Shown here: positions 1 to 64,000 of the stretch, in pieces
How the letters are laid out: each line of letters begins with the position of its first letter
How positions within the stretch are numbered: the first letter of the stretch is position 1
UHGV virus genome: UHGV-0038496
DNA: 64,000 bases
Direction: 5' to 3' (one strand)
DNA from: a virus
The notes under the pieces: model-generated
What the model was told of the DNA's origin: nothing
The model's input: only the letters and a program-made list of their open reading frames with translations
The model's database searches: none
Made by a program: the position numbers and the translations under genes

Positions 1-231
1 GCATCCCCAACGAAGTGCAATAAACTTACTGATTAATTGTGGGCAAGCAACTGAAGGAGCATAGATCCATGCATACCATTCCGGCAGGGTATCGGTGTAC
101 CCCATGTGCAGGAAGACGATAGTCATGGCAAGCATACCAATGTTGGACCACAACTTAGCCTGAGATACCTTATTGGGATCGTCCGGTGCTGCGACCAGCA
201 TCCACAAAAAGGATTTGATTTTCTTGAACAT
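1..231 (-). CDS. Hypothetical small membrane protein, truncated by window edge
   Basis: Minus-strand ATG at 229-231 (MFKKIKSFLWMLVAAPDDPNK...), 77 codons open to position 1; hydrophobic stretch IGMLAMTIVFL; no family recognised. Confidence 0.35.
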   Translation of the reverse strand, partial: MFKKIKSFLWMLVAAPDDPNKVSQAKLWSNIGMLAMTIVFLHMGYTDTLPEWYAWIYAPSVACPQLISKFIALRWGC

Positions 232-241
232 CACCCCTTCT

Positions 242-1306
242 TTACAATGTCTGTACTGTGATCCATTGACCATTTACCAGTTTCTGGAGTGGAGCGGCCC
301 AATAGCCAGCACCACGCAATTGTTTCTTGTTACCATTCTGCCAACCACGCATTACGTAGCCAGCTCTTACACGGTTATCACCTGTACCGTCTATCAGCAT
401 ACCTCCACAACGAACATCGGAGATAGCTGGTTGCGGTAGCGCTAATGTTAAGTTGCCGTTACCATCTGCTGTGGCACCGTTTACTGACCTGCAAACATGT
501 CTTCCACCTACGACGTGATAATTACCACGGGTTGTGTGACTATCGCAGTTAAAACTGTTGGTATGAAGGTTACCACAAGAGGTCTGGCTTGATACAGAAG
601 CTGTACTCCAGATACTAACAGTGTTACCGTTCATAGAACCAGCACGTAAGTTATCAGCAGCGATAATGTCACCTACTACGGACAATCTACCACGGTTTGG
701 AGAGATAGCACACAGTTTCATCAGTGTGAACAGGCTACCACCTACAGGGTGGAATCTGTAGCGGAACCCTTCTGTACCTGTGTAGTAGGATGCTTCAAGG
801 TCTGCTGTACCGTAGTTGTCGGACATACGAAAATCGAAATAGGTTTTATCCCCACCTTTATACCCAGGGGTATCTGCAATCGTGGAACAGTAAATCGCAC
901 AAGTATCTGTATTGGCAGATGTGAAATTAATCCTTGTAACCCCTAAAGTCATGTTACCTTTCAAGGTATCCCCTGTCAGGTGAACATAACGGTCATCCAT
1001 CTCCGCTATTGTCAGGCAACCAAGATTTTCCCTTGCAGCAGCTTTGTCCGGTATCTCTGCCAGGTTGTTAGCAACTCGTAAAAAACGGTCATCCCACCCT
1101 GGGATGGCCTCTTCGTTCATGTATTTCAGCCAGTTACCAATCATGTTGAACTCAAAATTCATATGCTCAACAGCAATTTTCTGACTGAAGTCCCAACCCG
1201 CTAACCTCCGTTCATCATTGGGCTGGACCTTATTCAATTCTCGTGTGGTGTCAAGCAGTGCATCCTGATATGCCCACACCTCAAGTGGATAAGTCGGTTT
1301 TGGCAT
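242..1306 (-). CDS. Tail fibre tip protein, paralog A
   Basis: 354 aa; GDT(L/M)xG fibre motif; N- and C-terminal ends conserved with 2345..3385, last 34 aa (RGAGYWAAPLQKLVNGQWITVQTL) almost identical. Confidence 0.75.
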   Translation of the reverse strand: MPKPTYPLEVWAYQDALLDTTRELNKVQPNDERRLAGWDFSQKIAVEHMNFEFNMIGNWLKYMNEEAIPGWDDRFLRVANNLAEIPDKAAARENLGCLTIAEMDDRYVHLTGDTLKGNMTLGVTRINFTSANTDTCAIYCSTIADTPGYKGGDKTYFDFRMSDNYGTADLEASYYTGTEGFRYRFHPVGGSLFTLMKLCAISPNRGRLSVVGDIIAADNLRAGSMNGNTVSIWSTASVSSQTSCGNLHTNSFNCDSHTTRGNYHVVGGRHVCRSVNGATADGNGNLTLALPQPAISDVRCGGMLIDGTGDNRVRAGYVMRGWQNGNKKQLRGAGYWAAPLQKLVNGQWITVQTL

Positions 1307-1386
1307 GTTTTCTCCTGACTAAAATTCTTGACATTATTTTAGCACTAAACTCCTCAAAATGCAACCAGAGGCTTCCTTGCCGTTGG

Positions 1387-1701
1387 TTATTTCTCCTTGT
1401 TACTCAGGAGAATCTGGATAATTTGTTGAATGTCGCTCCGCAATCCATTAACGTCACTTTTGACCTCTTTCCTTAACTCGTCAAGGTTATCTTGAATATC
1501 TTTAAGACGCTGGTTCAACACCGCGTCAAGTCTATCTTTTGTAACCATATTGCTTTTCACCAAAATAAGGTCCTTCTCTAAATCATCCAATCTTTTAGAG
1601 ACGGCTTTCCACTTTACGTGCCACTGACCAAAAATCCAGACACCTATCGGGACAATAACGCTCATGATTATCTCAAAAAGCGTACCAAAGTCCAGTTCCA
1701 C
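1387..1701 (-). CDS. Membrane-anchored coiled-coil protein (unknown function)
   Basis: 104 aa; N-terminal hydrophobic helix IIMSVIVPIGVWIFGQW followed by heptad-rich charged region. Confidence 0.45.
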   Translation of the reverse strand: MELDFGTLFEIIMSVIVPIGVWIFGQWHVKWKAVSKRLDDLEKDLILVKSNMVTKDRLDAVLNQRLKDIQDNLDELRKEVKSDVNGLRSDIQQIIQILLSNKEK

Positions 1702-1710
1702 ATTACCTCC

Positions 1711-2328
1711 TTAGAAGGCTGGGCGATCAGGGATATGTATGTTAGGGGCTTTGTTTATATCAATCTCCAGTAGGTGAATCCTGTAAAGTTTCAGTTCCTT
1801 AACAAACTGCTCCTGTTCAGGAGATAGTATATAATCCAAGTCCAGCATGTCGCTGAAAGCTCCAAGCCTTGCTGTAGCCCATTGCAATTCTTCTTCAATG
1901 ATCTGCTGTGCAGCATCGATGTAAGGTTTGTTATCAACAACAAATTTCTCACCATCCCAGCGGTAGGCATTGATCATGTTCTCAATGTCTTCCGGGAACT
2001 CCTCTCGTTTACCGTGCAGGACTTGAAGACCATCACTGGGGAAAATACCTGCGGGATCTGTGGTTACAATTTTCAGTAAACCATCGGATTCTATAACTGC
2101 GAACAGGTATTCTACTCCAGATTCCTGGGCAATTTGCTGTAATTCTCGTGTCTGGGCGTACCAGTCACCGTGCTCATTGCGAAGGAAGTAAGCAGAATAA
2201 CGAGCGTAATCTTCAATCTCCTGCTCTGTTAATTCCAAGGTTTGTGGCTGATCTTCATCGAGAGCCAACACCATCGGGCGAGGCTCTTGCGGATCATACA
2301 GCTCAAAACCTGTAGCCATTTTGATCAT
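1711..2328 (-). CDS. Tail fibre assembly chaperone (Tfa-like)
   Basis: 205 aa directly downstream of fibre gene B; C-terminal motif LKLYRIHLLEIDINKAPNIHIPDRP resembles the conserved Tfa C-terminus (lambda Tfa family). Confidence 0.6.
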   Translation of the reverse strand: MIKMATGFELYDPQEPRPMVLALDEDQPQTLELTEQEIEDYARYSAYFLRNEHGDWYAQTRELQQIAQESGVEYLFAVIESDGLLKIVTTDPAGIFPSDGLQVLHGKREEFPEDIENMINAYRWDGEKFVVDNKPYIDAAQQIIEEELQWATARLGAFSDMLDLDYILSPEQEQFVKELKLYRIHLLEIDINKAPNIHIPDRPAF

Positions 2329-2344
2329 AATATGTAACCCTCAA

Positions 2345-3385
2345 TTATAGTGTCTGAACGGTAATCCACTGTCCGTTAACAAGTTTCTGTAGCGGAGCTG
2401 CCCAGTAACCTGCACCACGGAGTTCTTTTTTGTTACCGTTAGCCCATCCTCTCATAACATAACCCGGACGTACCCTATTATTAGAAACCCCATCGATCAA
2501 CATACCGCCGCAGCGAATATCCTGAACGCCTGAAGCTGGGATACTGATAGTCAAGTTACCATTACCATCCGCGTTCACACCGTTGACTGAACGAACTACA
2601 TGGCGACCACCAACCACACAATACTGGCTACGGACTGTCATGTTATCGACGTTGGAACCACCGTTAGCATAGAAGCTACCTGTGGTCAACTGGCTCGATA
2701 CGCTGACGTTACCGAAGGAAGCTGTACCAGTAATGGTGACTGTGTTGGAACGCACGTTGTCCTGTGCTTCAATGTTACCAATGACTTTGAGAAGTGCACG
2801 GTTAACAGAGATAGCATTCAGATGCATCAGTGTAAACTCTGGGTTGATATCCGGTTGTGTAGGTTGGAATCTCCAACGGAAAGCATCAACTATGGAAGTA
2901 CCACCATCGTCGAATGAACCAACGTTATCCATCAAGCAGAAGTCTAACAAGGTTTTATCTGGACTGATTGTGGTTTCTATCCACGCCGCATCTGTTTCCG
3001 CTGCCGCAAAGTTAATGCGTTGCAATCCCAGAGGACCTGTCATTGTGTCACCAGTGATCTTGACGTAACGTGCGTCAGTCTCAGCTTTAGTAACAATGCC
3101 GAGGTTTTTACGGGCAATCTCTACATTCAAAAGATCGCTCAAGTTGTTGTCCTTAATAAGATAACGTCCTTCCATAGACGGGATCTGATCTTCGGAAATG
3201 TATTTGGCCCAGGTAGCCAGCATGTTGATGAGGTAGTTCAACTCTTCACATGATGGTTTCTGCCCTTTATCCCAACCTTTTCTCCAGAGATCGTCAATAG
3301 GACGCATCTTATTCTGTTTATGGGAGTTGGGGAGGATTTGATCCTCCGCAGCCCATATCTCTAAAGGAAAACTAGGTTTAGCCAT
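2345..3385 (-). CDS. Tail fibre tip protein, paralog B
   Basis: 346 aa; ITGDTMTGPL motif; shares N- and C-terminal blocks with 242..1306. Confidence 0.75.
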   Translation of the reverse strand: MAKPSFPLEIWAAEDQILPNSHKQNKMRPIDDLWRKGWDKGQKPSCEELNYLINMLATWAKYISEDQIPSMEGRYLIKDNNLSDLLNVEIARKNLGIVTKAETDARYVKITGDTMTGPLGLQRINFAAAETDAAWIETTISPDKTLLDFCLMDNVGSFDDGGTSIVDAFRWRFQPTQPDINPEFTLMHLNAISVNRALLKVIGNIEAQDNVRSNTVTITGTASFGNVSVSSQLTTGSFYANGGSNVDNMTVRSQYCVVGGRHVVRSVNGVNADGNGNLTISIPASGVQDIRCGGMLIDGVSNNRVRPGYVMRGWANGNKKELRGAGYWAAPLQKLVNGQWITVQTL

Positions 3386-3398
3386 TTATTTCTCCTGA

Positions 3399-5477
3399 TT
3401 ATGAAAGGTCTGGTGGTGTCACATCTTCTGTGTAGCTTTTAAGGGCTGTCTGCCCCATGTGAACAACAGTTGACTCTTTCGCACTGAATGTGATACTATC
3501 ATTCATAAGTTGAGGATAAGCCCATACGTACTGCTGTACTTCTGGGTAATGATACTCAGTGGTGCAGATATTACCACAGATCATTCTCCACAAAAATTCC
3601 TGATAGTTCTTCTCTGGGTCATAGCCATACACCGGAGCTAAATCTTTACCTGGTACAAACCCTGCGAGGTAGTGGATTTCGTTCCTGTTCCACCCCAAGG
3701 TTTTACGAGGATGTTCGATAGCTTCGAATGAACGTTCTATTTTCCCATTCATAACCCAATCATAGCATTCTGAACAGAAGAAGTCAAGTACTCCTGACTC
3801 TTTCTTGTACTCATCCGGCAGGTTAAGTTTTTCCATCACTGTACCAACAATGGTGGGATAGAAAACAAGGACTGTAACCTGAGCGCCAGGGAATGCTGCT
3901 TTAATTCCGGCAGAGATTGTTGCAATTCTCTGACCGAATTTTTTACGACAGAATGCGATGTACCTGTCATAAACACCACCAGTTAATGGTTTGTCAATGG
4001 TGCCCATGTCAAGTGCATACTCTCCTGTTTCCCTGTAGAACAGCTCTTTTGTGGTGTAGTCGTAAATACAAGGCTTGCGAGAGTCTGTATTGTACCACCA
4101 CCACGGTTCGCCAATCTGCATAATAACAGGAAGGTTTTTACTTTTCAAGATCTGAGCGAAGTTTTTAAAGACGCTCAGCAGGAATGTCATACCCCCTTCG
4201 ATACAAGGCGATAACAGGTAGCTGCAAGGTGTATACCCTGTCTTAGCGTAGCTATCGTCCCATTCGCGTTGAGTCCATTCCAGAGGACAGGCATCACTAT
4301 AAAGCTCCATGCTGACAGAGAACATTGCATCAGTGAATCCGTAACGAGTCAAATTGTAAGCAAAGTCATCATGCCATGCTTTGGCAGCTTTGTTCAGAGT
4401 ACCTGATCTGTCGATTTCCCATTTGTGAGTTGAGCTTCCCCATGAGTAATTATAATAGTGACTCATACCGCAATAGTGGTTGATTCTACCACGGTAGCCA
4501 AGTTTCTGGAGGTTGTAAAGAACACGCGCTGGGGAAACATTCCACATATCATCGTATGCAGTGCAAGCCCTTAAATCGTGACCTTCTACAGTCAGATCAT
4601 TAAGCTGCATGTATTTCCAGCCAGTGTCCGGCTCCAGCATATCAATGCGAAGTTCACAGTCAACATTAGTTGTGCGAACGTCTGTGCTGTTGGCAACATA
4701 ATCCTTAGGCATTAACGGGATCAGGATCTTGCGAACCTGACGAGGGTCAACTGCCACCAAGTAATTATTTTTGTCAACACCCAGACAATCCTCAAAATTG
4801 AGGTGAATATCTGCTGTGGTTTTATCAGCAGAAATGTTAGAAGCATAGTCCGACATACGGACGTAAACTATTGTACCATCAACAAGAGTGATAGTAATTG
4901 TGGCCTGACCTGGGGTTGTAAAGTCAAGAGCGTTGGTGAACTTGACCCTGAACCACAGCTTGGTATTACGCATCTCATAATGATCATCATATCCTACACC
5001 AAAATGGTCGTATGTGTCAACTGTTTCCCAGATTGCTCCAGACATACCCCCCATCGTACGTGAAGTCATTGTGACAATCACTGTGGAGTTGTCTGACTTG
5101 ATCGATGTACTCTCAGTCGGCTGGCAATTTGTTACCCAGTAGCGTGGGTGGAACATTCGTTCTTCTCGTGTTCCCCATTCAAGTCTGCTCAAATCTTCTC
5201 GTGAAATGATCGTGCATTTTGCTTGTTTGGTCCCAATTACCGTCCCCTGTGAGGGGGTATGGAACTGCATATAGAAGCTACGAGGCAGTCTGTTAGGTTT
5301 TTTATCCACAATATTAACAGGGATATCCACAAAAGCAGAATCCACTGGGATGATCGCCTTGCCTTCGACGTGAGTGTAATCACGCCCAGGCACAGCGGTA
5401 TCTGCCAGGGTGTTATACATAAATTCTGCCTGGAGTGTGGTGTAATCCCTGTAAGTTCTGAATACAGCGGTTGCCAT
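3399..5477 (-). CDS. Large tail/baseplate-associated structural protein
   Basis: 692 aa ORF in tail-fibre/baseplate block, Trp/Tyr-rich; function not recognisable. Confidence 0.5.
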   Translation of the reverse strand: MATAVFRTYRDYTTLQAEFMYNTLADTAVPGRDYTHVEGKAIIPVDSAFVDIPVNIVDKKPNRLPRSFYMQFHTPSQGTVIGTKQAKCTIISREDLSRLEWGTREERMFHPRYWVTNCQPTESTSIKSDNSTVIVTMTSRTMGGMSGAIWETVDTYDHFGVGYDDHYEMRNTKLWFRVKFTNALDFTTPGQATITITLVDGTIVYVRMSDYASNISADKTTADIHLNFEDCLGVDKNNYLVAVDPRQVRKILIPLMPKDYVANSTDVRTTNVDCELRIDMLEPDTGWKYMQLNDLTVEGHDLRACTAYDDMWNVSPARVLYNLQKLGYRGRINHYCGMSHYYNYSWGSSTHKWEIDRSGTLNKAAKAWHDDFAYNLTRYGFTDAMFSVSMELYSDACPLEWTQREWDDSYAKTGYTPCSYLLSPCIEGGMTFLLSVFKNFAQILKSKNLPVIMQIGEPWWWYNTDSRKPCIYDYTTKELFYRETGEYALDMGTIDKPLTGGVYDRYIAFCRKKFGQRIATISAGIKAAFPGAQVTVLVFYPTIVGTVMEKLNLPDEYKKESGVLDFFCSECYDWVMNGKIERSFEAIEHPRKTLGWNRNEIHYLAGFVPGKDLAPVYGYDPEKNYQEFLWRMICGNICTTEYHYPEVQQYVWAYPQLMNDSITFSAKESTVVHMGQTALKSYTEDVTPPDLS

Positions 5478-6166
5478 TAAGCCTCCGTAACGATAGTTGC
5501 GTCAACAACAATATTTTCACACCAAACAGTGGTGGAACCCCAATCAGGCCGTTCATCCGGTACATAAACCAGAGTAGCAATACCGTCTACCCCGAACTGC
5601 TCATCGTCCCAGACTGATCCAAATCCAGCAGCTGTATCATCTCCAGCAAAACCAAATGCCCTGCCCTGTGATTCTGTCAATCTCAGGTGAGTTGGCAGCG
5701 GCATCATATCAAGGATCTGATCAACTGCCTGACTAATGTCGAAGCAAGTTTTCCTGACGTTAATGTCGAATCGGAAGTTGTCCCCAGCCCATGTATCGAA
5801 ATTGTTTCTGCCCAGCAGCTGTTGTAGCGTAGAGATCACATCCTCACGCGTACCACCACGGGACAAAGATGCCTGTTGAATAATAAGTGTAGCACGATAG
5901 TCTGCATCTTGCAAGCCATTTCTTTTTATGCCAAACTGCTTACCAATCTCATCAAAATATTTACCGCTGGCATTGTTAAGTAGACGGCCTTCTGCAAGAG
6001 CAACTAACATCTCATCAACAGTCTGCAACCTTTTAAGGTAGATAGACAGGAACGTTGTCAGGTCTTCTTTCTCTCTCAGAAAATCGCCGGGGAGGTAATC
6101 CAGACCTCCCTCAACGAAATCTGGCAGAGTGTGAATGTGGTTAACATCTATTTTCTTCTCTGCCAT
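5477..6166 (-). CDS. Hypothetical baseplate-module protein
   Basis: 229 aa, start overlaps upstream stop (operon coupling). Confidence 0.5.
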   Translation of the reverse strand: MAEKKIDVNHIHTLPDFVEGGLDYLPGDFLREKEDLTTFLSIYLKRLQTVDEMLVALAEGRLLNNASGKYFDEIGKQFGIKRNGLQDADYRATLIIQQASLSRGGTREDVISTLQQLLGRNNFDTWAGDNFRFDINVRKTCFDISQAVDQILDMMPLPTHLRLTESQGRAFGFAGDDTAAGFGSVWDDEQFGVDGIATLVYVPDERPDWGSTTVWCENIVVDATIVTEA

Positions 6167-6175
6167 AACTCCACC

Positions 6176-7666
6176 TTAAATGATTTGCTGGAATGTGATG
6201 TTGTTTTCATCAAGGTCAAACACCTCTGACATTGCAGCTGTAATGTCAGTAGCTGTATAAGCCTCATCTGAAGCACCAATCGGTTTCACATGGATGCTCA
6301 ATTTGTTAAAACGACCGATACTAACAGCAGCAGAAGCAGCACCTACAAGCTGAATGTTGTAAAGCGTATCTGCAATATCGAGGCCGTTAACAACTGCCAT
6401 CATGGCATCTATGATTGATTCTTTTTCGGTAGCAGAAAGTGCCACACCGGAATACGTTACCTTAACGTCCAGACGGTAAGTATTTGCTTTGGAGTAGTAA
6501 ATTCTTTCCACCTGACCATCTGAGGTGTTGATATCGTAGAACAGGTTACCGTAAGTCCTGTTCGTACAAGCAACCGTATCATACAGAGCCTGACAAATAT
6601 CAGCAGTGGAGCCACCAAACACAACCACCTGGAACTTATAAGGCGGGATGCCTAAGTTGTTAGTCTTATCTGTGTTGTTGGTGAATACCCTGACTTTACT
6701 TACCCCAGCCACATTGTGAATCGCACTCAGGATCGCAGGACGAGTAGCTTTAGCAGTTACCGTGTTGGTGCTTGTAGCTCTCAGGCGATACTCAGCGTCT
6801 GTCTCTACGTTTGTACCTTCGTTGAACATCTCTCTGTTGGTGAGGGAGATGAAACCACTAGGTGTCGGAGAGATCGTGGTAACAGTGTTTGCTTCACGGG
6901 ACATTTCACCTGCTTCAGAAGCGATGACTTCCAGCACGACTGTACGTTCACCAACAATCGGAGAAATACGGAAGTCAACTTTACTGTTCAGGCCTACACG
7001 TTCAAGAGTGGCATCATAGCCAATCCACAACGTACCTGTGGACATATCCACTTGAATCAAATCTTCGTTCAAAAGCGTGGAGTTGTCAACAATAAATTGC
7101 TTGATCTCACCATAGAAACTAACAAGGTCTGTGGAATCCAGTGCCTTATCAGTAAGAATCATGGTTTTGGTAAAAATAGTGCCATCAACCTGATTGGTCA
7201 TCTGGAATATGTATTTACCAATTCTGAGATCCGGTGCTGTTATCTTGTGAGCAATTATGTTGCCTGCTACCTGTGCATTACTTGCGAGTTTGAAGTTACC
7301 ACTGTCAATGCTATAAGTTTCTGTGTCGTAAATCATATTATAAGGGACAGTACTGTTGATTGTCAACTGGCACTGACCAGAAGCCTTAGTACGCCCTCTA
7401 CGATAAACACCTTGTCTCCCCAGTAATTCATCAAGGTAGATGCCTTCTGCCCCGTACAGCGTCTGGGAGGCGTATACAGCAGCCATCATGAGGATTAACT
7501 GGTATTCACGTTCGTTAAAGATTGTGGTGAGCTTGTCAGCAACCGAGTTGCTCTGGACGTTGAAATTATCCCCGAACGCCCTGATCAAGCTCTGCTTAGT
7601 TTCAACGATCAAATCGTTAAGTGTGGGCAATATAAACCCAGCATCTGTTAAACCATATTTAGCCAT
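6176..7666 (-). CDS. Baseplate structural protein (putative)
   Basis: Start set at MAKYGL (codon 22 of the called ORF) with GAGG Shine-Dalgarno; 496 aa. Confidence 0.5.
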   Translation of the reverse strand: MAKYGLTDAGFILPTLNDLIVETKQSLIRAFGDNFNVQSNSVADKLTTIFNEREYQLILMMAAVYASQTLYGAEGIYLDELLGRQGVYRRGRTKASGQCQLTINSTVPYNMIYDTETYSIDSGNFKLASNAQVAGNIIAHKITAPDLRIGKYIFQMTNQVDGTIFTKTMILTDKALDSTDLVSFYGEIKQFIVDNSTLLNEDLIQVDMSTGTLWIGYDATLERVGLNSKVDFRISPIVGERTVVLEVIASEAGEMSREANTVTTISPTPSGFISLTNREMFNEGTNVETDAEYRLRATSTNTVTAKATRPAILSAIHNVAGVSKVRVFTNNTDKTNNLGIPPYKFQVVVFGGSTADICQALYDTVACTNRTYGNLFYDINTSDGQVERIYYSKANTYRLDVKVTYSGVALSATEKESIIDAMMAVVNGLDIADTLYNIQLVGAASAAVSIGRFNKLSIHVKPIGASDEAYTATDITAAMSEVFDLDENNITFQQII

Positions 7667-7738
7667 ATTTCCTCTCAGTTGGGAGAAACCCTTGTGACCT
7701 ATTTTACCAAAAAACAGCAAAATAGTCAATTACAGATA

Positions 7739-7761
7739 CAAAAAACCCCGCCGAAGCGGGG
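7739..7761 (-). terminator. Rho-independent terminator (minus strand)
   Basis: Hairpin CCCCGC-TTCG-GCGGGG followed by T-run on minus strand. Confidence 0.5.
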
Positions 7762-7786
7762 TAATGTATCAGGAGAAACTTGAATT

Positions 7787-8233
7787 TTATTCTTCCTTGT
7801 TACGCAGTTTTTCAACCACCTGTGTAAGCTCTGCAAGGCTTTTCTCAAGTTCTTGCAAACTTGACACTTGTTGTTCCAGCTCAGCAATCCTGTTCTGTGC
7901 TTCAATCAGTTTAGCTTCCTGCTCTGCAATCAGTAATTGTTCTGTGCTTGGCTCTACAAGCTCTGGTTCTTCCATTTCCAGAGATAGAGGCATAATTGCA
8001 GCTTCCATTGCTTCATCAAAATAATCCACCAAAGCCCATTCTTCCAGCTCAAAATCGAAAATTGCCATCTGGCCTTCAGGAATTACATCCGGCGGGGCAA
8101 TTGTTGTGCACAGTGCAGGCAATCCGGTGTGAGGTGGAATTTGGATATCCACTTCGTTCACGAAGGCAAATGTGTCATTTGTCACATTGTAAACGTGAAC
8201 AACTTGCATTTCATCTGACATTTCAAAAGCCAT
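7787..8233 (-). CDS. Hypothetical acidic coiled-coil protein downstream of long fibre gene (possible fibre chaperone)
   Basis: Start at MAFEM with GAGGG Shine-Dalgarno; C-terminal coiled coil. Confidence 0.4.
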   Translation of the reverse strand: MAFEMSDEMQVVHVYNVTNDTFAFVNEVDIQIPPHTGLPALCTTIAPPDVIPEGQMAIFDFELEEWALVDYFDEAMEAAIMPLSLEMEEPELVEPSTEQLLIAEQEAKLIEAQNRIAELEQQVSSLQELEKSLAELTQVVEKLRNKEE

Positions 8234-8318
8234 AGTTTTAACCCTCATGATTGAAGCGTTTGTTAATCTCTGCAACAGCAGAGAGGATTAACGTTTTCAT
8301 GCAATCCTCTCTTTTCTG

Positions 8319-11300
8319 TTACGCTAAACGCACAATATAGTTAAATGCAACGTTCTTAACGGTGTTTTCCGTATTACCCGCAGCATTAACCGTGATTGTG
8401 TGGCTGTGTGCACCAATACCAACTGTATGACTGTGTGAGCCGATACCTACGGAGTGGGTGTGAGTACCATTCCCGTCGATAGATCCACTCAGTGAGTGTG
8501 TGTGGGCACCATCCCAAGAAGTTTTAGCCGCCCTCGACACAGCTGTTTTACCAGTAAACGAGCTACTGGTAAGTTTCCACAAAGTCTGTGAACCCTCAGT
8601 AGTGTAACCATCCTGGAAAGTACTAGCACCTGCACCATCCTGGACCTGACAACCGGAACGAGCGTGTTGGTGAGAACCACCAGAACCAACGCTACCCTTG
8701 AGACTGTGACCGTGCCAGCCACTTTCGCCAGTAGTTTTACTACCATAGTTGAAACCAGAAGTGGTTTTAGTACCAAGATCCACACTGTTGGAACTTGCAC
8801 CGTGGGTGTGTGATTTGATACCGTCAGCTTCGGTTGACAGAACATCACGACCAGTGGCTGGTTTACCTTTAATGGTCTGACCACGCATGTCAGGGAGAAC
8901 CCCGCTCGGATACGCAGCAGCCAGTTTAGGATAAGCAGCTTTGTCGAATCCCTGACCAGCCATGATAGCATAACCAGAAGGTGCTGTGTCAGTAGGCCAC
9001 GGTAGCGGAACACCAACCGGAACTCCTGTTTCAGCAAGGTTAACACCATCCATAGTCAGGAACTGGTTTGCTGTAACAATATTACCAGTAATGTTACCGT
9101 TTACTGAGAAATATTTATGCAAGTTATCTTCAGCTGTACCACAGTGGAATACCCAATCGGAAACACCCTGCTCGATATCGGTAGTATCTAAGATTTGGAA
9201 TTCCAAAACGTTCTTACGAGTACTTCCGTTACCCCAATAGTACAATCTGCCGTTATTAGCAGGTAAATTGGAGTTGTTGCTAGGATTGTCAGAACCACCA
9301 ACATGAATGAGCAACTCTTTATCTGTTTCGTCAACATTACGATTCGAGCGTAACTGGATAGCTTTACCAGAATCGTGCCGCCAAACTTCCCACATGTAAG
9401 TTGACCCAGTTCTATCCATGTTACCAACACGGGTATATCTGTCACCAAAACGTGTGATGTACTCCTGTACGCAGCCTTTCGGATTGTTTGCATTGTTCTG
9501 GTAAACAATCAGAGTACCAGCGTACGGTGCTGGGTAATGCCTTTCAGTTGTACAGTCAGCATCTTTTGGTTGGTGGTAAATACCCTCACGAGTACCATCG
9601 TAAGTGTTCAGGTCTGTAGCGTCAAGGCCTACACCTTTATGAGTTAAGATCCTGTTCCATGGTCTGTGATAACCAGCTTCAATGGATCTTGTATACATCT
9701 GGTCAAGGCGACCAGCCATCTGGAAAGCATAGTTTCCAGAGAATGATACAGATATACCACCAACAACCATTGAACCTTCAGGCCCGTTGGTGCTGCCAGC
9801 CATCACTTTGCACGGATTGTTAGCCCCGAACTGGTTGTTCCAGTCACCACTTGTATGGCATACAAAACCACTAGGTGAGTGGAGAGTACCGTCAGCATTA
9901 AAGTTCCAGAATTTATGAGCAGAACCTGTCATATCCCGGACAATAACCTGACCACCAGAACCTGCTGCACGGAATTCAGCCTGACCTAAGTTACCGCATT
10001 TAGAGGTGAACGTACAGTTGATTAAATCTTCTGTACCCTCGGATCTTGTCAGGAAGCCTGCGTTAGATTCAAGAGCTTTACGGGTTGTCTGGCTACCTGG
10101 GCAGATGTATTTCAGACCATTGAACCAGAGTTCTGTTTCACCCATCTCTGTTTTGTTCTGCAAGAACCATTTTTCTCTGGAACCACGATACATCCATTGG
10201 TTACAGTAGAAACCGCTTACACCACCTGTAAAGTCGAAGAGTGCACGCGTGTTGGTTATGCCGTCACCCAATAATGCCTCTTTAAGGCTGGTGATACCTG
10301 CTTTGTATACAACCCCATCGTTATTTTCCGTAGGAGTACCGGATACAAAGTCGTTAGCATAAGTACGAACATCTGTTACTACAGAACTTGCATAAACATA
10401 GACAGGGAACGCTTTTTCATGGACATAGATGGCAGCATATTGCTGATTGCCACGAGTAGGAACAAGCAACCCCAAAATGGACGCTTCATTCTGGTAAAAG
10501 TTGATAATACCGTAGGCAGAATCACCTCTGTCTGTCCAACCACCAGTGCGATACCAACATCTCAGGGTGGAACAGTTCATAGGTTCACTACCCATCGCAG
10601 ATCTGGTATGAATGAGGAGGTCTGTACCAATTGTACCGTTTACCGAAGGTGTGTTGATAATAACAGGATAATATTTATCCTCTTCCGCACCATCAGGTTT
10701 CTGAATTACGAAAGGTGTCGTGTTTACAGCAGAACCACCTGTACCAGTGCTGCTACCACCGCCTTCACCACCGGAGATACCTATGCGTTCTAACCATGCT
10801 TTAACTTCGGTATCAGATACACAGCCTGTACCACCTTTTTCTACTGGGAGTACACCTGTGATCTTATCATCGGTTAAACCAACAGAATCCATTTTACCTA
10901 AAGCACGACCACCGAGGTTAGTCCATGCAGTGGCTGGATCTTTGGCACCAGTACCACCATTGGCAATAGGAAGTGGGATAGTACCTAGACCTTTAGAAGA
11001 ATAACATCCCCAAGCGTCACCACCAGTATTTACGTACAAATACGCAGTACCTGCTTTATTACAAAGCTGAGTCTCACCACCAGTTGTCTGAGTCAGACGA
11101 TCAACCGAAAGGTTGACACGAGCATCAGCAACGGTTCTCGCACCTGTACCGCCTTGGGAGATACTCAAAGGTTGCCAGTTACCAATTTTAGGGTTAAATG
11201 CCCCCCACTGACCGTCAGCATCAACCTGTAAGTAGCAGCCGTTAGCTTGAACGTCAGTAGAACAAACGATAGTCCTTGTATCGGTGGAACGGATGAAGCG

Positions 11301-13187
11301 GGTTAACTTCAAGCTAGTTTTCAAACCGTCGAGACTGTTTGCACCTGTACCACCTTTAGCCACAGGCAGCACACCAGTGATCTTGCCATCTGTCAACGCA
11401 ATGCTATCAAGTTTACCCAGAGCTTTACCACCCAAGTTAGCCCATGCGGTGTTCGCATCTCTTGCACCAGTACCACCCTGACCGATTGCCAGCGGGATGT
11501 AAGAGCTGTTGGCAATATCATAAGCACCCCAGAGTTTACCCTCTGTAATGATCAGTTTGGCAGTGTTTGTTGGGTTGTTGACGGCAGTTTCAGAACCTGC
11601 CTGTACAAGTCTGTTAACCTGTAAAGTATTACGGGTTGTATTCAGATCACGTACAGTAAAGGTGTTACAAGCAACAGTATACGGAACTTCAAAGTTACCG
11701 TCCTCGTTGAAACCCAGGTATCTGTGAATCTGGTTACCTTCTGGACCTTTTTTCAGGTGCAGGGTTAACCATGTTTTATTATCGTTACGGACTTCTGAGT
11801 AAATACGGAAACCGTGTTCTTCTGTCGTACCGTTAGCTTTGTATTTAGTACCATTCAGAATACCTGAAGGACCAACGTTGTTACTTACAGCTCTCAGATA
11901 CAGATTGCTAAAACTGGGTGAATTACCTGCACCAATCCCTATCCACTCACGGAAGCCGTTCGTGTTCACAGGTCTTGACCAGGTTACCCATTGCTGCCAG
12001 GTTTTTTCACCTGCATTATACCAGCGAGAATAATAGGTATCTTCGGTGTTGAACGGATGATATTCCTGACGGCAACCATCTCCCCCGTTCACGTTGTTCT
12101 GCAATACAATCAGTACACCTGCCTGTTGGCAAGGATAACCGTTAGCAGCAGTAGCAAGAGCTGACACTGGTTGATAGTAAACACCAGCTTCATTACCTTT
12201 CAGGTTATTGATATTGAAATTAGCTTCCAGTGCAGTATGGGATCTGTGGAATACCGCAAAGTTACGACGGAACGAAGCAGCATCACGAACACCTGTACCA
12301 CCCTGTTCTACACCCAGAGGTTGCCAGTTATTAGCAGTAGGGTTGTAATACCCCCAACGACCAGAAGTATCCAGTTGCAGGTACGGGACATTACCAATGT
12401 CTTCACCAGAGAAAATAGCCGTACGAGACGGATTAGTCTGGTCAAAACGGTTGAATTCAGATTTTAATGCATGTCTGTGGCATACCGCTTTGTGAGTTTC
12501 TTTGGAAACACGGATGGTGTAGATCGCACCAGTTTTGCCACCCTGCATAATAGCTTCGTACACGTTGGAAGTGGAGGTTTCCGCAACTTTCGATACGAAA
12601 CCATTTAAAGTGCCTTCACCTCTTGCAACATCAGGGAACTGAACAGTTGCTTTTTCATCCATTACGATGTGGCCTGCATAGCCTTCGAGGTAGTTAGCAT
12701 TTGATACAACAGTTACCCTTTCGAAGCTCAGGCCGTTCAGCACACGTACAGCTTCAAAAGCAGCATCAATAGCTTCATCCATAGTATCCTGAATGGTTCT
12801 ACCATCTTCAGTCAATACCAGGGAAGCACCGATTGTGGAACCTAACTCGTCACGTAAAGACGGGTCAGTGTAAACCGACCATGCACCATCAGTTACGCCA
12901 CCATCTTCGTAGGGACTTGACAATGAAGGTACAGTATGCGGGTATCCACCTGTCCAGCGTAAGTATAAATCTTCTTCCTCGTAGTAGCAGAAGTCCATCG
13001 GACCATTCAGGGTGCCACCGTCATGGAAGTTGACAACGTGGGAGAGAGTCGGATCACCTGCCATCAGATCTTTCACTGAAGTTCTGCGGGTGAGGTCTGG
13101 TTGCTGAACGATCAGATAGTCTTCTTCTTTGTTGACTTCTGTGGTTACAGGCAAAGACTCAATCCTGACAAGTTTCACATCTGCCAT
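8319..13187 (-). CDS. Long tail fibre protein
   Basis: Start at MADVKLV with AGGAG Shine-Dalgarno; 1622 aa; repeated (I/A)xGGTGA(R/K)...WxNLG modules typical of phage fibre repeats; C-terminal His-rich HxH repeats. Confidence 0.75.
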
Positions 13188-13222
13188 TGTTTCTCCTGTT
13201 AGGAGGGCCGAAGCCCTCCAGA

Positions 13223-15811
13223 TCAAATATACAAGTTGCGATATTGAGCGTAAAGGCCCAGACCTCTCAGTATTTCACCGGAGTGGAAACCTACAGGATC
13301 TGAGTTAGCCCAACAGCCGTTAAGGATATTAGTGCCATTGACAAAATAATGTCTCTGTAAGTCATTCATGCAGGCTTCAACTACTGGGTCAATCTGTGCC
13401 CATGTGTAACCTGCCAAACCTGCATAACAACAACCAGCTAACCATTCAGCGGTGATCCATTGTCTGTCACCTCTGTCCTGATTGGAATAGCCACCTGTCG
13501 TACTGAAATCTGTGGGTAATCTGCCACCATTCGCTGACTGGAATCTGTTCAGGAAAGCAATCCATTTCTGGCAATACTGTTCCAGACGTTCATCCACAGG
13601 TTTTTTATTTTTCTTCAATTCGTAAAGTGCTCTGCAACCAGCAAGGAATGCTCTGCTTTGCATTTTAGAATTGTCCAGCATCATGAACCCACCAATCAGG
13701 CTACCTTTCTGCCAGTTGTAAGCTGTGTAGACAGGACCTTCTGTGCGAAATACGACTGAATATTGCTGCTGAGCATCATACAGGAATTTAACACAGTTAG
13801 TAAGCTCTGCAAGATCTGTAGGTTCTTCACCCATACAGAATACCGCAGGGTACTGTTCGCCAGCTACCGGATAGGCAGGTCTTTCTTCCAGCAAATAATT
13901 GTCTGGATCAGCAACCTTACCTGTAGGCCATGCCCCTGGTGCATAGTTCAGGCTGTCAAATTTGTAATCTGCGACATAGCAATCACCAAGTTTAGCAGTT
14001 GCTGCCACACGGGATGCGAGATGCATTGAGAATCTTACGATGTAAACATCACCTACAAAGTTAAAGAACTCTGGTAAATTGTTTACACAATATAGATTGA
14101 AAATGCCATCGCCAATCTTAGTAGTTGCCAGCTTAATGGTGATCTGAGTCACCTCTTTCAGGTTGGCAAAGAACGGTTTCACTTCATCAGCAGTGTGATT
14201 AGGCTGCGTAGTTTCAAGCAGAAAATCACCAATTGACAAGTTTTCAGTGACCCAGTTTGCACCTGTGCCATGTAGATCAGTATACCATAACCAGCCATCT
14301 TTATCAAGGAAATTAATCCTGACAATATCTGCTGTGCATTGATAAGTAATGGAACGCAGTGCTCTCGTGCCATTAAAATCAAAAACAACCTGACCGCTTG
14401 AGATATTCAACGAAGCGTAGTTATCGCTGTGGCCTAGCAAGGTACTGGAGTAGCCCATGCTCAGAACAGCACCACCACTGGCTGTTAATCTTTCTTCTTT
14501 TGGCAGAAGATAGGATTCACCGAACTCTGGAGATACCCTTACGAAGTCGCGGATCTCAAAAGTGTTGGTCTGCATACCTGTTCCACCGAACGGAACACCA
14601 ACACGGTACTCTATGTTTTTACCATAACCATCATCAATGGTGAAATATGGCTGGAACAGAACATTATCACCACCGAATTCGATTACTATGGCAGAATCCC
14701 TGTTCACTTTATACGTAAGACCGCGTTGAACAACTTCACAAGGTTTACGTGCCCCCATACCAATGTTGATATAACCTTCGGCATCACGGGTGAGTGTAGG
14801 TCTGTTACCTGTGATTGTCACATTACCATCTGCAAAAGGCGCTCTAATCTCCGTGGTGCGTCTGCAAATCATATCATAGGCATTTGGGTTACAGTACGCT
14901 AATAGCTCGCTGTGGGCCTTCTTATAGGCCTCAAAATACTTGCTTTCGTAAGTGATCGAATAAAGTGCATAGCAAGCATCACACCACATTGCCAGTGCGT
15001 CAACAGGTTCTGGCTGATCAGGTGCTGTCACGTTGCATGGAGAAGTGATCACCGGATCATAGCGTTTGATCTCTTTACCGCCCTGTGCAACAGGTAGACG
15101 TACTGCATAGTTTAATTTGTGTGTGCCGTTAACCGAAGTGCTGGCTAACTGAACAGTACCGTACTCAGAAGCAGCATGTCCTGTATCAGCGATAGTGCCG
15201 TTGGCCCAGTAACGATTACCATCCCAGGCTATGTACCAATCAACAGGGTATTTCGTACCAGATGCATACCAGTTCGGAGCAGCATCTGTACCTGCATACA
15301 CATCAGAATTCATAGAATTACGACCTAAAGCACCATCGTAGGCCATAACTGCAACATCAAGATACTCACCCCAGGTAGGTGAGCCAGAGGGAATTTTAGC
15401 TCTCCCTTTGCTGAAAGAGATGTTCACCCCTTTAAAACCACCATGTTGTGGAATACCGTCATCTGTTAATGGGTAGTGGGAAATACGATTGCATTTTCCT
15501 TCTACTGCAAAGTTACCTGTTAAATGTTTATCATAAGCATCCCAGCAGGCTTTTGCTCTGGCTAACCAGAACTCATCCTCTGTTGCTCTGTATACCTCTA
15601 CGTAACCCAGGATCAACACAGCCTGAGCCTCTGGAGTCGTCCAGTCATTGTTGATAGTGGAACCCTTCCAACCGCTGGCGATCAGATGTTCAGGATCAAC
15701 AAGAAAGTTCTGACTATTCGGGCTAACTGTAAGGCCAGTGTTTTTATCGAGGCACGTCCTGTGCCCCTCTATCATCTGGTATACGTTATCAATGCCGTGT
15801 TGAATACGCAT
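13223..15811 (-). CDS. Large baseplate/tail-spike-like protein
   Basis: Start at MRIQHG with AGGAG Shine-Dalgarno; 862 aa; no catalytic motif confidently recognised. Confidence 0.5.
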
Positions 15812-15812
15812 A

Positions 15813-16481
15813 TTACCTAGCTCCTGCAATGATTAGTGAGCCGTACCACGTTAATCCGTTATCATACGTCTCAAGTTTAAAAATGTCTGTAGCACCCTGG
15901 GTAAAGGTAAGAATAGGTTTTCTACCAAATGCCCAACGGATGTTATCAGGCCAGTAAATTTTACTGCCACCTGCGGTCTGTGTGACTACAACCGTAACAG
16001 AACGTGCTGTACCTTCAACACCTTCTGTCTCATTGTCAAAGACTAATGTGGTGTCAGTAGTCAGGCGAACAATGAAAGTATCTGCAACTTTAAGGTCAAG
16101 TTCCAGTGTACCACCAATGGCACCATAGTCAATTATGCCACCAGAAGCAGTTACCGGAAGTTCACCGAAGACTGCCCATGCACCAGCTCTCACACCACCA
16201 GCTCCTTCCAACGTGGAGTCCGGCAGGATTACTTTCGGATACTCGCCGTTCCAGGTGTAGTAGCGGTTAGTCTCAGTATCATAGGCAAGGTCTTTTTTGC
16301 TATCTAAATGACCACCTTCGTTAAAATAGACAATCTTCGCAATGCCGATATCATTCAGCATATCATTAATTTTGGCCTTACGTGTGCCATCTGACTGGTT
16401 GACAACTAAGAAGTCATCTGTCAATACTGTAGACACATCATCAAGGTCTGGGATAGGAATTGTAGGATAAGCTACAGCCAT
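15813..16481 (-). CDS. Hypothetical baseplate protein
   Basis: 222 aa ORF with Shine-Dalgarno, in baseplate block. Confidence 0.5.
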   Translation of the reverse strand: MAVAYPTIPIPDLDDVSTVLTDDFLVVNQSDGTRKAKINDMLNDIGIAKIVYFNEGGHLDSKKDLAYDTETNRYYTWNGEYPKVILPDSTLEGAGGVRAGAWAVFGELPVTASGGIIDYGAIGGTLELDLKVADTFIVRLTTDTTLVFDNETEGVEGTARSVTVVVTQTAGGSKIYWPDNIRWAFGRKPILTFTQGATDIFKLETYDNGLTWYGSLIIAGAR

Positions 16482-16491
16482 AAGATCTCCA

Positions 16492-17208
16492 TTAGTTCAC
16501 ATCAATACCACGGTCAGATTGGTTAGCGATAGCTTCGCCATCTGTTGTCGAAATAACACCAGAAAATTCACGTTCATCAACAACAGTTTTGAAATTGTTT
16601 CTGTTGATCGTTTGATCAGCATCCGTAAGCAGCAGGTCTTTGTTCTGTGCAAGCAGAGAACCAACTGGGATTGGGTTTTCCATTTCAGGACCAGACCATT
16701 CGCTCCACCATGTAGCATCACCAGTACGCGGTAGACGGAAGTTGATCAGATAGTAAAGTTTGTTAGCCCACTTGATCCAACCATCGTCATCACACAGGGA
16801 TGTAGAGCCAGCTTCTGGTTGTGGGTATTCAAACTGGTCGAAGCCTATGAATGCAATCCTGACGATCTCATTCTCTTTGGTAACCACCTCAAAGAATGCC
16901 TGATAGGTACGGGATCTGCGATCCATTGTGGATTCGAAGTTAATAATGTTCAAAACATCCGGTTCTTCACGGGCAATGGAACGAATCTTGTTATCAAGAA
17001 TGGTTTTCATTACCTTTTTGCCAATGTAATCGAGATATGGGAAACCGAACGTCTCGTCCCAATACCACGACCCTTTCCATGTGTTGAACCTCATCCAAAG
17101 CCTTTGTCGTAGGCTTATCTGGTTTGACTCTATCACCTGAAGACCAGAACGTATGTCCAGGTCCCCCGTAACAGGGTCCATTAAGAAATCTGAATACAGT
17201 GTTGACAT
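16492..17208 (-). CDS. Hypothetical baseplate protein
   Basis: Start at MSTLYSDF with AGGAG Shine-Dalgarno; 238 aa. Confidence 0.5.
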   Translation of the reverse strand: MSTLYSDFLMDPVTGDLDIRSGLQVIESNQISLRQRLWMRFNTWKGSWYWDETFGFPYLDYIGKKVMKTILDNKIRSIAREEPDVLNIINFESTMDRRSRTYQAFFEVVTKENEIVRIAFIGFDQFEYPQPEAGSTSLCDDDGWIKWANKLYYLINFRLPRTGDATWWSEWSGPEMENPIPVGSLLAQNKDLLLTDADQTINRNNFKTVVDEREFSGVISTTDGEAIANQSDRGIDVN

Positions 17209-17219
17209 TTCTTCTCCTG

Positions 17220-17903
17220 TTAACCGGGTGTAGAAGTGCGACCGCCATGAGGACAAGCATAAGTGTGGGCTTTGTATTCCTGATAGAAACTATCAAGGTC
17301 AACGCCGTTGGCAGTGATCATTCTCCCTTCAGGAGTGACCTTTGCCCCATTCATCACGATGTTACCATCTGTCTTAGCAGTCAGGCTTGCTGCCCCGTTG
17401 TTGAAGCTAAACTCACCAGATTGATCCACAACCAAAGTACCAGCCGGAGTCTGCAATGTAAAGTCTCCGTTCGGTGTCATTGTGAAATGCACTTGGTCAT
17501 TATACAGCTCAACGTTCTCCGGGTCAATAGGCATTGCATTACCATCTGAATGGACAGAAGTAATCGCCCATCCAGGGAACAGGCCATGAGTTTGCATATC
17601 GTCGTTGTTGTTCTCATTACGTTCAGAGAACTGCAAACCAACGATATCCCCAGGCTTGATTGGTAACGTCAGCCTTGCCTTACCACCATTGGCAGATACC
17701 ATTTGAAGCGGAACATCGTAAATCAGTGGAAAGCGATCCACATCGTCATCTTCAAAATATGTCTCAGCCAGAGGCTGGACAGAAGCAGAAGGAATGGAGT
17801 AGTCCACAGAGACAACTCTTGCTCTCACAGAAGTGTGAAAGCCTCGCATCGTCTCCTCGATGAAACTACGAAACGCTGCATCTTTTCTGGCAAGTGTTCC
17901 CAT
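17220..17903 (-). CDS. Hypothetical baseplate protein (spike/hub-like)
   Basis: 227 aa; strong AGGAGG Shine-Dalgarno. Confidence 0.5.
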   Translation of the reverse strand: MGTLARKDAAFRSFIEETMRGFHTSVRARVVSVDYSIPSASVQPLAETYFEDDDVDRFPLIYDVPLQMVSANGGKARLTLPIKPGDIVGLQFSERNENNNDDMQTHGLFPGWAITSVHSDGNAMPIDPENVELYNDQVHFTMTPNGDFTLQTPAGTLVVDQSGEFSFNNGAASLTAKTDGNIVMNGAKVTPEGRMITANGVDLDSFYQEYKAHTYACPHGGRTSTPG

Positions 17904-18568
17904 TATTCCTCCTGACTGTCATCAACTAGTAGAGAATCTCTGTAAGAAATTGCGTCAGATAGGTCTTTAAACTGCCTTCTTCTCTTCCCCGGAACTTGAA
18001 CTCTCCACCTGCCACGTTCTTTAGCAAAACGGATATATTTTTCTCCAGACAGATTATCAGACCTTGCTCTTACCTTAATCTTAGGTGCTATACCTGAGGC
18101 AATATCCTCCTCCGCTCGTTCCCTGGCCTCCACAGCTTCTTCAAAAGTATCAAAACTTCCAAGGCTATATTTATGGTTACCATGCACTACCGCTGCTTTC
18201 CACTTGTGCTTAGTATTGCAATAGTGGACACCCGCGACACCTGAAGTGTTATTAATATTTAAATTTTTTCTTTTAATACAAGAGGTGTTCACAGCAGGTG
18301 TGACCAGCTCTAAATTCTCAATGCGGTCATCCCCCCGAATGCCGTTTATGTGGTTAATAACCAACCCTTCTGGGATAGGGCCATTGAACATTTCCCAGAC
18401 AACCCTATGTCTGTAGAAACGTTCATGACCTACACCAACATGCCAGTACCCGTGCCCCGAATCGCACCCAACTTTTGCCCCTGTGTAATGCCCGTTGCGG
18501 CTGGTTTTCCAGAACAACTCCCCATCTACATATAGAAAATGCTCATGAAAATTAATCATCGCTTCCAT
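17903..18568 (-). CDS. Free-standing HNH homing endonuclease with AP2-type DNA-binding domain
   Basis: 221 aa; VINHINGIRGDDRIENLELVTPAVN HNH motif; C-terminal GVAGVHY...WKAAV AP2-like module; inserted between baseplate genes. Confidence 0.75.
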   Translation of the reverse strand: MEAMINFHEHFLYVDGELFWKTSRNGHYTGAKVGCDSGHGYWHVGVGHERFYRHRVVWEMFNGPIPEGLVINHINGIRGDDRIENLELVTPAVNTSCIKRKNLNINNTSGVAGVHYCNTKHKWKAAVVHGNHKYSLGSFDTFEEAVEARERAEEDIASGIAPKIKVRARSDNLSGEKYIRFAKERGRWRVQVPGKRRRQFKDLSDAISYRDSLLVDDSQEE

Positions 18569-19601
18569 CCTCTATAACACCAGCGTAACACTCCCCAAGG
18601 CCCAATTCTGTAATCCAATCACCTCCTTCAACTTGCCCTTTGTGGTGAACTGTAATCACTTTGTAGAAGCCTGTGTACCGTCTACTTTTCAGGTAGATTG
18701 TTGATTCAGGGATAATTGCACCATTCAGCACCGTGGTCACCGTCAGGCCAACATCCTCTTTTGGATTTTTCTTTTTCTTTTTCTTACCAGTTACACCAGC
18801 TTGTTCATCTGTGATCGGGCTTTTACCTTCTTTGCCACCACCTTTGGCAGCAGCTTTTGCTTTACGTTTTTTAGCAGGTTCTGGGTTCTTAGGTGTGGGA
18901 GAACCGTGCATACCAGTCTCTGCACTGATCTCGTAGACTGAATCTTTAAACCGTTTACCAGTCTTAGTCCAGTAGACTGCGCCATCCTGAACGCTGAAAT
19001 TAGAGTTGGTAAGACGTGCAAACTTCCTAAGGTTCTCAGCCGTGTTGCCGGAGAAAGCCATAGAATATTGCAAAGTCTGATTCCCGAACTTAACCACACG
19101 TCCACGGGGCAGGTTCATATCGTTCAAAAGATCATTCAACACCGTATCCATCGGAGTACCTTTGGCATACGATCTTGTTGTCTGGCATTTGATAATGTTC
19201 TCTGTACCATCACCGAAGATCAGTTTAGTCTTACGGGTTGGACCATCCCACGTATCTTCCACAAACTCAACTGTGCCGGAGAAGATAACCTGGTTATCGT
19301 TATCATAGCCTGCTTCAAGCAGAACAGCAACGGCATCTGCTTGATGGGCATCAAGATAGTTCACTGTATCATCTGACAAGTTGTAGACAATCACATAGCC
19401 TTTGTTTGGCTCTTTGGAATTATCTTTCTGCAAATCAAACTCGATGTTGGCGAATCCGGTATCGGAGCTGATCTCATAGACACCGGAATCTGATTCACTA
19501 CGCTTTTGAACTGCTTTCGGGATATCCACCTTCGTTTTCCCTTTAGCGACCACACATCTACCGAAGAGTAATCGCCAGGTTCTGTGTCTGTACTCAGCCA
19601 T
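18552..19601 (-). CDS. Hypothetical baseplate protein with Lys-rich linker
   Basis: 349 aa; internal KKRKAKAAAKGGGK...KKKKKKN low-complexity segment. Confidence 0.5.
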   Translation of the reverse strand: MAEYRHRTWRLLFGRCVVAKGKTKVDIPKAVQKRSESDSGVYEISSDTGFANIEFDLQKDNSKEPNKGYVIVYNLSDDTVNYLDAHQADAVAVLLEAGYDNDNQVIFSGTVEFVEDTWDGPTRKTKLIFGDGTENIIKCQTTRSYAKGTPMDTVLNDLLNDMNLPRGRVVKFGNQTLQYSMAFSGNTAENLRKFARLTNSNFSVQDGAVYWTKTGKRFKDSVYEISAETGMHGSPTPKNPEPAKKRKAKAAAKGGGKEGKSPITDEQAGVTGKKKKKKNPKEDVGLTVTTVLNGAIIPESTIYLKSRRYTGFYKVITVHHKGQVEGGDWITELGLGECYAGVIEDGSDD

Positions 19602-19604
19602 AAA

Positions 19605-19982
19605 TTACTCCATGTAGATTTCATCGTAGAGGCTTGCAGGTGTACCGTACACCAGTTGCAGCTCAGAACGTGCACCCATATTATAGCGACCACAGCGGCC
19701 CCAGAAAAGCTGATCCTTAAAACTCAGGACTATCAGCTTACCTTTTGGTAAGTCATCCCTGTAATGTAGGCCATCGAGAATGTCCTGGCAGGCGCAAACT
19801 TTTCGGCATACCAGAGGATCATCCCCTAATGCACCGAGAGATAACCACCAGGATTCATCCCTCTCATTCCATTGCAGTCGCATTTCGTAGGTTTCATTAT
19901 CAAGCACAACACGCATAGTTTGGTCTGCATATCCATCAATGTCCCACGTAAACGTGATGACACATACTTCTTTGATTTCCAT
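19605..19982 (-). CDS. Hypothetical tail protein
   Basis: 125 aa ORF in operon context. Confidence 0.45.
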   Translation of the reverse strand: MEIKEVCVITFTWDIDGYADQTMRVVLDNETYEMRLQWNERDESWWLSLGALGDDPLVCRKVCACQDILDGLHYRDDLPKGKLIVLSFKDQLFWGRCGRYNMGARSELQLVYGTPASLYDEIYME

Positions 19983-19990
19983 ACGCCACC

Positions 19991-20875
19991 TTATTTGTTG
20001 TCATGCATGTAGTTATTTTGCTCAGAAGGAACGATTGTAGAGTTACCACCATATTCCTGACGATAGGCTTCCTGAACAGTCATACCAGAGTTTTTTAGCT
20101 GGATGTTTTTCTGTCCGTCCCACTTCTGTTTAGCATTGGTGTATGTCGTATCTGCATACGGACTGGCATTAGCAGAGTTACCAACGTTACTGTCCTTCGT
20201 GCAATCGTTAACCGCACCTTTCTGTTTTGATTTATCAACCTTTTTAGGATTTGTGTAGACAGTAGCATTGACCATCTTGTTGAGGACGAAAGTTCTGAAC
20301 TCTGTCAGCTCAACATCGAACACCAAAGCAGCACCTTCACCTGTGCTTTTCTTCGCACTACATTTGGTAACTATGTAGTTTTCAAGGATAGCTTCCTCGG
20401 TTACCAACGTAACCAATTGTCTTCTCTTGATAACTTCACCCATTGCCTGTAATGCAGCTTCAGGCCTTGCAGAGTCTGCTGGTCTTTGTGGGTCAGTGTT
20501 TCTGTCAATGTAGTTTTGTTCGTACACTATGTGTGGTGAAGTATTCACCCTACCTGTGAAGGAGAATACTGCATCCTTGATCACTGCGTGATCCGAAATC
20601 GTAACACGGTCTTCGACCGCAAACTGTGTTTTATCAACACTTCTGTCGAAAGTATAATTCTCAATCTGGTCAAATATGATAGCGATATCGTTGGTGAAGT
20701 TTTTACCCTTCAACTCAATGTTACGACCACCATAATTCAAGCCGCTGATGAACAAAGTAAACTGTACGTCCTCTGTCTCTTTCTCAGCTTCTTCTGCCTT
20801 CTCTGACCTGACCAGCTGAGGTTTATATAGGTCTTTTTCATCGACCACTTTTTCTACACCGGGTGTATATGGCAT
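19991..20875 (-). CDS. Hypothetical tail protein (immediately distal to tape measure)
   Basis: 294 aa ORF. Confidence 0.5.
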   Translation of the reverse strand: MPYTPGVEKVVDEKDLYKPQLVRSEKAEEAEKETEDVQFTLFISGLNYGGRNIELKGKNFTNDIAIIFDQIENYTFDRSVDKTQFAVEDRVTISDHAVIKDAVFSFTGRVNTSPHIVYEQNYIDRNTDPQRPADSARPEAALQAMGEVIKRRQLVTLVTEEAILENYIVTKCSAKKSTGEGAALVFDVELTEFRTFVLNKMVNATVYTNPKKVDKSKQKGAVNDCTKDSNVGNSANASPYADTTYTNAKQKWDGQKNIQLKNSGMTVQEAYRQEYGGNSTIVPSEQNNYMHDNK

Positions 20876-20945
20876 AACCTCTCCAGTTGCTAGTAGTCAC
20901 CATTTCATAATTATACCATAGAAATGGGGTTTTTACAAGTTACAT

Positions 20946-20971
20946 AAAAGAAAAGGGGCCGCGAAGGCCCC
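20946..20971 (-). terminator. Rho-independent terminator (minus strand)
   Basis: GGGGCC-TTCGC-GGCCCC hairpin plus TTTTCTTTT just downstream of tape measure stop. Confidence 0.5.
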
Positions 20972-20979
20972 TTGAAAGG

Positions 20980-22092
20980 TTAGTTAGTAGGACTTGCAAA
21001 CAGGTTAATATCTTTCCAATTTTCCCATTCAAATCTTGCATCCAGCATTTCTTCGAACTGAGCAGCGTCAAACTCGATTGTAATTTTACCCTCACCAACT
21101 TCCAGAGGAATTGGAGGAATTTCGAAGGATGGTAACGGATCCAAAGGTGTACTTGGAGTTGGATTAGCTCTGTAGGTAATCGGGTTAAGCATACGGTAAT
21201 CCAGGCCAAGGAAAGATGAAATGCCGTTAACACCATCGACAAGCCACTGCGGATGTTTGGTCACGTCAGTTTCCTGGTGGTAGTTTTGCATCCAATCATC
21301 CAACATACCAGCACCTTCGTACCCCATGTAGCCCAGAGCTAATGGTCCTTTCCATTTCCACAGTCCACCAAGTAACCGTGCAAACAATCCTTTCTTAGCC
21401 ATGGCTGCTGCACCACCCGCAGCTGCACCACCTGCGGCGGCACCACCGAGAGCACCTGCAACACCTCCGGCAGCTTTAATCATACCCAGGGTTGCGGCAA
21501 CAGCTTTGACGATTCTCAGCAATTTCCATACGGCGTTAACAACAACTAAGATGGAGAAAGCATAGCCTACCCATTTAGCTTTGCTGAATGTTTCATCAAC
21601 AGTGTCACTTGTATCTTTGACTTCTTTTTTCAGCAGACCAAAGTGGTCTTTGACTTGCAACCACCAGATACGGATACTGACAATCGTGTTGTTCAATTCA
21701 CCAACAATGTCGTTCAGACCCTGGATAAATCCAGATACAAACTCACCAGCCTGCATGATCATTGGGGTGAATGTTTCTCCTGTGCGGATCAGGGTGTAAT
21801 AAAACTCGGTGAGTTCATCTGACCATGTGGTGAACAGTTTTTGTTTAGTCAATTCGATGAAAGTTTTCAAACGGTTTTCAGCCAGAACGTTAGATTTCTG
21901 CATACGTTCATAACCAGCAGCTGACGCTTCGTTCATGTACTTAGCAACGTATTTCATCATTTTGGCTGTTTTGACCTGGCCTTTCTGCATCATGTCCATG
22001 AATTGTTCCATAGACAGCTCAGACAGGTTGAAAGCCTCTTTTGTTGCTTTAATGAACGGCTCGTAAGCACCTGGCATTGCTTCAGCTACCAA
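20980..22092 (-). CDS. Tail tape measure protein, 3' exon
   Basis: 370 aa; Gly/Ala-rich hydrophobic segment AAGGVAGALGGAAAGGAAAGGAAA; frame opens only a few codons upstream (stop TAG), continuing the 22907..24142 reading frame after an intron. Confidence 0.7.
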   Translation of the reverse strand: MVAEAMPGAYEPFIKATKEAFNLSELSMEQFMDMMQKGQVKTAKMMKYVAKYMNEASAAGYERMQKSNVLAENRLKTFIELTKQKLFTTWSDELTEFYYTLIRTGETFTPMIMQAGEFVSGFIQGLNDIVGELNNTIVSIRIWWLQVKDHFGLLKKEVKDTSDTVDETFSKAKWVGYAFSILVVVNAVWKLLRIVKAVAATLGMIKAAGGVAGALGGAAAGGAAAGGAAAMAKKGLFARLLGGLWKWKGPLALGYMGYEGAGMLDDWMQNYHQETDVTKHPQWLVDGVNGISSFLGLDYRMLNPITYRANPTPSTPLDPLPSFEIPPIPLEVGEGKITIEFDAAQFEEMLDARFEWENWKDINLFASPTN

Positions 22093-22906
22093 TGTCCAGA
22101 CAGTTCGCTACGCTGTCCCGGTGTGCTAAGACACCCGCCACACATTTCTGTGTGGAGCAGACTATATCTTCTCTGGATAACCAGAGCCAACCATTTCAGA
22201 GGCGCTTGCCTCTTACACCGCTACACTCATCACGGTTAGTCGTTGAGCACATAACTTATAAATCTTTCAGCAGTTTAGACCATGCTTTCTTAGTCTTGAT
22301 TCGAACAATTGCTGATCTGCAAGCACCAAATTCTTCCATCAAATCTGTTGTATTCTCAAACCGCCTGTTATAAATTTCGATAACCTCTTCTGCTGTGAGC
22401 TTATGATTGGCATTTGACTCACCAGAGGCATCATTCAGGCCATTTGCAAAAGCATGTTTCTGATTGCCAGATCGAGTAACATACTCCAGATTATCTTTAT
22501 GGTTGTTTGCTTTATTACCGTCCTTATGGTTAACTTCCATCCCAGGTTGTGGAGGTTCACCAAGGAAAGTAAGGGCAACTATTCTGTGAACAAGATACAA
22601 CACACATTTGCCGTTTACCCGAAAGTAAACGCGTTTGTAACCATTGTGTATTGTCTGCTCAGTCAACTGCTTCCGTGTGTTTCTTCTTGTAGAGAATATT
22701 GCACCGTCCTCTCTACAGAAGTACCCATCGTGACCAGGAACTGGTCGGATTTCTAAGTTACTTCGCTGCGGATTATCCATTGTTACATCCTCCAAACTTT
22801 TTACCATACCCCGAGTAGTTACTTCGGGCCATAAACATGTTACCACATTTATTTGGTATTTGGAAGGCTTTAGGAGCTTCCCGCAATTAGGTTGGTTTTA
22901 TAACAG
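22093..22906 (-). mobile_element. Group I intron in tape measure gene (approximate boundaries)
   Basis: About 810 nt between the two TMP exons; contains HNH ORF; 3' part carries AACGACTA...GATATAGTCTG...GGCGGGTGTCTTAGCACACC core shared with the terminase and nrdD introns. Confidence 0.6.
22256..22780 (-). CDS. Intron-encoded HNH homing endonuclease
   Basis: Start at MDNPQRS with GGAGG Shine-Dalgarno; motifs RIVALTFLG and VNHKDGNKANNHKDNLE. Confidence 0.8.
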   Translation of the reverse strand: MDNPQRSNLEIRPVPGHDGYFCREDGAIFSTRRNTRKQLTEQTIHNGYKRVYFRVNGKCVLYLVHRIVALTFLGEPPQPGMEVNHKDGNKANNHKDNLEYVTRSGNQKHAFANGLNDASGESNANHKLTAEEVIEIYNRRFENTTDLMEEFGACRSAIVRIKTKKAWSKLLKDL

Positions 22907-24142
22907 CTAGTATGTCAACTGTTGTTTTAGTTCCTCAGACATTACCTGTCCTTTACCAAGCATTTGCTGTATCGCCATAATACCACGCTGATATTTTACT
23001 TCATCAGCACCATATGACGCAGCATATTGCGAATAAGCAGAGAACAGATCACGGACTTCCTGCCCTGTCATTTGGTTTTTGGCGTTTACTGCCATTTGAG
23101 AGTAGCCTTGCAGACCTGATTTCAGGTCGAAGCCTAATCTCATAGCTTCACCTTGTACGAATGCAACTTCCGAGTTAGCTTTCGTAGGATCACCCATAAC
23201 GTTGGTAAGAGCAGCACTCGCACCTTCCATCATGTGACCGGATTTGTTAACACTGACAATTGCAGAGAATGCGGTGTACGCTTTAGTCAAATCCATGACT
23301 GTTGTTCTTAATTTATTAAAAGCGGTGCTCAGAGTCATGGTTCCAGCAGCAGCATTAGCAAACCCCTTCTGCATTGCAGCGATCTGGGCGTTGAAAGTTG
23401 ACTTACCTATCAACCCTTTTGCATATTGCTGTTCAACCTGACGGTAGCCACCTAACATATCCCTAAAATTAGCCCCATAACGAGCTGTCAGACGCGTTGA
23501 CATGTTGGTAAGGTGTGTTAGCCTATCCATACCCACATTATTGCGTTTGGGCGTTCCTGAGCTGCCATTTTGCTTGTGCCATCTGTTCATTGCAGCAGTC
23601 TGGGCACGAACAAGTGCTGGGTTGGAAGCTACACCACCCATGTTGGGGTTACCTGGGATATATCTGAAGGTATTTGCTCTGGACAGAGCACGGGGTGAGA
23701 CTGGTTTGTTGGAGAAGTAGGAACTACCTAAGCCACCACTTTTCTTAGCCAGTTTGGATTGTTCCTGATAGAATTTACGCATTCTCACCAATTCAGGATC
23801 TTTGGCAGTCATCTGACCGACAACCTGTTTCCTTCTGGCGTTCTCACGTTTTTCTATCGCAGATCGTACAGCAGCTTCACGTTTAGCCTGGGATACAGCT
23901 TCCTGATGCATACGGCGTTGCTGTTGCAACTGTTTATTCTGTACCCTCTGAACAATCTGACCAGTCTTCTCCATCGATGCTTGCCAGGCTTTCAGAGGAT
24001 TCCCCTTTCCCAAAGAATCGCCCAGCTTTGTAAACTCCCTGCCTAATCCTTTAATTCTTTCAATAGCTTTTTTATAGCTATTGTTATCGATCTCAAATGT
24101 AATTCGGTTTGTGGTTGTGGCAACCACTTTGTTACCAGCCAT
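22907..24142 (-). CDS. Tail tape measure protein, 5' exon
   Basis: 411 aa; TMP-like composition (Ala/Gln-rich, GYSQMAVNA core); ORF ends where intron core begins. Confidence 0.7.
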   Translation of the reverse strand: MAGNKVVATTTNRITFEIDNNSYKKAIERIKGLGREFTKLGDSLGKGNPLKAWQASMEKTGQIVQRVQNKQLQQQRRMHQEAVSQAKREAAVRSAIEKRENARRKQVVGQMTAKDPELVRMRKFYQEQSKLAKKSGGLGSSYFSNKPVSPRALSRANTFRYIPGNPNMGGVASNPALVRAQTAAMNRWHKQNGSSGTPKRNNVGMDRLTHLTNMSTRLTARYGANFRDMLGGYRQVEQQYAKGLIGKSTFNAQIAAMQKGFANAAAGTMTLSTAFNKLRTTVMDLTKAYTAFSAIVSVNKSGHMMEGASAALTNVMGDPTKANSEVAFVQGEAMRLGFDLKSGLQGYSQMAVNAKNQMTGQEVRDLFSAYSQYAASYGADEVKYQRGIMAIQQMLGKGQVMSEELKQQLTY

Positions 24143-24200
24143 ATTCTCTCCTGGTTAGTAATAAAAAAGGGCCGGATCCTTTCGGAACCAGCCCTTTGCT

Positions 24201-24446
24201 TTAACGTCTACGTTTCGCTTTTGCCTGGGCTATCCTGGCTTCTTGCTCTCTCTCAAACTCTTTGTTTTGAACACCGTCAAGGAACTCTTCTATGTCAAGA
24301 TACTCACACAACATCAAGAAGTAGTCCATGTCGGCGCTGTTGAGAGATTCATAGTTCTCACCACGAAACCCTTTCAACACTTTACACCACAGGAAATCGA
24401 ACCAGCTAAGTGAGCTATGCTTCCTTGCCCACTCGCTGGCCTGCAA
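24201..24446 (-). CDS. Putative tail assembly chaperone (distal ORF)
   Basis: 81 aa between tube and TMP; its reading frame stays open upstream into the preceding ORF. Confidence 0.35.
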   Translation of the reverse strand: MQASEWARKHSSLSWFDFLWCKVLKGFRGENYESLNSADMDYFLMLCEYLDIEEFLDGVQNKEFEREQEARIAQAKAKRRR

Positions 24447-24457
24447 TACGACTTTGC

Positions 24458-24922
24458 TTATTCCTGAGTTTCCTGGTCCAGACTGTTGATCTGATGCGCC
24501 ATTTGCAATCCCTGCAACATCGCCATCAGGCCGTCTAAACCTTCTTGCGTGAAAAAAGATCCGTAGTTAACCTCCAGCACTTTACCAGCCAGTTTGAGCA
24601 TTGCAAACAGGTTGCCAGCGAAGAGTGCATCTATGTCTACTTTATCCACGCCATCAACGACAACATCTGCGAACAGGATATCGAACAGTTCGTCAATCGA
24701 TTTATCGTCAAGTTGTTCGAATAAGTACACCAGTGCGGTTGGTAACACTTCTGCGAGGTTTTTACCACCGTTCAACAATTCACCACCAATGGCTCCCATC
24801 GGCACTGCAATAATCCTGCCAATTTTAGGAAGGTTATGCATTGCCTGGCGTGGTCCCCAGTGATTTATAATGAAGTTGTGTCCGACTAAATCTATTTCTG
24901 TAGTAGGTCTGAAGTTTGGCAT
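24458..24922 (-). CDS. Putative tail assembly chaperone
   Basis: 154 aa acidic protein in the canonical position between tail tube and tape measure. Confidence 0.4.
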   Translation of the reverse strand: MPNFRPTTEIDLVGHNFIINHWGPRQAMHNLPKIGRIIAVPMGAIGGELLNGGKNLAEVLPTALVYLFEQLDDKSIDELFDILFADVVVDGVDKVDIDALFAGNLFAMLKLAGKVLEVNYGSFFTQEGLDGLMAMLQGLQMAHQINSLDQETQE

Positions 24923-25024
24923 TTCTCGTTACCCTTAAAGTTAGTTGTCATGCGTTATCGCATAGATTTATTATAGCATTGTACTCACTTTTTGTCAATG
25001 CAAACAGAAAGCCTCCGAAGAGGC

Positions 25025-26563
25025 TTATAACCACTTAGCTCTCCATACCCATTTAATCTTACCACTATCCCACAACCGGATAGCCCCAACCAAATCTTCT
25101 ATCTCCCGCTCTGTACGAGGATCAATAGACTTATCTGGGTTGAAGTCTACATCAGATCTGCCAATCTCCTCCAGACGTTTAGGAATCAATCGACGTTGCC
25201 AGTGTGGTTTCGGACGCAAACCATTAGCAGGGTGGAATACTCTGTAGTCAGGTTTGCCATACGTTTCAGCAACAAATCCCAACACTTCATAAACCCCACC
25301 AGCGAAGTAGTCATTCATACTGAATGAACTAACCTCTTCTGGATTATTCTCCCTGATAAACGTTTTAAACAGTCTAGATGCCCCACCACGAACAGAACAG
25401 CTTGATGCAAATCTTGATAACTCCCATGTTGCCTTAGTCGTACCGTTAGCTCTGGCCTGACCTCTCGTAGTTTTACCGTAGCCGAAGCTCATGATTGCTA
25501 CAATTTCACCTTCTTTCGTTTTCAGAGCCAGATTGATAGGGTTAGGAGAATGGCCCTGCGGGTGGTAAGCGTCGTAAAACTCTTTGCACTCTATTGATTT
25601 TAGATGCACAACTTCACACTCCCTGGCATTTACTTTACGCTCACCATTACACCCCAAAGCATGAGCCAGCAACTGGCTGAACACTTTCTGGTTGTTATCC
25701 CAATCATAGTCCGTGATCTGGATCAGGCGAATACCTTTCTCTTTACAGGCTAACCACTTGTTGTAATGGTAGTCTTTAGACTTATGATTATCACCATGCC
25801 AGAAGACACCGTTAACTTCAATCGCCACACGTTTTGATGGGACAAAGATATCTAACTCTTTGCCATCATCCAAGATAGTGCGGTTAGACTGCTCCGCGTC
25901 TGGACAGATAGATTTTACAAAGTCAAAGACAGATCCTTCCACTTTAGAAGTCAATTTTGCACAATGCCTGCACCCATGACCTCTGTGAATGTGTTCTTTC
26001 ACAGGCTGTTGGAACTCTGATCCACATTTTGTGCATTCAATATTGAGAATGCCTTTCTTCCTTTCATCATAAAACATACTTTTGTAAACGTATTTATCTT
26101 TGTGGACCTCTTTAGCTTGTTCCACAACTTCTTCAAAAGAGTTTCTGCTTTTTCTACCACGAGTCATGTTAGCACAACGAGGGCAGCCCTGTCCTCTCAA
26201 ATGTTTGCTAGGTTTTTGTGAGAACACGCCGTGGTCAGGGCAAATAATGTTCACATTTGTCACTCTATCTTTATACACAACCTCAGAGTAATCGTAACGA
26301 TCACCATGTTTTTCTTTGGCCTTTTCGATAAATTCTTCCCTGTTTCCACGTTTACGCTCAAGGTAACATTCTTTGCACCCCTCCCCTTTTCTGTGAGCAT
26401 TCGCTTCTACCGAAAACACGCCATGTTTTTTGCAAATAATGTTAACTTTTTCTCTGCTACCTTTGTACTCAGTTTGACTGTAATCATACATTTCTTCAAA
26501 CTCAGGGTTTTCTTTGAAGACGGCTGTTAGCCATTCTTCTTTTGTATAACCTTTTCCAGCCAT
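25025..26563 (-). CDS. Free-standing endonuclease: three zinc-ribbon repeats plus Vsr/DUF559-like PD-(D/E)xK domain
   Basis: Start at MAGKGY with AGGAG Shine-Dalgarno; three approx 60-aa repeats YxYS..Y....I(I/E)C..HG.F......H..G.GC..C; then ELDIFVPSKRVAIEVNGVFWHG restriction-endonuclease-like motif. Confidence 0.55.
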   Translation of the reverse strand: MAGKGYTKEEWLTAVFKENPEFEEMYDYSQTEYKGSREKVNIICKKHGVFSVEANAHRKGEGCKECYLERKRGNREEFIEKAKEKHGDRYDYSEVVYKDRVTNVNIICPDHGVFSQKPSKHLRGQGCPRCANMTRGRKSRNSFEEVVEQAKEVHKDKYVYKSMFYDERKKGILNIECTKCGSEFQQPVKEHIHRGHGCRHCAKLTSKVEGSVFDFVKSICPDAEQSNRTILDDGKELDIFVPSKRVAIEVNGVFWHGDNHKSKDYHYNKWLACKEKGIRLIQITDYDWDNNQKVFSQLLAHALGCNGERKVNARECEVVHLKSIECKEFYDAYHPQGHSPNPINLALKTKEGEIVAIMSFGYGKTTRGQARANGTTKATWELSRFASSCSVRGGASRLFKTFIRENNPEEVSSFSMNDYFAGGVYEVLGFVAETYGKPDYRVFHPANGLRPKPHWQRRLIPKRLEEIGRSDVDFNPDKSIDPRTEREIEDLVGAIRLWDSGKIKWVWRAKWL

Positions 26564-26628
26564 CGAAAAACTCCTAGTAGTTTTAAACACAGGGGAACTA
26601 TACCACAAAACATTAGCTTTTGTCAAAC

Positions 26629-26662
26629 CCTATAAACAAGAAAGGCCACCCGAAGGTGGCCT
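26629..26662 (-). terminator. Rho-independent terminator after tail tube gene (minus strand)
   Basis: AGGCCACC-TTCG-GGTGGCCT hairpin followed by T-rich tract on minus strand. Confidence 0.5.
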
Positions 26663-26668
26663 GTAACA

Positions 26669-27142
26669 TTAAATGATACCAGTTAAACCTGCAAGTCCCA
26701 TCATTGCAGATTCAATGTTATCTTTGTTCAACCAGCAATCCAGTACGCCGATTTCCCAGTCCAGTTGTGCAACTTCTGTACCGTAGGTCAGGTCAGGTTG
26801 CTTCTGGATCCAACCGATTGTGGAAATACCAGGACCCTGGCTACCTTCCAGCAGAACAGGGAAGAATACAAGCCCTGTGATAGATGCTTGTTTCTGCCAG
26901 TCTGACAGGTAGGCGTTCCATGCTGCTGTGTTCTGGAGAGATACAGTCATTACACCAGATTGGTTACGGGATAATGCTGCACTCATTTCACCATCCACGC
27001 CTACATGCGGGTAGATGTTATCTTCGTTACGAGAGACAACGATTTTGGTGTCTGCCGCAAAACCTGATACACGCTGACCCATCAAATAAAGTTTTACTTT
27101 TTTCGGGTCATATGCATAGGGTGTTAAAATATCTGTGACCAT
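26669..27142 (-). CDS. Tail tube protein (putative)
   Basis: 157 aa directly downstream of sheath-sized gene; terminator after it. Confidence 0.55.
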   Translation of the reverse strand: MVTDILTPYAYDPKKVKLYLMGQRVSGFAADTKIVVSRNEDNIYPHVGVDGEMSAALSRNQSGVMTVSLQNTAAWNAYLSDWQKQASITGLVFFPVLLEGSQGPGISTIGWIQKQPDLTYGTEVAQLDWEIGVLDCWLNKDNIESAMMGLAGLTGII

Positions 27143-27153
27143 TTACCCTCCTG

Positions 27154-28539
27154 TTACGCAGTCATTGCCTGGGCATTCGTGCTGGTTGTACCAGTTTTAT
27201 CCAGCAATACATTGATGCGGATTTTCACGAAGTGCAGAGCATTGTTGTAAACCATTTCTACTTTAACACCTTCCAGGGTACGAGCAGCCAGCTGGTTAGC
27301 AGGGATGGTAGCACGTTTTGGAACAGTGATAATCGGATCGTAGAATACGCTGTTTTCTTCATCATACCCAGTCAGGATAGCACCGTTACGGATACCAACG
27401 TTGATCGGGTCGTTCATCAGAACAGATTTAATAACAGGCAGGTCGTCATCAGACATTTTCATGCTCATGCCCATGTTGGATCTGCGATGCATGTAGCCAA
27501 ACATAGATTCTTCGGAACGGAATTTGATCCAGTGGGAGAATCTGATTACGTCAGCATATTGGCCTGAAGCGCATTTACCTTCCCAGAAGCAACCAACACC
27601 GTTGATCATTCTGTAGAAGTTCAGGTTGTTGTCCCACAATGCCATTCTCTGACCGACACCCATGTTCGGAGGAGTGATACCTGGCATTTTTTTCAGGTGT
27701 AAGCTGTCACCATAAGACGGGTCATTGGATGCCATTGCACCGATGATACCACCTTCTGGGAAGTCCATGTTAGCACGAGGATCCCACATACCTAAAGTAT
27801 CAAGCTGGAGCTGTTTGAGAGCATAACCAATACCACTTTCTACACCCATTGCATCTTGATCAGCAGTGGAGTAAACGTGAAGTTTGTAGTTAGCTTGTGC
27901 CCATTTTGCAAGAGCTGTGATAGCAGTAACGCTGTGGTCTTCGGAGCACAGGAAATACCAGTTACTGTTTTCATCATTAATGTCATCAACGACTGTCTGA
28001 GGAGTTTCACTGGATTTATTTTCAATTTTGAAATCGCCAGCACCGTAGCCAACGGTAGCACCTTTGATGGTAACTTTACCGGAGTTAGCTTTAGCAGTTA
28101 CACTGGCACCTGACAAGATTTCATCACCAGTAATAGCTGTAGCCAAAGCCTCAGCGATTGTGGAAGCAGCAGTACCACCACCAACTGGAATGACTATGGC
28201 GCGATCATAATTAGGGATTGCTACGTTTACGATAACTTGGGATTCAGCTGGGAATACGCCACCAACAAAGTCAACAACAGTTTCTGTTGCAGCCTGACGA
28301 CCGATGACGATGTATTGCGGCGGGAACTCACCACCGAAAGCGTTAGAAGCGAAGGTGTGAGCAGCACTGCCTGGTGCAAAACCATCGTCAACTAACTGAT
28401 CGAGTTCAGCGTAAACGCGAGCGCGTTCAGTAAAATTATTGTGGATGGCAATAAACAAGGGAGTTTCGAAGCCTACTGTGTCAATCGGCTGTGTACCCAG
28501 GTTTACTTGCACATCGACAACTTTATCATTGTAAGGCAT
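27154..28539 (-). CDS. Tail sheath protein (putative)
   Basis: Start at MPYNDKVV with GAGGAA Shine-Dalgarno; 461 aa; position and size fit a contractile-tail sheath. Confidence 0.6.
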   Translation of the reverse strand: MPYNDKVVDVQVNLGTQPIDTVGFETPLFIAIHNNFTERARVYAELDQLVDDGFAPGSAAHTFASNAFGGEFPPQYIVIGRQAATETVVDFVGGVFPAESQVIVNVAIPNYDRAIVIPVGGGTAASTIAEALATAITGDEILSGASVTAKANSGKVTIKGATVGYGAGDFKIENKSSETPQTVVDDINDENSNWYFLCSEDHSVTAITALAKWAQANYKLHVYSTADQDAMGVESGIGYALKQLQLDTLGMWDPRANMDFPEGGIIGAMASNDPSYGDSLHLKKMPGITPPNMGVGQRMALWDNNLNFYRMINGVGCFWEGKCASGQYADVIRFSHWIKFRSEESMFGYMHRRSNMGMSMKMSDDDLPVIKSVLMNDPINVGIRNGAILTGYDEENSVFYDPIITVPKRATIPANQLAARTLEGVKVEMVYNNALHFVKIRINVLLDKTGTTSTNAQAMTA

Positions 28540-28611
28540 TTGTTTCCTCTTCAATATCTTGTGCACAGGATATTAACAAGCAGCATAATCATTACGCTGC
28601 ATGGAGAACGA

Positions 28612-29160
28612 TTACTGACCAGGGTCGATAACCGCTTGACTGTCATCAGCAGGGTGGAGAACATGAAGCTCAGCTTCGATGCCCTGAAGATCTTCGAACG
28701 CTGCCATGTCAGTCTCAATAAACCTGACGTTAAACGTCATCATTACTGTGGCTCTTACCTCATATGCTTGCTTATTCATCGGGACTCGCAGAGGTGAGAT
28801 TGTAGAGGCCGAAGAATAGGCGTACATAGAACCACCAGGAAAGAATTTATCGTAAAACATCGGAAGGTTTATTGCTTGCAATAATCTGGACAATGCTGCA
28901 TATGCTTTACCACGGTAGGCAGTTAACATATAGGTAACTGTGTAATTGTGGGTAACGTAAGCAACACCCTCTTCGGTCTGGAACTCGTTATCTTCCCAGA
29001 TGTGAGGTTGGATACCCATCGTTTCAAGAAGGATAAACTCACCATCTGGTTTTGGAATGATCTCCTGATCACCCATGATGACACGTCTGCCTGTGGCAAC
29101 TCTTGCCATCTTAGCGACAATTTCCTCCAGATCATTAAAAACTTTTTCAAACTCTTCCAT
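28612..29160 (-). CDS. Hypothetical head-tail joining/completion protein
   Basis: 182 aa ORF, operon context. Confidence 0.45.
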   Translation of the reverse strand: MEEFEKVFNDLEEIVAKMARVATGRRVIMGDQEIIPKPDGEFILLETMGIQPHIWEDNEFQTEEGVAYVTHNYTVTYMLTAYRGKAYAALSRLLQAINLPMFYDKFFPGGSMYAYSSASTISPLRVPMNKQAYEVRATVMMTFNVRFIETDMAAFEDLQGIEAELHVLHPADDSQAVIDPGQ

Positions 29161-29597
29161 CAGATTGTGTCTCCTTCGTTATTTGTGGGTTCTTCCACAA
29201 CATAGGAGCGGTATCTTTCCACACCTGACGTATGATACTGATCGCATTTCAGAACAGTGAACCATGTTAATTCACCATGCAGGTTAGGCAACTGAATCTG
29301 ATCTGCAAGCTGGTATTCCCCTTCATTTGGGCTACGCAGACGTACAGAGGAATAAACCGTATACGCTTCGTATTGTCTACCACCTTCGGGGTTAATTTGC
29401 GAGGAGTAGTCTTTAGCCGCACGGCCTGTTAAAGGCTGCATAACGCATTCTAAAACATCGAACTCTTCTATCTCAAGCTCAACACCTTTGTTAGCAAAAG
29501 GGCTGTTATCGATGCGTTTAAGCGTTCTGTGACGACCTTTGAAAGTCTTCCTAGGAATTAATTTATTTTTACCAATCAATCTGTAGCCTACAGCCAT
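29160..29597 (-). CDS. Hypothetical head-tail joining/completion protein
   Basis: 145 aa ORF, start/stop overlap with neighbour. Confidence 0.45.
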   Translation of the reverse strand: MAVGYRLIGKNKLIPRKTFKGRHRTLKRIDNSPFANKGVELEIEEFDVLECVMQPLTGRAAKDYSSQINPEGGRQYEAYTVYSSVRLRSPNEGEYQLADQIQLPNLHGELTWFTVLKCDQYHTSGVERYRSYVVEEPTNNEGDTI

Positions 29598-29607
29598 TCA
29601 ACCTCCA

Positions 29608-30075
29608 TTAGTCTTTTAATTGTCCGATCTTGAAGGTTGCCGACTCAAGCAACACATCGTAATGACGCATAGCTTCGTTAAAGCCTTTTTCTTGCGCCCA
29701 TTGTTCGCTTACCGTTGGATTGCTGAACATTCCCGCCTCGATAACGAACTTGATGGCCTCGGCCCCGCCTTTACCGATTTGCTTCAGGACAGTATCTGGA
29801 CTTGCCCCGCGCGATAAAGCACGAAGCAGTCGTTCCATCTGCTTGGGGAGTTCCGCATTGTAAAATACGAAAGCTGTTTCCATGAAATTACGAACCGGAA
29901 GACCATTCCAGCCAAAGTTATGAATTGCAGCCAGTGTTGCCATATTCAGGCCGGAGTAATGTTCTTCGTCGTAAAATCCATAGGAGATAGTTTTACTTTC
30001 CAGCTTAATGAGTTCCCTGTGGAACCTTTCAAGCTGCTTAAAATTGGTTTTAGAAGTGCATTTTATTCTAAGCAC
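29608..30075 (-). CDS. Hypothetical head-tail joining/completion protein
   Basis: 155 aa ORF. Confidence 0.45.
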   Translation of the reverse strand: MLRIKCTSKTNFKQLERFHRELIKLESKTISYGFYDEEHYSGLNMATLAAIHNFGWNGLPVRNFMETAFVFYNAELPKQMERLLRALSRGASPDTVLKQIGKGGAEAIKFVIEAGMFSNPTVSEQWAQEKGFNEAMRHYDVLLESATFKIGQLKD

Positions 30076-30137
30076 TTTGCCCCCAATAGATAAATTATAC
30101 CACAGGCTGCAACAATTTTCAATACTAATTTAGCAAA

Positions 30138-30800
30138 TTACCTGCGAGATGGGTATCTTTTTGGTTGTCCAGGTGAACCACTCATAGGTGTGATACCAGA
30201 AACATCAAAGCCACAAACACTGTTACTATGACGTTTAACTCTCTGGAACTCATCTTCACGAACACCACCGATGATAACCAGTCTACCACAGGAATCCAGT
30301 TCAGAGTCAACATAGTCTGGGTTAGCAACCAACCAGTCAAGGAAGTCTCTCCAGCCCTGCCATGTGGTCTGGCCTATGCGAACTTCAACACTTTCATCAC
30401 CGATTTTTTCCATACGGGAACTAATGCTGGACTCACCGCTCGCAACTTCCTGGACCATCAGCCAGCGAACAGCTTGTACCATTGCATCGTATTTGACATT
30501 CGGCAATCTTTCTGGATGATTTTCCAGATCATGTCTCATTACTGCCATTTCAACAAACAAGGCCAGAGTTTCAGGTGGTAACACCTCTTTTGATACATTG
30601 CCCAGCAGGATACGAATAAATGCTGACAACGAATCTTCTCGACCGAACTCAGGATCAATATCATCATCTGGTACAGTTGGCAATTCCGGCTCCGGTTCTG
30701 TTGGTTCTTCAGGTTCAACTGGATCTACTGGTGCTTCGCCTTCACCAGTGCCAGGATCTTGAGAAGTAGGGACTACCTCTTCTTCTTCATACCACGCCAT
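30138..30800 (-). CDS. Hypothetical acidic head protein
   Basis: Start at MAWYEEEE (codon 10 of called ORF) with AAGGAG Shine-Dalgarno; Pro/Glu-rich N-terminus. The ORF frame could not be re-derived from the printed text by 1 nt, so the ORF-track frame is used. Confidence 0.45.
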   Translation of the reverse strand: MAWYEEEEVVPTSQDPGTGEGEAPVDPVEPEEPTEPEPELPTVPDDDIDPEFGREDSLSAFIRILLGNVSKEVLPPETLALFVEMAVMRHDLENHPERLPNVKYDAMVQAVRWLMVQEVASGESSISSRMEKIGDESVEVRIGQTTWQGWRDFLDWLVANPDYVDSELDSCGRLVIIGGVREDEFQRVKRHSNSVCGFDVSGITPMSGSPGQPKRYPSRR

Positions 30801-30855
30801 TCTGTCTCCTTCAAGGATTATGGACACTTAATTATTATACCATGATGACTACAAA

Positions 30856-31548
30856 TTAGCAATGTAGCCATTCAAGAGGCTCAGTAAGCTCCATTTTGTT
30901 ATGTTTTTCAAGATTCATTGCTGCTGGGATAAGCTGCCAGTTCATATGCCAGTGTAAACCACCTTTAGACAGTGGAATCATATGGTCTACGTGCCACTCT
31001 ATCCCAGTTTCTTCCTTACGGATTTCTGCAAGCTCAAACATCTCTTGCAGTACAAAATCATCAAAATCTGAATACCATTTTGGTATAGCGTGCCGTTTTA
31101 TCTCATTTCTGCGAATAGTTGCATTAAGAAACAAATGTTTATTTCGACGATAAGATGCTGCCCTGCGAGCTTTCATCTTCTCTGGGTTAGCCTTCTCCCT
31201 ACGCCTCCTGTTCTCACAGATTCTATCCTTGTTTTTAGCATAGCGTTGTTTATCGTACTCTCTTGCCTTTTCAACATCAGCAGCACGTTTCGCTTTGACC
31301 TTCTCTTTTATCTCTTCACCTTTCCTGGCATAATACTTTTTAGCACGTTGCTTGTGCTCTTCCAACAACTTCTCCCTATTATCAGCATAGTTCTGTCTGT
31401 CTTTCTCGCGGCTGCATTCCAAACATGCTCCGTTAACTGTTAATCTTTCACAAATGTGACCATGTTTGCAAGGCTTACCAGTAAAATAGCGCACCATTCC
31501 ACGTTCTTTAGCAATACTTCTTTGAATGATGTGTAAGTAAAGTTCCAT
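30856..31548 (-). CDS. Free-standing HNH endonuclease with N-terminal zinc ribbon
   Basis: 230 aa; CKHGH...CLEC zinc ribbon, Lys/Arg-rich coiled coil, C-terminal WHVDHMIPLSKGGLHWHMNWQLIPAAMNLEKHN HNH motif. Confidence 0.7.
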   Translation of the reverse strand: MELYLHIIQRSIAKERGMVRYFTGKPCKHGHICERLTVNGACLECSREKDRQNYADNREKLLEEHKQRAKKYYARKGEEIKEKVKAKRAADVEKAREYDKQRYAKNKDRICENRRRREKANPEKMKARRAASYRRNKHLFLNATIRRNEIKRHAIPKWYSDFDDFVLQEMFELAEIRKEETGIEWHVDHMIPLSKGGLHWHMNWQLIPAAMNLEKHNKMELTEPLEWLHC

Positions 31549-31590
31549 AACACCCCCTATCTCATTTCAAAGAAAGTATAACACAACTGA

Positions 31591-31630
31591 ATATAAAAAT
31601 AAAGCCCCAGACCCGAAAAGGTGTGGGGCT
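31591..31630 (-). terminator. Candidate terminator (minus strand)
   Basis: AGCCCCA...TGGGGCT stem followed by TTTATTTTTATATT on minus strand. Confidence 0.4.
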
Positions 31631-31652
31631 AGTAGTGGTGTAATTTTTAATT

Positions 31653-32504
31653 TTACGCTCTAAGAGCTGCTTCGAAATCTTTCATCATGTTGGCGAAAGT
31701 TTTATTTCGAGCTAAGCTCACACCGTATTGTTTAGCGAATGCTTCAAGAGCCACTTTAGAGCCACTCTTGTCTGCTTCGTCTTCTAAAGCAGCAGCTTGC
31801 TGTAGGATGGCATCGACGCTATCGGGAGCAGCTTCTTCCATACTCATTGTCATTATAGCTGGCTCCGCATCCTGTGATTCAGCAGGCGCTGGAGTTTCAG
31901 TTTCACCACTGTCTTCTACAGGCGGTTCAGGTTCTTTCGGTTGTTCCGGTTCTGGCTCAGGATCAGGCTCTGGCGCTGCTGTAGAGATCAGACCTAAATT
32001 TACAACCTGTGAACGTTTCTTAGGCCACCCAATGGTGAAAGTTTGGGTATCCGCTAAATAAACAATGTTGCATTGTTCATCGTTTATAGCCACTTTTTTA
32101 GGCATTCCAACAGGATCCCACAAATAACCTTCTGCCACGGAAACTTTGAAAGCAGCATCTACTTCTTTAAACACTGACGGGGTAAGTGTGATATGAGCAT
32201 CACCACTTTGCAGTGTTAAAGTGCTTTCATCAAGTTTCTCTGTGAAAAACAGAAGAACTGTACCCATACGGATGGTGGAGGCTTTCGTGTCGATTGGCAA
32301 TCCAGTTTGTTCTGCAATCTGTTCGAAGAAATCCACAATTGTTCTGCATGGGAAGTGTTTTTCACCAACAACAAATTCGGTTGGTGGTAATAACGCAGAC
32401 AGGCCTACATTGATTTCTGGATTGGCTTCTGCCAGAAATTCGTAGAAGTCTACCTGGTTATTGAAAATCCGTAATCTCGGATCATATTCAACTGGATAGA
32501 ACAC
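31653..32504 (-). CDS. Hypothetical head-associated protein with PEPEPE linker
   Basis: 283 aa; APEPDPEPEPEQPKEPEPP low-complexity linker. Confidence 0.45.
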   Translation of the reverse strand: MFYPVEYDPRLRIFNNQVDFYEFLAEANPEINVGLSALLPPTEFVVGEKHFPCRTIVDFFEQIAEQTGLPIDTKASTIRMGTVLLFFTEKLDESTLTLQSGDAHITLTPSVFKEVDAAFKVSVAEGYLWDPVGMPKKVAINDEQCNIVYLADTQTFTIGWPKKRSQVVNLGLISTAAPEPDPEPEPEQPKEPEPPVEDSGETETPAPAESQDAEPAIMTMSMEEAAPDSVDAILQQAAALEDEADKSGSKVALEAFAKQYGVSLARNKTFANMMKDFEAALRA

Positions 32505-32524
32505 AAGAGTCTCCTTATAGCCCT

Positions 32525-32559
32525 AAAACAAGAAAGGGGAGAGGGTCCCCCCTCCCCCC
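32525..32559 (-). terminator. Candidate terminator after major capsid gene (minus strand)
   Basis: G/C-rich imperfect hairpin GGGGAGAGGG/CCCCTCCCC plus T-rich tract on minus strand. Confidence 0.45.
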
Positions 32560-32585
32560 TTCGAGGTTAGTCACCGATGTGACGA

Positions 32586-33593
32586 TTATTCACCTGCAAG
32601 AGTGACTTTAACAACCAGTTCAGGACGGGTGTTAACAGCCAACATAGAGGTTTCAGACTCAACTTTTTCTTCACGCAGATAAGCGGAGTGTTTGTACCAC
32701 ATGTACAATTCTTGTGCCGGAGCATTTGCTTCTTGCAGGTCATCTGCCGGAGCAAAGTGCAGCTGGAACATAGAATCGACACCCATCGGTACTAAACGTG
32801 CTTCTTTTGCCGGGATGTTGCCGGAGATATCTTCGATGAAGGTCATACCTTTGTGTTCAAATACACGGTAGACTGAGTTTTCACCGCCAGCACCCAGACG
32901 GCGACGCAGAGGTTCCTGTTGAGAGCCGTAGTAGGTGTAAGCCAGTTCTACCAGCGGATGATGAACCAGTGCACTGAAGAATTCAGGAGAGCACAGGCAG
33001 ATAATGCGGTATGCACCAGCATTGTCACCAGCTTGCAGAGCAATGTGCAGACGGCCTTCTTCGATGACTTCCATCGGGTCCTGAGCAGCATCAGCCGGAT
33101 CGATTTCGATAGCTTTCTGTTCTACGCCCCACAAGGTGTAGTAGTTGTACTGGCAGGTTGCATCGCCAGGAGCATAGGATTGACCCATGATAGCAGCAAA
33201 CAGTGCTTTTTCACGCAGTGCTTCATGAGAAATACGAATGCGACGAACTACACGGGTTACAACGTCTTCTACAGTTTTCGGAGCATCCGGGCTGAAATAA
33301 CGACGGAAGTTCTGAACGTCAGCAGCAGTGATACCTTTGTCGAGAGGGAAAAAAGGTATGTTCAAATTTTTAATCTGTGCACGTTCACTTCCGACGTAGT
33401 TTCTTTCGCCACCACGACGACGAGCAGGAATATCTGCTACAACTTCGTCAACGCGTTCGATTTGTGCGATGGTAGAAGTACCCAGGTGGGTTTCAAAAAG
33501 GTTCATGCCAGTGATCAGACGGAATTGGCGTGGAACCAGTTCAAGAGTTGCACCCAGGTCAACAATACCAAAATCATCTTTACGAGTGATCAT
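32586..33593 (-). CDS. Major capsid protein
   Basis: 335 aa; position between scaffold-like gene and head-completion genes, strong terminator downstream; HK97-fold MCP-like composition; no family recognised by eye. Confidence 0.7.
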   Translation of the reverse strand: MITRKDDFGIVDLGATLELVPRQFRLITGMNLFETHLGTSTIAQIERVDEVVADIPARRRGGERNYVGSERAQIKNLNIPFFPLDKGITAADVQNFRRYFSPDAPKTVEDVVTRVVRRIRISHEALREKALFAAIMGQSYAPGDATCQYNYYTLWGVEQKAIEIDPADAAQDPMEVIEEGRLHIALQAGDNAGAYRIICLCSPEFFSALVHHPLVELAYTYYGSQQEPLRRRLGAGGENSVYRVFEHKGMTFIEDISGNIPAKEARLVPMGVDSMFQLHFAPADDLQEANAPAQELYMWYKHSAYLREEKVESETSMLAVNTRPELVVKVTLAGE

Positions 33594-33616
33594 TATTTTC
33601 TCCAGTATCAGTAAAA

Positions 33617-33994
33617 TTATTCTTGAACTTTGTTACCACGAGCTTCAAGAGCTTCTAAAACAGCTTTAGGAGCTTGTACACCGCCAGCGATAACCAGATG
33701 TTCTTTTGCAAAGGTAACGCCGCGAACAGCAACAACTAGTTTATATTTTTGACCAACAGTCAGCGGTTCAGCGAGGTTTACACGACCGCAGTCATCAGGC
33801 AGTAAAGCACGGTCTACCAGAACACCGAATGCATCAGAGCCATTTGCGTTAGCCAGAGCACCAGTAGCGGTAACTACAGCACCTGCTACATGGTCAGCAG
33901 TCAGTTGGATTTCGATTTCTTTAAAGTTGAAGCCAGCATCGCTTGCATCTACTTTGCCGAGCACGATATCAGAATATTGAGTGGTGATCATCAT
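33617..33994 (-). CDS. Hypothetical head protein (possible decoration protein)
   Basis: 125 aa Gly/Ala/Val-rich ORF immediately upstream of MCP. Confidence 0.4.
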   Translation of the reverse strand: MMITTQYSDIVLGKVDASDAGFNFKEIEIQLTADHVAGAVVTATGALANANGSDAFGVLVDRALLPDDCGRVNLAEPLTVGQKYKLVVAVRGVTFAKEHLVIAGGVQAPKAVLEALEARGNKVQE

Positions 33995-34006
33995 TTTCCC
34001 CTTGAA

Positions 34007-35062
34007 TTATTTGTTAGCTTTTGCAGCGAGAGCTTTCGCTACGTTTTCTGCAAGGATTTCTTCTGCGGATTTTTGAACATCATCCACAGTAGGTTCGCCG
34101 TCTTTACCGTGTTCGGCGGTTGCGAATTCTTCTTTGGTTTTTTCGACTTCGGTTTCAAGTTCAGCAATACGTGCCTGAGCTTTTTCAAGAAGTGCGACAA
34201 CTGCTTCATTAGCTTTTTCTAACATGAAGTCAACCAGCATTTCGTGATCTTCTTCAGTTACAAAGCTAAAAGATTTAGCTTTTTCAAGCATTTCTGCTTT
34301 TTTGAGTTCAACCTGAGCTTTGATGATTGCATCGGCTTCTGCTTGTTTAGCCTGCAATTCTTCAAATTGTTTCAACAGGTCAATGTACTCTTGAGATTTA
34401 GTTACATCTTCCACCGTATTCCCCTCGATATTTGCGGGTTCATTGTTATCAGTATTATCTGGGGTGTTTTCTGGAACTTCTTCCACAGAGTCAACTGGAA
34501 CTACTTCTTCAGGTACAGGTTCCGGTTTCGGCTCTGGTTGAGGTTCAGGTTCCACCACAGGTTCTACTGGGTCTTCGACCGCTTTAATAAGGTTCCCTTC
34601 TGCATCGAAGAGATCAGCGGTTACTTCCTCGAACTTCTGCTGTGCTTTCAGAAGCTCATATTGTTCGACTAAAGTAAGGTCTTTACCTTCCTGAGCAGCT
34701 TTGTGGAGCGTGACAGTGGAGTTTTCTTCTTCCAGCCATTCACGAACCATTTCAGCGTCGGCTTGCGCCCAATCATTGTCTGGGTGTTCTCTAGCGAAGG
34801 CTTCCTCTTCGATTTCAAACCCCAGTAGTGCAGCTAATTTTTTAGCATCATAGGACCACAAACCGAAGAATCTCATGAGGTATTCTTCAAAACTAAGATC
34901 CACCGTGACTTGACGCAGAGCTTTGACGATATCATCCGTCAGTTGTTCTGGTTCAAGATCACTTTTCATCAGCAAAGAGATTGGGCGTTTATTAGCACTG
35001 AAGCCTTGTGCTTCATGGCACAGTGCAATGCCTTTCTCTTGAATTTTGATGGTGTCTGCCAT
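34007..35062 (-). CDS. Scaffolding protein (putative)
   Basis: 351 aa, strongly acidic, coiled-coil, EPEPQPEPKPEPVPEE linker; between portal and capsid genes. Confidence 0.5.
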   Translation of the reverse strand: MADTIKIQEKGIALCHEAQGFSANKRPISLLMKSDLEPEQLTDDIVKALRQVTVDLSFEEYLMRFFGLWSYDAKKLAALLGFEIEEEAFAREHPDNDWAQADAEMVREWLEEENSTVTLHKAAQEGKDLTLVEQYELLKAQQKFEEVTADLFDAEGNLIKAVEDPVEPVVEPEPQPEPKPEPVPEEVVPVDSVEEVPENTPDNTDNNEPANIEGNTVEDVTKSQEYIDLLKQFEELQAKQAEADAIIKAQVELKKAEMLEKAKSFSFVTEEDHEMLVDFMLEKANEAVVALLEKAQARIAELETEVEKTKEEFATAEHGKDGEPTVDDVQKSAEEILAENVAKALAAKANK

Positions 35063-35490
35063 TATTCATCGCCCTCTTCATTTTCCACGATTGTGGCCCC
35101 GAAATTGATATCTGTAATCTCACCTGTCTCTTCGTCAACATGACCTGTGCACTGGATGCTTAAGCCACCGACAATGCCAGCTTTCTTAGCTTCCCACAAG
35201 GCTTCGTTGTTGTATTTGACTTTGGCGACCCATGAGCCAGCCTTGATAGGCTGTCCCGTTTCTGCAACAATCACATCGAATTCTTCCTGAATCCAGGTTT
35301 TTTCGATAGTGAATGCGTTGGTGGAGGTGAGATGGAAAAGGTTTTCTCTGGCGATGCCAGCGGCGTATGCCATATCCCAGCTCTCTTTCGCTTTGCGAAG
35401 AGTTTCTTCGGTCATCCATTCGCCGTGAGCATCTTTGGTGTTTGGTTCGTAGATGATCTCGTACGAAATCATCTCTTCAGTTGTAGACAT
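35062..35490 (-). CDS. Hypothetical head-morphogenesis protein
   Basis: 142 aa ORF between portal and scaffold. Confidence 0.4.
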   Translation of the reverse strand: MSTTEEMISYEIIYEPNTKDAHGEWMTEETLRKAKESWDMAYAAGIARENLFHLTSTNAFTIEKTWIQEEFDVIVAETGQPIKAGSWVAKVKYNNEALWEAKKAGIVGGLSIQCTGHVDEETGEITDINFGATIVENEEGDE

Positions 35491-35556
35491 TTTTACCTCA
35501 TGTAAACTATTCTACCACACTGCAAATTAAAATGCAACCCTGTTTATGAAAATTTT

Positions 35557-37116
35557 TTAATTTTCCATATTTGATACAGAATTATCGCGTGTGGATGACA
35601 TTCTGGACGTGCCATTACCGTTGGTCCCCGCTGCCATACCGTCACCTGACCGACTTACATTCTGACCCAGTATTTGCATTAACTCTTCATTATCAATATC
35701 CTCTTCGACACGGTAGTCAAAACCACCAACTTCAAGGATTTTATTGATAACGCCTGGAGTTTTAGGCAGATAACCAACTGCACCGATACGCTGTACGAAT
35801 TTGGAGAACTCTTCCATGTCAACTTTTTCAGTCAACCCTGGTTTGAGTTTCGGCATATCCTCGTTGGAGAGGTAGATACCGTTCAGCGCCAGCATCTGAG
35901 GAATGAAGTCTTTGTTGAAAGCCTCAACAATAATGTCAATATCACGGTTAACGAAGTGACCATGTAAGGACTGTTTGGACTCAGACAACGAATAAGAACC
36001 AACGTTGTCGTTACCCAAGTTAATGAAACCAGCACCAAATCTATCAAGGATAGCTTTCTTACGTGCATCAACAAGATCTTTGGTGGAGTATTGTTTACCA
36101 GCACCATTGATCCCTTTCAGGTCCATAGAATACTGTTCTTTACCTGATTTATCACGATCCGATGGGAGAATAAAGAAACTCTGTTCACCGGAGTGGGCAT
36201 TTGCAGCATCTGCCATCAGGTTAGCAACCATCTGACCTTCCATAGAGGTGGGGTCGATACTTGCTTTATTCAGAATGTTGGATGGTATTTTCAGCTCAAG
36301 TACACCACCAAGGTCTTTAGAGCAACCAACCACTTCGAGGTTTTCAATCAGCACTTTCTCACGGAAGGATCTGTAACAACCGATCATGGGTGAAACACCT
36401 GCCGGATTGGACTCTGTACCGGAGAGAGTCATGATCATGATTTTCTTAGCAGGAATGAAAATTTCTTCCCCATTGAAGTCTGCCGGGGCAGAAAGCAGTG
36501 GGCCAGCGTATTTACCTTTCTTAGCTCCAGAGAACGCTGCGGGGTCCTGCCATATACCTTCAAGTTTGCGACTGTTTTTATCAAACTGGAACGGGTTACT
36601 GCGGGACAGGCTCGCTTGAGGCCTGAATGCAAACTTGTCGATAACTAATTTACCAGCGTACTCACCTTCCTGTTCACGACGGTAAACTTTCTCAAATACT
36701 GAGAAGCCGTATTCGTTAAAAGTGGCTGCACTTCTTGCGATATCGCGGAGTGTTTGCTGGTTAGCGAGATTACGCAAAGCATAATCAATAAAGGCTGCTG
36801 CTTTCTTAGATTCTTCACTCTCTTCGTTGCAGAGAATTTTGAAATCGTTGAAGGCTTTGGTGATCAGTACGTATTTAGAATCCAGAGCGGTAGCTACTGT
36901 TGAGTCGCATTTCATCGTCTCTACGGTAGCAATAAGGTTGGGCCAACGCAATTCCTCAACCATCATCTGCTGAGATTCAAATTGGATCTGAGCCAGTGCA
37001 CCGGAACCAATCTCTCCCAGACGAACATTATGCACCTGGGCATCTTGATTTCCAGCTTTTTTCACAGCCCTTACTTTGGCTGCTGCGTTGTTTTTCCTAC
37101 GGCTTTTCTTGGACAC
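35557..37116 (-). CDS. Portal protein
   Basis: 519 aa with GTG start and GAGGGT Shine-Dalgarno; directly downstream of terminase; size and position typical. Confidence 0.7.
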   Translation of the reverse strand: MSKKSRRKNNAAAKVRAVKKAGNQDAQVHNVRLGEIGSGALAQIQFESQQMMVEELRWPNLIATVETMKCDSTVATALDSKYVLITKAFNDFKILCNEESEESKKAAAFIDYALRNLANQQTLRDIARSAATFNEYGFSVFEKVYRREQEGEYAGKLVIDKFAFRPQASLSRSNPFQFDKNSRKLEGIWQDPAAFSGAKKGKYAGPLLSAPADFNGEEIFIPAKKIMIMTLSGTESNPAGVSPMIGCYRSFREKVLIENLEVVGCSKDLGGVLELKIPSNILNKASIDPTSMEGQMVANLMADAANAHSGEQSFFILPSDRDKSGKEQYSMDLKGINGAGKQYSTKDLVDARKKAILDRFGAGFINLGNDNVGSYSLSESKQSLHGHFVNRDIDIIVEAFNKDFIPQMLALNGIYLSNEDMPKLKPGLTEKVDMEEFSKFVQRIGAVGYLPKTPGVINKILEVGGFDYRVEEDIDNEELMQILGQNVSRSGDGMAAGTNGNGTSRMSSTRDNSVSNMEN

Positions 37117-37134
37117 AAGATTACCCTCAAGTTA

Positions 37135-37164
37135 GACAAAAGAAATAGCCCTCCGAAGAGGGCT
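37135..37164 (-). terminator. Candidate terminator/attenuator between terminase and portal (minus strand)
   Basis: AGCCCTC-TTCGG-AGGGCT hairpin followed by ATTTCTTTTG. Confidence 0.4.
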
Positions 37165-37216
37165 TAGTTATGCTCTATAGATTATTGTAACACATTCATC
37201 TAAAATTGGCAACTAC

Positions 37217-38002
37217 TTAAATCATCCTCTTATACATAGAGGGTGAAACAATCTTCGGAATAACACATGGCATCGCAACTTCCTCTTTTTCAAGGTAGTT
37301 GATTGCAGAAGCAATGGAGTCGGCCCAGTCATCTTTACGGCTAAAGGTTGACCGTTCGCCGTTGAATTTCTCCAGCTCTGTCAAAAATGCTTCCAGTGTA
37401 TCAGGGTCGAAACTTGACCTGACAAGCCGAACCATACCCTGTTGGGCAAGGTTGGCAAACGGTGAGAAACGGGTGAGTTTTGATTTGTTAGACGGCATTG
37501 GGTCTTCTTCCACCCTGAAACCTCCAGCAAGGAGTTTGCGGGATGAAGTAAGAAACTCACTCTTACCTGCCTGACCGGGGTCCACAGAGAAGACAATCAC
37601 ACAATCTTCACCATCAAACTCTGCCTGTTTCCTGATAATAACATCGCGTTCACCAGCTTTCTTGCAGAACTTACCGCTCAAGCCTGTGGAATACCTGCCA
37701 TCATCTACGTTTTCAGGACAATAGTCACCAGAGATGTAGTAGTAACCATCGCTATCCTTGCTGACTTTGATACTGGCTGTATAGTCGGGGAATTTGTTGC
37801 CAGAGGTACGTTCTGTACCAGCTTTATCCCACGCTCTTACAGAAACTGCTCCTAGGGGGACATGATCCGCATCTTTCAAGAATGTGCGACTGAAATAGTT
37901 TGCGCCTTCCGGTTTAGCGAACCAGTTACCATAGAGAAGTTGTGCTTTTTCCAGTTCTGGCAGACCTTCTAGGAATGCAAGATATTCTGGGTTATCACGC
38001 AA
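37217..38002 (-). CDS. Terminase large subunit, 3' exon (nuclease domain)
   Basis: 261 aa beginning LRDNPEYL; upstream frame closed by TGA a few codons earlier, so this is not a complete gene; intron core immediately upstream. Confidence 0.75.
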   Translation of the reverse strand: MRDNPEYLAFLEGLPELEKAQLLYGNWFAKPEGANYFSRTFLKDADHVPLGAVSVRAWDKAGTERTSGNKFPDYTASIKVSKDSDGYYYISGDYCPENVDDGRYSTGLSGKFCKKAGERDVIIRKQAEFDGEDCVIVFSVDPGQAGKSEFLTSSRKLLAGGFRVEEDPMPSNKSKLTRFSPFANLAQQGMVRLVRSSFDPDTLEAFLTELEKFNGERSTFSRKDDWADSIASAINYLEKEEVAMPCVIPKIVSPSMYKRMI

Positions 38003-39009
38003 GCAGATAGGGTTATCGTGTCCTGGTGTTCAGGGCCGGACGCAACTCCGACCCCCGTTGGTTCCATCCACCGCATCCATGCTCGGCTGCATGTTACCAT
38101 GCAGAGCAGACTATATCACGATCCTGTTTCTCACAGGACCCTTCGCTTTTCGAGCACCATCAGCTTGTGCCCTACTCCCTTTCGGGATAGTCGTTGAACT
38201 ACAATTACCAATCATAATTGTTTGAAATGTAAGTATAAGTTTTCCTTTCCTTGATACTTTTCACTGTACGGTGAGAAACCCCCCACAATCTTGCCACCGC
38301 ACCAACGGATAAGCCTTTTTGTAAATCTTCGCAGATACCAATCACCTTGTGCTCACTTATTCTGTTAGCTGAAGGTATTTCCCTAAAGTGAAACTCCGCA
38401 GAGATATCTGGGTATACTGATCCATTCTTTATACCACTTACAAGGGTTTGATTGACACCGAACATCTGACAGATATCTTTTACCCTTGCACCTTGCTCTA
38501 ATAGCCTGCATATTTCAAGGGCAGTGGCATCATCCAAATACCTGTATTTATTTACATAATCTTTTTTAAGTCCAGTTTCATGGGCGTGGTGTGTGTTTTC
38601 CTCTGGGGTTGTCCACTCAAGGTTCCATGCGGCGTTATTCAACTTATTACCGTCCAAGTGATTTACTTGGGTTTTCACGCTAGGATTATCATTATCAACA
38701 AAAACCTCAGCAACAACTCTGTGAACAAGCACTTGGAACTTTTTGCCGTCCTCACACAGGGAAACCACAGCATAGCCTGTCTTTTTATGCGTAACAGGTT
38801 GAAGGAATTTATTAGAATACAAACTATAAATTCTGCCATCATATGTCACGCAATAGTGTGGGTAACCTAAAAATCCTAAATTCTTCATTTCAAACACTCC
38901 CTACTACAGTTTCGGAAGAATAATTATAGCTGCTGATTATCTGAAAGTCAATCAGATTTTCCAGCAATTAACGAAGTTATTCGACGTGCATTACTGCACG
39001 AAGCCACTA
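38003..39009 (-). mobile_element. Group I intron C in terminase gene, carrying HNH ORF (approximate boundaries)
   Basis: 3' part (38003-38204) contains AACGACTATCC...GATATAGTCTGCTCTGCATGGTAACATGCAGCCGAGCATGGATGCGGTGGATGGAACCAACGGGGGT, about 50/51 nt identical to nrdD intron 2. Confidence 0.6.
38205..38897 (-). CDS. Intron-encoded HNH homing endonuclease (NUMOD-like N-terminus)
   Basis: 230 aa; QVLVHRVVAEVFV, VNHLDGNKLNNAAWNLEW HNH motif; C-terminal helix-turn-helix-like region. Confidence 0.8.
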   Translation of the reverse strand: MFEMKNLGFLGYPHYCVTYDGRIYSLYSNKFLQPVTHKKTGYAVVSLCEDGKKFQVLVHRVVAEVFVDNDNPSVKTQVNHLDGNKLNNAAWNLEWTTPEENTHHAHETGLKKDYVNKYRYLDDATALEICRLLEQGARVKDICQMFGVNQTLVSGIKNGSVYPDISAEFHFREIPSANRISEHKVIGICEDLQKGLSVGAVARLWGVSHRTVKSIKERKTYTYISNNYDW

Positions 39010-39327
39010 CAGATTAATGGTTGCACCAATAAAGGCGATAGAGAGGGGTTTTGGAACTATCTCAACACCTTTACCGTTAACATACGTGTACTTCTCGATC
39101 AACTCTTCTGGCGTATCGCCGAAGATAAATTCCCCATCCCTACGGATGAAATAACGCTTAACGCCACACTTACTTTCATCGGGGTAGCCTTCGTCATCAA
39201 GCCACCAACGAACAAGTTTGGCTAAATAATGTTCAGAATCGGGGTTACAGCTGATCACCATTCGCGAAGAGTATTTTGATTTCGACCTCATACGGGAAAT
39301 CAGGTAGTCGATTTGCTCCCATTCGAA
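39010..39327 (-). CDS. Terminase large subunit, internal exon (approximate boundaries)
   Basis: Frame FEWEQIDYLISRMRSKSKYSSRMVISCNPDSEHY...IVPKPLSIAFIGATI; ISCNP resembles ATPase motif III; ends just before a DNP-type motif that continues in the 3' exon. Confidence 0.55.
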
Positions 39328-39684
39328 CTGAGTCGTTTGTGTTCAGGCAAGGTCGCTAATCTTGCCCCGCCACCATGTGGCAGCTGCATGTCTCCATGCA
39401 GACCAGACTATATCTTATAAGCGGTAACAACCGCCTATCCTCCCGTTTCGGCAGTCTTAAAAGACTGTGGGTTTCCCCAGCCGCTTGGCCCTAACGCCCG
39501 TAAGCGATAGTCGTTGAGCACACATCCTATCAGGATGCTTCGCTGCGGATTATCTAAATCAACACACTATTACCATACCTTCGGTCTTTCTCCAAAGCCA
39601 ATATTATGTTACCATAATAGATTGGTGGTGTCAATAGTAAAGATTTCCCCGCAATTAGGGAGGTTTTACGAGAGCTACCAACTA
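39328..39684 (-). mobile_element. Group I intron B in terminase gene, ORF-less (approximate boundaries)
   Basis: Contains CAACGACTATCG...GATATAGTCTGGTCTGCATGGAGACATGCAGCTGCC...CCTGAACAC core elements (minus-strand sense). Confidence 0.5.
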
Positions 39685-39735
39685 ACCCTCGTCAAAGCAT
39701 ATTAAAGTATATTCCACTTTTGTCCCGCCGGATCG
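39685..39735 (-). CDS. Terminase large subunit mini-exon encoding Walker B motif (approximate boundaries)
   Basis: Minus-strand frame ...TKVEYTLICFDEG then TAG; LICFDE fits the hhhhDE Walker B consensus at the expected distance (about 100 aa) after the Walker A in the 5' exon. Confidence 0.5.
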
Positions 39736-39975
39736 CTACTCCGACGCGGTGTGCTAAGACACCCGCCACATATTACCATGTGGAACAGACTATCTCTTCC
39801 ATCCTTGGCGTGCCGTTTGGATCACCAATCGCTTGTGATTCTACTCCCCTACACTCATCGGGGATAGTCGTTACACTCGGTTTCAATTAATCCTTTAACC
39901 GTAGCTCGGTATTGTCCTTTTGTCAAGGAGTTTCACCGAATTAGGCACGAAGGGCAGGTTTGTTTACCCTTGATG
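39736..39975 (-). mobile_element. Group I intron A in terminase gene, ORF-less (approximate boundaries)
   Basis: Contains GTAACGACTATCCCC...GAGATAGTCTGTTCCACATGGTAATATGTGGCGGGTGTCTTAGCACACC core, paralogous to the tape measure intron. Confidence 0.45.
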
Positions 39976-41079
39976 ATTCAGCTTATCTTGGACGTATTCC
40001 ATGTGGCAGTACTTGATTACCGCACCATCCCTTTTCTTATTCCACTTACCTGTCTTTGCATCGTAATATGGAAAAGTAAACTTATGATCTTTCTCCCTAA
40101 ATTTTGGCCTCATATATTCAGGAAGATCCAGATACACACTTAGTGCTTTAGGCCACAGACCGCCTTCACCTTCCAGTTGTGGGGTTGTCCTACGGAACAT
40201 CACCACAGAGGTGTTTGGGTCATCTATCATCTTTAGTGGGAGAAGCTGCAAAAGAAAGGATTTACCACTGTTGCCTGTCACTGCAATGCAGTTTTCCAGT
40301 CTGGTGATAAAATAGCCTGTTGTGGTAGCAAAACAATATTTGTAACCATCTTCCGGCTCAAACTCTTCGAACGTTGCATCGTTATTAAGAGCAATCGTAC
40401 CTGCACGTTCGTTGGAGAACACAACTTTGTAACCCTTTTCGAAGAAGATCTGTGCATTGAATCCCAGAGATGATCCGAGGTATTGCAAGAAATCAGCCTG
40501 TTCTTTCGTTGGAACAACGTAGACATGCGAGTCATTACCGTTCAGGTAAATCTCATACCAGATCTGCAACAACTGGCGACGATCACAGTTATACCATTCA
40601 TCTGTGAATTTGTAATATCTTGCCTTTTCTTTCAGCTCTTCGTCAGAAATATCAAGGCCAGTACCACCCATGTTCACAAACGTGGTTTGCATACGCATTG
40701 CCAACTCATCGTTAGCATGTTGTTCGGCCACTTCACTGAAACAAAGTGTACCGTAATCTGTTCCGTCTTCTGGTACATACAGGACTGTGTGCTCGTCAGA
40801 CAATTCCTGACAAATACCATCCTGCACAACCCTGGTCAATTTATCGCATTCCAGCTTAACAAACTCTTCAGGCTGGATAAACATAGCCTTACCAGTTTCT
40901 TTATCAAACTGGAGGATATCTTGACCATCCCAGTCTGAGATTCTGATCCAACCGTTAGGTGTCATCACCTCATGTCGCATTGACAAACAACCCGCTGCCC
41001 CACCAATGATCAGGAAGTCGGCATCATTTTCCAGAATCATTTGTTGTTTACGGGAGCATGGGCCATACATTTTAGCCAT
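39964..41079 (-). CDS. Terminase large subunit, 5' exon (ATPase N-terminus with intein in P-loop)
   Basis: ORF as called (371 aa); extein sequence IIGGAAG / SGKSFLL reconstitutes Walker A GAAGSGKS once residues 31-270 are removed; the true 5' splice site lies somewhere before the in-frame stop at 39964. Confidence 0.75.
   Translation of the reverse strand: MAKMYGPCSRKQQMILENDADFLIIGGAAGCLSMRHEVMTPNGWIRISDWDGQDILQFDKETGKAMFIQPEEFVKLECDKLTRVVQDGICQELSDEHTVLYVPEDGTDYGTLCFSEVAEQHANDELAMRMQTTFVNMGGTGLDISDEELKEKARYYKFTDEWYNCDRRQLLQIWYEIYLNGNDSHVYVVPTKEQADFLQYLGSSLGFNAQIFFEKGYKVVFSNERAGTIALNNDATFEEFEPEDGYKYCFATTTGYFITRLENCIAVTGNSGKSFLLQLLPLKMIDDPNTSVVMFRRTTPQLEGEGGLWPKALSVYLDLPEYMRPKFREKDHKFTFPYYDAKTGKWNKKRDGAVIKYCHMEYVQDKLNHQG
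40270..40989 (-). mobile_element. Intein (mini-intein, about 240 aa) in terminase Walker A motif
   Basis: Begins CLSMRHEVMTPNGWIRISDW (intein block A pattern) and ends ...ENCIAVTGN followed by +1 Ser; flanking exteins form an intact P-loop. Confidence 0.7.
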
Positions 41080-41375
41080 TAATTCTCCTTATTGAATAAA
41101 GATTTTACATAATCCTGCAAGATGATTAATTTGGCACGATCATTGCTACAGGAGAGATTGTTCTGCCTCATAATTGCAGAGTTCTCCGCATCTGGTGCAC
41201 CTTTCACCAGAGGGATAGCTTTTGCTGGTGGGATCATAGCTGCCGCAGGAGCCTCTACAGCGAGTTGTTCAACTTTCTGCGGTGCAACTGTGACTGTCGT
41301 ATTTTTAGGTGAGCTACAACCTACCAAGGACATAGAAAACGTAAGTGCAATAGCTAATGCAAGTAACCACCTCAT
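41079..41375 (-). CDS. o-spanin-like outer-membrane lipoprotein
   Basis: 98 aa; signal peptide with lipobox SLVG-C; Pro/Ala-rich mature part; start overlaps the stop of the i-spanin-like gene by 4 nt. Confidence 0.55.
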   Translation of the reverse strand: MRWLLALAIALTFSMSLVGCSSPKNTTVTVAPQKVEQLAVEAPAAAMIPPAKAIPLVKGAPDAENSAIMRQNNLSCSNDRAKLIILQDYVKSLFNKEN

Positions 41376-41791
41376 TGCTGCACCTCCGAATTAATACTTT
41401 CGTTGTAGATATCGATCACTTTATCTGGGATCTGGCTCTGTTGCCCTTCAGGAGATGACTGGAACTGCTGTTGTGTAGCCCCACCAAAAGCTCCTGGAGA
41501 GTTCATGGCGTTCTGCATATTAGCCAGCTTCTGCTCAAGCTCCCTGACTTCATAAGCGTGTTCCAGCTTCGTCTGGTTTGCTTGCAGCTTCTGCTCCATC
41601 ATCAACTTATCCCATTTCTGCTCAGTTACAGCGACTCCTTCGTTGTAGGCATTCTGTATCTGGGTGTTGTACCAACTGTGCACTCCAGCGCAGGCTACAA
41701 CCAGTAAGACAGCCGCGATAGTCCATTTTATCACGCGCTTGTATTTTATCAGGAATGCAAGTACTGCTGGCACGAAACCTCCAGAATCCAT
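41372..41791 (-). CDS. i-spanin-like protein (N-terminal TM helix plus periplasmic coiled coil)
   Basis: 139 aa; TM segment WTIAAVLLVVACAGV; coiled-coil EQKWDKLMMEQKLQANQTKLEHAYEVRELEQKLANMQ. Confidence 0.5.
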   Translation of the reverse strand: MDSGGFVPAVLAFLIKYKRVIKWTIAAVLLVVACAGVHSWYNTQIQNAYNEGVAVTEQKWDKLMMEQKLQANQTKLEHAYEVRELEQKLANMQNAMNSPGAFGGATQQQFQSSPEGQQSQIPDKVIDIYNESINSEVQQ

Positions 41792-41828
41792 AAATAAAAA
41801 AACCCCGTGACCATTTCAGTCAACGGGG
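41792..41828 (-). terminator. Rho-independent terminator (minus strand)
   Basis: CCCCGTTGAC-TGAAATG-GTCACGGGG hairpin followed by TTTTTTTATTT on minus strand. Confidence 0.55.
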
Positions 41829-41896
41829 CGGGTTAAAACTTATAAACCAATGAAAGGAGATGTATCAATGAAACTGATTACGAACTGAAAACCACC

Positions 41897-42163
41897 TTAG
41901 TTGAACTGAACACGATGAATGATACGGACTGTAACAGCATTTTCATTCATTAGGTAAGCAGAAGTGTCATCATAAATGTAGACCTTCTGTTCACCATCCA
42001 TTACCACAGCAATGATACCTTCCTGATTTGGTTCATAGAAGATAACATCTGTGTTTTTATTCATGTCATAGTATGACTCGCGGAGATACGGTTTCGATGG
42101 GATGTTGGTATCTTCCGGTTCACCTTCTGGCATTACACGTTCTACGATTTTTAATGTATACAT
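41897..42163 (-). CDS. Hypothetical protein
   Basis: 88 aa ORF next to the tRNA. Confidence 0.4.
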   Translation of the reverse strand: MYTLKIVERVMPEGEPEDTNIPSKPYLRESYYDMNKNTDVIFYEPNQEGIIAVVMDGEQKVYIYDDTSAYLMNENAVTVRIIHRVQFN

Positions 42164-42206
42164 AGTATAAGTTCCTTTAAGTAAGTAGTGTTTTGGTTAA
42201 AAGTGT

Positions 42207-42282
42207 TGGCACCCCGTACAGGACTCGAACCTGTAACCTATGGCTTAGAAGGCCACTGTTCTTCCATTTGAACTAACGGGGC
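42207..42282 (-). tRNA. tRNA-Arg (anticodon UCU), CCA encoded
   Basis: 76-nt cloverleaf on minus strand: acceptor GCCCCGT/ACGGGGT, D stem GTTC/GAAC, anticodon stem GTGGC/GCCAT with loop CTTCTAA, T arm ACAGG-TTCGAGT-CCTGT, discriminator G, 3' CCA. Confidence 0.85.
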
Positions 42283-42351
42283 ACTGTTGAGCGGTGTTTC
42301 CAGTGCTTACCGCCCAAGCACTCTTCTCTCTTCAAGGAGACACAACAACGA

Positions 42352-42699
42352 TTACTGATCGTTGATCGGGATAATCTCTGTAGTAAACGGAGAGAACGGT
42401 GTTGGGGTCGCATCTACAACCGTAGATTCTTCTTCCTCTTCCCCGAACATTTCATCGTACTCTTCCTGCATGGAAGCAGCTTTCTCCAGAACGTATGTTG
42501 CGATGCCCTGACGAATGTTTTCTTTCGTTTTCGGGTTATTCATCATATCGCGGAGAACTTTGTGTGCTTCTGGAATCATTGCAATGAACGCTTCTTTCAT
42601 CTCAATAAGATTTTTATCAAGTTGGATAGCGTTTGATTCCTCTTTCAGAGGTCTGCCCCTGCGACGACGTTTTTTCGCTTTCTCTTTTTTGTCCACCAT
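42352..42699 (-). CDS. Small basic DNA-binding protein with AT-hook-like motif
   Basis: 115 aa; N-terminal KKEKAKKRRRRGRPLK (RGRP core); acidic C-terminus; sigma70-like promoter TTGACA-N17-TAAACT upstream on minus strand. Confidence 0.45.
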   Translation of the reverse strand: MVDKKEKAKKRRRRGRPLKEESNAIQLDKNLIEMKEAFIAMIPEAHKVLRDMMNNPKTKENIRQGIATYVLEKAASMQEEYDEMFGEEEEESTVVDATPTPFSPFTTEIIPINDQ

Positions 42700-42996
42700 A
42701 TAACCTCCAGAACAGTTGATAGGTCGAGTTTATCACGTATTCTGGAGATTGTCAATAGATTGCTGGTCCGTCCCCAGCACTTTCAAGCCCTCTATGGGAT
42801 AGGGGCAAGCCATTACCGCACTCAGGCTCGACCTTATTACAGGTTGCCGGAACCCTACGCGTCCGTAGCCCCCACGTTCCTACCATTTTTCAGTGTGGTG
42901 CACTATCAAGCCCTCTAGGGGGAACACTGTAAGTATAGCGTTTTAACTTAACATTGTCAAGCTAAAAGCCATCAAATTCGTCTCTCATGGCGCTCC

Positions 42997-43239
42997 TTAT
43001 TGCAATACACAGAAGAACAATACATATTTCACATGTCTGCATTCTGGATCCGGGTAAAAATAGAAGATTTTGCTTTTATCTATTTGTGCACCTCCTTCCC
43101 AGAACTCCAATCCGTAACCTGTGTTCTCGCAGGCAATATCGTTTGCAACTTCAAAGGCATCATCAAAGAATCTGTGTTCAGATTCGTGTTCTAAGTAATC
43201 TCCTTCTAAGGATCTGAAAACGAGCTTAACCTTAAACAT
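42997..43239 (-). CDS. Hypothetical early protein
   Basis: 80 aa ORF in divergent early region. Confidence 0.35.
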   Translation of the reverse strand: MFKVKLVFRSLEGDYLEHESEHRFFDDAFEVANDIACENTGYGLEFWEGGAQIDKSKIFYFYPDPECRHVKYVLFFCVLQ

Positions 43240-43318
43240 AGCATTTCCTGTAGACCTCTCAAACTAAAATTGTTTACCTCACCTCATGCTTCAATCTTAC
43301 CAAACAAACCGGGTATTG

Positions 43319-43519
43319 TCAACAAATTCTTGCAGCTTTCGCTCTTTCTGCATATTCTCTAATCGCAATCTCTTGAGCGTTATCTGCCAGGTCTTCCAGT
43401 TCATCTTCGAAGTACTCTTCAAGTCCTTCATCTAAATCTGGACACCAACCTTTCTTCCGATCAGCATGAGTTGCAGCCTTGTTAAACTTGTTGCAGTTTT
43501 TAGCAACAGGATTATTCAT
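43319..43519 (-). CDS. Hypothetical early protein
   Basis: Start at MNNPVAKN with AAGGAGG Shine-Dalgarno; 66 aa. Confidence 0.4.
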   Translation of the reverse strand: MNNPVAKNCNKFNKAATHADRKKGWCPDLDEGLEEYFEDELEDLADNAQEIAIREYAERAKAARIC

Positions 43520-43577
43520 GATGTACCTCCTTTCGATAAGAAGAATATTAGCATGTTCGGTTGTGTTTGTCAATCAT

Positions 43578-43910
43578 CTAAACCAGGTACTCAATAAAAT
43601 TGTACACCTGTTGCAAATCTTTATCGCCTCTGAAAACCGTATCTATCTCTTCGTCTAAGCACATCGGGTCTTCATGTGCGTCTTCTTTTGCCTGGTCAAT
43701 TGCCTGCTGGTATTTTTCAATATACTCATCCCTTCTCCTGCTGCTCAGTCCGAGGTAGATGAGATGGTCCATTCCTCTACCAGATACAGAAAGATAGATG
43801 GATGGGTCTTCAGGGTCATTCTGATGGCGAGGGTTTGGTATGCAACATACATCACACCCCTCACGGATGAATGCCAGTGCCATATCGTGTACTGTTTCTT
43901 GACTAATCAT
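43578..43910 (-). CDS. Hypothetical early protein
   Basis: Start at MISQETV with GGAGG Shine-Dalgarno; 110 aa. Confidence 0.4.
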   Translation of the reverse strand: MISQETVHDMALAFIREGCDVCCIPNPRHQNDPEDPSIYLSVSGRGMDHLIYLGLSSRRRDEYIEKYQQAIDQAKEDAHEDPMCLDEEIDTVFRGDKDLQQVYNFIEYLV

Positions 43911-43986
43911 GTTGTGCGTCCTCCATTTATCCGCTTGTGGGCGAACGATAACATATTCTGATCTCGTTGTCAATACTATTTTATTC

Positions 43987-44015
43987 TTGACTCCTACAAC
44001 GAGGTGTGGTATGTT
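43987..44015 (+). promoter_or_regulatory. Sigma70-type early promoter
   Basis: TTGACT-N17-TATGTT, followed by AGGAGG Shine-Dalgarno and ATG at 44038. Confidence 0.5.
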
Positions 44016-44037
44016 TTGCACATAGGAGGAAACCACC

Positions 44038-44196
44038 ATGAGAAGAATCGTTTTCTACAGCGTTCAAACGTTCTGTGACGAAGAGAAGGTGTACATGCTC
44101 CCAATCCTGAGGGCGTACCCACAAATTCGCTGTAGCGTTCTTTTTATGACGTTTAAAGATGCATTACTCCTGATGATTGAAGCTGATAACAAGTGA
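44038..44196 (+). CDS. Small early protein (52 aa)
   Basis: ATG with AGGAGG Shine-Dalgarno 7 nt upstream; not in ORF track because under 60 aa. Confidence 0.4.
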   Translation: MRRIVFYSVQTFCDEEKVYMLPILRAYPQIRCSVLFMTFKDALLLMIEADNK

Positions 44197-44204
44197 GGTG
44201 GCAC

Positions 44205-44324
44205 ATGCGTGGCGTTGAATACGTTGTTTATCGTTACTACTATAAAGAGGCACTTCTGAACAAACATTATGATGATGCAAGGAGATTCTTCGAGCAGATG
44301 ATAAAAGCATTACGTGATGAGTAA
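44205..44324 (+). CDS. Small early protein (39 aa)
   Basis: ATG with GAGGTGG Shine-Dalgarno; Tyr-rich. Confidence 0.35.
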   Translation: MRGVEYVVYRYYYKEALLNKHYDDARRFFEQMIKALRDE

Positions 44325-44327
44325 ACA

Positions 44328-44356
44328 TTGACAGCAGGCCTTGTGCCTGCTATACT
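44328..44356 (+). promoter_or_regulatory. Sigma70 consensus early promoter
   Basis: TTGACA-N17-TATACT upstream of the 44385 gene. Confidence 0.55.
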
Positions 44357-44384
44357 CTGTTAAAAACAGAAGAAGGTAACAGAG

Positions 44385-45062
44385 ATGGCAGAACAAGAGA
44401 TCAAAGCAAGTGTACTGGAGAACTGGTTCAACAAAAACATCTGCTTTGGCAATGATGATTGCTACCGGAAGGTTGACAACCTGTTTGCTGTGTGGGTGAA
44501 AAATCCTGATGCTGTGACCAACAGGAAAGATTTCGATAAGCGAAGAATCCCTGAGGCGGGTAGTGTGTGGGCAGAAAAAAGCTGCCTGTTTCTGACCAAC
44601 ATTGATAAGGCAGTACTGAGTCATCTTGCTGACCAGAACAGAATCCAGTTCAAGTGCTACCAGATTCGTAAGCAGACAAGCTACGAAGATATGCACAGGA
44701 ACAACTGGTGCGGTGATTCCACACATGTGATCGCCATGGAAGCAGGGTTGCCGTACGACAAGAACCACAACAGGAACCGGAAGGTGGCAGAGAGTATCAA
44801 ATTCCTAGAGTCAATCGGCCTTGTGATTAGCAAACCACATGCACGGAGATTAGCGACTATTGATGAAATATCCACACACGAAGACGTGGAATATTTTCTT
44901 CTGCACCCTTCTAAAGACAGAACTTTAAGATCTGTTTTCAGCAGCAGAGCAGGTTTCCTGAAATGGGTAGAAGAAAACAGAGGTTGTGGATACAGCCAGT
45001 TACCTTACCAAGAGCATCATATTGACACGGATGTTCTCTTGTGGTATCCTTGTTACGATTAA
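44385..45062 (+). CDS. Hypothetical early protein
   Basis: 225 aa ORF directly downstream of consensus promoter. Confidence 0.5.
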   Translation: MAEQEIKASVLENWFNKNICFGNDDCYRKVDNLFAVWVKNPDAVTNRKDFDKRRIPEAGSVWAEKSCLFLTNIDKAVLSHLADQNRIQFKCYQIRKQTSYEDMHRNNWCGDSTHVIAMEAGLPYDKNHNRNRKVAESIKFLESIGLVISKPHARRLATIDEISTHEDVEYFLLHPSKDRTLRSVFSSRAGFLKWVEENRGCGYSQLPYQEHHIDTDVLLWYPCYD

Positions 45063-45079
45063 AAACAGGAGATGGGCTT

Positions 45080-45478
45080 ATGACAAATTTAGGGCAGTAC
45101 CACAAAATCTACTGGGAGATGACAGAGATAAAATACATCAGAAACAAGAAAGATGGTGGAGTAATCAGAGTAAAATCTGCACACATTTTAATCTACTCAT
45201 ACCTCCGTAGCTGTTTTGAAAAATATCTCAAAGCTATCAAGTTACGCAAAAACCAAGGTATGAAGGTTGTTCGGGCAGAGTTATGTGAGAAAGCAATGGT
45301 TGACAAATCTGTAGTCTGCAAAACTCTTAACGACCTTTCAGATGCTGGGTTGATATCTTTAATGAGTAACTCTGGTAAAAGGGGGTACGTATTCAATTTT
45401 GTAGCGGATGTTGAGTCTTTCTACAAAGCAGCAGTTGATGAGGATGGAGAGTCTATCTATGCAGTGGATACAGAGTGA
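45080..45478 (+). CDS. Putative winged-helix DNA-binding protein (candidate iteron-binding initiator/regulator)
   Basis: Start at MTNLGQYH with AGGAG Shine-Dalgarno; 132 aa; immediately followed by iteron array. Confidence 0.45.
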   Translation: MTNLGQYHKIYWEMTEIKYIRNKKDGGVIRVKSAHILIYSYLRSCFEKYLKAIKLRKNQGMKVVRAELCEKAMVDKSVVCKTLNDLSDAGLISLMSNSGKRGYVFNFVADVESFYKAAVDEDGESIYAVDTE

Positions 45479-45515
45479 TTATGACTGGTGCATTTTTGGC
45501 GGTTATAACCTCTCA

Positions 45516-45646
45516 TCAGTATGGAAACCATACCGTTTATCGGTATGGAAACCATTCATTATCGGTATGGAAACCGAAGAAAAAAGTGCGGTTTTATTTT
45601 TAAGAATATACCGATAAGAGGCGGTTTTCATACCAATAAGAGGTGG
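45516..45646. repeat. Iteron array: three direct 14-bp repeats plus inverted copy and a second duplicated motif
   Basis: CAGTATGGAAACCA, CGGTATGGAAACCA, CGGTATGGAAACCG at about 23-25 bp spacing; inverted TTTTCATACC; CCGATAAGAGGCGG / CCAATAAGAGGTGG. Confidence 0.6.
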
Positions 45647-45659
45647 AAATCGCCTAAAA

Positions 45660-46030
45660 ACTCCAGAATTATCTTTATAAATCCTAGGGTTAAGTGCTGA
45701 CAGATCAGATCAGATCAGGGATAGTAACTTCGTTAGCATTCCCTCTAACTCGTTACTATGTAGTACTAAGCTCGTACTCTCGCTTACTACCGTAAGCTCG
45801 GTACTCACTAAGTACTACCATAAGCAATGTCTTGCTTAATTAATTTATCAATTAATTTTATCAGTACAAAATCAATCAATAAATTAATTAATCAATCCAT
45901 TGATACCACTAAGTTCGTTCCTCACTAAGTGGTATACATGCTGATAGCATTCCCTCTATCAGATGATACTAAGTTCACACTTCGTATCCACTCGTGTTCA
46001 CTAAGTATCATTGATCCATTATTGCTCAAA
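45660..46030. repeat. AT-rich repeat field (candidate origin/regulatory region)
   Basis: Multiple CACTAAGT copies, duplicated AGCATTCCCTCTA (near 45725 and 45945), TTAATTAAT palindromes, DnaA-box-like GTATCCACT; no credible ORF. Confidence 0.4.
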
Positions 46031-46391
46031 TTTATTTTTTCTTTTCCCACAAATATGGCGCTCCTTTTACCGCTCGCTCGCGCTCGGCGGGTCGCGCCTG
46101 ATCATCGTCTGCTATCAACAAGTGGGCCTGTGGCAACAGAGCTGCCTGAGTTGTGTGGGAAGATCACCGACCGTAAGGGAGGTGCTAATGTGGGGATGAC
46201 GGTGAAAAGCGAAGCTGCCGAGAGGAACCGTCGAATTGTCTGCGCCGCCGCTTCAACCATACCCAGATACCAGAAATCAGTTTTGAGGCCTCTGGTAGCT
46301 TCTGTGGTTAGCTAATAGTGCCTGATGGCTACAGTTGCATTACTAAACTATCAACATCGTTACAGAGCGTTTGAGAGCGTTTAAATTAGTA

Positions 46392-46420
46392 TTGACAGCA
46401 GATGAAAATTATGTTATTGT
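46392..46420 (+). promoter_or_regulatory. Sigma70-type promoter
   Basis: TTGACA-N17-TATTGT upstream of the 46462 gene. Confidence 0.45.
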
Positions 46421-46461
46421 TCGCCTACTGGTAAAAGTATGCATGAGAAGAGAGGTGCTAC

Positions 46462-46935
46462 ATGCAAGACGGTCGTAAAATGCGTGAAGAGAAAATGCTG
46501 ATCGTTCAGCTTATCCCTAAACCGTTGTGGGGAGTAGCAGGACGTGAAGCTATTGGTCGTAGCTTGTGGGATAAAGCTCGTAAACGCTGCTATAAAGAAG
46601 CAGAGTACAGATGCGAAGTCTGCGGTGGTAAAGGGCCTAAACACCCTGTGGAAGCCCATGAGTTGTATCTGTTTGAAGATCACAAGATCACCTGTGTGGG
46701 GCTGATCGCATTATGCCCAGACTGCCATATGAGCGTGCATCCTGGACGCTGCAACTGCCTCGGCAGAGATGTTTACCTCAAGGCAAGAAAGCATTTTGCT
46801 GACGTAAACTGGTTGACAGAACAGCAGGCACAGGAGTATTATGAAGAGTGTTTCGAAGAGTGGAGAGAACTAAGCAAGATCAAGATCTGGGAAACTGATT
46901 TTTCATGGTTGGAGAATTACGCAAAAGGTAACTAA
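46462..46935 (+). CDS. Small cysteine/histidine-rich protein (possible HNH-like zinc-binding nuclease)
   Basis: 157 aa; CEVCGG...HPVEAHE...CPDCH pattern; AGAGAGG Shine-Dalgarno. Confidence 0.4.
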   Translation: MQDGRKMREEKMLIVQLIPKPLWGVAGREAIGRSLWDKARKRCYKEAEYRCEVCGGKGPKHPVEAHELYLFEDHKITCVGLIALCPDCHMSVHPGRCNCLGRDVYLKARKHFADVNWLTEQQAQEYYEECFEEWRELSKIKIWETDFSWLENYAKGN

Positions 46936-46936
46936 G

Positions 46937-47215
46937 ATGAAACTGAAAGATCTCGAAGGAGACTTCGTGTTCGGTGGACAATTCGCTGCGCTGAAGGGCA
47001 TTGTTCAGGATATTGAACACAAGTTTGATGAAAAATTGTACTTTGATACCTGTGTGGTGAATGGTAGTAACTGGCGTAATGTCTGTGTAGGCCTGCACGG
47101 TGATCGTAACTTGATCAACCTTGTGGTGATCCGATTTATCAGCTGGCAACATATGAATGTACGTTACGATGATTGCCACTTGTTAGTTTACCCTGTTGAG
47201 GAGTTACCGGAATGA
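46937..47215 (+). CDS. Hypothetical early protein
   Basis: 92 aa, tightly packed operon. Confidence 0.4.
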   Translation: MKLKDLEGDFVFGGQFAALKGIVQDIEHKFDEKLYFDTCVVNGSNWRNVCVGLHGDRNLINLVVIRFISWQHMNVRYDDCHLLVYPVEELPE

Positions 47216-47481
47216 AATTTGAACTGATTAAACCGATTGAAGCACACCAGTTTGATGGATCAAGCACAAGCGTGTCTGAATTGCAACACTGGCATGATAC
47301 TGAGGTGTTTGTTCGTCATGCTGTACGGACGAGAGATATCCGACCACAAGCCCTCATCTATGACGATTTTGGTGGGTATGTCCTCCATCGTGGTGACTGG
47401 TTGGTGAATTTCTTCGGGGATTTTTTGGTGATGAGCGATGAATCGATGCACCAGATATTCAAGGAGGTGGAAGATGCCTAA
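47212..47481 (+). CDS. Hypothetical early protein
   Basis: 89 aa, start overlaps upstream stop. Confidence 0.4.
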   Translation: MKFELIKPIEAHQFDGSSTSVSELQHWHDTEVFVRHAVRTRDIRPQALIYDDFGGYVLHRGDWLVNFFGDFLVMSDESMHQIFKEVEDA

Positions 47482-47767
47482 GGCAAAACAGCCGAAGAAA
47501 GCGCCTTTTGATAAAACAGCTTTTGTGTTTGATACCCCGCTCGATGATATTATTGCTGGTATGCAGAAGCTGTACCGAAAAGCAGAAGAGGAGAAGCTGA
47601 CAGAGAGTGAGCTGTATTGGCTTGGCTGGTGGGAACTAAATCTTCCGATAGCACAAGCCTACGGTCTGAAAACAGTCAAAACATGTGCCCAGGAGAACGC
47701 TGCTCTCGATATCTACCACAAACGCCGCAGAGCTACGAAGAAAGTGGCAAGGAAATCTGCAAAATAG
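47474..47767 (+). CDS. Hypothetical early protein
   Basis: Start at MPKAKQPKK with AAGGAGGTGG Shine-Dalgarno; basic termini. Confidence 0.45.
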   Translation: MPKAKQPKKAPFDKTAFVFDTPLDDIIAGMQKLYRKAEEEKLTESELYWLGWWELNLPIAQAYGLKTVKTCAQENAALDIYHKRRRATKKVARKSAK

Positions 47768-47784
47768 GGAGAAGGGGTGTATAG

Positions 47785-47982
47785 ATGTTTGTAAAATGTA
47801 CGAAAACACCAGCAATAGGTGATTACCTGTTCTCAACAGGTGGTGTTTACTACGCTTACCTCGAAGGTTGGGACTTAATGGTGGATTCACCCAATGGTGG
47901 TCTGGCGATCCGGTTGATAGATCTCGTGGTCGCCGGATACGAGTTCGAGGAAGAAAACGGTGCAGCTTGCCCGGAGGAGTAA
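47785..47982 (+). CDS. Hypothetical small protein
   Basis: 65 aa ORF. Confidence 0.35.
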   Translation: MFVKCTKTPAIGDYLFSTGGVYYAYLEGWDLMVDSPNGGLAIRLIDLVVAGYEFEEENGAACPEE

Positions 47983-48001
47983 TCCTCCGGGCTATTTCCA
48001 C

Positions 48002-48031
48002 TTGACAATGCATGGATGTTTTGGGTATAAT
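48002..48031 (+). promoter_or_regulatory. Sigma70 consensus promoter
   Basis: TTGACA-N18-TATAAT upstream of the 48061 gene. Confidence 0.55.
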
Positions 48032-48060
48032 TGATAATCACACAGAATAAGGAGAGTAGC

Positions 48061-48345
48061 ATGTACACGTATAGAGTTCACCACCTTGAATCTGATGATA
48101 TTAAAGAGATTTCTCATGGCCTGAGCACTATGGTAATAGCTCTGAAGCGCAAGAAAGGTCTGCATGAGGTTTACATCCAGCCGAACGATGTTCTCCAGCT
48201 GGGAGATATGAAAGGGGTTAAAGTGAACCAGGTGGCAGGTGTGGATCAGAAAAGGTTTGTGAAAGGAAGCAAATGGAACGTAGTCTTCTTGTGTGCAACA
48301 AGTGAAGAAGCGTTGTACTACACAGTGACAGAATTTTGGTATTAA
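48061..48345 (+). CDS. Hypothetical early protein
   Basis: Start at MYTYRVHH with AAGGAGAG Shine-Dalgarno; 94 aa. Confidence 0.45.
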   Translation: MYTYRVHHLESDDIKEISHGLSTMVIALKRKKGLHEVYIQPNDVLQLGDMKGVKVNQVAGVDQKRFVKGSKWNVVFLCATSEEALYYTVTEFWY

Positions 48346-48359
48346 CAGGAGCACCACGC

Positions 48360-49637
48360 ATGAATCAAGTAAAAACAACCCTCTATGCACTCAACCGTGA
48401 CGGAAGCGTACAGCGGTGGAAAGTGTTTACAGAGGGTGAAAAAGTAATAGTTGAGTTCGGTAAGAAAGACGGTAAAATGCAGTACAAGGAGACGATCTGC
48501 AAAGCTAAAAACGTAGGCCGTGCCAATGAGACTACTCCAGAGCAACAGGCCGTTCTGGAAGCAACCAGTAAGTGGGAGAAGCAAGTTCGCCTGGGTTATG
48601 TTGAAGATGAAAGCAATCTTGTGGTGGAAGAAAATCTGATTCCGATGCTGGTCCATGATTACCTGAAACGCGGTAAATCACTTATTCTGCCGTGCTGGGG
48701 ATCACACAAGCTGGATGGTCTGCGGCTGCTGGTAAACTTCGAAGGGGATACTCCTGTGTTTATCTCACGCGGTAACAAATCGTATCCTATCGAAGGGGAC
48801 ATTATCAAACAACTTAAACAGCTCCGTATCCGCACTGGATTCAGCCGTTTTGACGGTGAGATTTACATTCATGGTCTGCCGTTGCAGAAAATAGTGTCTC
48901 TGGCGAAACGCTGGCGCACACAGGAAGAAATTCAGGCCGAGATCGATAAAGACTATGCCGCCGACATAAAACGCCGTCAGGCAGCGATTAAGGCAGGAAA
49001 ACCGACGTATCTGAACTTCAACAAAGAAGAGTTTCCTGTTGAAGTCGAACCTGTGCGTGATGACATGCGTTACGGTGGTTACTCAAGCTACGATCTGCAA
49101 TACCACATCTTCGATATTCCGAGTAACAAAGTATGGTGGGATCCTGAAACAGAGCAAGGGCGTTGTGCAGATCTTCTTGGCATCAAAGATTTCATTGAAG
49201 ATCTTGACCACATCTTCACTGCTGAGCCGGAACTGTTCCACACGGTTGAAGAGTGTGAAGAATCGGTGGGACGCTACATGGCTGAAGGTTATGAAGGTAC
49301 AGTACTGCGTAATTTCTGTGGTGAATATGAATACGGTCAACGTTCATGTAATGCTTTGAAATGGAAGAAATTTAACACGGATGAGGCCAAAGTTGTCGGT
49401 GCTGAAGAAGATAAAAACGGTGAAGGTGTATTGATTTGCCAGCTGAAAAATGGTAAAGTATTTAAGTGCAAAATGAAAGGCACACATGGTGAACGGTTGT
49501 ACTGGAGGATGGCTAATCTGAAAGGTAAATTTATCACGTTTAAGTACCAGGCTCTCACAGAAGACGGTCTTCCTAGTTTCCCTACAGGTATAGCGGTACG
49601 GGATGTAGACCCAATTACCTGGGAGGTTTTAGAATGA
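48360..49637 (+). CDS. ATP-dependent DNA ligase
   Basis: Start at MNQVKTT with AGGAG Shine-Dalgarno; adenylation motif I SHKLDGLR (KxDG); size 425 aa typical of phage ligases. Confidence 0.8.
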   Translation: MNQVKTTLYALNRDGSVQRWKVFTEGEKVIVEFGKKDGKMQYKETICKAKNVGRANETTPEQQAVLEATSKWEKQVRLGYVEDESNLVVEENLIPMLVHDYLKRGKSLILPCWGSHKLDGLRLLVNFEGDTPVFISRGNKSYPIEGDIIKQLKQLRIRTGFSRFDGEIYIHGLPLQKIVSLAKRWRTQEEIQAEIDKDYAADIKRRQAAIKAGKPTYLNFNKEEFPVEVEPVRDDMRYGGYSSYDLQYHIFDIPSNKVWWDPETEQGRCADLLGIKDFIEDLDHIFTAEPELFHTVEECEESVGRYMAEGYEGTVLRNFCGEYEYGQRSCNALKWKKFNTDEAKVVGAEEDKNGEGVLICQLKNGKVFKCKMKGTHGERLYWRMANLKGKFITFKYQALTEDGLPSFPTGIAVRDVDPITWEVLE

Positions 49638-50278
49638 AAAAGAGAAATAGAAAACCTGTAGAGTGGTATTTGTTAGATTTTGACTTTAAATTCAGAGATG
49701 GTACATGGTGCAACTGTACTGAAGTTGTTGTAGGTGATAAATCTTACAAAGTTTTAACAAAAGCAGGTATGATATGGTTTAATATCAAACAGAGAACAAG
49801 GTTGGGGTCAGCTTACCAGAAAAATAAGCCCACTTATGCTGGAGTAAAAAATTGTTTTAAGGATTTTCAAGATTTTTGTGATTTTTGCCAAACAGCCCCA
49901 GGGTATCACATGAAGGATAAGTATGGTAGAAACTATGCTTTAGATAAAGACATTCTTGATAGAAGTGGTAGAAAAGAGTATAGTAGAGACACCTGTTGCT
50001 TTGTTCCTTTGGATGTAAATAATATGTTGTTAACTAGAGGAGGTAAAAAGGCTTCAGACTGTCCACCAGGTATATGTATGACTTCTTGTAAAAAATATGT
50101 AGTTCGTGATGGTCGTGGTAAAAGCAAAGTCTGTAATACGTTAGAGGAAGCCATAGCTGTTAAAAATAAGTTAAAAGCCGAGAGAATCTTGAGCAAGGTG
50201 GAAAGTGGTTATCTCGATTATGACAAAAGGATAGCTTTGCGTTTAACGGAGATAGCTGAAGATCTTCTAGGAGGGTAG
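49634..50278 (+). CDS. Cysteine-rich putative DNA-binding/endonuclease-like protein
   Basis: 214 aa; several Cys clusters (CNC, CDFC, CCF, CPPGIC); basic; family not resolved. Confidence 0.35.
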   Translation: MKKRNRKPVEWYLLDFDFKFRDGTWCNCTEVVVGDKSYKVLTKAGMIWFNIKQRTRLGSAYQKNKPTYAGVKNCFKDFQDFCDFCQTAPGYHMKDKYGRNYALDKDILDRSGRKEYSRDTCCFVPLDVNNMLLTRGGKKASDCPPGICMTSCKKYVVRDGRGKSKVCNTLEEAIAVKNKLKAERILSKVESGYLDYDKRIALRLTEIAEDLLGG

Positions 50279-50282
50279 TCAA

Positions 50283-50783
50283 ATGGCTATAATAGATCGG
50301 ATGCCGATGCTGCAAAAAGCATTGCTGTACATACTGATTTTCACGCTGTGTAACATTGCGGTTGGTGTTTGGGGATGGTTGGTTATCCCGATAACGACTT
50401 CTTGCTGTGTTGCTGCAAACATGTTTCTGCGTGACAACGTGATCCACCAGTATGGAGCATTCTGGTCTATAAGCATGGTGGCAATAGCTGGTATGGTTAC
50501 AGCAGCTGTATCTCCTGTTGCCACACAGGCCGCGATAGGTTGCTTTGTGGCTGTTGTAGCAAGCTGCGGCGCTGCTAACATACTTTATAGATTCACAGAT
50601 AACATAGTGGTTGTTAATATCTGCACTGCTGCTGTAGATGCATTGATATTCAGTCCGGTTGCATTCCTGGAGATTATGCCAGGTGTTATGGCTATGCAGT
50701 TTGGGGTGAAATGCATTGCGGTTGTGCTGGTTGGGGTACTGATTGCTAAACTTGAACGAAGAGAGGCTCACAACAATGATTAA
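50283..50783 (+). CDS. Polytopic inner-membrane protein
   Basis: 166 aa with about four hydrophobic helices. Confidence 0.5.
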   Translation: MAIIDRMPMLQKALLYILIFTLCNIAVGVWGWLVIPITTSCCVAANMFLRDNVIHQYGAFWSISMVAIAGMVTAAVSPVATQAAIGCFVAVVASCGAANILYRFTDNIVVVNICTAAVDALIFSPVAFLEIMPGVMAMQFGVKCIAVVLVGVLIAKLERREAHNND

Positions 50784-51480
50784 ACTGTACCGTAAGCTGG
50801 AAGAACTTTCACTTAGTAATAACTTCGTATGGGCTGCTGACCACGTACGAGACTGGAACCTCACTGCTGCACAGGCCAAAGGTGGTAAGTTTACACCTCT
50901 GGATCTGCAACTAAGTTTTGTGGAAGAAGAGTTCAACGAGGTGCTGGAAGCAATTGACGAAGGAAATATTGATCATCTGATGAAAGAGGCTTGTGATCTC
51001 TTCGTGGTGACAAGCTATGCCGGATACTTGCTCCGTGAAACATTGGTCTGGAGGGATTTATTCGAGCGTGACACAGAAAGCAAGTTTGAAATCGGAACGT
51101 TTATGCATCTCCTGAGTCGTGCGATGGTTGGTGATCATCAGTCAATGAACGTTGCTAAACTTTGCCGTATGTCAACTGCTCTGCTGTTCCAGCTCCGTGG
51201 CGATACTGAAGGCATGATGAAAAAAGTTCTGGAATCAAACGACAGTAAGTTTGCCACATTACAGAAACTTCGTGCAGCACACGGTGTTCCTGCTGTGCAG
51301 GTAGATATTCCGTCACTGATAGGTTTGGAGCTAAAAGAGTTGACAAACCGCTTCGAAGGGCGTTATACTGGTTTCACTTGCTCAGAAGTCGTCTACAAAG
51401 GTGAAAAACGCTTCGTCTTCCTTGACGGAAAAGGTAAGATCATGAAGCCTTCGAGCTTTGTAGATGTTGATGAACTGTAA
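50776..51480 (+). CDS. MazG-like nucleoside triphosphate pyrophosphohydrolase (putative)
   Basis: Start at MIKLYRK with GAGAGG Shine-Dalgarno; EEEFNEVLEAIDEGNIDHLMKEACDLFVV resembles the all-alpha NTP-PPase metal-binding helix. Confidence 0.45.
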   Translation: MIKLYRKLEELSLSNNFVWAADHVRDWNLTAAQAKGGKFTPLDLQLSFVEEEFNEVLEAIDEGNIDHLMKEACDLFVVTSYAGYLLRETLVWRDLFERDTESKFEIGTFMHLLSRAMVGDHQSMNVAKLCRMSTALLFQLRGDTEGMMKKVLESNDSKFATLQKLRAAHGVPAVQVDIPSLIGLELKELTNRFEGRYTGFTCSEVVYKGEKRFVFLDGKGKIMKPSSFVDVDEL

Positions 51481-51539
51481 CAACAATCGCCAGGGCTAGT
51501 CCCTGGCTTTGATCGTTGAAACTGCACACGGAGACTACT

Positions 51540-52103
51540 ATGAAAGTGACAGACGATAAAGATCGTGAAGAACTTGCCAAAAAATACGAAATCCCAGGTA
51601 AAACGTTCACATGGACACACGGTTATCAGAGAAACCATTCTGATATTAATGACCGTAAACACCCTGATTTGTGGTTGAAACCTCCTGTACAAGAGGAGGA
51701 GAAGAAACACGAAACAGTTACCCCACGCAAAGATGGTAACTACATTAAGTGTGGTAAATCATCCACACAGAAAGAGGGCTATGCCCTTGATGAGGTGTTG
51801 CATGATGTAGAAACTGTTGTTGATGAGCGCAAACAGCTGATGCTGCAATGGTATCAGAAAGGTTTCTTTGATATGCAAGCTATCAGGAAAGTTTGTGATG
51901 TTAAGAAATCTCAATACGATGATGACTCATTGCATCGTGCACTAAAACACTACGCAGAGCGCTACGGTATGGCTTTGGTTGAACTTGATAAAACAGTACT
52001 GTACCCGCTTGAAGCGATTGCTGGCAGGTTTGGTGATGCTTACGGCGAGATGCTTGGCAACGGGGACGATGTGCTGTTCAATAAAATTTATAGCGGCAAA
52101 TAA
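51540..52103 (+). CDS. Hypothetical protein
   Basis: Start at MKVTDDKD with GGAG Shine-Dalgarno; 187 aa. Confidence 0.45.
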   Translation: MKVTDDKDREELAKKYEIPGKTFTWTHGYQRNHSDINDRKHPDLWLKPPVQEEEKKHETVTPRKDGNYIKCGKSSTQKEGYALDEVLHDVETVVDERKQLMLQWYQKGFFDMQAIRKVCDVKKSQYDDDSLHRALKHYAERYGMALVELDKTVLYPLEAIAGRFGDAYGEMLGNGDDVLFNKIYSGK

Positions 52104-52115
52104 CAGGAGGATACT

Positions 52116-53255
52116 TTGAGAGACTACCCATTACTTACCTCTATTGAGGAGTTAAAAGATCTTCTTGAACCTGATGCTAAAATCTACTACGACTTTGATC
52201 AGGTGGCTTATCAGGCTGCTGCAAGCTGTGAGAAACGCACCATCGAGGTCACTCACAAAGCGTCAGGACACAAGAAAGAGTTCAAGACCAGAACAGAGTT
52301 CTGGGGCAGACAGAAAAAAGCTGTAGGTGGTTGGCTGAAAGCTGAGAATGCTAACCGTGAAGCACGTTGCAAGAAAGCTGGTAAAGAGTTCGTACCCTGG
52401 ACCCGCGATGATTTTGATGTGCTGGATATACAGACACCTGAGCCTGTTGAGAATTGCCTCCACACACTGAAATGCAAAGCTAACGCAGTGCTCAACCACC
52501 TCGGTATCCCAGTTGAAAGATGTGTTGGCGTGCTCGGTGGGGAAGGGAACTTCCGTCTGGATCTCCCTATGCCGGAACAGTACAAGGCCAACAGGGCTGA
52601 CATGCTGCGACCCCTGATGCTGCCGGATGCACGTAGATACCTGCGAGAGCACTTCAACGCACAAGTGATCGACGGTATGGAAGCCGATGACTGGTTGGCA
52701 ATCCAGCAGTATTCCGGTTGGCTACATTACCAACAGACAGGTAAATTCGACAAACTGGTGATCAGTATCGATAAAGATCAACGCCAGACTCCTGGCCTGC
52801 TGTTTGATCCGATGCGTAATGACAAAGGTGATTTTGTTCGTGAAACACCGATGCTGATCGACGATTCCATAGGCCACATCTTCATGAAGCCGAACGGGGA
52901 TGTTGGTGGCTGGGGCCAGATGTTCTTCCATTACCAAATGTTGTGTGGGGATACCGCTGATAACATCAAACCCTATCAGGGGTTGATTGCTAAAGGCCGT
53001 TTTGGTGATGCTTCTGCATTCCAGCTGTTATCCGTATGCGAGAGTGAACTGGAGCTGTGGGAAGCAACGATCCAGCAGTATAAAGAGTGGTTCCCAGATG
53101 GGCGGGTGAAATACACCGACTTCAACGGCATTGATCGGGACATTTCGGTTGGTCAGTGGATGGGCGTTATTTTCGATGCTGTCTATATGAAGCGTGTTTT
53201 CAATGACAAAACTTCTTTATCTTCGACTTTACGTCGAGTGGGGATTATCAAATGA
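52116..53255 (+). CDS. 5'-3' exonuclease / flap endonuclease (FEN/RNase H-like)
   Basis: 379 aa; VIDGMEADDWLAI (xEADD motif) and CGDTADNI (GDxxDNIPG-like). Confidence 0.65.
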   Translation: MRDYPLLTSIEELKDLLEPDAKIYYDFDQVAYQAAASCEKRTIEVTHKASGHKKEFKTRTEFWGRQKKAVGGWLKAENANREARCKKAGKEFVPWTRDDFDVLDIQTPEPVENCLHTLKCKANAVLNHLGIPVERCVGVLGGEGNFRLDLPMPEQYKANRADMLRPLMLPDARRYLREHFNAQVIDGMEADDWLAIQQYSGWLHYQQTGKFDKLVISIDKDQRQTPGLLFDPMRNDKGDFVRETPMLIDDSIGHIFMKPNGDVGGWGQMFFHYQMLCGDTADNIKPYQGLIAKGRFGDASAFQLLSVCESELELWEATIQQYKEWFPDGRVKYTDFNGIDRDISVGQWMGVIFDAVYMKRVFNDKTSLSSTLRRVGIIK

Positions 53256-53584
53256 ATAAAATCGATGGCGGTGACTTAGCAATTATGGCAGCAGTGTTCG
53301 AAGACGAACATAAAGTTGGTGTAACACAGCTTAAGCCGACGTTCATCGTAGCCACAGGGATGTGGCGTTTGTACGATGAAAATGACTTTGCTTTCATCCT
53401 TTGTACAGATGATTTTGCGAGTGATCGTGTTTTCGCATTGACTCTGAATAAGGATTGTGAGATAATTGAGGGTGAAAACTTATGTGTGTTCACCAGTGTG
53501 CAGGAAGATGCGACTGGTCCAGCATATTCTCTGGTACTTTTCAAAGAAAAAGCGTGGGATGGTGAGGAGGTTCCCGAAGAATGA
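53252..53584 (+). CDS. Hypothetical protein
   Basis: 110 aa, translationally coupled. Confidence 0.4.
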   Translation: MNKIDGGDLAIMAAVFEDEHKVGVTQLKPTFIVATGMWRLYDENDFAFILCTDDFASDRVFALTLNKDCEIIEGENLCVFTSVQEDATGPAYSLVLFKEKAWDGEEVPEE

Positions 53585-54135
53585 AATTCGTAACAGCAGA
53601 TCTACACCTATTGCATAAAAATATCCTGAATTTTGATTCATCGCAAAAACACAGGGGTATGTACAAAGGTAATCTGGACTCCATGCACAGGGGAATTATC
53701 ACTACGTGGAATGATCAAGTGTCTCCTGATGATACTGTGTTCCTTCTGGGGGACATTTGTTGCGCTAAGGATAAAGATATCGCACACGATCTGCAATACT
53801 TTTTGGATATTATGAACGGTCATATTATTCTTGTCCGTGGGAATCATGATACCGAAACCACAGTGCGGATCATGAAAGAGTTTGGTCATGAAGTGGTTGA
53901 CTACTACGAATGCCGGGACTTCGAAGATCTGATCTGCATGAGCCACTACCAGTTTGCTACATGGAATAAGAAACGCTACGGTGCAAGGCAGCTGTACGGG
54001 CATGATCATGGTACGGGGACTGAGTGCTACGGCAGGCAGATGGATTGCGGCTGGGATCTGTGGGGCAGACTGTTAACGCTGGAGGAGGCCTACAACATGA
54101 CAGGCGCACTTCCGGTATGGAATAAACATTGTTAA
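53581..54135 (+). CDS. Calcineurin-like metallophosphoesterase
   Basis: 184 aa; LLGDICCA and VRGNHD metallophosphatase signatures. Confidence 0.6.
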   Translation: MKFVTADLHLLHKNILNFDSSQKHRGMYKGNLDSMHRGIITTWNDQVSPDDTVFLLGDICCAKDKDIAHDLQYFLDIMNGHIILVRGNHDTETTVRIMKEFGHEVVDYYECRDFEDLICMSHYQFATWNKKRYGARQLYGHDHGTGTECYGRQMDCGWDLWGRLLTLEEAYNMTGALPVWNKHC

Positions 54136-54144
54136 GGAGAACAA

Positions 54145-54879
54145 ATGATTAATTTCTTCTTTAATGATAATTTCCCATTTTGGTACAAAGATGGGGAGTT
54201 GATTTGGACAAAGAATCACTACAGAGGTAGAGGCAAAAGTCAACTCTTTATAAAAGCTGGCACAAAAGCGGGTTGTAAAGATAGGCAAGGGTATATCGGT
54301 ATTAAATCCTCAGAGGTTCGTGAGAGGAAACGTCATAGAATAATTTATGATATGTTTTATAACTCCTTAACAAAAAACTTTCTTGTCAGGCATTTAAATG
54401 ACATAAAAGGTCAGGATAACATAGAAAATCTCGCTATGGGCACGTACAGCGAGAACAATAAGGATCGCATAAGAAATAATTTACTACAGAAAAATAACTT
54501 GTACGGTCACGCAGGTGTTCATAAGAAACGTGAGAACGGTTTATGGTACGCAGAATATAACACCCTTGCGGGAGGGACAAGATTTGCTGGGTATTTTAAG
54601 ACCAAAGACGAGGCTGTAGAGGCAAGGAAACAGCTAGTTTCAGGCACTTACAAAGGCAAAACACTTAAACTCAATAACACATCTGGGTGTACAGGTGTTA
54701 AATGGAGACATGACACAGGCAAGTGGCAAGTTCAGATTGCTGAAAACAGCAAAAGGTATCACTTAGGGCAATACGCAGAGTGGTGGGACGCTGTATGTGT
54801 CAGAAAATCAGCAGAATATGCAAAACATAATGGTTTGTTGGAAGAGTGGTTGATTGGAGGTTCGAATGAAATTGAATAA
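54145..54879 (+). CDS. Free-standing HNH homing endonuclease with AP2 domains
   Basis: 244 aa; VRHLNDIKGQDNIENL HNH motif; two AP2-like modules (GHAGVHK...WYAEY and GCTGVKW...WQVQI); paralog of 17903..18568. Confidence 0.75.
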   Translation: MINFFFNDNFPFWYKDGELIWTKNHYRGRGKSQLFIKAGTKAGCKDRQGYIGIKSSEVRERKRHRIIYDMFYNSLTKNFLVRHLNDIKGQDNIENLAMGTYSENNKDRIRNNLLQKNNLYGHAGVHKKRENGLWYAEYNTLAGGTRFAGYFKTKDEAVEARKQLVSGTYKGKTLKLNNTSGCTGVKWRHDTGKWQVQIAENSKRYHLGQYAEWWDAVCVRKSAEYAKHNGLLEEWLIGGSNEIE

Positions 54880-55345
54880 AGATAAGCAATTAAGAGCATT
54901 TTTTCGTCTTATTTCGTTCAGCGAGGGGACCGACCGTTATGGTGGAGAAGATGCTTCGTACCACATCCTGGTTGGTGGAAAGTACATAAGGGATCTCAGT
55001 AAGCACCCCGGTATCTATGTTAAACTGCGTCCAGGCTTAACGTCATCAGCATTCGGCAGATACCAGATCTTGGAGAAATATGCCAAGCATTATATGAAAC
55101 AACTTGGCTTAAAAGATTTTGGTCCGGCGAGTCAGGATGCTATAGCAAAACAACTGATCCGTGAATGTAAAGCCCTTGATGACATATATGAAGGAAGGAT
55201 CCGTTCAGCTATCTACAAATGCCGTAGCCGTTGGGCAAGTTTCCCACCGCCTCCTGGTTCTGGTAAACTTTATGATCAGCGGGTTGAGGATGTTGAAAAA
55301 ATGTTGAAAATCTTCCGCGATGCTGGAGGTGTGGTCACGGATTAA
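54866..55345 (+). CDS. Endolysin, lambda R-like lytic transglycosylase
   Basis: Start at MKLNKDKQ with GGAGG Shine-Dalgarno; SEGTD (catalytic Glu), GRYQ, KQLGLKDFxPxSQDA, RWASFP align with lambda R. Confidence 0.8.
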   Translation: MKLNKDKQLRAFFRLISFSEGTDRYGGEDASYHILVGGKYIRDLSKHPGIYVKLRPGLTSSAFGRYQILEKYAKHYMKQLGLKDFGPASQDAIAKQLIRECKALDDIYEGRIRSAIYKCRSRWASFPPPPGSGKLYDQRVEDVEKMLKIFRDAGGVVTD

Positions 55346-55351
55346 GTTTAT

Positions 55352-55380
55352 TTGACAGCCTGCTTTGTTTTTGGTATACT
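55352..55380 (+). promoter_or_regulatory. Sigma70 consensus promoter
   Basis: TTGACA-N17-TATACT upstream of the 55408 gene. Confidence 0.5.
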
Positions 55381-55407
55381 TCGGTTGTTGATAAAAAGGA
55401 GGGCACT

Positions 55408-55611
55408 ATGAAAACACTGTGGGCTGTCTTTATTTCTGCTATGATGTTTGCTTCTGGTTCTGCATGGGCAGGTGATACAGCTTACCTTGTGGACACTTAT
55501 CGTGGCAACGGGCAGAAAGTTTGTATCTATGAAACGAGCCAAGGTGAAGTGTACGAACTGGTGAAACAGGGTGAGGCTGGTAGTTGCCCACGTACACATT
55601 ATTTTGACTAA
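55408..55611 (+). CDS. Small secreted protein with signal peptide
   Basis: 67 aa; MKTLWAVFISAMMFASGSAWA cleavable signal peptide (AWA-G); two Cys in mature part; AAGGAGG Shine-Dalgarno. Confidence 0.5.
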   Translation: MKTLWAVFISAMMFASGSAWAGDTAYLVDTYRGNGQKVCIYETSQGEVYELVKQGEAGSCPRTHYFD

Positions 55612-55628
55612 TATACAGGAGCGGGATC

Positions 55629-56066
55629 ATGAACCCACAAGATATGGCGAGCATTGAGGATGCTTTGCTATTTGTGAAGGGGGCTTCTGAGATCCTCGAA
55701 CTTGATGAAGAGCAGAGGGTAAACCTGTTGTGCAGAGTGCAGCAGGCTTACAATCTTCCTCAAATCCTGCTTCGGGATGATGAGCTATATAAAGAACCAG
55801 ATCCACAACTGATTCCTCTGGAGACAATCCTCCACCGGATGGGTTGGAGTCGTTCAAAGATTGCCAATAACATTGTGCTGGCTTTTCAGCATCTGGTGAA
55901 CAAAGGGGCTATGGTGCTTACGCAACAAGGCTTCTGCCTCACAGAAGAATCTGAGATTGGTCTGGGAAAGAATTTGTACGATGACGGGGCTGTACATCCA
56001 CGATTCTACGAAGATCAAATGAAAATTATTATCAATTTGCTGCGGGATTTCGATCCTGTAGTATAA
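55629..56066 (+). CDS. Hypothetical protein
   Basis: 145 aa ORF. Confidence 0.45.
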   Translation: MNPQDMASIEDALLFVKGASEILELDEEQRVNLLCRVQQAYNLPQILLRDDELYKEPDPQLIPLETILHRMGWSRSKIANNIVLAFQHLVNKGAMVLTQQGFCLTEESEIGLGKNLYDDGAVHPRFYEDQMKIIINLLRDFDPVV

Positions 56067-56076
56067 GGAGTTGACA

Positions 56077-56688
56077 GTGATTTTACTTTCTGTTGACCAA
56101 TCACTAACACATTCGGCCTGCTGTATATGGCAGGATGGTGTTCCGGTGCACAAAGCCGTCTTTAAGACAGCAGATAGCTGTGCCAAAGAGGTGAAGAAGG
56201 GGGCTTATCAAGCCCATTTTACCGTTGAGCGTATACAGTGGTTATGCGAACAAATAGCTGCACTTGCTGAAGAGTGGAAAATAGACCACTTTGTGATGGA
56301 AGACTTACCTTTCAACCTTGCCCGTGGCAACGCTGGCAAGGATTTGGCAGGTCTGTTCTATGCTATTGAGCTTGCCATGTTGAAGACGCTCGGAGACATA
56401 TCGAAAATTCACACAGTGAACGTAACTGCCGCTAAGAAGCAGGCTCACAGCTTTTTACCACCAGAACTTGCCTTTTATGAAGAAATAAAGGTTGACAAAC
56501 GTTCCGGTAAGGAGCATACTATTACGAAGCAAGTGAAAATGGATAAGAAACTTATGATCGCCGCTGCTGAAAGTAAGTGGCCTGGGTTTCTTGACGGTAT
56601 GAACTTGACTATGGGCAAGGCTGACGTAGCGGATGCTTTGTGGATAGGCTATTGTTGGTGGGAGGGTATATCAGGAAGCGCAAGGTAA
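56077..56688 (+). CDS. RuvC-like Holliday junction resolvase (putative)
   Basis: GTG start 6 nt after TAAGGAG; LSVDQSLTHSA resembles the RuvC first acidic motif; about 200 aa. Confidence 0.5.
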   Translation: MILLSVDQSLTHSACCIWQDGVPVHKAVFKTADSCAKEVKKGAYQAHFTVERIQWLCEQIAALAEEWKIDHFVMEDLPFNLARGNAGKDLAGLFYAIELAMLKTLGDISKIHTVNVTAAKKQAHSFLPPELAFYEEIKVDKRSGKEHTITKQVKMDKKLMIAAAESKWPGFLDGMNLTMGKADVADALWIGYCWWEGISGSAR

Positions 56689-57221
56689 AAGCAAGGCGTA
56701 AGGCTGTGAAAGCCCCTGTGACGGGCAGGTGGTTGAAGGATTCGAAAGAAATTGCAGCTTTGCGTGAAGAAATGTCTGAGGAACAGGGTGGTCTGGATCC
56801 TGTACTTGGCGAGCCACTTCGCAAACCAGTACTCGACCATGACCATGCAGACGGACACTGTAGAGGTGTTTTATCACAGTGTGTGAATACCTGGGAGGGG
56901 TATATCACGAAATACTGGATGAAATACGTTGCAGAGTACACAGATTGCAGTCTATCAGAGGCGTTGCGCCGGATGGCTGACTATCTTGAAAATGACTACA
57001 GTGATCTCCCGTTCCACAAGAATTACAGAGATGATATGACTAAGTTCTTAAGGCGCTGTTCTAAGGCCACAATCATCGCCAGAGCGAAGAAAGACCTTAA
57101 TCTGGACATACCTGAGGACTTAACCAAACATGAAGCCATAGAGGCTTACATGAAGGAATTTATTAAGTATACAGAGGAGAGAGACTTTTATGTCGGAGAT
57201 CAGAGAGAAACCCGTGTTTAA
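56640..57221 (+). CDS. Endonuclease VII-like zinc-binding nuclease (putative)
   Basis: 193 aa; LDHDHADGHCRGVLSQCVN matches the Endonuclease_7 DHDH...C...C pattern; start uncertain (overlaps upstream gene). Confidence 0.45.
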   Translation: MDRLLLVGGYIRKRKVKARRKAVKAPVTGRWLKDSKEIAALREEMSEEQGGLDPVLGEPLRKPVLDHDHADGHCRGVLSQCVNTWEGYITKYWMKYVAEYTDCSLSEALRRMADYLENDYSDLPFHKNYRDDMTKFLRRCSKATIIARAKKDLNLDIPEDLTKHEAIEAYMKEFIKYTEERDFYVGDQRETRV

Positions 57222-57420
57222 ACCATGTGAATCAGTTGTACTAAGATTTCTTTACCGTAACTACAAAGGTAAATACTCTGATCGGATAGTCACAGAACCA
57301 CAAATCTGGTTCGGACATACAGAATGGCATCCTGAAGATTGTTACCTGATGCACGCTTTTGACATAGAGAAAGGCGAGTATCGGGACTTCAAGGTTCAAG
57401 ATATCGTACGATTCTACTAA
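57190..57420 (+). CDS. Hypothetical small protein
   Basis: 76 aa ORF. Confidence 0.35.
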   Translation: MSEIREKPVFKPCESVVLRFLYRNYKGKYSDRIVTEPQIWFGHTEWHPEDCYLMHAFDIEKGEYRDFKVQDIVRFY

Positions 57421-57430
57421 GGATAACGAA

Positions 57431-58414
57431 ATGGCTGATTTAACAGTAGAAAAAATCGTAGAGCTTAAGACTCAGGGTTGGACCAATAGGCAGATAGCTC
57501 GTGAGTTATTAGGTAAAGAATCCCGTGAAAGCTGGGTTCGTCTACAACTGAAAAAAGCCCAGGCTAACTTCAATGAGATTGCTGGCGAAGCTGCTGAGCG
57601 TTTCATGGAAGAGAACCGTGGTGCTAAAATCTGGATTTACGATACAGAAACCTCTCCAACCTGTGGGTGGTTTTTCGGTCACTATAAAACAAACATCCAA
57701 CCTGCTGGTATTGAAATATTACCATACATGCTGACGTTTGCAGGTAAATGGCTGGACAGTCCTACTGTTGTAGACTGTGGTTTGCCAGACTACCCTATGT
57801 GGCAGCAGGATATACACAACGACCACGATTTGATTGAAGATTTGTGGTATTACATGGATGCTTGTGATATAGCTGTGGCCCATAACGCCCCATTTGACGA
57901 TGGCTGGGGCAATATGCGGTTCGCTTTTCACAACATGCCACCAGTATCGCCGTACAAAGAAGTGGATACTTTGAAGATGATCAAGAAAGCATTCCACTTG
58001 AACGCCAACACACTGGAATATGCTTGCAAGTACTTCCAGCTTGAGCGTCAGAAACTGATGGATCATACTTTCCAGATGTGGGTAGATTGCGTGCACGGTG
58101 ATTTGAATGCGTTTGCCAAAATGCGTGAGTACAACGTAGGTGATATTCTTTCTCTGGAAGGGTTATACCTGCTTGCACGTCCGTTTGCGAAACAGCATCC
58201 AAACCTGTCGCTGTATTATCAGGACGAAGAACCTGTTCTGCGTTGCCCACGCTGTGGTGGTGTACACTTGACCAAGCAAGATGGTGTTCATGCTTACACC
58301 CAGATAAGTAAGTTCGAAGTGTATCGTTGTGAAGATTGTGGTTCAGTTGCCCGTGATCGTCGCAACATCCGTTCACGCGAAGAAATGAAAGAAACGTTGA
58401 TTCAGATCATCTAA
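57431..58414 (+). CDS. Putative DEDD-type exonuclease with C-terminal zinc ribbon
   Basis: 327 aa; IWIYDTETSP (DxE), later HNAPFDDGW; C-terminal CPRCGG...CEDCGS. Confidence 0.4.
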   Translation: MADLTVEKIVELKTQGWTNRQIARELLGKESRESWVRLQLKKAQANFNEIAGEAAERFMEENRGAKIWIYDTETSPTCGWFFGHYKTNIQPAGIEILPYMLTFAGKWLDSPTVVDCGLPDYPMWQQDIHNDHDLIEDLWYYMDACDIAVAHNAPFDDGWGNMRFAFHNMPPVSPYKEVDTLKMIKKAFHLNANTLEYACKYFQLERQKLMDHTFQMWVDCVHGDLNAFAKMREYNVGDILSLEGLYLLARPFAKQHPNLSLYYQDEEPVLRCPRCGGVHLTKQDGVHAYTQISKFEVYRCEDCGSVARDRRNIRSREEMKETLIQII

Positions 58415-58452
58415 TAGAAGATGGAGGGGCTTAGGCCCCTCAGGAGCGGGTA

Positions 58453-58620
58453 ATGTTGAAAGCAAAATGCCTCAAAGAAGATGCCGATAAAACTTTGCAG
58501 ATCGGTTGTGTCTATTTGGTTGAGCAGGTCGGTTGTGATGTGCTGGTATATCTTCCCCACGGTATGAACAGATACCTCGGTATGTTTCCGGCATCATGGT
58601 TTGGAGTTGTTCAGCAGTAG
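58453..58620 (+). CDS. Hypothetical small protein (55 aa)
   Basis: ATG with Shine-Dalgarno-like AGGAG upstream; below ORF-track size cutoff. Confidence 0.3.
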   Translation: MLKAKCLKEDADKTLQIGCVYLVEQVGCDVLVYLPHGMNRYLGMFPASWFGVVQQ

Positions 58621-58629
58621 GAGATTGTT

Positions 58630-59259
58630 ATGGATGTGATTGTTTTGAATGCTCCGATGAAGTCAGGTAAAGACTACCTTGCAGATCTGCTGGTAGGTAT
58701 CATGGATCAGAATGGTATTCCTGCTGCTCATCGTGAAGTGAAAGAAATGTTGTTCTCTGTAGTAATCAAAGCTGCTGGGATTACCCCACAACTATGGGCT
58801 GCGATCTATGATCGCCATTATAAAGAGGAGCCTTGCCCCTATTTGATGATTGATGGCAAGCATGTTTCCCCACGGGAGTGGATGATCCACTGCTCTGAAG
58901 ATTTGATTAAGCCCCTATTTGGTAATCATGCCTTCGGGGACGCAGCGGTCAACTCTCTGAGAAAAGATTATCCTGAAGGTGATGGAGTAATCATCTATTC
59001 AGACGGTGGCTTCATAGAAGAGGTTGAGCGTATTTCTGAGTATGCTTACAGCACTGGCGGTGATTTCATGCTGGTCCGTGTGCACAGAAAAGGTTACGAT
59101 TGGGGTATTGACTCACGCTCATACCTGAATTTAGCCTTAAATAATGTGCGTGGATATGAAATGGATATTGACAACAAGGAGGGATGTGCGTTAGAATGTG
59201 CGGAAACGATAGCAGAAGTCTTCTTCGCAGTTAAAGAGGGGACACAATTCGAGGAGTAG
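58630..59259 (+). CDS. Deoxynucleoside monophosphate kinase (putative)
   Basis: 209 aa; N-terminal P-loop-like VLNAPMKSGKDYLADLL resembling phage dNMP kinases. Confidence 0.55.
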   Translation: MDVIVLNAPMKSGKDYLADLLVGIMDQNGIPAAHREVKEMLFSVVIKAAGITPQLWAAIYDRHYKEEPCPYLMIDGKHVSPREWMIHCSEDLIKPLFGNHAFGDAAVNSLRKDYPEGDGVIIYSDGGFIEEVERISEYAYSTGGDFMLVRVHRKGYDWGIDSRSYLNLALNNVRGYEMDIDNKEGCALECAETIAEVFFAVKEGTQFEE

Positions 59260-59263
59260 CAGT

Positions 59264-59866
59264 ATGTTAATAGGCGTTGATGTTGATCTCACACTTGTTC
59301 CTACAGATGGTGCATGGTGGAACTGGATGGAAGCAATGTACAGGGTGAATGGTGATTTCACTCTGCCAGAAGAGCCTCCTAAGAATGGCAGATTGTTCTA
59401 CGACCTTGGCAAATACTTCCCTGAGCCAGGTAAGCACATGCTGAAGCCTAAAGATTTCTGGGAAGATCCGTATTTGTATGATCGTCTTCGCCCGTATGGT
59501 CATGCAATGGATGTTCTTAAGAAATGGGTTAAACAAGGCCATCAGATTGCGTTTATCTCGATGTGCAACAAAGGTCATCAGGCTTCAAAAGTTCGCTTCT
59601 TGAAGCGTTGGACTCAGGATTTCATGGACTTGGATGATCACTCGCAAGGACACGGTTTCTATGCCACACATTTCAAAGGCAACATCAACTGTGATGTGAT
59701 GATAGACGACCGTAATGAGTTCCTTAACCAGTTTAATCCGGCTAAAACGATCCTGATTAAAATGAAAACTCCGTACGAACAGTATCATGAACTGACTAAC
59801 CCTGTTGACTGCTTGGCAGATGACTGGTATGATATTGAAGACTTCATGGACACTATTCTGGAGTAG
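59264..59866 (+). CDS. HAD-family 5'-deoxynucleotidase (putative)
   Basis: 200 aa; N-terminal GVDVDLT (DxDxT HAD motif I). Confidence 0.5.
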   Translation: MLIGVDVDLTLVPTDGAWWNWMEAMYRVNGDFTLPEEPPKNGRLFYDLGKYFPEPGKHMLKPKDFWEDPYLYDRLRPYGHAMDVLKKWVKQGHQIAFISMCNKGHQASKVRFLKRWTQDFMDLDDHSQGHGFYATHFKGNINCDVMIDDRNEFLNQFNPAKTILIKMKTPYEQYHELTNPVDCLADDWYDIEDFMDTILE

Positions 59867-59868
59867 TC

Positions 59869-60075
59869 ATGAGTCGGTGTGCTAAAGGTGGTGATCTTGT
59901 AGTGCATGAAGGTGACTGGCTGGAAGTGCGGGATAAGGACGGAAAGCTGGTCTTTGCCAACAGGATCAATCACGACATGTGTCAAGAAATGCTCAATCGC
60001 TACTTGGTGTTTAAAGCAGACATTGACATGACAAAAGATAAAGAGTATCATATCAGGGTAAGGAAATGCCAATAG
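59869..60075 (+). CDS. Hypothetical small protein
   Basis: 68 aa ORF. Confidence 0.35.
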   Translation: MSRCAKGGDLVVHEGDWLEVRDKDGKLVFANRINHDMCQEMLNRYLVFKADIDMTKDKEYHIRVRKCQ

Positions 60076-60181
60076 GCAAAACCTTACCCAGCGATAGATA
60101 ATTTGTAATTGATAAACCACAAGATATAGTGTAAAATAGAAGTTCGTCTCGCCCAAAAGACGGCTTCAAGGAGAGACAGAA

Positions 60182-60646
60182 ATGAGCGATATGATGACAC
60201 CTAAGAAAGTATTTATCTCTGTGACCCTTGATTTTCTGGCACAGTTGCCAGGTGTTAATCTTAAGACAAGAAACGGGCTACGAGCTGCACTCTATGCTGT
60301 AGGCTTTGACCTCAAGAACATAGATGTGATGAAAGGTAAGAACGTCCGTTGTAAAAACAAAACCACACATTATCGTAAAGCAGATATCTTTGCTGGTGCA
60401 ATGCGTAAAGATTTCCTGTATCCAGAAATTTATCATGGTGTGGATATTCTTGACGTAGAAGAAGTACCAGAAGATGCATTACTGGTTTCTGATCTGCCGT
60501 ACGATATTCCGGTTGAAGACCGCGTGAATGTTCGTAAGTACACAAAACGCCAGGACAAAGAGCAACAAATGTCTATAGGCGAAGATGAACCTTTCGACAT
60601 TGACGATTTCAAACGTCTGGAAAAATTGTTTGGACTTGAAGCATAA
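60182..60646 (+). CDS. Hypothetical protein upstream of nrdD
   Basis: 154 aa ORF, promoter-like TTGATA...TAAAAT upstream. Confidence 0.4.
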   Translation: MSDMMTPKKVFISVTLDFLAQLPGVNLKTRNGLRAALYAVGFDLKNIDVMKGKNVRCKNKTTHYRKADIFAGAMRKDFLYPEIYHGVDILDVEEVPEDALLVSDLPYDIPVEDRVNVRKYTKRQDKEQQMSIGEDEPFDIDDFKRLEKLFGLEA

Positions 60647-60659
60647 TACAGAGGGCAAA

Positions 60660-60905
60660 ATGAGTAAAAAATGGGAAGAAAGAGGTTTTGGTAGTCGTGC
60701 AGAATACGTCGGATGGTTGTGGTTTAATGGCCTCACTGATGACAACCGACTACGTGACGATGTTTATTTTGATGAATTTAAAGGAAAAGTCATCAATATA
60801 ATGGAAGAACTTGACAGACAAGAGCTGGAAGCTCAAATACGGGACGCCGATGTTGATATTGCCGAAAAAGAGTTTGGCATTGGTGATCCGAAAGATTATC
60901 AATGA
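60660..60905 (+). CDS. Hypothetical small protein
   Basis: Start at MSKKWEER with GAGGG Shine-Dalgarno; 81 aa. Confidence 0.35.
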   Translation: MSKKWEERGFGSRAEYVGWLWFNGLTDDNRLRDDVYFDEFKGKVINIMEELDRQELEAQIRDADVDIAEKEFGIGDPKDYQ

Positions 60906-60926
60906 TAAAATTAGAGGAGTTTTGCT

Positions 60927-61430
60927 GTGTTAAACGTAATCAAGAGAGATCTGACAACAGAACCTTTTGATGCTCGTAAAATAGTGGTAGCTGCACAAAA
61001 AGCCCTGGAGGCATCCGGGGCTGATGTGACAAGAGCATTTCATGCTGCACATTTTATTGCTGACGAGATTGTTTCTGAATTGGAGAGCTATGCTCAACAT
61101 GAAGAGGAGATAACAGTACCTGAAATCCACACAATGGTGGAAAACGCTTTGATGCGTTATGGTTATCTGGATGCTGCCCGTGCTTATATTGAGTACCGTA
61201 AAACCCGTGATAACAACCGTGAAGCTGCTGGTAAACTGCTGGCAGATGTTAATGGTTTCCTTGACCAATCCTGTGATGAATTCACTAAGGAGAATGCTAA
61301 CAAACCCACCAAGCATGTGCACACTCATCGTGATTTACTGGCCGGGATTCTAAGTAAGCACTTAGCTGTTACACAGATCCTACCGGAACATATTTCGAAG
61401 GCACATACTGATGGTTTTATACATGTCCAT
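60927..61430 (+). CDS. nrdD: Anaerobic ribonucleoside-triphosphate reductase NrdD, exon 1
   Basis: GTG start with GAGGAG Shine-Dalgarno; ATP-cone (VIKRDLTTEPFDARKI) then ENANKPTKHVHTHRDLLAGILSKH...GFIHVH, colinear with T4 NrdD up to the intron. Confidence 0.8.
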
Positions 61431-62392
61431 GAACAACATCGTGGCCTTACTGAGTGATCAGTATTGAATAACTCTGTTAACGCTAATTGCAAAGCGGTGT
61501 GCAGCGAAAAGCTGTGCTAACGGTTCAGAGGCAGGTGACTGCATTATGAGTAAGGGAGCCTAAACCCTTTGGACTAGGGGCAAGGTAATACCGTGCTAAG
61601 AATAGTGGCATCCTCTTAACTAGGAGGATGGTATGAATTTAGAATATGTTGATTGTGGGGATTACACAATCTATGAAGACGGTTATGTGGTTGACCATAT
61701 AGATGGCTATTGTGGTTGGGGGTACAGAAACGGTGGATACAGAGAAGCCTATGTTTACATAGGTGGAGAAAAGAGAAGAATGAAAGTTCACAGGTTAGTA
61801 GCTATGGCTTTTATTCCAAACCCTCTGAATTTGCCAGTTGTTAATCATCTGGATGGGAATAAGATGAACAACCACAGAGACAATCTTGAGTGGTGCACAC
61901 AAGGTCGTAACAATATACATGCAATTGAGACAGGATTAAGAAACGTCGCTGAATCGAACAGTAAGAGGTGGGATGACTCTGCATTCAGAGAAAGAACGGC
62001 TTCCAGAATAAGTGCGACACAAAAAGAACGCGGGACAACCGCTGGTAGGAATAATCCTCGTTTCAAGTATGAGATTGTTAAAGACGGAGATGTGTACACG
62101 GCTCCAGAGTTCTTCAATAAATTCAAAGATGTTTATGGTTTAAAACATTTGGAAAATCTGATAGGTAATTGTTGTGCATACCTCAAGCACAACTTGAAAA
62201 GAAAATTCTGGCTTAAAGTTGGAGCAGAGCCACGCTACGCCAAGAAAGAGTAAAACCTTCGGATGCCACTATTTATGTGTATCGACTATCCCGTAAGGGA
62301 GTAGGTGGGAGATGCTCCCCATCCAAAAGCAGAGGATCTCTAACTAGAGATCGTGATATAGTCATTGCCTACAGAAATGTAGGAGAATCAAG
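61431..62392 (+). mobile_element. Group I intron 1 in nrdD with HNH ORF
   Basis: 962 nt; 5' exon ends in U, intron ends in G; 3' part contains GATCGTGATATAGTC, identical to the start of the terminase intron C core; splicing restores HVH-DLDYIISPLTNCCLV. Confidence 0.65.
61633..62253 (+). CDS. Intron-encoded HNH homing endonuclease
   Basis: 206 aa; AGGAGG Shine-Dalgarno; HRLVAMAFIPNP and VNHLDGNKMNNHRDNLEW. Confidence 0.8.
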   Translation: MNLEYVDCGDYTIYEDGYVVDHIDGYCGWGYRNGGYREAYVYIGGEKRRMKVHRLVAMAFIPNPLNLPVVNHLDGNKMNNHRDNLEWCTQGRNNIHAIETGLRNVAESNSKRWDDSAFRERTASRISATQKERGTTAGRNNPRFKYEIVKDGDVYTAPEFFNKFKDVYGLKHLENLIGNCCAYLKHNLKRKFWLKVGAEPRYAKKE

Positions 62393-63055
62393 GATTTAGA
62401 TTACATAATTAGTCCATTAACGAACTGTTGTCTTGTAAATTATCCAGACATGCTGGAGCATGGATTTACAATAGGTAACGCAACCATAGGAACACCAAAT
62501 TCTATTAATGTAGCTGCAACAGTTCTTTCACAAATTTCAGCTGCTGTTTCTGGTGGGCAGTATGGTGGGCAGACGTACAGTCACATAGACCGCTACCTTG
62601 TCCCCTATGTAGAAAAAACACATAATAAAAACTTATCTTTCTGTAAAAAACACGGTTTGCCGGAAAGCGTTGCTGATGAAATGACAGAGAAAGATGTATA
62701 TGATAGTATGCAATGTTTTCTCTATCAAATCAACACCTTAACCAGCACCAACGGGCAAACTCCGTTTTTGACTATCAGTTTAGGTCTTGATACTTCTAAA
62801 TTTGGGAGGATGATCACTAAAAACTATCTTATGGTTCATAAAGGTGGCATTGGTGAAGACCATATAACCCCAGTATTCCCTAAAGTCTTGTTCTTCCTTG
62901 AAGAAGGGGTGAACATGAACCCAGGTGACCCAAATTACGATTTGAAACGCCTGGCTTTGGAATGCTCAGCAGAGCGAATTTACCCAGACTTCGTTTCTGT
63001 GCCTTTGAACAGAAAAGTGACAGGATCTACTGCTGGCGATGTTACAAGCATGGGT
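62393..63055 (+). CDS. nrdD: NrdD, exon 2
   Basis: 221 codons in frame; TNCCLV...GFTIGNATIGTPNSINVAA...QYGGQTYSH...NGQTPFLTISLG...DPNYDLKRLALECSAERIYPD colinear with T4 NrdD. Confidence 0.8.
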
Positions 63056-63833
63056 AAACTACTATTGCTCATGTAAAACCTATCTAAACGGGGGAACTCT
63101 CTACGGAGAAAATCCCGTGCTAAACGTAACAGAACTCCCGGAGAAAAGGAGTCCTGAAATGAGAAAACAAATTCGTGATTTTGAAGGGTATGAAATTGAC
63201 GAGATGGGAAATGTTTATTGCACCCGCTACGAAAAGGAAAGAATCATCCATCCGTGGGAAGAAATAAACACAGGCTACCTTCTTGTCAGGATACGCAAGA
63301 ACAAGAAAACTGTTTGCCTGAGGGTTCACAGACTTGTTGCTGAAGCGTTTTTACCGAATCCAGACAATTTGCCCTATGTTAAGCATAAGGGTGACAACAA
63401 GAAAGATAACAGCGTATACAATCTTGAGTGGGGTGCTTGCCCAGATAATACCCAGGAAGGTTACGACAACAACTGTTATACTTTTTACACAAGGTGTCAC
63501 GGTGTGAAAGCTACCAACAAACTGACTGGTGAAGTTTTCCACTTTAAGAGTCTGAGATGCTGTGCTGATACTTTAGGGGTGGATAGAAAAAGAATATCTG
63601 CTATCCTGAAGCGTGGAGCACCTAATAACTATGATTACGAGTTCTGTTACGAAATGCCGAACGACTAACCGTGATGAATGTAGCGGTGTAGGGTGCAAGC
63701 CTATGGCACTCCAAAAGATAGGCACACGAAAGTGTGAAGATATAGTCTGATCTGCATGGTGACATGCAGCCGAGCATGGATGCGGTGGATGGAACCAACG
63801 GGGGTAGTGTTGCGAGCTACTCTGAACACAATG
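63056..63833 (+). mobile_element. Group I intron 2 in nrdD with HNH ORF
   Basis: 778 nt; splicing joins ...VTSMG to CRSFLSKYN (T4 NrdD has SPMGCRSFLS at this point); 3' core about 50/51 nt identical to terminase intron C. Confidence 0.65.
63159..63668 (+). CDS. Intron-encoded HNH homing endonuclease
   Basis: 169 aa; AAGGAG Shine-Dalgarno; HRLVAEAFLPNP and VKHKGDNKKDNSVYNLEW. Confidence 0.8.
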   Translation: MRKQIRDFEGYEIDEMGNVYCTRYEKERIIHPWEEINTGYLLVRIRKNKKTVCLRVHRLVAEAFLPNPDNLPYVKHKGDNKKDNSVYNLEWGACPDNTQEGYDNNCYTFYTRCHGVKATNKLTGEVFHFKSLRCCADTLGVDRKRISAILKRGAPNNYDYEFCYEMPND

Positions 63834-64000
63834 TGTAGAAGTTTCTTGAGTAAATACAACGATCCTGTAACAGGTGAAGAGAAATATCTCGGTCGTTTCA
63901 ACTTAGGTGTGGTAAGCCTGAACCTACCTATGATTGCAGCTCGTTCCAAAGCTGAACAGGTAGATTTCTTCAAACTGCTTGACGAGTATCTTGAACTGGC
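63834..64000 (+). CDS. nrdD: NrdD, exon 3 (continues beyond window)
   Basis: CRSFLSKYNDPVTGEEKYLGRFNLGVVSLNLPMIAARS matches T4 NrdD GRNNLGVVTLNLPRIAL region. Confidence 0.75.

Follow-up and report, generated by a model that had tools for sequence, protein, structure and literature searches.

Do the rV5-like phages (Vequintavirinae and their relatives), which are studied and used in biocontrol and therapy, carry a dedicated replication origin, and could the gene-free DNA beside a small winged-helix gene be one? The authors of the rV5 genome paper searched for a replication origin without success (PMC3606486), and our literature search returned no later origin report for the rV5 subfamily. With the exceptions of that paper and the HIDEN-SEQ preprint, the literature on rV5-like and Vequintavirinae origins, iterons, ncRNAs and transcriptomes, and on DUF6945, yielded nothing on the cassette described here. 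The window we analysed is a 64-kb stretch of an rV5-like (Vequintavirinae-related) myophage, for which a sequence-only reading had proposed a theta-type origin downstream of the gene at 45080-45478, with an operator cluster as the alternative.

A conserved gene-free cassette

Nearly every relative lacks genes in the ~980-bp gap from 45478 to 46462. The sole gene called within it among them, 52 aa across the iterons in L038, is read as spurious, and ORF 45408-45617 of the window proved, as first suggested, to be a by-product of the repeats. This ORF and the small ORFs bas54_0213 to bas54_0215, which overlie the region in phage Bas54, are almost certainly not genes, and the annotation is corrected here. 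Moving 3' from the winged-helix gene one meets phased repeats, a chain of AT-rich hairpins and a GC-rich, RNA-like element, and we read ~45022-46391 as a single conserved cis-acting cassette of rV5-like phages. At its left end a sigma-70-like promoter on the + strand (TTGACA-17-TATCCT with an extended -10 TG, 45022..45050) lies upstream of the winged-helix gene; it matches 10/12 positions in a consensus scan and is a consensus match only. The right edge is formed by the sigma-70-like promoter of the downstream operon (TTGACA-17-TATTGT, 46392..46420, + strand; HNH gene 46462-46935), which is conserved in all relatives. INPHARED nucleotide searches with the region, in both near and distant modes, gave the HNH gene as the sole match.

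The GC-skew minimum and the point of divergent transcription are 1-2 kb away from the cassette. Because this minimum, at ~44 kb, falls in the same place as the gene strand switch, it is not independent evidence for an origin, and the rV5 genome authors came to the same view of a GC-skew switch that coincides with the transcription switch (PMC3606486).

Phased iterons downstream of the winged-helix gene

A repeat search bears out the three direct phased repeats of the sequence-only reading: exact copies of the 11-bp core GTATGGAAACC (GTAYGGAAAYC) begin at 45519, 45543 and 45565 on the + strand (45519-29, 45543-53 and 45565-75; region 45515..45577), spaced by 24 and 22 bp and clustered far beyond chance, the first being a dyad (GTATGGAAACCATAC). 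Its inverted partial copy and second duplicated motif are equally real, since the segment 45608..45651 contains the inverted iteron GGTTTTCATACC (45623-45634) and two copies of ATACCRATAAGAGGYGG (at 45608 and 45630), together with a degenerate direct core, GGTGGAAATCG. With at most one mismatch the 12-mer has five matches in the window, four of them within 120 bp (rough clustering estimate ~3e-8), and phased repeats were found nowhere else in the 64 kb. Most of 14 distinct relatives keep the cores and their phasing while the spacers between cores vary freely, and some copies are flipped or degenerate in the L005 and L010 lineages; three exact cores with inverted copies, retained in this way, are the phased sites expected of an iteron origin. 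That the repeats are chance or non-functional spacer remnants is virtually out of the question, being refuted by these clustering statistics and, as detailed below, by conservation above that of coding DNA, compensatory changes, a layout that recurs in four lineages and a fitness effect in Bas54.

Between the direct and inverted iterons lies GGAAACCG-AAGAAAAAAGTG-CGGTTTTATTTTT (45569..45603, + strand), a weak hairpin with A/T runs that has a mean pairwise identity of 91% in seven relatives. Its role may be that of a weak terminator or of a bend, and a terminator scan made no call there. This conserved hairpin and T-run would suit the main rival to an origin, a regulator and operator array controlling a non-coding RNA locus, which we regard as possible and still rather improbable. 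Bound to the repeats, the protein would be a roadblock, anti-roadblock or terminator helper for transcripts of its own gene, and its binding would set the transcription that reaches the hairpin block and the GC-rich structured RNA, the latter then being the actual functional product (e.g. in host takeover or counter-defence). In an operator cluster, however, the binding sites overlap the promoter that is regulated, in many cases that of the regulator gene itself, and this was not seen for 45515-45651: the promoter scan placed promoter-like sites at 44328, 45022 and 46392, none overlapping the repeats, and a window search found no iteron-like sites near any of the three, the protein's own promoter included. 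The operator cluster of the sequence-only reading is kept as a rival in the form of a regulator with its binding-site array.

The winged-helix protein

The gene at 45080..45478 (+ strand, ATG start, AGGAG ribosome-binding site) encodes a 132-aa winged-helix DNA-binding protein, DUF6945-like and with an acidic C-terminal tail, whose homologues at 81-97% identity are identical in length. All of its Pfam matches are sub-threshold, the best being DUF6945 at 21.6 bits (cut-off 28), with MarR_2, Fe_dep_repress and HTH_11 over residues 46-103, and a PDB profile search returned the Lrs14-like 6cmv (E 0.005) and MarR. An AF2 model has residues 76-88 as the recognition helix and 92-96 and 103-107 as the strands of the wing. 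Foldseek with this model matched 4ro3 (E 1.6e-3), then PerR, MarR and RepA_N N-terminal domains, its weak matches including PDB 5kbj, 4pt7 and 4pql (E ~0.1-0.2); as the pLDDT of the model is only 60, we take these fold matches as generic winged-helix similarity only. The closest matches in both sequence and fold are regulators of the MarR/Lrs14/PerR type, which speaks for a regulator with its operator array.

Searches of Pfam and NCBIfam gave no match to the Rep_3, phage O or RepA_N initiator families, and tblastn with the protein found nothing. An exhaustive HMMER search left P0013 as the only true remote homologue (E 1e-10), P0012 and P0014 being rejected as spurious repeat proteins. P0013 matches phrog_12838, and through it and FV3_00072 the protein is remotely linked to phrog_12838, phrog_270, phrog_428 and phrog_8102, families labelled 'replication initiation protein', a link that counts for an origin and is indirect. 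Small, MarR/Lrs14-like and with no match to a curated initiator family, the protein is counted against an origin. A candidate specificity switch, in which wing residues 104-105 (VF or TL) co-vary with an iteron base (GTATGG or GTACGG), was convincing at 7 relatives and failed at 14, where L032-34 and L008 mix types, and was dropped.

A chain of AT-rich hairpins

About 370 bp of AT-rich DNA packed with repeats had been reported beyond the iterons. The average over this stretch is 35% GC, so that the description fits chiefly a 78-bp core at 19% GC, and the repeats are indeed clustered and conserved; what had been missed is that they make up a chain of structure-conserving hairpins. This block (~45720-46012) is a 290-bp series of imperfect palindromes around the core, and it is more conserved than the flanking genes, with an identity of 94-95% on average versus 79% and 70% at the genes' third codon positions, and of 98% on average in its right half (45903-46012). 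The 301 nt from 45715 to 46015 fold far better than shuffles on either strand (z ~-9 to -11), and the pairing shows zero non-wobble mismatches in 1470 pair cells and two clean double compensatory changes. Wobble-type mismatches, 68 A.C cells versus 22 G.T cells on the + strand, favour the - strand, and neither the promoter scan nor manual inspection turned up a convincing sigma-70 promoter from which a - strand transcript of the block could start.

The first hairpin, H1 (45721..45759, from folds), has an outer stem ATAGTAAC/GTTACTAT, an inner stem GTTAG/CTAAC and the 8-nt loop CATTCCCT (45737-44). The same loop caps three unrelated stems, namely H1, the window hairpin at 45942-61 and L042 3723-56, the two in the window being direct repeats on one strand. 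H2 (45760..45818; inverted repeat I8 and folds) has arms containing ACTAAG; in an alternative hairpin read from the letters, GTAGTA..AAGC/GCTT-ACTAC, positions 45771 and 45782 would pair and change from C-G to T-A, with C.A in L004, a pairing unlike that of I8 and of the MFE-based table, where both positions pair otherwise. The core follows as an AT-rich imperfect palindrome with 35-nt arms (45825..45902; 13% GC over 45836-45897), which accounts for the TTAATTAA-type palindromes already noticed, carries a compensatory T-A to G-C change at pair 45846/45881 and is a candidate unwinding element. Beyond it stand H4 (45903..45935; inverted repeat I11 and folds; ATACCACTAAGT/ACTAAGTGGTAT) with a conserved A.A mismatch, H5 (45942..45961; repeat D7 and fold), TGATAG-CATTCCCT-CTATCA, with the second copy of the conserved loop, and H6 (45963..46011; inverted repeat I7), which has 18-nt arms, a compensatory A-T to T-A change at pair 45966/46008 in L002 and the DnaA-box-like GTATCCACT in its loop.

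Short motifs recur along these hairpins, with four copies of CACTAAGT and five of ACTAAGT in 45807-46006, all on the + strand; five of the nine ACTAAGT matches in the window fall inside 200 bp (clustering estimate ~1e-8), and the duplicated 13-mer of the sequence-only reading, TAGCATTCCCTCTA, is present twice, 211 bp apart. Three of six window matches to the IHF consensus WATCAANNNNTTR lie at 45874-45905, where local composition favours such matches. The proposed DnaA box did not hold up, as it has two mismatches to TTWTNCACA and such sites occur in the window at chance level (166 observed vs 162 expected). A pattern search of IMG/VR for TGTGTGGGA...CTAATGTGG gave 13 matches, three of them real and the rest chance.

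The 78-bp palindrome lies ~170 bp past the last repeat and would supply the easily unwound region of an iteron origin. The extreme AT-rich palindrome and the conservation of hairpins on both strands are left unexplained by a regulator and its operators. Near-invariant hairpins, like the presumed large structured RNA that follows them, are nevertheless unlike classical unwinding elements and are counted against an origin. An invariant loop on different stems implies recognition of single-stranded DNA or RNA, and this would favour a different kind of cis-acting DNA element, one that works through extruded hairpins and a protein binding at specific sites. It could be a hotspot for recombination or replication restart, a barrier to replication forks, a decoy or an element that counters defence. 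We consider such an element unlikely: its anatomy matches no specific known system, and scans of Pfam, NCBIfam and PHROGs name no defence or recombination function for the adjacent proteins.

A GC-rich structured element

The last part of the cassette is a GC-rich (51%) structured element of ~350 nt at 46040..46391 (+ strand), with covarying helices and GNRA loops, and is most likely an RNA on the + strand. It consists of a 5' hairpin (~46057-46098), a core with GNRA-capped helices (46145-46258) and a long 3' helix that has many G.U pairs on the + strand and ends at the 46392 promoter. In a manual structure of the core 95% of cells pair, as against 23-55% in slid controls, and 7/20 pairs are changed on both sides, a result matched by 0/500 shuffles. 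We regard the element as non-coding: relatives differ in its length by numbers of nucleotides that three does not divide, indels interrupt all reading frames, and gene calling leaves it empty; judged from the sequence, the compensatory changes, + strand G.U bias and absence of coding potential in the core are what a structured ncRNA would present. The sequence-only reading covered 45080-46030, and the GC-rich element, which lies outside that interval, was missed there.

Rfam 15 gave nothing at gathering score over 45400-46500, and a permissive search gave only chance-level matches (E >5). R1, a covariance model that we made from relatives of the window, finds the elements of Vequintavirus and L042 (E 1e-5 to 3e-4); in the 21 kb around the PVP-SE1 ligase it found nothing, and the Seunavirus module may be elsewhere or absent. 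Nor did the promoter scan and manual inspection show a convincing sigma-70 promoter from which a GC-rich RNA could be made independently. That the RNA is a CsrA sponge, an omega-RNA/HEARO or an intron was considered and set aside for want of motif, neighbouring-gene or Rfam support.

The covarying helices, GNRA loops and + strand G.U pairs, and an orientation relative to the protein gene that is constant in all lineages, all agree with the idea that the protein and its operators control a non-coding RNA locus. The opposite strand preferences of the AT block (-) and the GC-rich element (+) hint at different single-stranded states, which would be in keeping with another kind of cis-acting element.

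Recurrence in other lineages and insertion data from Bas54

The layout recurs in four divergent lineages, each with its own unrelated dyad repeats: four copies of CTGTCCGTnAnACGGACAC in FV3/Bas54 (Vequintavirus), ATGTCGGA...TCCGACAT in L042, and four copies of GGGCCAAATAATGGCCC in L025, which has no 132-aa gene and in which the cassette has been swapped whole. In Vequintavirus and in one further lineage the layout comes after a distant homologue of the window protein, whereas the differing iteron set of L025 and its want of a 132-aa gene are counted against an origin. AT-rich palindromic DNA is present in the FV3, L025 and L042 versions too. Lineage-specific repeat sequences are as predicted for an initiator/origin cassette, and the whole-cassette swap in L025 would also suit some other cis-acting element.

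The best-documented counterpart is the Vequintavirus gene (FV3_00072, the rV5 homologue and bas54_0212; phrog_12838), a remote homologue annotated as 'replication initiation protein' or 'putative transcriptional regulator'. Both it and the window protein have DUF6945 as best Pfam match and both match phrog_9088, and the Vequintavirus gene is followed by the tripartite non-coding layout, an R1-type GC-rich element included. Pairwise identity between the two proteins is only 22%, however, and the Vequintavirus cassette has another iteron sequence, lacks the CATTCCCT hairpin and belongs to the opposite transcription unit. Its non-coding part is unannotated in GenBank, given as 'repeat_region' or covered by small spurious ORFs.

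Published transposon insertions provide fitness data for Bas54. The protein gene (13.6 reads) and the ORF overlying the iterons (18.1) show a ~10-fold drop relative to their neighbours (140-190), and the homologue of the protein gene is classed as 'Intermediate', with insertions at 17/20 TA sites. Among the non-coding loci of Bas54 just one is free of insertions, a 2.5-kb region elsewhere (92.8-95.3 kb), and this, like the 'Intermediate' class, is counted against an origin. Non-essential and ~10-fold depleted, the module cannot be a sole lambda-type origin. Its dispensability accords with a regulator, and the combination of dispensability and fitness relevance with another cis-acting element. 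The GC-rich element, in contrast, tolerates insertions at higher reads (134.9 in 0214 and 78.4 in 0215), so that the fitness effect of protein and iterons does not act via an intact downstream RNA, which tells against a regulator whose output is that RNA.

The same data bear on a pac site, where the winged-helix protein, acting like a small terminase, would form oligomers over the phased repeats and guide the initial terminase cut to a point close by. An N-terminal (winged) helix-turn-helix is common in small terminases, whose binding sites are often phased repeats beside bent, IHF-bound DNA, as at lambda cosB, SPP1 pac and P1 pac; this likeness is the attraction of the idea, and no small terminase is recognisable beside the large-terminase gene at 39964-41079, the gene upstream of which is an Rz-like spanin. 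A packaging function would be expected to be essential, yet the Bas54 homologue carries the insertions given above. Furthermore, the cassette is part of the early region, the terminase gene being ~4 kb away and, in the window, on the other strand; it is inverted between lineages, and in the low-confidence AF2 model the protein has no long oligomerisation helices typical of small terminases. We therefore hold a pac site to be very improbable.

A tentative model of an accessory origin

What stood of the proposed theta-type layout is the winged-helix gene, the phased repeats and the AT-rich region, conserved in four lineages; what did not is the DnaA box. The Bas54 homologue is non-essential, and the link to initiator families is remote. 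On balance we tentatively favour, with somewhat less than even confidence, an accessory or early iteron-type replication origin that has its own origin-binding protein. Under this model the winged-helix protein would be made early from its own sigma-70-type promoter and would bind the phased GTAYGGAAAYC cores, first the three direct ones and then the inverted copies across the A/T-tract hinge. The nucleoprotein array, perhaps with IHF bending, could destabilise the adjacent 78-bp palindrome (13-19% GC), and the flanking palindromes might extrude or fold into single-stranded hairpins, in which the CATTCCCT loop and the ACTAAGT stems with their A.A mismatch may be loading or priming signals for the phage helicase-primase, much as IncQ plasmids use their ssi hairpins. 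Transcripts begun at the promoter of the winged-helix gene would cross the region into the GC-rich structured RNA, which may activate or modulate the origin and be dispensable in laboratory infection. As in T4 and T7, replication would presumably have other starting points or be initiated by recombination as well, such that loss of the cassette costs fitness and not viability.

Although speculative, and in our estimation quite unlikely, it is tempting to think of a novel RNA-assisted, conditionally used origin that combines an iteron-binding winged-helix protein, invariant CAUUCCCU/CATTCCCT-loop hairpins and a GNRA-rich RNA of 350-520 nt. An origin-bound RNA might, for example, prime, license or protect initiation in particular hosts. 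Were this so, no structured RNA family tied to an origin would have been described before in relatives of large lytic coliphages.

Whichever reading proves right, a concrete and testable cassette is now defined, which joins a binding protein and the sites it probably recognises to an unwinding region, conserved hairpins and a structured RNA, and which is found in at least four lineages and with a fitness phenotype shared by the protein and site parts in Bas54. An origin would give a handle for phage engineering and replication studies; if the cassette is not an origin, the GC-rich element and the CATTCCCT hairpins would still be a conserved family of structured nucleic acids that is new and unmatched in Rfam.

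Comparison with known origins

The closest phage parallels are ori-lambda with O and SPP1 oriL with G38P, where three to four dyad initiator sites stand about two helical turns apart next to AT-rich DNA. In lambda the iterons lie inside the O gene, the C-terminal domain of O recruits the helicase loader, and both O and ori are essential. Shared with these systems are dyad sites beside an AT-rich region, a winged-helix binding domain, the swapping of initiator and iterons as lineage-specific cassettes between related phages, and transcription through or near the origin. Unlike in lambda, the sites of the cassette lie downstream of the gene for a 132-aa protein that has a short acidic tail only and matched no Pfam or NCBIfam initiator family, and the Bas54 cassette is non-essential.

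Iteron plasmids of the Rep_3 and RepA_N types (pPS10, R6K, pSC101 and pSK41) have a winged-helix initiator, phased direct repeats, IHF sites and an adjoining AT-rich unwinding element, with inverted repeat copies elsewhere for autoregulation. The cassette shares the winged helix, phased direct repeats, inverted copies, AT-rich element and IHF sites (here consensus matches), but has no significant DnaA boxes and its protein no Rep_3 or RepA_N profile match.

For the hairpins the nearest likeness is oriV of RSF1010 (IncQ), which has RepC iterons, an AT-rich segment and, on opposite strands in a large inverted repeat, the ssiA and ssiB hairpins, which act once single-stranded as entry sites for the element-encoded primase and helicase. 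Both have iterons followed by an AT-rich stretch and conserved hairpins, and an ssi-like role would account for hairpins that are conserved in sequence as well as in structure; the plasmid has two ssi hairpins, in contrast to the five or six found here, of which the pair with the CATTCCCT loop are direct repeats on one strand. Finally, T4 oriF and oriG, the T7 primary origin and ColE1 RNA II depend on a transcript that crosses an easily melted region, and the T4 and T7 origins are individually dispensable because other modes of initiation exist. These origins have neither iterons nor a dedicated binding protein, and the structured RNA of the cassette is downstream of the AT-rich region rather than upstream and tolerates insertions, whereas the dispensability of the T4 and T7 origins fits the non-essential, reduced-fitness phenotype of Bas54.

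Genomic setting of the cassette

The window belongs to a large rV5-related myophage. The ATP-dependent DNA ligase that it encodes at 48336-49637 shares 70% identity with Vequintavirus ligases, but a search of INPHARED returned no nucleotide-level relative. Structural genes occupy positions 1 to 44039 on the - strand, early and DNA-metabolism genes run from 44385 on the + strand, and this switch of coding strand coincides exactly with the turn in cumulative GC skew at about 44 kb. There is a single tRNA gene, tRNA-Arg(TCT) (42207-42282, - strand), at the place of a five- or six-tRNA cluster in Vequintavirus phages. Rfam identifies a group I intron (80 bits; 39384-39720, - strand) between an HNH endonuclease ORF (38205-38897) and ORF 39964-41079, which has large-terminase matches and an N-terminal PhoH-like stretch and appears to be interrupted by the intron.

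As a unit, the cassette (about 45022-46391) has not previously been described. Database records show its region as 'repeat_region', as small ORFs or as blank, and the search for a replication origin made in the rV5 genome paper was unsuccessful (PMC3606486). Directly after it stands a free-standing HNH endonuclease gene (46462-46935, + strand; phrog_5200), whose nucleotide relatives are located elsewhere in Vequintavirus genomes, pointing to a mobile homing-endonuclease gene. A late-promoter-like motif described for rV5, TggTAaAAtA (PMC3606486), is matched by TGGTAAAAGTA (46428-46438, + strand), which lies after the sigma-70-like promoter (46392) and before the start codon of the HNH gene.

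Iterons and their conservation

Downstream of the winged-helix gene (45080-45478), exact GTATGGAAACC cores lie at 45519, 45543 and 45565, with an inverted copy at 45623-34 and a duplicated 17-mer; the three direct copies, inverted copy and duplicated motif described in the sequence-only reading are thus all present. Its DnaA-box-like site was not meaningful on counting, and its AT-rich field holds for a 78-bp core at 19% GC but not for the whole, which averages 35% GC. Within 120 bp fall four of the window's five matches to the 12-mer (at most one mismatch), and within 200 bp five of its nine ACTAAGT matches, all on one strand; the probability that such repeats arose by chance we put close to nil.

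Close relatives were drawn from IMG/VR, ENA and Logan; in all 14 distinct ones the winged-helix gene is followed by 980-1290 bp in which hardly any gene is called, and then by an HNH gene. The sole gene called in this gap, a 52-aa ORF over the iterons of contig L038, was treated as spurious. Indeed, small ORFs across the iterons and GC-rich element (window 45408-45617, L038 638-796, and L045 522-1041, which spans bas54_0213 to bas54_0215) lack reading-frame conservation and are probably spurious, as had been proposed for the first of them as a by-product of the repeats. The consensus GTAYGGAAAYC and its phasing are kept in most relatives while spacers are free to change, and some copies are flipped or degenerate in two lineages, L005 and L010. 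An apparent link between wing residues of the protein and the Y base of the iterons was lost once more sequences were added.

The 132-aa winged-helix protein

Pfam matches of the 132-aa product were all sub-threshold, mostly to winged-helix families over residues 46-103, with DUF6945 at the top. A PDB profile search returned Lrs14-like and MarR regulators, and in a weak AF2 model (pLDDT 60) a helix-turn-helix carries a beta wing; Foldseek matches of this model were 4ro3, PerR/MarR and, at a weak level, RepA_N plasmid initiators. In the large protein libraries that were searched, the homologues were all close (81% identity or more) apart from one remote protein, P0013 (33%). P0013 and Vequintavirus FV3_00072 have the same best Pfam match, DUF6945, and each matches phrog_12838, a family labelled 'replication initiation protein'. 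Larger PHROG initiator families are matched weakly, in their N-terminal parts, by FV3_00072, and one of these families also by P0013. Membership of the window protein in an initiator family would be indirect and annotation-based, since it reaches only phrog_9088 (function label none), which FV3_00072 also matches.

Just upstream, 44385-45062 (+ strand) encodes a 225-aa protein with a winged-helix-like segment, ESIKFLESIGLVIS. Relatives differ at this position, with a 90-aa gene, a 236-aa gene or none; KilA-N, ANT, Bro or pRha genes occur there on the opposite strand. The 224-aa counterpart in L025 is 77% identical and has a 10-aa insertion where the sequence resembles a winged-helix wing. One lytic-phage relative, L010 (483-2066; Logan SRR31707863_4321), carries an inserted IS200/IS605-type pair, a Y1 transposase gene plus an OrfB/TnpB-like one, some 1 kb before the winged-helix gene. 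Elements of this type transpose via single-stranded DNA.

Hairpin block and GC-rich element

The hairpin block (45720-46012) averages 94-95% identity across relatives (98% in its right half), versus 79% and 70% at third codon positions of the flanking genes. It folds as a chain of local hairpins on either strand (z about -9 to -11), with no transversion-type mismatch among 1470 pair cells; the pairs 45846/45881 and 45966/46008 each show a clean double compensatory change. Because, among wobble-type cells, A.C outnumber G.T on the + strand (68 versus 22), folding as the - strand is mildly favoured. That the cassette is some other single-strand-dependent cis element we consider improbable.

The GC-rich element (46040-46391) lies beyond the region covered by the sequence-only reading. 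It is non-coding, as indel lengths are not multiples of three, and its inserted hairpins differ between relatives. In its core (46145-46258) the helices covary, with 95% of cells pairing and 7 of 20 pairs changed on both sides, a structure matched by 0 of 500 shuffles. Tetraloop variation stays GNRA (GUAA/GAGA/GCAA at one position, GAGA/GGAA/GGGA at another), and the long 3' helix has many G.U pairs on the + strand. Rfam gave no match, and a covariance model built solely from window-group sequences found one full-length match per Vequintavirus locus and in L042, at the expected place and on the expected strand (E 1e-5 to 3e-4). Since a promoter scan found none of its own, its transcription would start at the promoter of the winged-helix gene. 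The array might bind a regulator controlling read-through into a non-coding RNA, a serious rival to the origin reading that we rate as somewhat unlikely; against it, no promoter overlaps the iteron sites.

The same layout in other lineages

The Vequintavirus phages FV3 and Bas54 encode a 116-aa homologue; downstream of its gene come four dyad iterons (CTGTCCGTnAnACGGACAC), then AT-rich DNA containing GTACTTA/TAAGTAC palindromes, then a GC-rich region. In a fourth lineage, L042, the P0013 gene precedes long dyads on ATGTCGGA/TCCGACAT, then a hairpin whose 8-nt loop, CATTCCCT, also occurs in the window's two hairpins, here on a third, unrelated stem; beyond it come an ACTAAC-type hairpin, an AT/purine-rich tract and a GC-rich region. 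L025 is otherwise close to the window, but the left part of its cassette has been swapped whole: L025 5690-6330 (IMGVR_UViG_3300045988_159287), the counterpart of window 45063-46125, lacks the 132-aa gene, the iterons and the hairpin block. It has instead four GGGCCAAATAATGGCCC dyads spaced 33 bp apart and AT-rich palindromes of another kind, which join the shared GC-rich element at about window position 46126. The unit that carries the cassette is the rightward early one in the window group but the opposite one in FV3 and L042; cassette and gene have thus been inverted as one block.

Transposon insertions in Bas54 and the possible role of the cassette

The HIDEN-SEQ preprint mapped transposon insertions in Bas54 (phage MaxBurger), and we located the cassette on this genome and took insertion values from that work (bioRxiv 10.1101/2025.11.20.689424). 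The winged-helix gene bas54_0212 (17/20 TA sites hit, mean reads 13.6) and the spurious ORF over the iterons, bas54_0213 (4/7, 18.1), are both Intermediate, whereas flanking genes 0209-0211 and 0216, with most TA sites hit and mean reads of 140-190, are Non-essential. Over the GC-rich element, bas54_0214 (5/5, 134.9) was not classed and bas54_0215, over the R1 covariance-model core (4/6, 78.4), is Intermediate. The Bas54 protein and its putative sites thus behave alike and matter for fitness while being non-essential, and the GC-rich element, which can take insertions, is not needed in the host used. Disrupting the RNA does not give the phenotype seen for the protein and iterons, which argues against the regulator reading, and non-essentiality argues strongly against a pac site with small terminase, which is very improbable.

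The preprint reports a region of about 2 kb free of insertions (bioRxiv 10.1101/2025.11.20.689424). That region, the sole insertion-free non-coding locus in Bas54, is MZ501093.1 92786-95297 (L046 487-2998), outside the window, a 2.5-kb convergent intergenic region with 224 TA sites, 39% GC and few repeats, in which no iterons of FV3 type were found. As a candidate for an essential cis element of this phage group, be it an origin or a packaging site, it rivals the cassette.

The anatomy of the theta-type origin first proposed stands and recurs lineage by lineage, but a sole lambda-like origin is excluded because the homologous cassette of Bas54 is non-essential. On account of that anatomy and lineage-specific recurrence, we tentatively favour an accessory or early replication origin with its initiator as the best fit. 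Individual T4 or T7 origins are dispensable, as alternative initiation routes exist, and the non-essentiality of the Bas54 cassette is like theirs.

Follow-up and report, generated by a model that had tools for sequence, protein, structure and literature searches.

The virus genome UHGV-0038496 carries, between a field of repeats and the next promoter, about 270 bp (46050-46320) that look unlike their surroundings. The question raised by this locus is whether these nucleotides are a small gene, a piece of captured DNA or a structured element and, in the last case, in which form and with which partner such an element may act. The window referred to below is the whole 64,000-nt stretch of DNA that was analysed, numbered from its first letter. 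We compared it with seven metagenomic variants (L002, L003, L006, L007, L019, L020 and L122), which together with the window make up the window clade, and with the E. coli phage V18, which carries a distant homologue at the same relative position.

Composition and extent of the island

An earlier reading of the letters alone (the sequence-only reading) had described this stretch as clearly more GC-rich than its flanks. By exact counting, 46050-46320 has a G+C content of 55.4%, against 44.4% for the whole window, 34.6-35.6% for the left flank (45479/45700-46049) and 38.3% for the right flank (46321-46461). The description is borne out, the composition is not uniform, and both strings quoted in support of it are found in the window. 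The standard deviation of 271-nt windows is 3.3% G+C and just 0.06% of them reach the value of the island; its contrast with the flanks also falls in the top 0.06%. The richest 271-nt stretch of the 64 kb (56.5% G+C) starts at 46057, and the segment 46056-46123 has 61.8% G+C.

The island consists of two parts, a GC clamp hairpin (46057-46098) and a core of ~210 nt (46122-46334). The core is common to all relatives, and the clamp is tied to the origin type of the window.

The island does not code for protein, and capture from a host is not supported

Open frames of 86-128 aa had been noted in the island, and they are indeed present on the + strand (52 aa on the - strand). They had also been said to lack a Shine-Dalgarno (SD) sequence, which is incorrect for one frame of 41 codons. 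This frame is preceded by AAGGGAGGTG (46175-46184), which lies 3 nt upstream of ATG 46188 and 5 nt upstream of GTG 46190, the codon that opens it. The long frames, the 41-codon frame with its strong SD (open in the window and five relatives) and a composition unlike that of the flanks would be the grounds for a small moron gene or for captured host DNA, both of which the sequence-only reading had entertained.

A gene is not borne out by the comparison, because the frames are unconserved. The ATG of the 86-aa frame has become ATAGGG in relatives, the long frames are broken in relatives by 1-nt indels and insertions of 47-113 nt, and the 41-codon frame is frameshifted, truncated (L002) or missing (L003). 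The variable columns of the latter show no codon-position bias (7/8/7 at positions 1/2/3), and the amino acid is altered in 15 of its 18 variable codons. Strong protein homology, which would contradict a non-coding island, was looked for in the island ORFs with Pfam (no match), PHROGs (nothing significant; best phrog_33961, E=0.08) and tblastn against 50,697 phage records (no match); metagenome gene callers and public assemblies placed zero genes within the island. A 225-aa ORF gave no match by tblastn against GenBank phages and in IMG/VR was found in the same clade only. The island is non-coding.

The capture of host DNA is not supported either. In blastn searches in distant mode (word size 11, E<=1), the island matched none of 5,426 E. 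coli complete genomes and none of 72,556 PLSDB plasmids, and blastn of 45480-46460 against phages, in near and distant modes, returned nothing outside the clade. The island is instead conserved vertically with its neighbours in two phage clades. A motif scan of the genomes of 185,579 species gave 81 matches at chance level with no extended similarity. Exact-motif scans of viral contigs gave same-clade or chance matches only, and those of metagenomes gave four additional contigs, all of the same clade. We regard the moron and host-DNA readings as largely refuted and hardly credible.

The Rfam search that had been proposed for the island matched it to no family. Rfam 15 cmscan at a permissive E<=10 gave nothing on the island within 44500-47500 of the window, and no match on the island of L003, L006 or L007. 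In V18 (4800-5700), only rli43 (5200-5474) touches the 5' end of the island, with 27.9 bits against a gathering score of 100 and mostly over the AT-rich/iteron region. ARAGORN found no tRNA or tmRNA in the island, and in the literature on rV5-like phages we found no relevant transcriptome or ncRNA work.

The island is part of an origin-like module

The neighbourhood of the island has the following features.

45080-45478, + strand: 132-aa winged-helix, initiator-like protein; start of the origin-like module
45508-45646, no strand assigned: iterons, with three direct copies of ..TATCGGTATGGAAACC.. and inverted copies ATACCGATAAGAGGCGG / ATACCAATAAGAGGTGG
45760-46011, no strand assigned: repeat field, with ACTAAGT-based inverted repeats (I1, I6, I7, I10) flanking an AT-rich palindrome (45825-45902)
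46362-46461, + strand: right boundary, with tandem AGAGCGTTT repeats, a sigma-70-like promoter and the ribosome-binding site (RBS) of the HNH gene
46462-46935, + strand: HNH gene (157 aa; phrog_5200, E=5e-53)

The 132-aa frame is coding, since its identity to L002 by codon position is 88.6/92.4/77.3%. Its product has weak Pfam matches (DUF6945, MarR_2, Fe_dep_repress HTH). Its best PHROG is phrog_9088, which is also matched by V18 gp203, a protein that itself belongs to phrog_12838 'replication initiation protein' (E=3e-80). In BLASTP, the two proteins share 22% identity (E=0.006), so that they are weak relatives. The iterons came from a repeat search (families D1, D5 and I2); in L002 and L003 the iteron is CAGTACGGAAACC instead, and it changes together with the 132-aa protein (81-83% identical). 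The repeat field (G+C 32-34%), with its AT-rich palindrome, is where unwinding is presumed to occur. Of the nine ACTAAGT copies in the window, five lie inside 45807-46006, all on the + strand, and in V18 the position of the field is occupied by TACTAAGTAC-type repeats. We observed here the architecture of an iteron origin, with an initiator-like gene adjoining repeats and an AT-rich region, and from this architecture and the PHROG name we infer that the module is a candidate replication origin. In the published analysis of rV5, skew analysis could not define the origin (PMC3606486).

Both clades share the order of a small winged-helix initiator-like gene, iterons, AT-rich repeat field, GC island and next gene. 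The core is retained even where the entire left module is replaced by another iteron type. In L006, L007, L019, L020 and L122, homology to the window begins only at ~46124 and the clamp is absent. On the right, a promoter (TTGACA-17-TATTGT, 46392-46420) stands upstream of the HNH gene, and the gene after HNH starts 2 nt past the HNH stop codon. The sequence CGTTACARAGCG is common to the right boundary of the window and to V18, where it lies upstream of the next gene. V18 has the element without HNH, its next gene being gp204, and HNH homologues elsewhere (37-73% identity) have genes or tRNAs directly upstream and no such spacer. Because V18 keeps the same order, the core survives the swap of the left module and the HNH homologues lack the spacer, the island belongs with the origin-like module rather than with the HNH gene that follows it.

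A covariance model (R1), built from the central 105 nt of the island, finds the syntenic site of V18 with 19.4 bits (E about 0.002-0.008) and scores up to 24.7 bits in a sister phage. The V18-type non-coding region is present at full length in all 119 of the 119 GenBank Vequintavirus records. This comparison is based on two clades of low internal diversity, with relatives inside each clade showing 77-99% identity. The island shares 88.5% identity between the window and L002, as opposed to 77% at the third codon positions of the neighbouring gene, which indicates that the island is under constraint.

Structure of the island

Several GC-clamped hairpins had been ascribed to the island. This is correct as geometry but not as stability, since the folding energy is no better than that of dinucleotide shuffles. 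The folding z-score of 46040-46330 is +0.58 on the + strand and -0.36 on the - strand, that of the core (46116-46345) is about 0 with RNA or DNA parameters, and the stability of the GC clamp is ordinary (DNA z-score +0.45). The scores that stand out are those of V18 (-2.66) and L003 (-3.3). Composition alone would therefore yield such hairpins in the window and, as its z-scores are not significant, the evidence for structure is comparative and not thermodynamic. The predicted parts are listed below, with loops in brackets.

46057-46098, + strand: GC clamp, an imperfect nested hairpin GGCGC..CCGC..GCGG..GCGCC right after a T-rich run
46122-46145, + strand: hairpin H_a, GTGG-G-CCTGT[GGCA]ACAGA-G-CTGC
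46146-46159, + strand: linker CTGAGTTGTGTGGG, conserved; insertion hot-spot for extra hairpin modules
46165-46184, + strand: hairpin H_b, CACC-GA-CC[GTAA]GG-GA-GGTG
46198-46232, + strand: three-way junction H_c, GACGGT-GAAA-AGC[GAA]GCT-G-CC[GAGA]GG-A-ACCGTC
46238-46258, + strand: GC-rich segment GTCTGCGCCGCCGCTTCAACC, with nearly invariant columns
46269-46296, + strand: hairpin H_d, ACCAGA..TCTGGT
46302-46334, + strand: hairpin H_f, with G-U-rich pairs

The three-way junction H_c is the best-supported structural feature. In the window it is both the minimum free energy (MFE) and the centroid fold, and the same was obtained independently for V18, where it reads ACCGAC-GAAA-GCT[TGCC]AGC-G-CC[GTAA]GG-A-GTCGGT, and it is also the MFE fold with DNA parameters in both clades. 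Its stems are wholly different in the two clades, while the residues of the junction and the CC[GNRA]GG hairpin are kept. The loop of this small hairpin is always GNRA (GAGA, GGAA, GGGA or GTAA). In phage Aya, an A-U pair at the base of the junction helix has changed to G-U.

H_b occurs in the centroid fold of all five sequences tested, and all of its cells pair. It shows a compensatory change from CACC/GGTG to CTGCC/GGCAG in L003, and five sequences have T-A in place of C-G as its closing pair. The loop reads GTAA (GAGA in L002). Its 3' arm overlaps the SD-like AAGGGAGGTG, which is followed by ATG-TGG (46188-46193). H_b is not conserved as such in V18. In L003, the H_b-H_c segment is a divergent replacement, in which both hairpins are kept with different stems. 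H_a has nine pairs (96.8% of cells paired). In the window and L002 its outer pairs are of the G-U/U-G kind, whereas type-B relatives have Watson-Crick pairs there; its loop is GGCA (GACA in L003). H_d and H_f have 95-98% of cells paired, with variation almost all one-sided (G-C to G-U), so that their support is weaker than that of H_b and H_c.

The linker after H_a holds no insert in the window, L007 and L019, 47 nt in L002, about 94 nt in L006 and L020 and about 113 nt in L003; the insert of L122 is a different one with two hairpins. Every inserted module is a perfect or near-perfect self-contained hairpin followed by (C)TGTGTGGG. The GC clamp is found only with one origin type (window, L002 and L003), and V18 has an analogous clamp, GGCCC..GGCA-CTCGC..GCGAG-TGCC..GGGCC. 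The segment GTCTGCGCCGCCGCTTCAACC could pair, as the 3' strand, with TGTGG(G) to form a helix closing the domain. GUGG/CCGC pairing of this kind occurs in the MFE folds for both the window and L003, with an analogous GUGGGAG/CUCCCGC in V18; this helix is tentative because there is no covariation inside a clade.

Compensatory changes were observed both within the clade and across the two clades. Within the window clade, 95.7% of cells pair, and two-sided changes occur in six pairs, compared with 1.5+-1.0 in shuffles (0/500). In the two-clade alignment A7, pairing is 94.9% against 76.8+-2.0% in shuffles and 20-54% in slid controls. Two-sided changes were counted in 11 of the 17 pairs, where shuffles give 7.2+-1.2 (0/500). 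A7 contains few sequences, and its fit to the covariance model inflates the pair counts. The island is a non-coding, conserved, hairpin-forming element at the edge of the origin-like region of rV5-type phages; it was previously unannotated, and any function is putative.

Possible modes of action

The proposal of a structured noncoding RNA stands as far as the non-coding, conserved, co-varying stems are concerned, but not as an RNA with its own promoter and terminator or an Rfam family. Scans covering sigma-70 promoters and canonical terminators by consensus, in the window, L003, L006 and V18, gave no sigma-70-like promoter directly upstream of the island and no terminator at its end; an independent small-RNA gene is not supported. 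Neither element was found between V18 gp203 and gp204, so that the island would lie inside a sense-strand transcription unit.

We lean, with a confidence that stops a little short of even, to the explanation that this structured element, the right-hand part of the origin-like module and syntenic with it in both clades, is a cis-acting sense-strand RNA. The island would act on the + strand, as part of the RNA transcribed through the initiator gene, the iterons and the AT-rich region. The folded junction domain may dock a partner that both clades have conserved, whether a component of the phage replisome or a host factor; the initiator is not a candidate because it co-evolves with the iterons. 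Both the RNA as active form and the identity of the partner are what we infer. The island may couple transcription through the origin to initiation, for example by primer/R-loop processing or by helicase/primase recruitment. The G(N)NA tetraloops are found on the + strand only, and within the clade 34 of 322 cells are G-U, which on the other strand would be A-C mismatches. The change to G-U at the junction base in phage Aya points to the same strand.

A stronger version of the sense-strand RNA is that the element represents a novel class of origin-associated, modular structured RNA, with a three-way junction and swappable accessory hairpins, that arises when the origin is transcribed and is needed for initiation, as primer precursor, R-loop organiser or replisome recruiter; we consider this unlikely.

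A role as single-stranded DNA at the neighbouring origin-like region accounts for the observations roughly as well as RNA does, and we judge it improbable. In that case the AT-rich region would melt, the helicase would move rightwards and the + strand hairpins would form a priming or helicase/primase loading site. The + strand is the lagging-strand template of a rightward fork. In each of the three origin types observed, the island directly adjoins the AT-rich repeat field, and it is kept while initiator and iterons are exchanged, as expected for a partner of the common replisome. The helices with two-sided covariation are almost purely Watson-Crick (G-U in 1 of 158 cells), which is low for RNA and would suit DNA pairing, and the junction is also the MFE fold with DNA parameters. 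G(N)NA loops stabilise DNA hairpins too, and the G4, St-1 and alpha3 priming origins and RSF1010 ssiA are reported to carry a 'mini-hairpin DNA' consensus of GCGNAGC / GCGNNAGC / CC..GG stems (PMC13037366). GCGAAGC (46209-46215) and CCGAGAGG of the island match or resemble it. However, these motifs are unconserved, with GCTAAGC in L002 and L006 and both V18 copies lost in phage Aya, and several helices rely on a large number of G-T pairs, a weak kind of pair in DNA. To our knowledge, the documented single-strand initiation (ssi) signals are from ssDNA phages and plasmids, and none is from a large lytic myovirus that has a primase-helicase of its own, and we know of no precedent among them for a variable number of accessory hairpins.

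We also weighed a gene-expression element within the operon, which we hold to be quite unlikely. As a translation-sensitive leader, it would have a strong SD and an AUG-UGG mini-ORF, the reading ribosome melting the 5' arm of the junction; as an RNA processing, stability or anti-Rho element, it would let the polymerase or the mRNA survive an untranslated stretch of 640-980 nt. A near-perfect SD is found 5-7 nt ahead of AUG/UUG-UGG in each of the eight variants of the window clade, with half of it sequestered in H_b, and a ribosome on the resulting ORFs of 3-41 codons would cover the 5' arm of H_c. V18 retains AUGUGG directly ahead of the junction but has no SD. Long untranslated RNA is normally exposed to Rho (Rho polarity), and the lack of a sigma-70-like promoter between gp203 and gp204 means that the downstream genes of V18 would need read-through of such RNA. 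The downstream genes themselves differ between the clades, HNH with its own conserved promoter in the window and gp204 in V18, so that a conserved control of the next gene is unlikely. No terminator/antiterminator alternative was found, and no Rfam leader, riboswitch or antitermination family matched. That the island has no function of its own, and is a decaying former gene start with palindromic insertions conserved through close kinship only, is very unlikely in our view. It would account for the 92% likeness of AAGGGAGGTGCTA (46175) to AAGAGAGGTGCTA (46448; repeat D10), where the SD and ATG resemble the RBS of the HNH gene, for the close relationship within each clade and for the unexceptional folding energy. 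The compensatory changes above shuffled and slid controls, the same junction held with different stems by the divergent L003 segment and the very distant V18 clade, the conservation above neighbouring third codon positions and the full-length region throughout the Vequintavirus records speak against it.

Several other candidates were rejected. An RNA partner of the HNH nuclease (HEARO/IscB- or IshB-like) does not agree with remote and intermediate HNH homologues that lack the upstream spacer, nor with the V18 element, which has no HNH. A group I intron would need flanking exons; there are none, the left flank is the non-coding repeat field and Intron_gpI gave no match. For a hammerhead, suggested by CUGAUG and GAAA strings in V18, the strand lengths are 4/1/1 against the required 7/3/1, and Rfam gave no match. 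Readings of GGA, CUGCC..GGCAG and TGTGGG as CsrA sponge, CRISPR-repeat mimic and DnaA box are not consistently supported across the variants. An antisense RNA on the - strand, from a weak TTTACC-16-CATAAT promoter (46435-46408) to the GC clamp, is possible for this origin type only, and was not adopted because the loops and the G-U pattern argue for the + strand.

Significance and comparison with known systems

The rV5-like phages (Vequintavirinae) are widely used for biocontrol of E. coli O157 and are represented by >100 genomes. The present work adds one candidate origin module and, inside it, one conserved, unannotated structured element. As rV5, V18 and the other cultured E. coli Vequintavirus isolates of GenBank carry the element, its function is directly testable. 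For annotation, it accounts for a recurrent 'non-coding' gap and speaks against small hypothetical CDSs in some records. A new Rfam family would be warranted should the element act as RNA; should it act as ssDNA, single-strand initiation signals would be extended to large dsDNA phages. The novel RNA class, if true, would mean that a large lytic myovirus, for the rest dependent on an iteron-binding initiator, follows a logic like that of RNA II.

In lambda ori and RK2 oriV, an initiator gene, iterons and an AT-rich unwinding region are followed by a GC-rich segment or palindrome. The order of the parts is the same here, and the iterons change together with the initiator-like protein; in rV5-like phages the origin function is putative (PMC3606486). 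Unlike in those origins, the GC part is far longer (~280 nt) and has co-varying stems, a three-way junction and variable modules.

Single-strand initiation signals comprise the complementary-strand origins of G4, St-1 and alpha3, ssiA and ssiB of RSF1010 and the G-site of plasmid R1, which lies downstream of oriR. The island resembles them as a one-strand hairpin cluster beside a putative origin, with G(N)NA/mini-hairpin loops and one exact GCGAAGC (PMC13037366). It differs from them in its unconserved mini-hairpin motifs, its many G-T pairs and its setting in a 140-kb dsDNA myovirus; the likeness established is one of loops and position.

Transcripts are linked to origins in ColE1 (RNA II) and in pAMbeta1, where the repE transcript enters the origin just downstream of rep, and the T4 and T7 origins combine a promoter with an unwinding element. 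The present module is similar in that an initiator gene is followed on the same strand by an origin-like region with no terminator between them, so that the rep transcript should cross the iterons, the AT-rich region and the island. It differs from RNA II, in which the structured part is upstream, in having it downstream of the AT-rich region. The HEARO/omega-RNA of IscB is likewise a structured element of 200-300 nt located 5' of an HNH-domain ORF on the same strand. The island, by contrast, has no Rfam match, is separated from its ORF by a promoter, and is followed by a 157-aa HNH protein of phrog_5200 and not by one of IscB type (RuvC+HNH).

Composition and setting of the GC-rich island

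By exact counting, the G+C content of 46050-46320 was 55.4%, compared with 44.4% for the window as a whole (sd of 271-nt windows, 3.3%), 34.6–35.6% in the left flank and 38.3% in the right flank. This bears out the GC-rich island described in the sequence-only reading; the strings and open frames quoted there are also present in the sequence. Only 0.06% of windows were as GC-rich, and the maximum of the 64 kb begins at 46057. The sole other stretch matching this G+C, 52437-52726, lies within a 379-aa ORF (52116-53255, + strand), and therefore probably just reflects coding composition.

A metagenome contig of 140,706 nt (ENA ERZ27287477 k141_617802) matched the window at 100% identity over 5,674 nt, and the window is distantly related to the rV5-like E. 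coli phages (Vequintavirinae; ∼73% identity, patchy). The promoters and genes listed around the island are on the + strand.

44328, +, sigma-70-like promoter
44385-45062, +, 225-aa ORF
45080-45478, +, 132-aa winged-helix (wHTH) ORF
Between the 132-aa ORF and the HNH gene, gene-free stretch of 983 nt
45508-45646, iterons, first part of the 983-nt stretch
45760-46011, inverted repeats based on ACTAAGT that flank an AT-rich palindrome, between the iterons and the island
46462-46935, +, HNH gene (phrog_5200, E=5e-53), preceded by a promoter of its own, TTGACA-17-TATTGT at 46392

ACTAAGT occurs nine times in the 64-kb window; five of these copies lie in 45807-46006, where they read on the + strand and form arms of three inverted repeats. 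Also conserved in all relatives is a tandem AGAGCGTTT-G-AGAGCGTTT (46362-46381), ∼10 nt 5′ to the −35 box of the HNH promoter, which looks like a putative operator for a regulator. Near this promoter, CGTTACARAGCG is also common to the distant E. coli phage V18.

Anatomy of the island from its relatives

We gathered relatives through neighbouring proteins and DNA motifs, and obtained seven further variants (L002, L003, L006, L007, L019, L020 and L122). Their comparison divides the island into two parts, a GC clamp hairpin and then a core common to all relatives. L006, L007, L019, L020 and L122 have a wholly different left-hand module, in which the 132-aa gene is missing, TAAGGGCCAAATAATGGCCC is repeated four times, the AT region is rich in GATC and an AT palindrome is present; the sequence common to all relatives, including these five, begins at ∼46124.

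46057-46098, GC clamp hairpin, only in relatives with the window's left-hand module (L002, L003)
46122-46145, H_a, hairpin of the shared core
After H_a, linker CTGAGTTGTGTGGG, insertion point for 0 to about 4 extra hairpins
46165-46184, H_b, hairpin CACC-GA-CC[GTAA]GG-GA-GGTG
Between H_b and H_c, ATG-TGG
46198-46232, H_c, three-way junction
After H_c and before the last hairpins, invariant GC-rich segment
Reaching 46334, two more hairpins, 3′ end of the core

Every hairpin inserted at the linker is followed by another (C)TGTGTGGG, and UGUGGG is repeated after each hairpin module. These modules are shuffled between genomes of different origin types; L122 and L003, for instance, share GGAGAC[GAAT]GTCYCC. 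The H_b–H_c segment of L003 is replaced by a divergent one, in which both hairpins are kept with different stems (CTGCC/GGCAG; CCGGA/TCCGG). A near-perfect Shine-Dalgarno (SD) precedes AUG/UUG-UGG in all window-clade variants, and the ORF behind it has 3, 5, 27 or 41 codons.

TGTGGG is enriched on the + strand in 43936-46700 (8 of 30 + strand copies within 2.8 kb), and TGTGTGGG has 6 copies on the + and 0 on the − strand. As most copies beyond the island are in coding sequence (Val/Leu-Trp codons), the local enrichment may be due to chance.

Distant homology in cultured phages

A search with R1, a covariance model of the 105-nt H_b–H_c domain, yielded one further copy beyond the clade, in V18 (19.4 bits, E about 0.002–0.008); typing phage 14 scored 24.7 bits. 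The V18 copy sits in a 640-nt gap after gp203 and, on the coding strand, the layout is the same as in the window.

gp203, 116 aa, phrog_12838 'replication initiation protein' (E=3e-80)
After gp203, three CTGTCCGTSATACGGACAC iterons
After the iterons, AT-rich stretch with TACTAAGTAC repeats, in the position of the window's ACTAAGT cluster
After the AT-rich stretch, GC clamp
Core, GCAGGTCTGT...TGTGTGGG, ATGTGG and junction ACCGAC-GAAA-GCT[TGCC]AGC-G-CC[GTAA]GG-A-GTCGGT
After the core, CGTTACAAAGCG, then the next gene

V18 keeps AUGUGG without an SD. A weak relationship links gp203 to the 132-aa protein of the window (22% identity by BLASTP, E=0.006; both match phrog_9088). We found the V18-type region full-length in 119 GenBank Vequintavirus records (88–100% identity), annotated only as 'repeat_region' for the iterons or as small hypothetical CDSs. 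Several deposited rV5-like genomes, among them L124-L127, MZ501048 and KP869112, have one to three such 'hypothetical protein' CDSs in the 640-nt gap (651-794 in L126, for instance); as these run over the iterons, they are probably spurious. Eighteen GenBank MG0656xx 'Campylobacter phage' records (host C. jejuni) carry the region and gp203 at 93–99% identity to E. coli rV5-like phages; these host labels look doubtful.

Base pairing is conserved and coding is not

Hairpin stability did not exceed that of dinucleotide shuffles: z was +0.58 on the + and −0.36 on the − strand of 46040-46330, and the core, 46116-46345, gave z of about 0 with RNA or DNA parameters. In a hand-drawn within-clade structure, 95.7% of cells were paired (26–53% in slid controls), and six pairs changed on both sides versus 1.5±1.0 in shuffles (0/500). 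A7, the alignment of the window and V18 clades, was fitted to the covariance model and is biased towards structure; there, 94.9% of cells were paired versus 76.8±2.0 in shuffles (slid controls, 20–54%), with both-sided change in 11 of 17 pairs versus 7.2±1.2 (0/500). The junction is the MFE and centroid fold in both the window and V18, each folded separately, and the whole V18 island folded better than shuffles (z=−2.66). The proposal of a structured non-coding element was partly right: the stems co-vary among relatives, but the Rfam search suggested with it returned no family on the island at E<=10.

The other two proposals, a small moron gene and captured host DNA, did not hold. Frames had been said to lack an SD, which fails for one of them (strong SD AAGGGAGGTG at 46175-46184). 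Its 41-codon frame is open in L006, L007, L019, L020 and L122, truncated in L002 and absent in L003, and the window's own 41 codons lie partly in another reading frame than the relatives'. In six sequences sharing one register, variable columns at codon positions 1/2/3 numbered 7/8/7 and the amino acid was altered in 15 of 18 variable codons, whereas the adjacent 132-aa gene had a coding pattern (identity by codon position, 88.6/92.4/77.3%). The ATG of the 86-aa frame is ATAGGG in relatives, where the island also has single-nucleotide indels and inserts between 47 and about 113 nt long. The island ORFs had no significant match in Pfam, PHROGs or tblastn, the gene calls of the public assemblies leave the spacer empty, and blastn against phages, E. 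coli genomes and plasmids was negative. Ranked last, a gene or host fragment is highly improbable.

Association with an origin-like module

From gene order, the element goes with the initiator/iteron/AT-rich module rather than the HNH gene. In related phages, homologues of the HNH protein (58–73% identity) directly follow other genes, remote ones adjoin ORFs or tRNAs, and in V18 the element lies beside a gene other than HNH. Upstream of 2501 in L009 and L010, from unrelated phages, a remote phrog_5200 HNH directly follows tRNA-like sequences (by eye). That the module would be a replication origin we infer from its architecture and the family name.

The iterons vary with the wHTH protein (GGTATGGAAACC versus AGTACGGAAACC): the window has TATCGGTATGGAAACC at 45508-45646, and L002/L003, where the protein is 81–83% identical, have CAGTACGGAAACC at 4420-4560. 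This co-variation suggests that the 132-aa protein may bind the repeats. Even a complete exchange of the left module leaves the core in place, which is why we consider a partner shared by these phages, or one from the host, more probable than the initiator.

Two unrelated origin-like modules occur in otherwise near-identical phages (window 44385-46124 versus L006 748-2070, L007 and L122), with the right-hand junction at about window 46124. Type A has the separate 132-aa gene and GGAAACC iterons; type B has the TAAGGGCCAAATAATGGCCC repeats and GATC-rich AT region instead, and the C-terminal third of its 224-aa protein differs. In one related phage (L115 3786-5489; ENA ERZ28663349), the gene for an ATP-dependent DNA ligase has grown to >785 aa and has matches to intein-splicing and LAGLIDADG domains; sister contigs encode a ligase of 421 aa.

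RNA or single-stranded DNA

The + (sense) strand is favoured by several observations. G(N)NA tetraloops occur on it only (GGCA/GACA; GTAA/GAGA; GAGA/GGAA/GGGA/GTAA), G-U pairs fill 34 of 322 cells of the within-clade structure, and in phage Aya the A-U pair at the base of the junction helix has become G-U. We found no sigma-70-like promoter or terminator between V18 gp203 and gp204, and the island should therefore be transcribed in that operon. However, G-U was seen in only 1 of 158 cells of the helices with true two-sided covariation, which works against a simple RNA reading and would suit an ssDNA priming or loading signal. Loops of the G(N)NA kind and 'mini-hairpins' of the GCGAAGC type also occur at such priming sites (PMC13037366), and a fork going rightwards from the AT-rich region would have the + strand as its lagging-strand template.

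On this mixed evidence, we tentatively place first a cis-acting RNA on the sense strand, tied to the putative origin, at somewhat below an even chance. The ssDNA signal comes second and is rather unlikely, an expression, leader or stability element is unlikelier still, and a functionless remnant is improbable.

The rV5 paper drew a 'non-coding' box, and the origin could not be defined (PMC3606486). We conclude that rV5-like phages carry, at a candidate origin, a structured motif that is new, unannotated and found across the clade, and the mechanism of which is directly testable in cultured phages.

Follow-up and report, generated by a model that had tools for sequence, protein, structure and literature searches.

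An nrdD gene of a Vequintavirinae-like phage interrupted by two predicted group I introns with HNH endonuclease genes

The interrupted nrdD gene

The window, a 64,000-nucleotide stretch of viral DNA (UHGV-0038496), ends within a gene whose coding sequence is interrupted twice, each time by a segment with an open reading frame (ORF) of its own. The following features were assigned, intron 1 by direct reading, covariation and comparison of alleles, and intron 2 by Rfam, homologues and covariation.

60927..61430, plus strand: nrdD exon 1 (504 nt), with a GTG start and an AGGAG 9 nt upstream, ending in GTC CAT (...IHVH)
61431..62392, plus strand: intron 1, putative group I (IA2-like, with P7.1/P7.2), 962 nt
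61609..61630, plus strand: hairpin of the intron 1 ORF, CAUCCUCUU / AGGAGGAUG, which buries its Shine-Dalgarno sequence
61633..62253, plus strand: intron 1 ORF, a predicted 206-aa HNH homing endonuclease with an I-HmuI-like N-terminal and HNH part (H72, N84, N93), in the P6 loop
62393..63055, plus strand: nrdD exon 2 (663 nt, 221 codons), from GAT TTA GAT TAC... to ...ATG GGT, encoding DLDY...TNCCLV...VTSMG
63056..63833, plus strand: intron 2, group I by sequence (IA2, T4 td/nrdD-like, no P2), 778 nt
63159..63668, plus strand: intron 2 ORF, a predicted 169-aa I-HmuI-like HNH homing endonuclease (H76, N88, N98) with a NUMOD-like C-terminal domain, in the P6 loop
63834..64000, plus strand: nrdD exon 3, cut by the window end, starting TGT AGA AGT, its first codon being the Cys equivalent to C290 of T4

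The three exons covered the Pfam NRDD profile colinearly (positions 1-48, 48-263 and 264-310, exon 2 scoring 179 bits), with an ATP-cone domain ahead of it in exon 1 (73 bits). All exon frames are open and retain the invariant NrdD residues, among them both cysteine motifs (TNCC and MGCRS; C79 and C290 in T4), and the first residues of exon 1, MLNVIKRD, also open the NrdD of relatives. Judged by these class III features, the gene is nrdD, which encodes the anaerobic (class III) ribonucleotide reductase (RNR). When translated jointly, the exons matched T4 NrdD (1H78, E 1e-97) and 9D3X (E 7e-98) and ran ungapped through both junctions (marked by an arrow): gfIHVH↓DLDYi against giIHVH↓DIDYs, and vtSMG↓CRSFLS against vsPMG↓CRSFLS. 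An earlier, sequence-only reading had followed the frame colinearly with T4 NrdD across both interruptions, and the alignments bear this out with the junctions where it had placed them. Its further observations that both 5' exons end in U, that both introns end in G and that exon lengths are multiples of three (exons 1 and 2) agree with our reading of the sequence; both introns are in phase 0, and the predicted ligated junctions are ...GTCCAT↓GATTTAGAT... and ...ATGGGT↓TGTAGAAGT...

In T4 NrdD numbering, intron 1 lies between H66 and D67 (IHVH↓DLDY), 12 codons ahead of the NCC cysteines, and intron 2 between G289 and C290, immediately 5' of the codon for the thiyl-radical cysteine. The 3' end of nrdD is outside the window and the C-terminal glycyl-radical domain would fall past position 64000; in relatives this domain is present and nrdG comes next, and close relatives carry one more nrdD intron further downstream, placed at ...LYGTP↓..SESLCY in L028, L029 and L163. 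The division into three exons proposed earlier thus holds for both junctions, but three is a minimum because the window end truncates the gene.

Ribozyme cores of the two introns

The helices assigned to intron 2 were as follows.

63048-55 with 63067-74: P1, exon GCAUGGGU paired with GCUCAUGU, 8 bp, U63055.G63067
63079-85/63716-22: P3
63088-92/63114-18: P4
63098-101/63106-09: P5
63125-32/63644-51: P6a, spanning the ORF
63663-67/63743-47: P7
63668-71/63684-87: P7.1
63691-96/63706-11: P7.2
63723-27/63732-36: P8
63752-58/63763-69: P9
63804-07/63817-20: P9.2

P1 folded at -10.6 kcal/mol (z -3.2), the J8/7-P7 motif GAAGAUAUAGUC occupies 63736-63747, and the intron ends in ...AATG, its terminal G at 63833. 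The Rfam model Intron_gpI (RF00028) matched only the 3' half of the window copy (34 bits, E 3e-6), since P6 accommodates a 510-nt ORF; the gathering score of the model is 50 bits, which neither window intron reaches. ORF-less copies of intron 2 at the same site, which align base for base with the window core, scored 70.6 (phage phi92), 82.9 (L036), 80.4 (L028), 75.0 (L039) and 71.8 bits (L032). Covariation was assessed for each intron in eight closely related sequences, with structures drawn from the window sequence, a procedure that favours the observed structure over slid controls. For intron 2 (65 pairs in 13 helices), 96.1% of cells were paired compared with 31-45% in the slid controls, and 18 pairs were doubly changed compared with 0-5; these lie in P3, P5, P6a, P7, P7.1 (four pairs), P7.2 (two pairs), P8 and P9.2. 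By its sequence and predicted fold, intron 2 is a group I intron, and one already known from cultured relatives.

Intron 1 was less accessible to the standard model. Rfam Intron_gpI gave no match to it in the window or to a minimal ORF-less relative (L163), and an ORF-less relative (L036) scored 18.3 bits (E 0.02), below the gathering score, whereas a remote relative with the intron 1 layout (L153) reached 58.5 bits, above it. Two additional hairpins following P3, together with a long P5 region, seem to mislead the model. Because Rfam gave weak or no matches, the structure was solved by hand and tested by covariation, with the following result.

61427-61430 with 61439-61444: P1, exon CCAU plus GA paired with UCGUGG, U61430.G61441 at the splice site
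61448-53/61458-63: P2
61472-78/62328-34: P3
61481-83/61494-96 and 61499-505/61511-17: two extra hairpins between P3 and J3/4
61520-24/61590-94: P4
61531-34/61539-42: P5
61601-13/62261-73: P6, pairing across the ORF
62284-88/62359-63: P7
62290-92/62297-99: P7.1
62304-09/62318-23: P7.2
62335-41/62346-52: P8
62368-73/62378-83: P9

P1 is short (6 bp, fold z only -1.45), the J8/7-P7 motif GUGAUAUAGUC is at 62353-62363, and the intron ends in ...CAAG with its terminal G at 62392. Across 13 helices, the P3/P7 pseudoknot among them, the 76 pairs were formed in 97.3% of cells (30-52% when slid), and doubly changed pairs numbered 24, as against 2-7 in slid controls and 10.7 ± 2.0 in shuffled ones (0 of 500 shuffles reached the observed count). 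P6 was fully rebuilt in a second sequence type, P7.2 held three doubly changed pairs, and the P3 that we adopted, CUCUGUU/AGCAGAG, reads UUCUGUG/CGCAGAA in L155. An alternative P3 preferred by Rfam, with its strand just upstream of UAA-P4, forms 3-4 bp only and fails in Vibrio phage phi 3 and in L153/L155. These results support the assignment of intron 1 to group I, a membership that rests on manual helix assignment, and the proposal that both interruptions are group I introns is sustained by covariation-backed cores in each case. No relevant name for the two hairpins ('P3.1/P3.2') emerged from a literature search. A scan for the P7...J8/7 pattern (TCGACTATCC...GATATAGTCA) matched more than 120 viral contigs, too generic a result to define an intron 1 family, and nhmmer over these loci retrieved only a handful of remote relatives.

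The two introns have in common a U.G pair in P1 at the 5' splice site, a G as the last intron base, and a T4-like, covariation-backed core from P3 to P9 out of whose P6 the HNH gene is looped; in the phi 3 relative the P1 guide sequence differs, matching its own exon. In the Michel-Westhof classification, subgroup IA2 is defined by two extra hairpins, P7.1 and P7.2, inserted between P7 and P3-3'. Both hairpins are present, with compensatory changes, in both window introns, which places the two predicted structures in IA2 (T4-like).

RNR genes attract inteins and other elements too (PMC3653736; PMC12880540), and the insertions might on that ground be taken for inteins or group II introns. However, the exon frame meets stop codons 8 and 6 codons into the insertions, each ORF has a separate frame and ribosome-binding site, Pfam revealed neither an intein nor a LAGLIDADG or reverse-transcriptase domain, and group I hallmarks are present throughout (the J8/7-P7 GAUAUAGUC motif, the P3/P7 pseudoknot, the U.G pair at the 5' splice site and the terminal G), so that this explanation is scarcely credible.

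A second alternative is that endonuclease gene insertions split nrdD and that its fragments, translated separately, reassemble into a multi-subunit NrdD without splicing. The nrdA gene of Aeromonas phage Aeh1, split by mobE, is a precedent for separately translated fragments (PMC3653736), nrdD pieces are routinely annotated as separate CDSs in database records, and intron 2 ends with an in-frame AUG directly 5' of exon 3 that annotators have taken as a start. Yet the ORF list gives exon 2 no in-frame start codon ahead of 62450, so that the first 19 codons of the exon, including the NCC cysteines, would be translatable only after splicing; separate translation would lose the conserved DLDY...NCC segment. 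Neither exon 2 nor the AUG before exon 3 has an upstream Shine-Dalgarno sequence, the splits fall inside active-site motifs, and covariation supports a complete group I core in each intervening RNA. Both insertions, moreover, also occur without an ORF at the same sites, which would be senseless for a free-standing endonuclease gene. We regard separate translation as very improbable, and both introns are instead predicted to splice.

Endonuclease genes and signs of mobility

As the sequence-only reading had it, each intron carries its own HNH ORF preceded by a Shine-Dalgarno sequence (AGGAGG at 61622-61627 for intron 1, AAGGAG for intron 2). The intron 1 ORF matched Pfam HNH_3 at 34.1 bits (cut-off 24.8) and I-HmuI (PDB 1U3E) at E 7.6e-9. 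The intron 2 ORF matched 1U3E over its full length (residues 3-166, 164 residues, E 1.5e-7), its matches to HNH_3 (19.9 bits) and to an I-HmuI_NUMOD-like profile being under cut-off. Both products keep the H..N..N residues and are, by sequence, I-HmuI-type HNH proteins, for which endonuclease activity and a cleavage site may be presumed. In IMG/VR the intron 1 endonuclease had only distant HNH relatives, at 44% identity or less over ~95 residues and in unrelated contexts, with short HNH-motif segments of up to 67% identity.

The last ~25 nt of the intron 2 ORF also serve as P6a-3', J6/7 and P7-5', with the stop codon overlapping P7/P7.1. In intron 1, the hairpin that buries the Shine-Dalgarno sequence folded at -14.8 kcal/mol (z -4.45; 0 of 200 shuffles as good), and by our reading of the sequence it shares part of its 5' arm with the 5' strand of P6, which means that only one of the two pairings can form at a time. 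A regulatory role for the hairpin is suggested; by competing with P6 it may couple translation of the endonuclease to folding of the ribozyme.

All 15 fetched copies of intron 1 (the window and 14 related-contig loci) start after CAT and end CAAG↓GAT, with flanking codons that vary at synonymous sites, and one locus (L029) is an intron-less allele, CATGTTCAT↓GATCTGGAT. With its ORF, intron 1 is ~94-96% identical in DNA in L030/L032/L160; between the window and L160/L032 it is 96% identical, compared with 61-67% for their exons. Intron 2 is 86.5% identical to the intron of phage vB_EcoM_SYGMH1, compared with ~65% for the coding sequence, and exon identity to SYGMH1 climbs to 75-80% beside the intron. 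Introns so much more conserved than the exons around them are, at the level of sequence comparison, a signature of homing. Among relatives the introns are distributed patchily, and copies exist with an ORF, with a decayed one (L028, in-frame stop) and without any; intron 1 recurs at the same site in metagenomic relatives with its HNH gene present, absent or decayed. It had no counterpart in cultured-phage records, where blastn matched nothing beyond fragments of HNH motifs and, in the Vibrio phage phi 3 group, the 3' core.

Decay of the endonuclease in L028, the atypical structure of intron 1 that Rfam misses, and the apparent dispensability of the gene, since some phages of the wider group are without nrdD/nrdG (PMC7344957), could all suggest that one or both introns have decayed and no longer splice, which would make nrdD a pseudogene in the window phage. 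In the window copy, however, every helix of the two cores is preserved, and where relatives differ the changes compensate each other; the exon frames are open with the invariant NrdD residues kept, and both endonuclease ORFs are intact with their catalytic residues. We therefore judge decay unlikely.

Taken together, these observations make it highly probable that nrdD of this Vequintavirinae-like phage carries two mobile group I introns, each of which splices and encodes an HNH homing endonuclease. Each intron RNA would fold into a T4-type (IA2) ribozyme that excises itself with guanosine and joins the exons into a single continuous NrdD frame, while the gene in its P6 loop would yield an I-HmuI-type endonuclease. 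Homing would be expected in mixed infection: the endonuclease would cut or nick the intron-less nrdD of related phages near the insertion site, and repair of the cut allele would copy the intron in. The two introns occupy the most conserved codons of the gene, those under catalytic constraint. Homing endonucleases usually choose targets of this kind, which cannot escape by mutation.

Significance and relation to known systems

Introns of this sort are well-known selfish mobile elements in the nucleotide-metabolism genes of phages, and the present case leaves the current understanding of group I introns and homing unchanged. The two-intron nrdD exemplifies selfish introns placed on unchangeable host codons, one directly before the radical cysteine and one 12 codons before the second active-site cysteine, and its relatives show with unusual clarity how introns keep moving between diverged phages, with a 96% identical intron in genes that are 61-67% identical. 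For annotation, nrdD would here be one joined CDS rather than three NrdD fragments and two 'hypothetical/HNH' genes, and many deposited Vequintavirus records (nrdD_1/nrdD_2) would need the same correction. The standard group I covariance model also appears to have a blind spot for one widespread phage intron layout.

A broader reading is conceivable, although we consider it less likely than not: that intron 1 represents an undescribed nrdD site (IHVH↓DLDY) and/or a T4-like subclass (two conserved hairpins between P3 and J3/4-P4 and an enlarged P5 region, largely missed by Rfam), and that nrdD of this uncultured Vequintavirinae-like clade is an exceptional intron hot-spot, with no fewer than six different sites occupied in close relatives, all of them at conserved motifs, and with the endonuclease life cycle represented in all its stages. 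If true, this would provide a natural system for how homing endonucleases choose and switch targets.

The closest known counterpart of intron 2 is the nrdD intron of Vequintavirus/Justusliebigvirus phages (such as vB_EcoM_SYGMH1, FV3-like phages and phi92), which occupies the same site (ATG GGT↓TGT, between G289 and C290). In SYGMH1 its P6 loop likewise holds a 169-aa HNH gene, annotated as a homing endonuclease and 94% identical in amino acids, whereas phi92 has an ORF-less form, with nrdD entered in its record as a joined CDS labelled 'spliced variant'. RT-PCR has demonstrated splicing of HNH introns in CB7, a related phage (PMC7344957). The window nrdD is only ~65% identical in DNA to the Vequintavirus-type gene, and Vequintavirus-type phages have no intron between H66 and D67, the 60 best cultured-phage matches being uninterrupted there.

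The T4 nrdD (sunY) intron, described in two reports as mobile via an intron-encoded endonuclease (PMC2988022, PMC1865063), has in common with the window introns the host gene and the T4-type IA2 family with P7.1/P7.2, and its 3' core is 78.5% identical to that of intron 2 over 119 nt. It splits codon Y180 (phase 1), unlike the window introns at H66↓D67 and G289↓C290, and carries I-TevII, a GIY-YIG enzyme whose ORF (locus 2652-3428) starts downstream of the core segment matching intron 2 (2501-2613), while the window enzymes are HNH proteins in P6. The different T4 site given in the sequence-only reading is thus correct, and the suggestion there of independent insertions stands for the sites; the intron 2 ribozyme, on the other hand, belongs with the T4 nrdD and td introns in one T4-like family.

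For the intron 1 ribozyme, the closest cultured-phage relative is the nrdD intron of Vibrio phages phi 3, JSF10 and JSF12 (Demerecviridae), 77.7% identical over the 3' ~90 nt. The two have the same layout of P3, two hairpins, UAA and P4, as well as P7.1/P7.2 and an ORF in P6, but the Vibrio phage intron lies at a third site (MYP↓D, between P267 and D268 in T4 numbering), with guide CCCU/GGGG and a different 165-aa ORF. Both window ORFs match I-HmuI, the HNH nicking endonuclease from the DNA polymerase intron of Bacillus phage SPO1, and keep its H75/N87/N96; the intron 2 ORF does so over its whole length, including the C-terminal DNA-binding part. Identity is low and the target sites are other ones, and the intron 1 ORF has an unrelated C-terminal half of ~100 aa.

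Phage RNR genes with several introns have been described before, and nrdD is the one most often split (PMC3653736). Twort nrdE has two group I introns, Brochothrix A9 nrdE has three, and nrdD of a Jug phage is in four fragments, with splicing in these cases shown by RT-PCR or RNA-seq (PMC3653736; PMC12880540). These systems belong to other lineages and differ in their genes or sites and in their intron sequences, but like the window nrdD they have several group I introns at conserved functional residues, some with HNH genes.

The nrdD reading frame across two insertions

The anaerobic (class III) ribonucleotide reductase gene, nrdD, is interrupted by intron 1 (61431-62392) and intron 2 (63056-63833), the first base of the former and the last base of the latter lying exactly where the sequence-only reading had placed them. 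The exon-1 product consists of an ATP-cone followed by positions 1-48 of the Pfam NRDD profile, and its frame reaches a stop 8 codons past ...IHVH. The gene start and the later profile matches are as follows.

60927, plus strand: nrdD start, GTG, with AGGAG upstream
62396-63076, plus strand: NRDD profile positions 48-263 (Pfam), resuming where the exon-1 match ended
63834-63998, plus strand: NRDD profile positions 264-310 (Pfam), resuming where the exon-2 match ended

When 60927-61430, 62393-63055 and 63834-64000 were joined, a single open frame was obtained that aligned with T4 NrdD (PDB 1H78, E = 1e-97) and with a second solved NrdD (9D3X, E = 7e-98), with zero gaps at both junctions in each case, so that the colinearity claimed from the sequence alone was borne out. 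The same reading was accurate in that the exon lengths are multiples of three (504 nt for exon 1, 663 nt for exon 2), both 5' exons end in T (U in the RNA) and both insertions in G. Its count of three exons holds inside the window but is a minimum, as nrdD runs past the window end at 64000. This architecture is observed directly.

In T4 NrdD numbering the junctions fall between H66 and D67 and between G289 and C290. C290, on the tip of the finger loop, is the cysteine that bears the thiyl radical, and the NCC motif, 12 codons downstream of the first junction, includes C79, the second active-site cysteine. It is unlikely that the NrdD fragments are translated separately: the first in-frame start codon available to exon 2 comes no earlier than 62450, so that separate translation would lose the NCC motif, and a free-standing endonuclease gene cannot account for the ORF-less versions in which both insertions exist. 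Stops, frames and RNA features rule out inteins and group II introns.

Intron RNAs and their endonuclease genes

The 3' half of intron 2 matched the Rfam group I model with a score of 34 bits (E = 3e-6); the gathering score, 50 bits, was not reached because a 510-nt ORF interrupts the RNA. ORF-less copies at the same site did exceed it, with 70.6 bits for phage phi92 and 71.8-82.9 bits for four metagenomic relatives, and the window copy minus its ORF aligns with them base for base. The structure is T4 td-like, with P1, P3, P4, P5, P6/P6a, P7, P7.1, P7.2, P8, P9 and P9.2 and no P2. In a small alignment of these related copies, with the structure derived from the window sequence, it was 96.1% paired versus 31-45% with partners slid, with both-side changes in 18 pairs, among them four in P3, four in P7.1 and a P7 switch from GACUA/UAGUC to GACCA/UGGUC. 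P1 is an 8-bp helix of exon GCAUGGGU with intron GCUCAUGU, the splice-site U lying opposite G. The ORF is located in the P6a loop, and its final codons (...CYEMPND and stop) double as P6a-3', J6/7 and the P7 5' strand.

The Rfam group I model returned no match to intron 1 in the window or to a minimal 311-nt copy in another contig (L163); a natural ORF-less copy (L036) scored 18.3 bits (E = 0.02). Direct reading gave P1 (CCAU^GA/UCGUGG, ^ marking the junction, with U.G at the splice site), a GNRA loop in each of P2 and P5, P3 (CUCUGUU/AGCAGAG) with J3/4 UAA, P4 (ACGGU/ACCGU), after which comes GCUAAG, as td-type introns have it, a 13-bp P6 spanning the ORF (AAUAGUGGCAUCC/GGAUGCCACUAUU), P7 (GACUA/UAGUC) with the J8/7 motif GUGAUA before its 3' strand, P7.1, P7.2, P8, P9 and a terminal G. 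Across eight related sequences (one from the window, six from metagenomes and the nrdD intron of Vibrio phage phi 3), again folded on a structure derived from the window, 97.3% was paired versus 30-52% slid, and both-side changes occurred in 24 pairs versus 2-7 slid and 10.7 ± 2.0 shuffled (0 of 500 shuffles reached 24). P6 was wholly rebuilt in a second sequence type.

Intron 1 departs from the textbook layout in having two hairpins between P3 and J3/4 and a longer P5 region. The layout recurs in phi 3 (L003) and in the unrelated viral contigs L070, L101, L153 and L155, with compensatory changes in both extra hairpins and in P3, and L153 scored 58.5 bits, above the Rfam threshold. On the directly read features, the covariation and this same-layout relative, we therefore file intron 1 as a T4-like group I intron, though it is unrecognised by the curated model. 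The extra pair lies at 61481-61517, between the P3 5' strand and J3/4-P4; the Rfam model aligns this region incorrectly, and most introns of this kind fall below its threshold. A literature search found no name for a hairpin pair at this place.

With every helix and every conserved NrdD residue preserved, nrdD is unlikely to be a pseudogene.

As had been claimed from the sequence, each intron carries an HNH ORF preceded by a Shine-Dalgarno. Both resemble I-HmuI (1U3E), the HNH homing endonuclease encoded in the polymerase intron of SPO1. The intron-1 ORF aligns with it across its N-terminal and HNH portion (E = 7.6e-9), the intron-2 ORF along its whole length (E = 1.5e-7). The His and the two Asn are retained in each, and the two ORFs are 46% identical to each other across the 59-residue HNH core. 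Each Shine-Dalgarno lies in a hairpin:

61609-61630: Shine-Dalgarno hairpin, intron-1 ORF; strong (-14.8 kcal/mol, z -4.45)
63133-63152: Shine-Dalgarno hairpin, intron-2 ORF

The 5' arm of the intron-1 hairpin is also the P6 5' strand (contested sequence CAUCC), and since one strand serves both, hairpin and P6 are mutually exclusive. The hairpin may time endonuclease translation against RNA folding. Translational control has been described for T4 intron endonucleases, and by analogy these hairpins may act likewise.

Very probably, both intron RNAs would self-splice and so re-create a single NrdD reading frame, and in co-infected cells the HNH enzymes would promote homing into alleles that lack the introns; the catalysis, the cleavage sites and the regulation are what we infer here.

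Distribution among relatives and mobility

The window genome is distant from cultured Vequintavirinae (~15% of 21 kb matched, 72-77% identity). Intron 2 with its endonuclease occupies the same site in many Vequintavirus records, which annotate the NrdD pieces as CDSs of their own, alongside one for a homing endonuclease; in the phi92 record, nrdD is one joined CDS labelled 'spliced variant'. The last three bases of intron 2 (63831-63833) are AUG, in frame with exon 3. Deposited records (e.g., SYGMH1_136) begin an independent 'NrdD' CDS at this codon, apparently an annotation artefact propagating through Vequintavirus genomes. Relative to phage SYGMH1, intron 2 is 86.5% and its endonuclease 94% identical, and the nrdD coding sequence ~65%, with higher values (75-80%) close to the intron, over the final ~250 nt upstream of it and the initial ~90 nt downstream. 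The pattern fits transfer with co-conversion of flanks. The best DNA matches to the nrdD region are INPHARED MG0656xx, 'Campylobacter phage A13b, A138, A142...'; these several ~140-kb, unannotated records resemble Vequintavirus coliphage genomes, and the Campylobacter label may reflect a wrong host assignment or mixed lysates.

Among cultured phages no counterpart of intron 1 emerged: the best 60 of 2,892 tblastn matches were uninterrupted at the intron 1 site, and blastn with intron 1 gave fragments only. When the exon-1 product was used as a protein query, it recovered N-terminal NrdD fragments from metagenomes whose NrdD sequence breaks off at the same point and continues into the same intron-encoded peptide, EQHRGLTE; the metagenomic intron position is identical (beginning after CAT, ending CAAG^GAT). 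Intron 1 carries a 206-aa HNH gene in L030-L035 and L160-L162 and no ORF in L036-L039 (329-330 nt) and L163 (311 nt), and L029 is an uninterrupted allele. The intron 1 copies of L160/L032 share 96% identity with that of the window, the flanking exons only 61-67%; between the window and L028, exon 1 is 91% identical and intron 1, decayed, 70%. The population pattern so observed is what recurrent homing, with later decay and loss of the endonuclease, would be expected to leave. The L028 HNH gene (6715-7329) is broken ~46 codons in by an in-frame TAG, appears as two ORF calls and, judged by its sequence, is an endonuclease caught in decay; the L028 ribozyme keeps all helices.

Close metagenomic relatives (L028, L029, L030, L032, L036-L039, L160, L163; proteins P0001-P0018) have nrdD interrupted at no fewer than six different places, each a conserved motif: IHVH^D, DLDY^ (P0013), QYG^G, TNG^Q, MG^C and LYGTP^..SESLCY. 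Combinations are patchy, a single gene holding between one and three introns. The ORFs vary (HNH of 206, 169, 177 or 264 aa, a 314-aa NUMOD4 protein, or none). Two further sites are those of T4 (codon 180) and phi 3 (MYP^D).

Elsewhere in the window, the terminase large-subunit gene (37217-41079, minus strand) also looks split, and there is a tRNA gene:

37217-38002, minus strand: Terminase_6C ORF
38205-38897, minus strand: 230-aa HNH + HTH ORF, between the 371-aa N-terminal ORF and the Terminase_6C ORF
[quoted passage not shown]
39964-41079, minus strand: 371-aa N-terminal terminase ORF
42207-42282, minus strand: tRNA-Arg (anticodon TCT), single gene

A TerL in the same three segments, with a homing endonuclease, has been reported for phage rV5 (PMC3606486).

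Comparison with known phage introns

Phage ribonucleotide reductase genes are a classic refuge of group I introns. T4 nrdD has its single intron at a different site, as the sequence-only reading stated: it splits codon Y180 (...AYE^Y..EVNTLFSSNG; AF158101) and carries the GIY-YIG enzyme I-TevII, whereas the window introns carry HNH ORFs. Of these genes, nrdD proved to be split most frequently across 128 surveyed phage genomes, and nrdE has two introns in Twort and three in Brochothrix A9 (PMC3653736). HNH introns of the Vequintavirinae phage CB7 splice, by RT-PCR (PMC7344957), and in Jug phages nrdD lies in up to four pieces, with splicing evidence by RNA-seq (PMC12880540). Intron 2 is already known from cultured relatives; the intron 1 site in nrdD is new within the collections and literature searched, and its layout is atypical.
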